Shown: positions 1 to 23,708 of the stretch, piece after piece
Position numbering within the stretch: the stretch's first letter is position 1
Layout: each line of letters starts with the position of its first letter
Source: Gemmatimonadota bacterium
Lineage (GTDB): Bacteria; Gemmatimonadota; Gemmatimonadetes; Gemmatimonadales; GWC2-71-9
Length of the DNA: 23,708 bases
Direction of reading: 5' to 3'
Assembly: GCA_039591655.1 (NCBI GenBank)
Contig: JBDHDE010000044.1
Span: 1 to 23,708, forward strand
Translations under genes and position numbers: made by a program
The notes under the pieces: generated by a model
What the model was told of the DNA's origin: nothing
The model's input: only the letters and a program-made list of their open reading frames with translations
Databases searched by the model: none

Positions 1-1190
1 ATCTCGAACTCCCTCAGCTCCCCGGTCTCCAGGGAGTGGACCACGATCTTCCCAACGGCACGGTCCTGGCCGCGCTCCGCGCGGTACACCAGGTGGCGAC
101 CGTCAGGGGACCACCCGGGCTGGGAGCGGTCGCCCAACGAATGAGCCGTGATCGCCCTGGGGGAGCCGATGATCGACCTGGAATCTGGATCGAAGTTGGC
201 GACGTACACGTCGCGCTTTCCCGTGCGGACGAGGTAGAAGTACCGCCCGTCCTGCCCGAATCCCAGACCGTGGGCCTGCCACATGTCAGGCTTCACGAGC
301 CAGGGCGTGCCGTTTGCCCGGCCGTCGGCCACCGGAAGCAACCAGGCCCCCGGCGTGCCGGATCTGTCGCTCCGGAACAGCACGTGCTGCCCGTCGGCGG
401 CCCAGCCGAGCATCCGGTCGTTTGCCGGATGCGTCACCAGCGCATGCTCCTCGCCCGTAGCAAGCTCCACCACGACGATGTCGCTGTCCGCGGGATCATC
501 CTGCTGGCAGTCGTAGCTCACATACCGTCCGTCGTGCGACAGTCGCGGATTGTCGCAGTTGGAGCTCTCGTCGAACGCCCTGACCAGTCGGGTGCTGCCA
601 TCCTCTGCCGAGACCAAGATGATCTCAACGCGACCCGTCTCGGTCCGCAGTGCGAGGATCCACCGCCCGTCAGGGGACCATTCCGCCGGCTCGATTGTCG
701 TGCCCCGCTCCCGGTAGACGACACGCGGGTTCGTGCCCTCGATGTCGACGACGCCCAGCTTGTAGGTGCGGGGCTCGTCCATGTCGTACCAGGAATACGC
801 CACCCACTTGCCGTCGCGGGAGAACGTGGCGCCCATGGCCATGCCCGGCTCATACGGCGCGCTGTTGTGGGTCACGTGGCGCGCCTCCCCCGTCTTCATA
901 TCCCGGATCGCCAAATCACCGGTGTCCCAATCCGTGAGGCTCGCATACCGCCCGTCCGGTGAGAGCGAGTAGACATCAGCGGCCTCGGCCCAGATCCTTC
1001 GGGTCACGGTTCTGGCCGTGTCTTGCTCGAGGTCGGCGGCCGGCACGGCGTGCTCGGCAGCAGATGCCAGCACCGCGATGGGGCTCGCGGACGCGGAGGC
1101 CAGGGCCAACTCGCTATCCGAGCGCATGGCCCCTTCGCTGCACGCCACACAGACAAGCTCCGTAATGGCGAGTGTAATCATCCCTTTCAT
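1..1190 (-). CDS. TolB-like/PD40 beta-propeller lipoprotein, 3' end beyond the left edge of the window (absent from the ORF track)
   Basis: Manual translation from ATG at 1190 (GAGG RBS upstream): MKGMITLAITELVCVAC (lipobox-like VAC), then repeated PD40-type motifs SLSPDGRY, FSRDGKWVAY, WSPDGRWI, LSHDGRYV, WAADGQHV, WSPDGRHLVY. The frame appears open to position 3. Confidence 0.85.
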   Translation of the reverse strand, partial: MKGMITLAITELVCVACSEGAMRSDSELALASASASPIAVLASAAEHAVPAADLEQDTARTVTRRIWAEAADVYSLSPDGRYASLTDWDTGDLAIRDMKTGEARHVTHNSAPYEPGMAMGATFSRDGKWVAYSWYDMDEPRTYKLGVVDIEGTNPRVVYRERGTTIEPAEWSPDGRWILALRTETGRVEIILVSAEDGSTRLVRAFDESSNCDNPRLSHDGRYVSYDCQQDDPADSDIVVVELATGEEHALVTHPANDRMLGWAADGQHVLFRSDRSGTPGAWLLPVADGRANGTPWLVKPDMWQAHGLGFGQDGRYFYLVRTGKRDVYVANFDPDSRSIIGSPRAITAHSLGDRSQPGWSPDGRHLVYRAERGQDRAVGKIVVHSLETGELREFE

Positions 1191-1226
1191 GGCAGCCTCT
1201 TCAGAAGTCCTCGGGTGGTGAGGTAT

Positions 1227-1242
1227 GGCAACTCGCGTACCC
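1227..1242 (-). promoter_or_regulatory. sigma54 -24/-12 promoter for the PD40 lipoprotein gene
   Basis: Minus strand GGGTACGCGAGTTGCC has GG-N10-GC spacing and closely matches TGGCACG-N4-TTGC. It lies ~37 nt upstream of the ATG and next to a sigma54 activator operon. Confidence 0.65.
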
Positions 1243-1351
1243 GACTCGAGCATGAGCTGCAAGCGCCGCTCTTGAACGGCGTTGGCAACCCGCTGTCAGC
1301 CATCCGACGGGTGGGACGGGTAACGATCCGTTCCGGACGCTTACGGAAACG

Positions 1352-3025
1352 TTACGCCTGGTCTGCGGGTGGCTCCATCGAGCGCAGAGTGACACGGGCC
1401 GTGGTCCCGCTGCCGGGCCGGCTCTCGATCTCCAGCTCACCGCCGTGGGCCCGGGCGATGCGGCGCGCGATGGGCAACCCCAGCCCGGTGCCCTCCGGCG
1501 ACGTCGAGTAGAACGGCTCGAAGATCCGAGACATCTGCTCCGGGGCAATGCCCCTTCCCCTGTCCCAGATCGAGACCTGCACCGTTCCGTCCGCTTGCTC
1601 GAGCTCCACTCCTGCTCTCACTCCGGCTCCTGTGGCTTCCGCCGCGTTCAGCAAGAGGTTGATGAACAGCTGCTCCAAAGCTCCGGCATCGCCGTTGGTC
1701 CACACTGGCCCGGCGGGCAGGGCTAGGGACTCGAGCACGGCTCCGTTGGCATCGAACCGGTGCTGCGCCGCGTGGTAGGCCGCTTCCAGCGGTTGGCGCA
1801 GATCCAGCTGCACCACCGTCGGCTGTCCGCTGCGGGCGAGGCGCAGCCCGTCGGTGACCGAGGCGTCGAGCCGTTCTACCTCATGGAGGGCATGGTCCAC
1901 CAGTGCGCCCGAGCGCTCACCGTCGCCGAGCTGCTCGCGAGCCCGCTGGAGATCGAGGCGAATGGCCGTCAGGGGATTCCGCACCTCGTGGGCCAGCGAC
2001 GCCGCGAACTCCCCAACCGCGGCGAGCGACTCGCGCCGCGACAGCTCGCGCAGTGTCTGGCGCAGGCTCTCCGTCATGGTGTTGAAGGCGCCGGCCACCC
2101 GGCGGATCTCGTCGGGTCCGTCCTCGGCGACCGCGCGCTCCAGCTCACCCCGCGCCACGGCACCCGCGCCGTCGGCCAGACGCTCCAGCGGCCGAGTGAT
2201 CCTCCGCGTCGCGAGCGTCGCAACGACGAACGCGCTCAACGCCACAGCCAGGAGGGCAAGGGCGCCCCGCCGGGCGGCGGTCTCGAACGGCTGGCCCAGC
2301 GCGCCGAGCGGCGCCGACAGCGCGATGTGGAGCGGTGGCTCGTACAGGGTGTGCCTCACGGCCAGCCACGTCTCCCCCGCCCAGGCGAACCGGTCACGGG
2401 CCAGCAGCTCCGGTTCCATGGTGAGAGGGAGCAGCGGCGTGCTCCCGGTGGCATCGAACAGCGCGAGCACCGAGCCCCCCAGACCCGGCAGCACGAGGTC
2501 GCTGGGCAGGAGGCTGCTCGTTTGAAGCCGCACTTCCATCGTTCCGATCCGGCCGCTCGATCCACGGCCATACACGGCCATGCGCAGCGGCAGGACAGAC
2601 GAGGCAACCCCCGTACCCGAAGTTGGGCGATCTTCGGCGGGGAGGGCGCCCTGCAGCTCGCCGGCGAGATCGTACAGCGTCACCCGCTCCACCGCTCCCG
2701 CCACCGCGGCCCATGCCTGCTCCAGCTCCCCGGGGGTCTCGCCGTATGCAGATGAGCGAAGTGGGCGGTGCTCGACCAGCGCCGCCCGGACGGCGTCGGT
2801 CTCCGCCAGTCGCAGCAGCTCCGAGCGGCGGCTCACCCAGTTGCGGCCCACCGTCTGGACGATCTCATCCAGCGTCTGGCCCAGTCGGCTGCGCAGCAGC
2901 TCTTCTCCGGAGCGCCGGGTCGTGCGTGTGAGCCACCATCCCACGAGTCCGAGGGGGACAACCGCGCCCAACAGCAGAATGAGCAGGAAACGCGTCCGGA
3001 GTCCGGAGGTGCGGAGCGCACGCAT
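1352..3025 (-). CDS. Membrane sensor histidine kinase (2 TM, HAMP, HisKA, HATPase_c)
   Basis: H-box LAHEVRNPL, N-box NLLLNAAEA, G1 DRGRGI, F-box FEPFYST, G2 GTGLGL; HAMP ITRPLERLADGA...DEIRRVAGAFNTM. Confidence 0.95.
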   Translation of the reverse strand: MRALRTSGLRTRFLLILLLGAVVPLGLVGWWLTRTTRRSGEELLRSRLGQTLDEIVQTVGRNWVSRRSELLRLAETDAVRAALVEHRPLRSSAYGETPGELEQAWAAVAGAVERVTLYDLAGELQGALPAEDRPTSGTGVASSVLPLRMAVYGRGSSGRIGTMEVRLQTSSLLPSDLVLPGLGGSVLALFDATGSTPLLPLTMEPELLARDRFAWAGETWLAVRHTLYEPPLHIALSAPLGALGQPFETAARRGALALLAVALSAFVVATLATRRITRPLERLADGAGAVARGELERAVAEDGPDEIRRVAGAFNTMTESLRQTLRELSRRESLAAVGEFAASLAHEVRNPLTAIRLDLQRAREQLGDGERSGALVDHALHEVERLDASVTDGLRLARSGQPTVVQLDLRQPLEAAYHAAQHRFDANGAVLESLALPAGPVWTNGDAGALEQLFINLLLNAAEATGAGVRAGVELEQADGTVQVSIWDRGRGIAPEQMSRIFEPFYSTSPEGTGLGLPIARRIARAHGGELEIESRPGSGTTARVTLRSMEPPADQA

Positions 3026-3034
3026 GCGGATGGC

Positions 3035-4366
3035 CTAGGGCTGCTGATCCTTCTCCAGCATCCGGTACAACCTGGGCTTGGAGATACCGAGGATCTCCGC
3101 CGCCCTCGTCTTGTTTCCGGCGGTGGCTACCAGCACGCGTTGCACGTGGTCGTGCGCCACGTCGTCCAGCGTGGGAAGCTCCCCGCTGGGGCCCTGTGCC
3201 TCGCTCCGCAGGCCGAGATGCTCCGGCCGGATGACGTTGCCGGTGGCGAGGACGACTGCGCGGGTCAGGCAGTTCTCCAACTCGCGCACGTTCCCGGGCC
3301 AGTCATGCTGCAACAGGGCGTTCGCCGCTTCGTCGCTGAGCGTCGGCTCGGGACGGTGAAGCTCCTCGCTCGCCTTGCGAACGAAGTGGCGTGCCAGGAG
3401 TGGGAGGTCGGCCAGCCGCTCGCGCAGGGATGGGAGACGGATCTCCACGACTCGCAGGCGATAGTACAGGTCCTCCCGGAACCTTCCTGCGGAGATCATC
3501 TCCTCCAGGTTGCGGTGCGTGGCGGCGATGACCCGCGCTTGGGTCCGCTCCGCACGCTCCGCCCCCACCGGGTAGAACTCCCCGTCCTCCAGCACCCGCA
3601 GCAGCTTGCCCTGGAACTCCGCGGTGGTGTCGCCGATCTCGTCCAGGAAGATCGAGCCGCGCCCGGCCAGCGCGAACCGCCCGCGCCGATCGGCCACGGC
3701 GCCGGTGAAGGAGCCCTTTCTGTGGCCGAACAGCTCCGACTCCAGCAGGCTCTCGGGGAGGGCGGAGCAGTTGACGGGGATGAATGGCTCGCGGCTGTCA
3801 GCCGAGTTGTAGTGGATGGCGCGGGCCACCATCTCCTTCCCGGTCCCCGTGTCGCCGCGGATCAGCACCGTCACGCGACTCGCCGCCAGCTGCCCCACCA
3901 GCTTGTACATCTCGATCATGCGGGGATCGTGCCCTACCAGGGCATCCAGGCTGTACGCCTGGGCTTCCTCGTCCGCGCTGCGCCGCGCTTGCTCCCGTGC
4001 GCTCCGATCCGCCAGGACCCGGTCGAGGACTGCGCGCAGCTCCTGCAGCTCCAAGGGCTTCACCAGGAAGTCGAAGGCGCCCTCCCGCATCGCCCGCACA
4101 ACCGTGGGCATGTCATCGAATGCGGTCATGAGGATCACATCGACCCCGTCAGTCACTTGCTGCACCCGCTTGAGCAGCTCGATGCCGTCGAGCCCCGGCA
4201 TGCGAATGTCCGACAGAATCAGTTCCGGGGAGTCGTCCTGCAGCCGGGCCAGTGCTTCTTCGGCGCTCGCTGCCGAGCGCACCTCGTGGCCCTCTTCCGA
4301 CAGCGTCTCGGAGAGTGATCTTCGAACCGCCGGGTCGTCCTCAACGAGCAGTAGACGGAGGGGCAC
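3035..4366 (-). CDS. sigma54-dependent response regulator (NtrC/AtoC/PilR family: REC-AAA+-Fis HTH)
   Basis: REC LLVEDD...SDIRMPG; Walker A GDTGTGKE; ESELFGHRKGSFTGA; Walker B IFLDEIG; WPGNVRELEN; HTH GNKTRAAEILGIS. Confidence 0.96.
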   Translation of the reverse strand: MPLRLLLVEDDPAVRRSLSETLSEEGHEVRSAASAEEALARLQDDSPELILSDIRMPGLDGIELLKRVQQVTDGVDVILMTAFDDMPTVVRAMREGAFDFLVKPLELQELRAVLDRVLADRSAREQARRSADEEAQAYSLDALVGHDPRMIEMYKLVGQLAASRVTVLIRGDTGTGKEMVARAIHYNSADSREPFIPVNCSALPESLLESELFGHRKGSFTGAVADRRGRFALAGRGSIFLDEIGDTTAEFQGKLLRVLEDGEFYPVGAERAERTQARVIAATHRNLEEMISAGRFREDLYYRLRVVEIRLPSLRERLADLPLLARHFVRKASEELHRPEPTLSDEAANALLQHDWPGNVRELENCLTRAVVLATGNVIRPEHLGLRSEAQGPSGELPTLDDVAHDHVQRVLVATAGNKTRAAEILGISKPRLYRMLEKDQQP

Positions 4367-4414
4367 GAGACCCTCCCGGTGGAGTCCCCTGAGTGCTGGA
4401 TAAGATATGACCCG

Positions 4415-4430
4415 TGCAAGTCCAATGCCT
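4415..4430 (-). promoter_or_regulatory. sigma54 -24/-12 promoter for the regulator-kinase operon
   Basis: Minus strand AGGCATTGGACTTGCA has GG-N10-GC spacing and lies ~49 nt upstream of the regulator start codon. Confidence 0.6.
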
Positions 4431-4776
4431 CCCTGGAAACCGGACCCGGCCGCGCCCCCCGAGCCACCCAGGGACGGCCCGGCCCCTCCCCTGTCGCATT
4501 CGCCGAGATGTGGTTACCTTCGGACCGCGATCAGAACACGCAGATTTGGTGCACCGAGGAACCAACGATTGACACCGAGGGGACCTGGCATGCACGGAGG
4601 TCCTCTCTTGCGTTGTTCGAGTCCCACGCCGGAACGGATGATCTAGCCGCGGACCAACGCAGCCGATCCCCAACGGCAGCCCTACGCGGGGGCAGCAACC
4701 GCGGAAGACGATGAGCGATCGGTATGTGCGGCACAGCCGGACTCCGACGAACATCACCACGAACAGGAAGGCAGCA

Positions 4777-4989
4777 ATGAGCACGACCGGAACCGTGAAG
4801 TGGTTCAACGACAGCAAGGGCTTCGGATTCATCACGCGCGACGACGGGGAGAAGGACTGCTTCGTCCATCACTCGGCGATCCAGGGCGAAGGCTTCAAGT
4901 CGCTGAGAGAAGGACAGCGCGTCGAGTTCGACGTCGTGCAGGGCCAGAAGGGCCCGGCGGCCGAGAACGTCACGAAGCTCGAGGAGTAG
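4777..4989 (+). CDS. cspA: Cold-shock protein (CSD family, 70 aa)
   Basis: [15 protein letters not shown] (RNP1) and DCFVHHSAI (RNP2-like), [13 protein letters not shown]. The ATG at 4777 follows AGGAAGG. Paralog identity within the Csp family is uncertain. Confidence 0.95.
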
Positions 4990-5016
4990 GCTCACGCACA
5001 GCACTTGGCGGTATTG

Positions 5017-5211
5017 GTGACCGAAATCATTCTGGAAGAGAACGACAAGCTGGATTGGGCGCTCAAGGCATTCCGGCGGAAGGTGCAGCGGTCGGGCATC
5101 CTCCAGGAGCTCCGGAACAAGCGCTATTACGTGAAGCCCAGTCTCGCCAGGCGCCTCAAGGCTGCCGCGGCGCTGCGGCGCCGCCGTCGGGCCAAGCGCC
5201 GGGGGCGGTGA
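5017..5211 (+). CDS. rpsU: 30S ribosomal protein bS21
   Basis: LDWALKAFRRKVQRSGILQELRNKRYYVKPS matches the S21 pattern (AL+RFKR...G...E...YEKP). Start is uncertain (TTG 5005/5014 or GTG 5017). Confidence 0.88.
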   Translation: MTEIILEENDKLDWALKAFRRKVQRSGILQELRNKRYYVKPSLARRLKAAAALRRRRRAKRRGR

Positions 5212-5250
5212 GGCAACCTACGGCGCCCCGAACGTAGGTAGGGAACAGCG

Positions 5251-5289
5251 GCGGCCCGGACACCCGTGAGGGTGGCGGGCCGCTTCCCC
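5251..5289 (+). terminator. GC-rich hairpin ending the csp-rpsU transcript (weak U tail)
   Basis: GCGGCCCG-GA-CACCC-GTGA-GGGTG-G-CGGGCCGC with a GNRA loop, followed by TTCCCC. A further 7-bp hairpin lies at 5216-5239. Confidence 0.55.
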
Positions 5290-5297
5290 AAGAGGCC

Positions 5298-5342
5298 AAA
5301 AAAAAGGGGCGACCCGCACACCCGAGGGTGGCGGGCCGCCCC
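5298..5342 (-). terminator. Rho-independent terminator on the minus strand
   Basis: Minus strand GGGGCGGCCCGC-CACCCTCGGGTGT-GCGGGTCGCCCC followed by T8. A G.U pair in the stem is an A/C mismatch on the plus strand. Confidence 0.85.
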
Positions 5343-5726
5343 GCGTACTGGTTACCCGGAGCCAGGGGATTCACTCCCTCTGTTCTTCTCCCCGTCGCCA
5401 CCACTTGGCCTGATACGGCCGCGGGAGGGCTTCAGGGGCTCCGGCTTCCATCCCCAAGCGGCCTGGCCGGGCCGCAAGGTTCACCAGTACGAGCGCTGCG
5501 AGTCAACCGGGTCGCGGACCGGCCTCCCGCACTGCACGCCGAGGCGCCACATCAGCGTGGACGAGGCACGCGACTGGCCTCGTCAGCCTTGGCAGGGTGA
5601 TCACCCGGATCGTCAGGCGCCCGAAGCCCTTGATTGAGTCGGCGCCCTCCCCGGAATTCCCGACCGAGGCCTGTTCAACGGGGCGTGGCAGAAACTGACG
5701 GGGTCTCTACCCCTTTCCCGTTGCAC
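5298..5726 (-). ncRNA. Putative large structured non-coding RNA (~430 nt), family not recognised
   Basis: Bounded by a promoter and a terminator, with no credible ORF. It contains about ten stems, including 9-bp and 8-bp perfect helices, and several G.U pairs valid only on the minus strand. Confidence 0.65.
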
Positions 5727-5732
5727 GCGCAC

Positions 5733-5760
5733 AATCTAGGACCCTGCTCAAGGCGCGCAA
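5733..5760 (-). promoter_or_regulatory. sigma70-like promoter for the putative ncRNA
   Basis: TTGCGC-N16-TAGATT. The predicted +1 (G5726) coincides with the first base of the 5' closing helix. Confidence 0.6.
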
Positions 5761-5803
5761 GCGCCGATGTTTCTTCGGCTTACGCGCTTGGTTGTGGGTC
5801 CGA

Positions 5804-5992
5804 TGTGGATGCACAAGTCCCACGCCACGACCCACTTCCCCGCTCTTTCCACTCCATGTGGAGTTGTGCATAACCGGGATCCCTTCGGGTCCACATGAGC
5901 GCCGCATGGCAGCCGATCCCATGCCCCGCGCAGAACGCCGACCCTGGGAACCCGAGCCGAGCACCGTGTTGGCAAGCGTGAGGTTATCAACA
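5804..5992. promoter_or_regulatory. Cluster of DnaA-box-like 9-mers
   Basis: TTATGCACA (5865-5873, minus; fits TTWTNCACA), TTATCAACA (5984-5992), and several degenerate -TCCACA copies. Confidence 0.4.
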
Positions 5993-6073
5993 GGCAGCTT
6001 CAGTGAGCGGGCGGGTGTGCTCCGGACCCGCTGAGTGGTGTGCAGCAGCTTCTAGGTGAGATGGAGGAGCGGA

Positions 6074-6643
6074 TTACGGTAGCCTGGGCTCGACCTTGAA
6101 GTCCGCAGCCCGGGCGAAGCGCGCGGCCTCGTCGTAGTACGCCATGATACCGCGCTCGACCTGCGCCGTGTGATACGGCCCCCAGGCCCGGAGGGTGTCC
6201 GCCCACACACCGGGTCCCTCCGCGGTCATGGTCTGTTCACAGTGCTCACCCAGAGTCCCGCGGAGAGTACGCATCTGGCCCACGAGCTCCCGGGACTGGG
6301 TGCGGACCCGCTCGTCGGGCGCCCGTGCGGACCGGAAGACAGGCTCGGCGCCCTGCAGCGTCTCCATCGCGGTGACGCACCGATCCCTCAGGCGCCTAGC
6401 GCGACCGACAACGGTCTCCGGTCCCGCCTGGCCCAGGTCGCGTCTGAAGCTCCGGACCTGCACCCGCACTCCGGCCAGTGTATCCCGCAGCATGATCAGC
6501 GCGTCCTTGTAGCTCTGGCGGACGCTGTCCAGGACGGGCTCCGGAGTGTCGGTCATGATGATCTCCTGGGCGCGACACGGACGGCTGAGCCCGAGGAGAA
6601 CGAGCCCGATGGTGCAGCCGAGCTGCAGCGCGCGCGGCGTCAC
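6074..6643 (-). CDS. Hypothetical exported alpha-helical protein
   Basis: N-terminal signal peptide (…IGLVLLGLSRPCRA|QE) and an amphipathic helical body. Its start overlaps the stop of the upstream gene (GTGA coupling). Confidence 0.75.
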   Translation of the reverse strand: MTPRALQLGCTIGLVLLGLSRPCRAQEIIMTDTPEPVLDSVRQSYKDALIMLRDTLAGVRVQVRSFRRDLGQAGPETVVGRARRLRDRCVTAMETLQGAEPVFRSARAPDERVRTQSRELVGQMRTLRGTLGEHCEQTMTAEGPGVWADTLRAWGPYHTAQVERGIMAYYDEAARFARAADFKVEPRLP

Positions 6644-7260
6644 CGCTCGGCCTCCACTTCCTCGTACACGTAGGGCTCGCCGGGATGAGCTGGGGCGAAC
6701 AGGATCCCGCCGCCACTAGTGGCGAACCAGCCAGCCAGCATGTTGTTCGACACGTCCGGCGAGGGACTCTCGAACACGGCCGCCAGCCAGCGCCGCGCAT
6801 GGAGCAGTTCCGGGGCCCGCTTGGACAGCAGCGACAAGACGCCGCCCACGCCCTGTGTCGCCCGCAGGAAATGCGCGACGGCGTGCGCCCGCTGCACGAA
6901 CTCGAACGCCCGCACCCCGGGCTCGTCGTACAGGAGAGAGCCCTCGTACGGGTCGGCCGGCGGGGCATCGATCCGCGGCCCGAGGTAGAGAAACCGCCGC
7001 TTCCCATCCAGGTGCCGCTCCACCACCGCGGCGGCGTCCTCCCCGCTGAGGCGAGCCGCGTGGACCAGATCGGAGTCGTTCAGGACCCCAACGGCCAACG
7101 TCCACTCCAGCGCCGCGAGGGCGTTGTGGAGTGGGCAGCCCAGGTCGGGGTCGTAGGCTATGAGGCGTGGAGCCTCTCCCGCGCGCTCGAAGAAGTATCC
7201 GAGCGCCTCGCCCCTCCCCTGCCAGGTATGCGTCGATCTGGAAATGGCGGGCACCGTCAT
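6640..7260 (-). CDS. Hypothetical cytoplasmic protein (206 aa)
   Basis: ATG with GAGGA RBS, globular composition, and translational coupling to the 6074-6643 gene. Confidence 0.8.
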   Translation of the reverse strand: MTVPAISRSTHTWQGRGEALGYFFERAGEAPRLIAYDPDLGCPLHNALAALEWTLAVGVLNDSDLVHAARLSGEDAAAVVERHLDGKRRFLYLGPRIDAPPADPYEGSLLYDEPGVRAFEFVQRAHAVAHFLRATQGVGGVLSLLSKRAPELLHARRWLAAVFESPSPDVSNNMLAGWFATSGGGILFAPAHPGEPYVYEEVEAER

Positions 7261-7363
7261 GTCACGTTCCTCAAGATAACTCTACCCCTTCGCTCCCAAT
7301 AGGTGCTCCGCCTGGGAGCCCCGGGACCACGTGCGCCTCGCCCGTGCTGCGGCCGGTACGCGG

Positions 7364-7372
7364 TGTTAAACT
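7364..7372 (+). promoter_or_regulatory. Extended -10 promoter element
   Basis: TGTTAAACT (TGn-TAnnnT), ~48 nt upstream of ATG 7421. Confidence 0.45.
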
Positions 7373-7420
7373 CTGTCTCGGTCGCGGGGTACTCCACCGG
7401 TGACAGCCACGGGGACACAC

Positions 7421-8050
7421 ATGCGAGCGCTGATCGTCTTCTGCGCCATGATGCTGCTCTCTGCCGCCCACTGGTCGGGACAGGAGGAGGAGTCCCGCCT
7501 GTTGCGGCGCTGGGTCGGCACGCATTACAACCGGGCCATCCACCTGGACTTCTACGGAGATACCATGCTGCTGGTGAACGATCAGTTCGCCGCAGACTAC
7601 GTGATCATCCGCGACTCGCTGCTGGTGTTCGGCGACACCTCCTTTGCCATCTCCTATTGGTTCGCTCGGGACCGGCTCCTGCTCCAGACCGAGGAAGGGC
7701 GCATCATCACCATGTCCGAGCAGGACAAGCTGGCGCGGCCGCTGCACGCGGGGCGCTGGCGCGGGGGCGAGATCGGACAGCCCGATGACATGGAGCTGCT
7801 CATGTTGCGGGGCGGGATCGCCCGGTGGCGCACCATACCGGGAGGGGAGTGGGAGGACGGCGAATGGGACCGGTCTACCCGGATCATCACCTTCACGTGG
7901 TTCCCCGATACCGCCGCGGTGGAAGTGGAGGCGGAAGCGGACTCCATCCAGTGGGTGGCCCAGTACGACCCCGAGGGCTCCGCGCTGCTCTTCCCCGAGT
8001 CCATTCCCGAGAAGGGCACGGTCGTCCTGCGACGCGCACTTCGTTGGTAA
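7421..8050 (+). CDS. Hypothetical secreted beta-rich protein
   Basis: ATG after GGGGA. Signal peptide MRALIVFCAMMLLSAA; alternating beta-strand pattern with two L.x.W.G-like starts (LRRWVG, AGRWRG). Confidence 0.8.
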   Translation: MRALIVFCAMMLLSAAHWSGQEEESRLLRRWVGTHYNRAIHLDFYGDTMLLVNDQFAADYVIIRDSLLVFGDTSFAISYWFARDRLLLQTEEGRIITMSEQDKLARPLHAGRWRGGEIGQPDDMELLMLRGGIARWRTIPGGEWEDGEWDRSTRIITFTWFPDTAAVEVEAEADSIQWVAQYDPEGSALLFPESIPEKGTVVLRRALRW

Positions 8051-8070
8051 CCACCAGGCAGTGCAGGCGA

Positions 8071-8928
8071 CTAGATCACCGCTACCGGTGTCAGCACCTC
8101 CCGCTCGGCCTGAAATACGGCCTCGGCACGATCCAGCGCCTCCAGCACGCGCGGGGAGTCGAGCTCCGAGAACTTCGCGTTGGGCTCGAGCTGGCCGGTG
8201 AAGCGCCGCACCATCACCAGCGCGCGGGTGACCTCACAGTGGATCGGATGCTGGTGGGTATGGCCCGCAGTAAGGAGTCCCCGGAAGAACCCGAGGGTGT
8301 CGCGCTCGTCGAGCACGTAGAGCGACTCCAGGATGCGGGGGCTCAGGAACTCCCGGAGGTGGAGGTCGGTGCGGACGGCACCGAACAACTCCATCAGCCG
8401 AGCCGCGGGTTCCCGCTCCGGGTAGAAGCGCGCGGCTTCGGCGGCGGTCCCCACGAAAGCGTGGTGGGCGTCGGGCGTGAGGTAGCGCCTGAACAGCGAC
8501 CAGTCCGACTTGCGATGGCGTTTGGCTAGAGCCAGGAAGGCAAAGTAGCGCCGCGCCAACGGAGCCTCCTCGTCGGCCACCACCATCCGGAGGCCCGCTC
8601 GCCCGAACCGCTGGGCGACGAGCCCTGCTGCCGTGGCATGTTGGAGCCGCTCCAACTCCGGCAGCCGGAACGTGCGGATGTGCACCGAGGCGGGATCGGC
8701 CGCCGCTGCCAGCACCGGGAGCCGATCCAGCAGGCGCAACAGCAACCCATCGACCTCGTCCAGCGCCCTCTCCCACTGACGCACGTCCCTCTTCCAGGCT
8801 TGGCCAAGGGCCTCCCAGCCGAGGCGATCGACACCGGAGGCGAGCCACTGCTCCTCCAGCGCCTCGGGGGTACGTGCCTCGAGCAGCCGGCGCAGCTCTT
8901 CCGCGAAACAGTAGACCAGTTCAGGCAT
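8071..8928 (-). CDS. Hypothetical alpha-helical protein (285 aa, possibly HEAT/solenoid-like)
   Basis: ATG with AGGA upstream, Leu/Ala/Glu/Arg-rich helical sequence, and it fills the gap between neighbouring genes. Confidence 0.8.
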   Translation of the reverse strand: MPELVYCFAEELRRLLEARTPEALEEQWLASGVDRLGWEALGQAWKRDVRQWERALDEVDGLLLRLLDRLPVLAAAADPASVHIRTFRLPELERLQHATAAGLVAQRFGRAGLRMVVADEEAPLARRYFAFLALAKRHRKSDWSLFRRYLTPDAHHAFVGTAAEAARFYPEREPAARLMELFGAVRTDLHLREFLSPRILESLYVLDERDTLGFFRGLLTAGHTHQHPIHCEVTRALVMVRRFTGQLEPNAKFSELDSPRVLEALDRAEAVFQAEREVLTPVAVI

Positions 8929-8988
8929 AGGCTGTCCTATAATTTAGCCGTTGCGTCGCCGCCTCGGCGAGCTTAAGGTTTGGCCCAC

Positions 8989-10116
8989 ATGCATCTCCTC
9001 AAGCGGTTGCCGCTCTTGGCGATCGCCGGCGTGCTGTCCGGTGGATGCGGTGGGGGTGATGACCCTATCCCCATCGGTCTCGCCGGTCCGTTCGAGCAAC
9101 CCCGCGGCAGATCCATGGAGCAGGCCGCGCAACTCGCTGTCTCCGAGGTGAACGCCCGCGGGGGGATCGACGGCCGCCTCCTGCTCCTGGTTTTGCGGGA
9201 CGACAGCGCGTCGGCCGACGTGGCCGTCCGCGTCGCCCAGGAGCTATACGACACCCCCGGGCTGGTGGCGGTCATTGGACACCTCACCAGCGGGGCCACC
9301 ATCGCCGCGGCTCCGGTCTACAACGGCGGCTCCCGCCCCGTGCTCCAGATCTCCCCTTCGGCATCGAGCCCTGAGGTGAGCCGCGCCGGCTCGTACACCT
9401 TCCGGATCTGCCCCAGCGACTCGGTGCACGGCGAGCGCCTGGCCGATTGGGCCCTGAGCCAGCTGGGCGCGAGGCGGGCCGCTGTCATCTATCAGAACGA
9501 CGACTACGGCCGTGGTGTGCGGCGCACGTTCTCGCGGAGCTTCACGACCATGGGAGGCGAGGTGGTGACCGAGGATCCCTACGTCGCCTCGCTCCCCACG
9601 TTCGAGCCCTATCTCCGCCGCCTCCGAGCCCGGGGAGGGGCGGACGTCGTGATGATCGCCGGAACCCGTGCGGGCGCCGAGCGCATCGTCGCCACAATGG
9701 ACTCCCTCGGCATCACCTACCCGGTGCTCGGGGGCGACGGGCTGGCCGGCATCGAGAACTCCGATATCGACGCCGAGGGAACCTTCATCTCGGCCGCGTA
9801 CCTGCCGGACCGCCCCGGGGCGCAGAACCAAGCGTTCGTCGCAGCGTACCGGGAGGCCTACGGTGAGGGACAACTCCCGGACCACAGGGGCGCCGGCGCG
9901 TACGATGTCGTTCACCTCCTGGCCCGCGCCCTCGAAGCCGTGGGCACCGATCGAGAAGCCCTCAGGGACTACATCGCCGGGGTCGGACGCGAGACACGCT
10001 CTCACCTCGGCGTCACGGGCTCGATCGCGTTCGACGAGAGCGGCGACGTCCCGGAGAAGCACGTGATGGTGGGCGTCGTGCGCGACGGCCGCCTGGTCAC
10101 GGCCACCCGCCGATGA
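8989..10116 (+). CDS. LivJ/LivK-type (branched-chain amino acid family) periplasmic binding lipoprotein
   Basis: Lipobox [67 protein letters not shown] at 8938-8943 upstream. Confidence 0.93.
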
Positions 10117-11816
10117 GGCTTTCCCGCCGCCTCAACACGATCAAGGCGCGCATTGCCGTCAGCCTGGGTGCACTCGTGGCCGGCATCCTGGTGATCGCCC
10201 TGTTGGGGGTGGCGGCACTGCGCACCTTGGGCGAGACGGTAACCCGGGAGCTCAACGACCTCTCGCGCGTATCGGAGATCAGTAATGCGCTGGTCGTGAC
10301 CCTGTTCGACGCGCTCCGCACGGGAGAGCAGTACCTCACCGACCGCTCGCCCACGACGCGCACCGCCTTCCGCATCGCCGGGGAGAGGGCCTACGAGCTG
10401 CAGACCCAGCTTCAGGGTCTCCCGGACCTCAACCAGTCCGAGCGGCTCATGATCACCGGGATCGCGGAGCTCCAATCGCAGGTCGAGGTCTGGTACAGCC
10501 TGGCCCACGCCCAGGTCGATCTCGGGCGACGCAGCGCAGCGGAGCAAGCGGCGTTCGAGGTGCGGACACCCTCGTTCGAGCTGCTGCGAACGGTCCAGGA
10601 CTTCTCCGCGCTGCAGCGCAATCGCGCCGGTGCCATTGCCCGCTCGCTGCAGCGCACCAGCGAGGAGCGCCGCTTGCTGGTCTGGACAGTGCTCGCAGCA
10701 TCGATACTGCTGGGCGCCGTGATCGGCATAGGAACGCTCCGTGCCGTCGAGCGCCCCCTGGTCCGTCTCGAGGCCGTCGCACGCCGCTTTGCCGACGGCG
10801 ACCTGCGCCCGGTGGGGGTGGGGAAGATGCCCGACGAGCTGGCCTCGCTCTCCGAGGCCATGGGCCGCGTCAGCGTAAAGCTGCGCGACCTGGTGGCGAA
10901 CGTGGTCTGGGAGGGCGAGCGCATCGCCGGCACCGCCGAAGACTTCTCCGCCATCAGCGAGCAGCTGGCCGCCTCAGCGGGGCAGATCTCCACCGCCATG
11001 ATCGACGTGTCCAGCGGCGCCGGACAGCAGGTCGCGGGGCTGGAGGAGAGCACCAGCGCCGTGGATCGCCTGCGGGAAGCCACCGAGCGCAGCGGTCGGA
11101 TGGCCGAGCGGGTGGCGACCCTGGGCGACGAGATCCACACGCTCGCCGAACGGTACCAGCAGGACGTCTCGGCCTCGGCAGCTGCGTTACTCGAGCTCGG
11201 CGACGTGGTGCAGCAAACCGCCGGCCAAGTGGAGGAGCTCGACCGGCTGTCGGAGGCAATCTACGACTTCGTCGAGTTGATCAAGCAGATCTCCTCACAG
11301 ACGAACCTGCTGGCCCTGAACGCCGCGATCGAGGCGGCGCGGGCCGGCGAGCGGGGCATCGGCTTCGCGGTGGTAGCCGACGAGGTGCGTCAGCTTGCCG
11401 ACTCGAGCGCGGCCGCGGCTGAGGAGGTCACCCAAACGCTGAGTGCCGTCCGGAATCAGGTCTCGGAGGTCTCCTCCACGATGATCGCGGGGCGCGGCAA
11501 GGTGCGCGGCATAGAGAACATCGCCCAAGGGGCGGCCAAGGCGCTGCAGGAGATTGCCCGGGCCATCGAGGAGGTTGAGATGGGGGCCCGGCGCGTGCGG
11601 GAGGAGGCAACCACGAATCTGGAGGCGGCGGAGCGGATCAAGGACGAGATTCGCAGGGCATCAGATGCCGCAAACGCTCATGCCTCGACGAGCGAGGAGG
11701 TGGCGGCCGCCGCTCAGCAGCAGGGTGCGTCCACCCAAGAAATGGCCGCCCAGGCCACCCAGCTCAATGAGGCGGCCGAGCGGCTCCGCACGCTCGTCCA
11801 GGGGTTCCGCGTCTAG
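10113..11816 (+). CDS. Methyl-accepting chemotaxis protein (2 TM, helical periplasmic domain, HAMP, MA domain)
   Basis: [37 protein letters not shown] hairpin-tip signature; ATGA overlap with the upstream gene. Confidence 0.96.
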
Positions 11817-11823
11817 CGCCGCG

Positions 11824-12210
11824 TCAGCGCTTCTTTCCCTTCTTCTTCTTTGCGGCCTTCGGCCTCGACGCCTTCTTCGGGGCGTGCTTGGCCTTCTTCC
11901 TCGCGACCTTCTTGGTCTTGGCCGTCCTGGCCGGCTGCTTCGCCCCGGCCTTGACCCGCCCCCTGCGCTTGCGGGCCACGGCGGTCACATCCACCAGCAG
12001 CTCCTCGCTCTCGTCCACGCTGATCAGGCCGCGGCGCACGGCGTACTGGATCAGCTCCTTGGCCGCATCGAGCCGAAACGGCTCGAAGCCGGCGCCGGCA
12101 CGGATCATCTGCACCAGCGCGTCGGCCACCGGGCTGCGGAGCACGCTCCGGATACCCGGTACCGATTCGAGGAGGGCTGAGATTTGCGACCCGCCGAGCT
12201 CGCGCGCCAT
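11824..12210 (-). CDS. Small protein with a histone H1-like Lys/Ala/Pro-rich C-terminal tail (128 aa)
   Basis: ATG 12210 with AGGAG RBS; helical N-domain followed by KAGAKQPARTAKTKKVARKKAKHAPKKASRPKAAKKKKGKKR. Confidence 0.85.
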   Translation of the reverse strand: MARELGGSQISALLESVPGIRSVLRSPVADALVQMIRAGAGFEPFRLDAAKELIQYAVRRGLISVDESEELLVDVTAVARKRRGRVKAGAKQPARTAKTKKVARKKAKHAPKKASRPKAAKKKKGKKR

Positions 12211-12241
12211 CGGGGCTCCTACACCACGTAAGTTCGGCGCC

Positions 12242-12270
12242 AAGCTAGTCGGTGGTAGGGCGTGCGTCAA
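12242..12270 (-). promoter_or_regulatory. sigma70 promoter of the H1-like-tail gene
   Basis: TTGACG-N17-TAGCTT. Confidence 0.75.
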
Positions 12271-12285
12271 GCGGGGGCGTGACCG

Positions 12286-12327
12286 AAAAAGAGCACCCAA
12301 GTCGCTGACGTTCAATGACTTGGGTGC
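12286..12327 (-). terminator. Inverted repeat / probable terminator after the 12353-12631 gene
   Basis: 11-bp perfect arms GCACCCAAGTC/GACTTGGGTGC followed by TCTTTTT on the minus strand. Confidence 0.6.
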
Positions 12328-12352
12328 CGACGACTCGACGAGGGTCGAGCCG

Positions 12353-12631
12353 CTATGTCTTGGACTTGTGGGCCGGGTTCGGACGCTTGGGCCGGTTGAA
12401 CGGCTGCGGGGCGCGACGGAGAACCCGCCAATCCGACTGGGCCAGGAGCTCACCCAGGACGGCGCGGGTGCGCTCGTCGATGGGCATCTCCAGTTCCATC
12501 ACTAGCCGATAGTCGGCGCGGTCGCTGCCCCGTCCCGTCAAGATGAAGCCCGTGCGCGCCGGCTGAACGGCGTCAATCTCCACCTCCGCCACGTTCACGA
12601 ACCCGTCATCGACCTTATCGGCGGGAGACAT
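12353..12631 (-). CDS. Small hypothetical protein (92 aa)
   Basis: ATG 12631 with GGAG RBS and promoter TTGACG-N17-CACACT upstream. The longer 12949 start in the track would overlap the divergent gene. Confidence 0.75.
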   Translation of the reverse strand: MSPADKVDDGFVNVAEVEIDAVQPARTGFILTGRGSDRADYRLVMELEMPIDERTRAVLGELLAQSDWRVLRRAPQPFNRPKRPNPAHKSKT

Positions 12632-12661
12632 CGGACGCTCCGGTTCAAAGCCTCTGGCTGC

Positions 12662-12734
12662 AGTGTGAGCCCTAAATGCCTGTCCGTCAAGCCCATGGGC
12701 GGCGTTTGCCAGAGGCACCGGGCGCGGATACATT
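12662..12734. promoter_or_regulatory. Back-to-back divergent sigma70 promoters
   Basis: Minus: TTGACG(12690-12685)-N17-CACACT. Plus: TTGCCA(12706-12711)-N17-TACATT(12729-12734). Confidence 0.65.
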
Positions 12735-12764
12735 TCCTGCCCTAGCTTGACGGGAGTGGATGCT

Positions 12765-13022
12765 GTGGGACGCCGAGGGATCAAGGAATACCGAGCCGCG
12801 GAGGCGCTGCAGCTCATTCTGGCTGACCGCGACCGTGAGCCTCTTGCCTGTCCTTCCTGCGGAAACAGGGGGATCGATCGCACACCCAGGCGACGCTTGC
12901 CGAGAACCAAGTGGCAGACGCACCGCCAGGTCACGTTGAAGTGCGCCAAGTGCGGCCGACAGGCCGTCTACGTGCCCCGCAACGTTACCCAGCCTTCGGA
13001 CAAGCAGCTCATCGGCACGTAA
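12765..13022 (+). CDS. Small zinc-ribbon protein
   Basis: CPSCG...CAKCG pair. GTG 12765 lies 8 nt after GGAG (alternative starts 12747/12756), and the gene has its own promoter. Confidence 0.7.
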   Translation: MGRRGIKEYRAAEALQLILADRDREPLACPSCGNRGIDRTPRRRLPRTKWQTHRQVTLKCAKCGRQAVYVPRNVTQPSDKQLIGT

Positions 13023-13057
13023 AGGGCACGCCACACATGACCGGGGAGCCCCGGGGT

Positions 13058-13531
13058 CTAATCCCCCGGTCCTCCCGCCGTGCGAGCCACCACGGGAAGG
13101 GTCCACCGCTCGAATAGTGTGGTGAGGCCCACCTGGGCCTCCGCCGTGCAGCCCGCCTTGCGCGCAGCCTCGAGGTGCGGCTCGACCTGACCCACCTCCC
13201 CCACGCGCAGCTTCAGCAGATAGCCGGTTTCCCCTGTCACACGATGGCACTCCAGGATCTCGCCGGCGGCGTCCCACGCCTTGACAAGCCGCTCCACGTT
13301 GGATCGAGGGCCCGGTTGGATCCTGAGGAAGGCGATGACGCCGCGCCCCACCTCCTGCGGCGCCAACCGGGCGTGGTAGCCGGTGATCGCGCCGCCGGAC
13401 TCAAGCTTGCGCACTCGCTGGTACGCCGCCGGGGCGCTCAGCCCAACCGCGTCCCCCAGCTCCTCATACGTGAGGCGGGTATCGCGCTGCAGCAGTGCGA
13501 GGAGATGACGATCGGTGCGGTCGAGTTCCAT
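13058..13531 (-). CDS. Lrp/AsnC family transcriptional regulator
   Basis: LDRTDRHLLALLQRDTRLTYEELGDAVGLSAPAAYQRVRKLESGGAITGY (HTH) and ECHRVTGETGYLLK (RAM domain). Confidence 0.95.
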   Translation of the reverse strand: MELDRTDRHLLALLQRDTRLTYEELGDAVGLSAPAAYQRVRKLESGGAITGYHARLAPQEVGRGVIAFLRIQPGPRSNVERLVKAWDAAGEILECHRVTGETGYLLKLRVGEVGQVEPHLEAARKAGCTAEAQVGLTTLFERWTLPVVARTAGGPGD

Positions 13532-13593
13532 GATCGGCTCGGCTGCGGGGCCCGGGAGGGTGCGTCAGGCCCGGGCGCGGTGAGTGGATTGGC

Positions 13594-13670
13594 TTACTAA
13601 ATTTTGTTTTGTACGGTATATACCATATAATCCTTTGTCAATATGCCTGCGGAGACAATATCATTTTGCA
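13594..13670. promoter_or_regulatory. AT-rich control region: lrp promoter plus an overlapping divergent promoter
   Basis: Minus TTGACA(13641-13636)-N17-TACCGT; plus TTGTTT(13604-13609)-N16-TATAAT(13626-13631); palindromes GGTATATACC and CAATATCATTTTG. Confidence 0.65.
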
Positions 13671-13803
13671 GTTCCTCACTTCTCCCGGCGCGTTCCGGTT
13701 CCCCTTTCCCACTTCGCCGCCGTTGCCGGTTCCCGGGAGGTCTTCCCGCTCCCCATGCACCGTCCTCCCCGTTTCCCCCTTTCCCCTCTTCCCAAATGCA
13801 AGA

Positions 13804-13833
13804 CGCCCGGCGGGAGTTCTCTCCCGCCGGGCG
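13804..13833 (-). terminator. Strong hairpin downstream of lepB
   Basis: 13-bp perfect stem CGCCCGGCGGGAG/CTCCCGCCGGGCG with a 4-nt loop, then TCTTGCATTT on the minus strand. A second 8-bp hairpin lies at 13850-13870. Confidence 0.7.
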
Positions 13834-13883
13834 CATGACTCGCCCCGCAGCCCCGGCTGCTGGCCGGGGCGGGGGTCAGGGAC

Positions 13884-14639
13884 TCATCTTGGTGCCGAGA
13901 AGATCCGGTTCCAGCGCACGTTGAGGTACGGGACCGGCATCAGCCCGGACCTGTCGAAGCTGTAGTAGATGAACAGCGGCCGTCCGGCAATGCGATCGCG
14001 CCCCAGGAACCCCCAATAGCGGCTGTCATACGAGTTGTCGCGGTTGTCGCCCATGACGAAGAACGAGTCGGGCGGTATCACGATGGGGCCCCAGTTCTTC
14101 AGCGTCGGGCGGTAGCCACGCAGGTTGCCGTCCACCAGATAACGGCTCTGCCACACCCGCATCCGCGGGTCTTCCGGATCGGCGCCGGGGTCGCCGGCCA
14201 ACGCGTGAGGCTCATCCAGCGCCACGCCGTTCAGGTGCAGGACGTTCGCGCTCATCGAGAGCGTGTCGCCGGGCATGCCCACCACCCGCTTGACCACGTT
14301 CACGCCCGGCTGCTCCGGCGACTCGAAGATCACGATGTCGAATCGCTCGGGCTCGCGGAACGCCGGGAGCCGCGTCTTCACGATGGGGATCTCCGCCCCG
14401 TACAGCGCCTTGTTGACGAACAGGAAGTCGCCGACCAGCAGGGTGCCCTCCATGCTGCCGGACGGGATCCGGAATGCCTCGATCAGCAGCGCCCGCAGGA
14501 AGAACCAGATCACCAGGGCAATGGCGATGGACTTGATCCATTCCTTGGCAGACTGCGCCGCCGACTTCCTCGGGGGAGGCGGAGTCGTCTTCAGCTCGTC
14601 CCGCTTCGCCTTCTCCTGCTTCTGCTTCTTCTCGCTCAC
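13884..14639 (-). CDS. lepB: Signal peptidase I
   Basis: IPSGSMEGTL (catalytic Ser), VKRVVGMPGD (catalytic Lys), GDNRDNSYDSRYWG; one N-terminal TM helix. Confidence 0.97.
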   Translation of the reverse strand: MSEKKQKQEKAKRDELKTTPPPPRKSAAQSAKEWIKSIAIALVIWFFLRALLIEAFRIPSGSMEGTLLVGDFLFVNKALYGAEIPIVKTRLPAFREPERFDIVIFESPEQPGVNVVKRVVGMPGDTLSMSANVLHLNGVALDEPHALAGDPGADPEDPRMRVWQSRYLVDGNLRGYRPTLKNWGPIVIPPDSFFVMGDNRDNSYDSRYWGFLGRDRIAGRPLFIYYSFDRSGLMPVPYLNVRWNRIFSAPR

Positions 14640-14661
14640 TCCGATCGATCCTCCAACTGAG

Positions 14662-15753
14662 CTACTCCTCGCCCTGGTATTCTACCCAGTCGGCGATGAA
14701 GATGTTCGTTTCTCCCCGCACACTTCCATAACGATTCGACGCGAACACGAGTTTCGTTCCGTCCGGCGAGAACATCGGAAAACCGTCGAAGTCCCCGTGC
14801 GTGGTCACGCGGGCCAGTCCCGTCCCGTCGAGGTTGACAATGTAGAGGTCGAAGTCCCGCGCCGGCCGAGCCGTGTCCGCGTGATTCGACGAGAAGATGA
14901 TCCGGCGCCCGTCGGGGTGGAAGAACGGCGCGAAGTTGGCCTTGCCCAGTTGCGTCACCCGCCGCTGGTCGGAGCCGTCGGCGTTCATCACCCAGATCTC
15001 CATGCGGCTGGGACGCACCAGATTCTGGGCCAGCAGCCGTCGGTAATCCGCCAGCTCCTGCGGCGTCTCCGGGTGCCACGAACGGTACACGATCATGCTC
15101 CCGTCGGGCGAAAAGAACGGGCCTCCGTCATAGCCCGGTGTGTCCGTGAGCCGCCGGACGTCGGAGCCGTCCACATTCATCGTGTAGATGTCGAGGTCGC
15201 CGTCTCCGGTCGAAGTGAACACGATCTTCTGCCCGTCCGGTGAGAGCGTGGCTTCCCCGTCGTATCCCGGGGTGCCGAACAGGCGCTCGAGCTCGCTCCC
15301 GTCCGGTCGGGACGTGTAGATGTCGAAGTCGTACAGGCCCCACACATACCCGAGGCTGAAGTCGGGCTCCGGGGGGCAGCGCTCGTCGACGTGGAACGTG
15401 CTCGAGTAGAGGATCCGGGAGCCCCCGGAGTGGAAGTAGCCGCAGGTGGTGCGCCCGAGGCCGCTGGACACCATGCGCATCCCGCTACCGTCCACGTTCA
15501 TGACGTACTGCTGATCGCAGGTAGTGTCGGAGTCGGTGCGCTGGAAGACTAGTTGCGTGCCGTCCGGCGAGAAGTACGCCTCAGCGTTCTGCCCGCCGAA
15601 GGTGAGCTGCTTCAGGCCCGCGAAGAACGGCTCGTCGGCCTCGGCTTCCCGTGCCACCGCAGGCGAGTCCCCGGCGCCGCACGCGGGCAGCGTCACAATC
15701 GTCGCCAGGGCGAGGGCCCGGCCGAGCCGCCATGTGAGAGGATGGTTGTGCAT
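14662..15753 (-). CDS. TolB-like/PD40 beta-propeller lipoprotein
   Basis: ATG 15753, lipobox LPAC, repeats FSPDGTQLVF, LSPDGQKIVF, FSPDGSMIVY, FHPDGRRIIF, FSPDGTKLVF. Confidence 0.92.
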   Translation of the reverse strand: MHNHPLTWRLGRALALATIVTLPACGAGDSPAVAREAEADEPFFAGLKQLTFGGQNAEAYFSPDGTQLVFQRTDSDTTCDQQYVMNVDGSGMRMVSSGLGRTTCGYFHSGGSRILYSSTFHVDERCPPEPDFSLGYVWGLYDFDIYTSRPDGSELERLFGTPGYDGEATLSPDGQKIVFTSTGDGDLDIYTMNVDGSDVRRLTDTPGYDGGPFFSPDGSMIVYRSWHPETPQELADYRRLLAQNLVRPSRMEIWVMNADGSDQRRVTQLGKANFAPFFHPDGRRIIFSSNHADTARPARDFDLYIVNLDGTGLARVTTHGDFDGFPMFSPDGTKLVFASNRYGSVRGETNIFIADWVEYQGEE

Positions 15754-15899
15754 CGCGCAATTATAACCAGGCCGGGCACATTTGGCAGAAGCGCGGACCG
15801 CGCCCCGCAAGCTCGAACGCCCGGCGATCGGCCGGTGGCTCCCCACCAGCAGACCGCCGGGCGTCCATCGCACCGGCGCCACTCCGGACATCCCTTCCG

Positions 15900-17204
15900 C
15901 TAGAAGAAGAAGCCCAGCTCGAGCCGCGCAGCCGCCCCCCGGGCGTCAGTCACAAACCCGCCCACGGACCGTCCCGCCAGGGCGAAGAACATGTTCCGCG
16001 TCTCGATGCCGAGACCGGCGGAGAAGCCCACCTCCTGCCGCCCGCCGAGGATCAGCCCCACCCTCAGCGGCATGACACGCAACAGCCGCCAGGTGGTGCC
16101 CAGCTCCACTTCCAGCGGGTAGTCCAGAACCTGACCGCTGGTAGCGAGCCTGGCGCTCATGTCCAGCTGCAGGATCCGATTGGCCCAGGCAGAGGCCGAG
16201 AACCGCACTATAGTCGGGAGGTCCACCACGATGGTGTCGTTGGGGTCCACCACCGTCAGGTCGCGGAACTGGACTCCGTCCGTGGCCGGATCTGAGTCGA
16301 GTGAGTCCAGCACTTCCTTGACCGAGGTGGTCGTGACCTGGTAAGACCACGAGCGCCGCTCCACGCCATCCACTGTGACGTTCCCCACGTTCGCCACCAT
16401 CGCCTCGAGGGCGAGGCCCGACGTGGGCCACTCCACCCGGAGGAGGAAGTCACCCAGCAAGTCCTTGCCCAACGAGGCCTCCAGCGCCACGTCGGGCGTC
16501 TCGAAAGTCTCCACGCCCACCGTCGCCGCCACACTGTCACCGGTCACCACCACCCGGCTATCGATGGTGGTGTTGGCGGCGTAGTAGAAGATGGGCTTGA
16601 CCAGCCGGGCACCGGCGCCGAAGCTCACCACCGCGCCGTCGGGGCTCCCGATGGGCCCGAACCGGGCCACCGCGTGGAGACCGAGCTCCTGGGTGGAGAT
16701 CGCCACAGCCCGGGTGTCGCCCAACTGGAAATCCTGCCGGGCGGCGTTCCCGTCGCGCAGGAGGGCCACAGCAGCCTCATCCACAGTGGAGACCCCGAAT
16801 CCTCTCCCCTGGAGGGACAGGCCGACGCTCAAGTGGCGGCCCAAGGGGCCGCCCAAATAGACACCGCCCTCCAGCTCAGCATCGACCTGCAGACCCTGGC
16901 CGGCGGGCACCAGGTTCAGCGCGTCCATGACATCACCCACCAGGAGCGAGTCTTGGTCGGCGAGGTAGATCAGGGCCCGGGCGTCGTTGAACGTCACCGT
17001 GTTGTTGCCGGCGATCCCGCCACCCGAGATCACGAGACCCCAGTGCGGGAACATGACGTGACGGAACGGGTCCACCCGAAGCTGCGGGGTGCGGCGGTAC
17101 GCCTCCGGCACCTTGGATGCCTGGGATCCCTCCGGCACCGCCTGGGCGGGGAGGTCCGCGGCCGCTAAGCAGGCCGCCGCCGCAACCAGTATGGCGCGCC
17201 TCAT
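15900..17204 (-). CDS. Outer-membrane beta-barrel protein of unknown function
   Basis: Signal peptide MRRAILVAAAACLAAADLPA; amphipathic strands (PLRVGLILGG, FSAGLGIE, FFALAG); C-terminal ARLELGFFF beta-signal. Confidence 0.8.
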   Translation of the reverse strand: MRRAILVAAAACLAAADLPAQAVPEGSQASKVPEAYRRTPQLRVDPFRHVMFPHWGLVISGGGIAGNNTVTFNDARALIYLADQDSLLVGDVMDALNLVPAGQGLQVDAELEGGVYLGGPLGRHLSVGLSLQGRGFGVSTVDEAAVALLRDGNAARQDFQLGDTRAVAISTQELGLHAVARFGPIGSPDGAVVSFGAGARLVKPIFYYAANTTIDSRVVVTGDSVAATVGVETFETPDVALEASLGKDLLGDFLLRVEWPTSGLALEAMVANVGNVTVDGVERRSWSYQVTTTSVKEVLDSLDSDPATDGVQFRDLTVVDPNDTIVVDLPTIVRFSASAWANRILQLDMSARLATSGQVLDYPLEVELGTTWRLLRVMPLRVGLILGGRQEVGFSAGLGIETRNMFFALAGRSVGGFVTDARGAAARLELGFFF

Positions 17205-18487
17205 GGTCCACCTCCCGTCCGCACGTAGAAGGTCGACTGCACCACAACGATGATGCGATCCGTGGCCCTGAGCGCGCCCCGGCCCCCGTTGGGCGGGGTG
17301 AGCCGGATGCGAACGCCGGCCGTAAAGAACTCGCCGAGGAACGGCCGCACTTCGTCGCCCGTGAGGTGCGCCCTGGCGCTATCCAGGGAGGCCGTGAGGA
17401 CCCGGCCGCTTCCGTCCACCGTAGCAGGGATGACACTTAGGGTGTCCAGCGGCACACGGCTCGCGGGCGGCTCCGCGAACACGTCGGGCACCGAGCCTTC
17501 CACGACCTCTATGGCCGCCTCCACGCCGAAGGGCGTGGCATTGATGACCGCCAGCGCTACCACTGCCGAGTCGATGCGGGAGGCGAGGTCGTCCACGGTC
17601 GCCGTGTCCAAGGCGAGCCCCTCCCGCGTGGTGTTGCGGTCGAAGCTCACGCCGGCGGGGGCGATCGTGAAGTCGAGACCGATCAGCAGCTCTATGCTCA
17701 CCGTGAGCTGGTCGGTGCTCGACACCGTGCCGACATTCCCGTCCCCCACGAGGGCGGTGCCGGTGCCAACGATGGCTGCCCGGGTGCTGTCCAGCAGCAG
17801 ATCCACCAGCCGGTCCACCAGGGCGCTCGCCGCCACGGTGTCTACCACCGGCCCAGAGTCTGCAGCGGCTATGAACAGCGTGTCGCCCGGAGCCGGGACG
17901 TCCACCAGGATCGGGGCGCCGCCCCCGTCAGTTTCATAGTCCAGCAGACCGCCTACGCGGCGGGGCTGCCCGGCGGCATCGAGTTGCACCACGCCGAGCT
18001 GGAAGTCGGCCACCGCGATGGGCGCGTCGGCAGAATCGTTGGACACGGTAAGGGCCATCAGCGCGGCGTTGATGGCGGCGTCCCGCGCTGCCTCCTCGAA
18101 GTCGCCGAGGTTCAGGCCGGCTGCCGAGAACTCCTGGAACTCCTCGATGGGGAAGTTGAGCACCGCCGGATCCAGCGCACCGGTGAACGTGCCTCCGGGA
18201 CACGCCACGATGGCGCAAACGGAGGCCCCTGCTGCCACCACAATGTCCTGCGGGCTCGCCACGACGGCGAGAATGCCGTCCAGGATCGTGGTGGTGGGGA
18301 CCGTGAGCCAGTTGCCGAACAGAGAGTCGACCGAGAAGGTGTCCACTGCGATCGGCAACGTGAGCTCGACTGTCCGGTCGGCGCCCCGGCTGAGTTGATC
18401 CCTCGCCGCTGTTACGCTGGCGGGCTCGCAGCCCACAAGGGCCACACCGAGGGATAGCAGGCAGGTGACAGGTACGACGTTGCGCAC
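17201..18487 (-). CDS. Beta-rich acidic lipoprotein of unknown function
   Basis: GTG start, lipobox LVGC, Val/Thr/Asp-rich beta pattern; ATGA overlap with the barrel gene. Confidence 0.8.
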   Translation of the reverse strand: MRNVVPVTCLLSLGVALVGCEPASVTAARDQLSRGADRTVELTLPIAVDTFSVDSLFGNWLTVPTTTILDGILAVVASPQDIVVAAGASVCAIVACPGGTFTGALDPAVLNFPIEEFQEFSAAGLNLGDFEEAARDAAINAALMALTVSNDSADAPIAVADFQLGVVQLDAAGQPRRVGGLLDYETDGGGAPILVDVPAPGDTLFIAAADSGPVVDTVAASALVDRLVDLLLDSTRAAIVGTGTALVGDGNVGTVSSTDQLTVSIELLIGLDFTIAPAGVSFDRNTTREGLALDTATVDDLASRIDSAVVALAVINATPFGVEAAIEVVEGSVPDVFAEPPASRVPLDTLSVIPATVDGSGRVLTASLDSARAHLTGDEVRPFLGEFFTAGVRIRLTPPNGGRGALRATDRIIVVVQSTFYVRTGGGP

Positions 18488-18720
18488 GGCTTAGACATTC
18501 CTATCGCAAGATACGCCAATGTTTTACAGCCCCAGGTTCCAAACAAGTACCTACATCACATGGGGGGCCGTGATCTGGGGCACATAGGGGGGTCGCGGGA
18601 GACCGAGGATGGCGGCGCCGGGGTCACCGCAGCGGGTGGCGTCAGGAGCGATGCGGCGCCGACCCTTCACCCTGCCGACGCCGCAATGGCTTGAGGAGAT
18701 TGAGGTTACGAGGCCGGGAC

Positions 18721-20349
<1,629 letters not shown>

Positions 20350-20513
20350 CCTCTCATGCTCCTTCCACCCGATTACACTGAGATTCTCTCGTTGGGCTGG
20401 GATTCAGCGCCTGTAAGATGCACGGGCGGGCCCGATGATTCCACGCCCGGCGGCCGGGCGCGCGTCACTTGGAGCGCCCCCCCGGCCCCGCTCTCAGAAG
20501 CCCCGGAGCGCCG

Positions 20514-23500
20514 TCATGCGGTCGGCGGCGGCGGATCGCTGTCGAGGAGATCTCGCACCCGCAGCAGCAGCTCGTCGATGTCCCAGGGCTTCTGGACGAA
20601 TGGCCACCTGGGATCGATGGACTCGGTGTCGCGTACGTCCCGGACCGTGTAGCCGCTGGTGAACAGGAACCGCACTTGCTGGCCCCGGCGTCGCAGCTCC
20701 TCGTACAGCCCCCGCCCACCGAGCCGTGGCATCACGACGTCGGATATAACCAGGTCGATGCCGTCTCCGTGCTGGGTGAACACATCGAGGGCATCGAGGC
20801 CGTCGTGAGCCAGCAGCACGCTGTACCCGGCTTTCTCCAGCAGGCGCTTGGCGGCCCGGCGGATGGCCGCCTCGTCCTCCACCAGGAGAACAGTCTCGGT
20901 CCCCGGAGCCGTCTCCACCTCCACTGCCTCGTCGCCGCCGCGCGGCTCGGTCTCCGCCAGCGGGAAGTAGAGATCGACCGTCGTCCCCTCGGCCTCCCGG
21001 CTGTTGACGTCGATGTAGCCTGCCTGCTGCTTCACGAGCCCGTAGATCATCGCCATGCCGAGGCCGGTCCCCTGGCCCGTCGGCTTCGTGGTGAAGAACG
21101 GGTCGTAGATGCGCTCCTTGGTCTCCTCGTCCATCCCCTGTCCCGTGTCGCTCACCGACACCAGTATGTACTCCCCCGGTGGCGCCCCCCACCCGAGGCG
21201 CGGGGCGCGCACTCCGTCGGCGCGGACGCGGGTGATCTCGATGCGCAACACCCCGCCCTCCGGCATCGCGTCCCGGGCGTTGGTGGCCAGGTTGAAGAGG
21301 ATCTGCTCGAGGGCGCCCTCGTCCGCCGAGACTATCGACTCGGCCGCCCGAGGCAGGAAGCGCACGTCGATGCTCTCCGGGAGAATACGGCGCAGCGTCG
21401 GCAGCAGGTTCGCGATCACCCCGGAGATCTTCACGGGTCTGAGCACCAGCATGCCCCGCCGGCTGTAGCCCAGGAGCTTGCGGACCATGTCGCTCCCCCG
21501 CTGCGCCGCCCGGCGCAGGTCGGTCAGATCGCTCCCCATGTCCGCCTGGTCCGGATGCAGCCCCTGCTCGATCACGTCGGCGTTCGCCAGAATCACGGTG
21601 AGCAGGTTGTTGAAGTCGTGGGCGATCCCCCCGGTGAGCTGACCGATTGCCTCCATCTTCTGGGCCTGGCGCAGCTGCTCCTCCAGTGCCCGTCGCTCGG
21701 TCACGTCCTCTGCAACCATGTCGAAGGCTTCGATTTCCCCACCCGCGCCCCGCACAGGCTTGCCACTGAGCCGCACCAGGACCCGCGAGCCGTCCCTGCG
21801 CTTCCACTCGACCTCCACACCGTCGACACGTTCCTCTTCCACGTAGAGCGCGATCAGACGCTCCCGCAGCGTGGAGTCGGCGTACACGTCGGCAGCCATG
21901 TCGACAGCCAGCAGCTCGTCTTCCGACTCGTAGCCCAGCAACCGCACCATTGCCGGGTTGACCGACACGAAGCGCCCATCCCGTGTGGATCGGTAGATGC
22001 CGTAGGCAGCGTGCTCGACCAGCTCCCGGTTGCTGGCCTCGGAGTCCTGCAGGGCCTCCAGCGTCCGTTCCCGCTCCAGCTCCGCCGCCGCCCTGGCGGC
22101 GAAGATCTCGAGGGTAGCGCGGGCCAGGTACTCGTCTGTGAGGGGCTCGGTGTCCATCACGGCCATCACGCCGAGGGGCGCTGCGGTGCTGTCAAACAGC
22201 GGCGTGCCCAGATAGCTCTCTGCCTCCAGCCGCGCGAGCAGTTGGTCTTGCGGAAAGCGCTCACGCACCCCGCTGGGGTAGCTGCAGATCTGGTGACCGA
22301 ATACGGTGGCGCAGGGAGTGCCCTCCAGGGCGTACTCGAAGTTCTCCAGGATCTCGCCACCGTCCGCGACGGCCAGCGTGACTACCGTGTCCGGCTTCCC
22401 GCTCGCAGCCTTGGAGACCACTGCGTACCGCAAACCCAGGACCTGAGTGAGCAGGACGACCATCGAGTGGAAGAACTCCGCGCCCGTGGCGGCCGAGACG
22501 CCCTCGGTGATCGTACGCAGCACCTCCTCGATGCGGCGTCGCTCCGTCTTGTCCCGGAAGATCCCCACGATGGCACCGACCTCGGGGTCGTCCAGCAGGT
22601 TCGTGCCCACCGCCTCAAGCCAGCGATACTCGCCGTCCGCGTGCCGGCCCCGCACCTCCACCATGGCCGATTGCCCGGGCGCGCTGAGAATCTCCTGGAA
22701 GGCCAACCCCACCTTCAGCATGTCGTCCGGGTGGACGAAGTCGAACATCCACTTGCCGACGAACTCGTGGGGACCGTGGCCCAGGGCGCGGCGCACAGAC
22801 GGGCTCATGAACTGGACCACACCGTCGCGGTTCACCAGCGCGAACACGTCCCAGGAGTTCTCCACCAGCGCCCGGAAGCGCTGCTCGCTGGCCCGGAGGG
22901 CCGCCTCCGTCTCCTTACGCTCCGTCACGTCACGGGCATTGATGATGATGGCGCCAACCCCGGAATCGGCCAGCAGATTGGTACCCGCCACCTCGAAGTG
23001 GCACCACACTCCGTTCTGGTGCCGGATGCGGCACTCGATCAGGGGCGCCACGCCCGGTTTGTCGATGCGGCTCTCCAGGAAGGCGCGCATCCCCGCCTGA
23101 TCTTCCGGGTGAATCAGCTCGAACACATCGCGGCCGGTCTCCGTCTCGGGATCGCGGCCCAGGGTGCGGCGGACGGATGGGCTCACATAGAGGATCGTTC
23201 CCCGGGCGTCGATCACGGTCACCACGTCCAGCGCGTTCTCGACGAGGGAGCTCAGGCGCCGGTCGTGCCGCCACGCGTGCGCGGTCGCCTGTCCCGCCGC
23301 CAGAAAGCGGCGCAGCGTGTGGGAGAAGCCAACCAGGAGCAGAAGGGCCAGGAACGCGACCGTGAGCTCGGAGCCGACGCTGGGGGGCGCCGCGGCCCCG
23401 ACATGCACGCGGAACAGGACCACGCCCCGCCACACCGCGGTGACTGCGACGACGCCCGCTACCAGGGCCCACGGCACTAGGCGGCCGGTCCTTTGTGCCA

Positions 23501-23567
23501 GCCAGATGCCGAGGCCCGCCGTGGCGAGCAGGAGGACGAGCGAGGCCGTCAGGAGGAGCTGTAGCAT
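20514..23567 (-). CDS. Hybrid sensor kinase/response regulator (TM-PAS-PAS-GAF-PAS-HisKA-HATPase-REC)
   Basis: IHPEDQ and VHPDDM PAS motifs, GAF (YALEGTPCATV...SYLGTPL), GGIAHDFNNLL, DPFFTTK...GTGLGM, LLVEDE...SDVVMP. Start is ATG 23567 or TTG 23585. Confidence 0.95.
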   Translation of the reverse strand: MLQLLLTASLVLLLATAGLGIWLAQRTGRLVPWALVAGVVAVTAVWRGVVLFRVHVGAAAPPSVGSELTVAFLALLLLVGFSHTLRRFLAAGQATAHAWRHDRRLSSLVENALDVVTVIDARGTILYVSPSVRRTLGRDPETETGRDVFELIHPEDQAGMRAFLESRIDKPGVAPLIECRIRHQNGVWCHFEVAGTNLLADSGVGAIIINARDVTERKETEAALRASEQRFRALVENSWDVFALVNRDGVVQFMSPSVRRALGHGPHEFVGKWMFDFVHPDDMLKVGLAFQEILSAPGQSAMVEVRGRHADGEYRWLEAVGTNLLDDPEVGAIVGIFRDKTERRRIEEVLRTITEGVSAATGAEFFHSMVVLLTQVLGLRYAVVSKAASGKPDTVVTLAVADGGEILENFEYALEGTPCATVFGHQICSYPSGVRERFPQDQLLARLEAESYLGTPLFDSTAAPLGVMAVMDTEPLTDEYLARATLEIFAARAAAELERERTLEALQDSEASNRELVEHAAYGIYRSTRDGRFVSVNPAMVRLLGYESEDELLAVDMAADVYADSTLRERLIALYVEEERVDGVEVEWKRRDGSRVLVRLSGKPVRGAGGEIEAFDMVAEDVTERRALEEQLRQAQKMEAIGQLTGGIAHDFNNLLTVILANADVIEQGLHPDQADMGSDLTDLRRAAQRGSDMVRKLLGYSRRGMLVLRPVKISGVIANLLPTLRRILPESIDVRFLPRAAESIVSADEGALEQILFNLATNARDAMPEGGVLRIEITRVRADGVRAPRLGWGAPPGEYILVSVSDTGQGMDEETKERIYDPFFTTKPTGQGTGLGMAMIYGLVKQQAGYIDVNSREAEGTTVDLYFPLAETEPRGGDEAVEVETAPGTETVLLVEDEAAIRRAAKRLLEKAGYSVLLAHDGLDALDVFTQHGDGIDLVISDVVMPRLGGRGLYEELRRRGQQVRFLFTSGYTVRDVRDTESIDPRWPFVQKPWDIDELLLRVRDLLDSDPPPPTA

Positions 23568-23708
23568 GGGCTCAAACGGTCCCAAAGCTAAGGCCCGCGC
23601 GAGCCCCGGTCACTCCCTGCTCAGAAGTGGATGTGCGCCTCCAGTGAGATCACGTCCCGTCGGGGGCCTTGAGCGCTGCGGGATGCACCGTTAGTGTGTT
23701 CGCTTCAC

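Follow-up and report, generated by a model that had tools for sequence, protein, structure and literature searches.

Large, strongly conserved classes of bacterial non-coding RNA are rare, and those that have been explained are core machines or ribozymes. OLE, ROOL and GOLLD are large and intricately paired, carry kissing loops and have functions that are at most partly known, and OLE has linked protein partner genes. According to the available text of PMC12968392 and PMC10861870, raiA RNA acts in trans, is abundant and single-copy, and has a core with two pseudoknots plus stems that may be absent; its P1 helix joins the 5' and 3' ends and has conserved GU and GGU bulges (PMC12968392, available text). 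We analyzed a locus of Gemmatimonadota whose RNA would count as a new family among the loosely grouped large bacterial RNAs that lack an explanation. The locus lies in a 23,708-nt stretch of contig JBDHDE010000044.1 (assembly GCA_039591655.1), here called the window, in which an undescribed class of large structured RNA had been predicted from the sequence. Almost all genomes of two uncultured Gemmatimonadales families have retained the RNA, and it would add one class to the short list of large bacterial RNAs whose function is unexplained.

The predicted promoter-like hexamers are present with a 16-nt spacer, and the gene ends in the expected GC hairpin (5342-5306) followed by T8 (Table 1). 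The gap to the upstream minus-strand coding sequence, put at about 730 nt, is 732 nt from the stop codon of ORF 6074-6643 to the hairpin. The promoter was below the threshold of a consensus scanner (none found), yet it was recognisable in 84 of 94 core loci. The view that the region has no credible ORF was borne out, with only 45 of 739 deletions being multiples of three and with variability lacking a codon period; this non-coding pattern was seen despite long stop-free frames in the GC-rich DNA of the gene (median 131 aa). The minus strand folded better than its dinucleotide shuffles (z -4.03, none of 100 as good), whereas the plus strand did not (z -1.23, 8 of 100 as good), and without the terminator the z-scores were -2.6 and -0.3, respectively. 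At least six G.U wobbles had been claimed for the minus strand; 7 of the 96 pairs in supported helices are G.U. The minus strand from 5726 to 5298 is a real stand-alone non-coding RNA gene with a conserved promoter and terminator, and its boundaries are supported by conservation. A second hairpin, 85% like the terminator of the RNA, stands just downstream (5244-5283); it probably either terminates the convergent csp-rpsU unit or arose by local duplication.

Table 1. Features of the RNA locus, in positions of the window
Feature	Position	Strand	Remarks
RNA gene	5298..5726	-	predicted +1 near 5726 to terminator U-tract; both ends predicted
Sigma-70-type promoter	5733..5760	-	-35 at 5760-5755, -10 at 5738-5733; hexamers conserved, spacer variable
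Conserved A-rich, partly palindromic element	5764..5778	-	immediately 5' of -35; possibly a UP element or an operator
DnaA-box-like site cluster	5795..5992		consensus-like box 5873-5865, inverted pair 5862-5848
5' hairpin domain, optional, variable	5673..5726	-	74% paired, 192 two-sided changes; missing from minimal forms
Long 5' arm, optional	5586..5669	-	5654-5650 with 5609-5605: 96% paired, 87 two-sided changes
Core hairpin A	5560..5584	-	98.2% paired, 7/8 pairs covary; loop 5574-5569 is a PK1 strand
Core hairpin B	5535..5559	-	99.2% paired, 6/8 pairs covary; loop 5548-5544 is a PK2 strand
Core hairpin C	5497..5531	-	helices 94-95% paired; invariant GA in internal loop
PK1 (6 bp)	5574-5569 with 5516-5511	-	loop A kisses loop C; 97.1% paired, 3/6 pairs covary
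PK2 (5 bp), 3' strand	5492..5496	-	right after hairpin C; pairs with loop B, 99.7% paired
3' domain	5344..5491	-	closing helix 5491-5483/5352-5344, two three-way junctions, conserved purine-rich linkers
Intrinsic terminator hairpin and T8	5298..5342	-	99% paired, 347 two-sided changes (124 homologues)
206-aa hypothetical protein gene	6640..7260	-	co-distributed, adjoins the RNA; candidate partner

The prediction of an undescribed, stand-alone, minus-strand structured RNA of no known family agrees with the Rfam searches and with the conservation of its homologues. In the window there was no Rfam match at the gathering level and only terminator-hairpin noise at E<=10, and 20 homologue loci gave only five weak, unrelated matches. 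The hallmarks of RNase P, tmRNA and SRP RNA were said to be missing, and there was indeed no RF00010, ARAGORN or SRP S-domain match; these three RNAs are like the new one in size, conservation and copy number but each has its own gene elsewhere in the same genome (C16:52150-52511, C1:107742-108097 and C17:11045-11142, respectively). No Rfam model of OLE, ROOL, GOLLD or HEARO matched either. The new RNA resembles OLE, ROOL and GOLLD in the traits given above and differs from them in that its core has only about 95 nt and in being chromosomal: it was not found in the phage and plasmid sets searched. No description of the RNA was found in the literature outside subscription journals. The string "Gemmatimon" does not occur in the available main text of the 26- and 50-genome surveys, and the RNA is not mentioned in the available main text of bioRxiv 10.64898/2026.10.21.760802, whose cluster database, like the supplements of PMC12968392, could hold the family unnamed.

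The homologue search suggested in the original prediction was productive: BLAST found the RNA in 46 of 61 genomes, its own included. A sequence model and a structural core model agreed on its presence in 70 of 71 genomes of its own family (f1) and in both genomes of a sister family (f3), and neither model found it in 31 genomes of family f2 of the same order or in 46 of other families (0/77 other phylum members). Four f2 genomes searched at E<=5 were also negative. That it did not turn up in the order's other families is probably why the RNA is uncatalogued. No match was obtained in G031, G003 and G058, which may reflect assembly gaps. An exact-pattern scan of the genome collection gave at least 120 matches; the 80 listed were all titled Gemmatimonadota-level MAGs, mostly Gemmatimonadales. 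Viral contigs contained six pattern matches, the best at <=19.4 bits, and no credible copy, and phage and plasmid records had no match to the RNA. Among 73 genomes, 54 carry one copy, 17 two and 2 three. The second copy of the window's genome (locus L002, C110:805-1249, plus strand) is full-length, 87% identical and has the same promoter elements; it adjoins a DUF6526 gene. A recurring paralogue class of about 316 nt (L022, L091, L092, L096 and L097) is without most of the 5' arm and has a different promoter flank, still with DnaA-box-like sites.

The original prediction took the whole 430 nt as one unit. The unit that is kept is a core of about 95 nt (5584-5492), consisting of hairpins A, B and C and two covarying pseudoknots, and the 5' and 3' arms are optional. 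In an alignment of 63 diverse cores picked from 94, 97.4% of 2375 cells were paired and two-sided changes occurred in 26 of 38 pairs; none of 500 shuffles scored as high, in a control that ignores kinship, and slid controls were 34-45% paired. The covariation of PK1 comes mainly from one pair (18/63), and in PK2 a C-G pair is swapped for U-A in 11 of the 63 cores and in 25 of 124 full-length homologues. The secondary structure and both pseudoknots are supported by covariation. PK1 is weakened in some forms (L073 and L075), and its loop motif is altered in divergent members. The core topology is new, and the RNA is a real class that has no catalogued family.

The kissing loops might instead pair between molecules and build RNA-only multimers like those of ROOL, GOLLD and OLE. 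In the available text of PMC12286853, a ROOL kissing loop first read as a tertiary contact proved to be intermolecular, and loops A and C of the new RNA carry the self-complementary CGCG. On the other hand, there is only one loop-loop contact, the top 110 covarying pairs contained no further long-range pairs beyond kinship noise, and helix lengths suggest that an intramolecular arrangement in two stacks is feasible. We consider such multimers very unlikely.

The core is present in every size class. Full forms have 409-438 nt, forms of 300-355 nt are without the 3' domain or without most of the 5' arm, and in minimal forms of about 171-195 nt (L069-L072, L075, L084 and L110) the core starts directly behind the same promoter and the 3' domain has shrunk to one hairpin; these lengths were estimated from where promoter and terminator patterns fall, and a locus had to show both to be given a length. 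The natural minimal forms of about 180 nt delimit a core fit for synthesis, probing and structure solution. In the full-length alignment (124 sequences, 171 before near-duplicates were removed; short forms left out) the helices of the 5' arm, 3' domain and terminator were 91-99% paired. A second helix of the 5' arm (5646-5641 with 5621-5616) was 91% paired with 129 two-sided changes, and the top covarying pair of the RNA, 5653-5606, lies in the same arm. Ten stems had been listed previously, and four of them (5584/5560, 5531/5497, 5524/5505 and 5491/5344) hold, at 91-99% paired in the 124 homologues. The outer 5' stem also stands, as a variable element with many compensatory changes (Table 1), but its inner hairpin is weak (68% paired). 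Four others found no support across the 124 homologues: GGUCGG/CCGACU (53% paired), GGGU/ACCC (59%), CCACG/UGUGG (69%) and GCGC/GCGU (82%, three two-sided changes), and 483 of 500 shuffles scored as high as the last two. The prediction had included neither of the pseudoknots and had not recognised that the arms are optional, that the promoter carries DnaA-box-like sites or that the 206-aa protein has the same distribution.

The closest described RNA is raiA, which is likewise stand-alone and mostly single-copy, with a double-pseudoknot core, optional stems and a minimal form. Both RNAs have a 6-bp PK1, formed in raiA from the P3b apical loop and here from loop A, and share a 9-nt apical-loop motif in PK1 followed by CCAC. 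The new RNA differs in that its PK1 is a loop-loop kiss with a hairpin-loop partner, in its PK2, in the order of its junctions, and in phylum and gene neighbours. Model RF03072, which scores true raiA loci at 135-203 bits, had no match at E<=10 on the window or on 20 homologue loci. No 5'-3' helix of the raiA P1 type occurred among the covarying pairs, and the 5' arm can be missing altogether. A P4 enclosing P5/PK-L/P6 and the A-rich P3a/P3b internal loop are also missing: CCAC closes locally in hairpin B, and hairpin A has no internal loop. Membership of raiA was rejected on the lack of an RF03072 match, P1, the long-range P4 and the PK-L linker; the new RNA would work like a raiA kind of RNA without being a member.

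A remote, rearranged raiA relative doing the same job in this clade would account for the shared loop motif and CCAC, the two pseudoknots, the optional stems, the own promoter and the abundance. A pattern of the shared motif pulled 19 raiA and 8 new-family loci among the 80 matches listed, but it had been designed with raiA in mind, and raiA had no match in 151 genomes of the phylum in a search that also missed its controls. Cross-scores between the raiA profile and that of the new RNA were below 0 bits, no better than shuffles, and this result, the different pseudoknots, the shifting loop motif and the missing raiA elements make such kinship improbable. If the two are related, the new RNA would be a second, independent handle on the raiA question.

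The core has further traits expected of a trans-acting ribozyme with the logic of RNase P, for which any protein would be accessory or unrelated: a compact double pseudoknot, invariant unpaired residues, a variable periphery and mostly a single copy. The available text of PMC10861870 argues that most large conserved bacterial non-coding RNAs of known function are ribozymes, which also favours catalysis here. However, no catalytic motif was recognised, no Rfam ribozyme model matched the window or the 20 homologue loci, no substrate or guide region was seen, and PK1 is weakened in L073 and L075. A ribozyme is an unlikely reading of the core.

The RNA sequence was found in 24 sequencing runs from 15 studies, 22 of them on record as RNA, all with small word shares. 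In the four runs (three studies) examined, contigs covered bins 5346-5721 in every run, none covered 5722-6755, and bins 5252-5345 were touched in only one; the runs were chosen for holding the RNA sequence, and their contigs come mostly from relatives and carry no strand, ends or level. One 186-nt piece in run X1 was identical to the window. Peak depths of the RNA were 3937, 879593, 53213 and 769932, versus 286, 553, 4670 and 2229 for tmRNA in the same runs, an excess of one to three orders that is only a hint because the runs were chosen for the RNA and depths sum over organisms. The RNA seems to be prominent in soil and sediment metatranscriptomes. Single-contig "back joints" were not counted as support for a circular RNA.

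The region upstream of the RNA is rich in DnaA-box-like 9-mers, which average 2.9 per 250 nt there (84 loci); the corresponding figure downstream of the RNA is 0.15 (81 loci), and the genome-wide average is 0.27 per 300 nt. Up to two mismatches to the consensus were allowed, most promoter boxes have two, and the ranking of boxes used hexamers chosen after the sites were seen. The promoter boxes are similar to the degenerate ones that lie between dnaA and dnaN, and the RNA locus is 39-135 kb from dnaA in all four long contigs. The RNA site was considered as oriC and rejected: CTA trios occur between dnaA and dnaN and none at the RNA promoter, and the minimum of the GC skew coincides with dnaA or is closer to it in three of four genomes (in G176 at the dnaA-dnaN point) and is unclear in one. 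The skew minimum and the trios at dnaA place the RNA site near the origin but not at oriC. Probable oriC regions, in which CTA trio repeats accompany degenerate DnaA boxes, were seen at C16:~55500-55800 in the window's genome (G000) and between dnaA and dnaN in G176, G005 and G162. A second protein of the Bac_DnaA family, with two tandem domains, is encoded at C8:35647-37248 of G000 and was present in five of five genomes searched.

A terminator right after the structure, the DnaA-box-like sites and the distance from dnaA could also belong to a cis element, such as a riboswitch leader, a 3' element of the 206-aa mRNA or oriC DNA. The gene next downstream of the RNA is, however, not fixed: by a crude gene caller it was convergent in 44, on the same strand in 31 and unclear in 19 of 94 loci, and these neighbours varied in kind. 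Since there is no fixed downstream gene, a riboswitch is unlikely. The RNA has its own promoter and is inverted relative to the 206-aa gene in the sister family, the skew minimum points to dnaA in three of four genomes, and the CTA trios lie between dnaA and dnaN. The cis-element reading is already largely refuted and keeps a minimal probability; the RNA is very probably a stand-alone RNA acting in trans. An antisense regulator is also unlikely, since the core is almost fully paired and nearly free of long unpaired conserved stretches. The suggested link to translation or stress through the adjacent csp and rpsU genes did not extend to other loci: of 101 loci, the window's own is the only one in which these two genes adjoin the RNA. 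In G005 (L380:2265-4162), the genes of archease and RtcB are convergent with the RNA at a distance of 1-3 kb downstream; they were not seen in the three other long contigs examined.

The neighbour that does recur is the gene of the 206-aa hypothetical protein. The protein was found in 94 of 96 f1 and 3 of 3 f3 genomes and in 0 of 101 others, and in 72 of 73 genomes its gene was no more than 2 kb away from a copy of the RNA, while in the remaining one the RNA sits at the start of a contig; a control neighbour gene was found in only 15 of 71 genomes. In f1 the gene lies upstream of the RNA in the same orientation; in f3 the two converge. One genome (G226) has the RNA with no protein detected, and extra RNA copies stand without the gene, with their own promoter and terminator. 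The co-distribution of RNA and protein is that of one clade and so is not independent evidence, and the two genes may simply be neighbours in a stable block. In certain lineages only, the 206-aa gene is separated from the RNA by the gene of a 189-aa hypothetical protein with a signal-peptide-like start (6074-6643, minus strand).

With a median pI of 5.7 and a net charge of -5, the 206-aa protein is acidic, and its structure model was confident (pLDDT 85.7), with a two-fold repeat (hhalign 87%). It belongs to no Pfam or NCBIfam family, and had no PDB sequence match below E 0.03 and no Atlas match. Comparison of the fold gave a best Z of 5.4 (rmsd 3.2, 70 residues aligned) and Foldseek E>=4e-3, and a low-confidence model of half the protein gave a best Z of 4.9; there was no clear fold match and none suggesting RNA binding. 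Only four longer forms of the protein were found; two of them, P0123 and P0124, are annotated PF08309 and are possibly fusions or misassemblies. The linked protein is a concrete candidate partner, and we propose it tentatively, as a possible but doubtful assignment.

The explanation that we favour, with about even confidence, is a free-standing RNA with a 95-nt double-pseudoknot core that would act in trans as an abundant, stable, protein-binding scaffold or decoy; that it serves as a non-catalytic protein-binding scaffold is in itself an evenly balanced expectation. Transcription would start from the sigma-70-type promoter, and DnaA bound at the upstream boxes could modulate it so that output follows the replication state. 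Stacking of hairpins A and B, PK2 and the helix that closes the 3' domain would give a single long helix; hairpin C would lie alongside, held there by the kiss between loops A and C, and the invariant unpaired residues, such as the GA of hairpin C, would form a docking or binding surface. The RNA would accumulate as a stable particle and bind a protein through this invariant surface, the 206-aa product being the likeliest candidate. A bolder and somewhat unlikely version is a new housekeeping ribonucleoprotein in a dominant, uncultured lineage of soils and sediments, possibly a ribozyme, in which an RNA of new fold and a two-repeat protein of new fold would be controlled by DnaA near the origin, reach a level at or above that of tmRNA and couple the replication state to a core process.

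An abundant, free-standing RNA with a clade-wide housekeeping pattern also recalls 6S and Ms1, and the RNA could in principle substitute for them by binding RNA polymerase. RF00013 detects no 6S RNA in the two RNA-bearing families (0/71 and 0/2 genomes), as such a substitution would predict, but 6S was equally unseen in families without the RNA (0/31). The new RNA is multi-hairpin and knotted, whereas 6S is a long rod with a central bubble, a shape that the core does not have, and a rod-shaped candidate exists in the same genome. This substitution is extremely improbable. The candidate (G000 C6:76885-77035, plus strand) is a long rod with a central bubble that weakly matches the 6S RNA of distant members of the phylum and is syntenic with one of them, and it is likely a divergent 6S RNA that RF00013 misses in this class.
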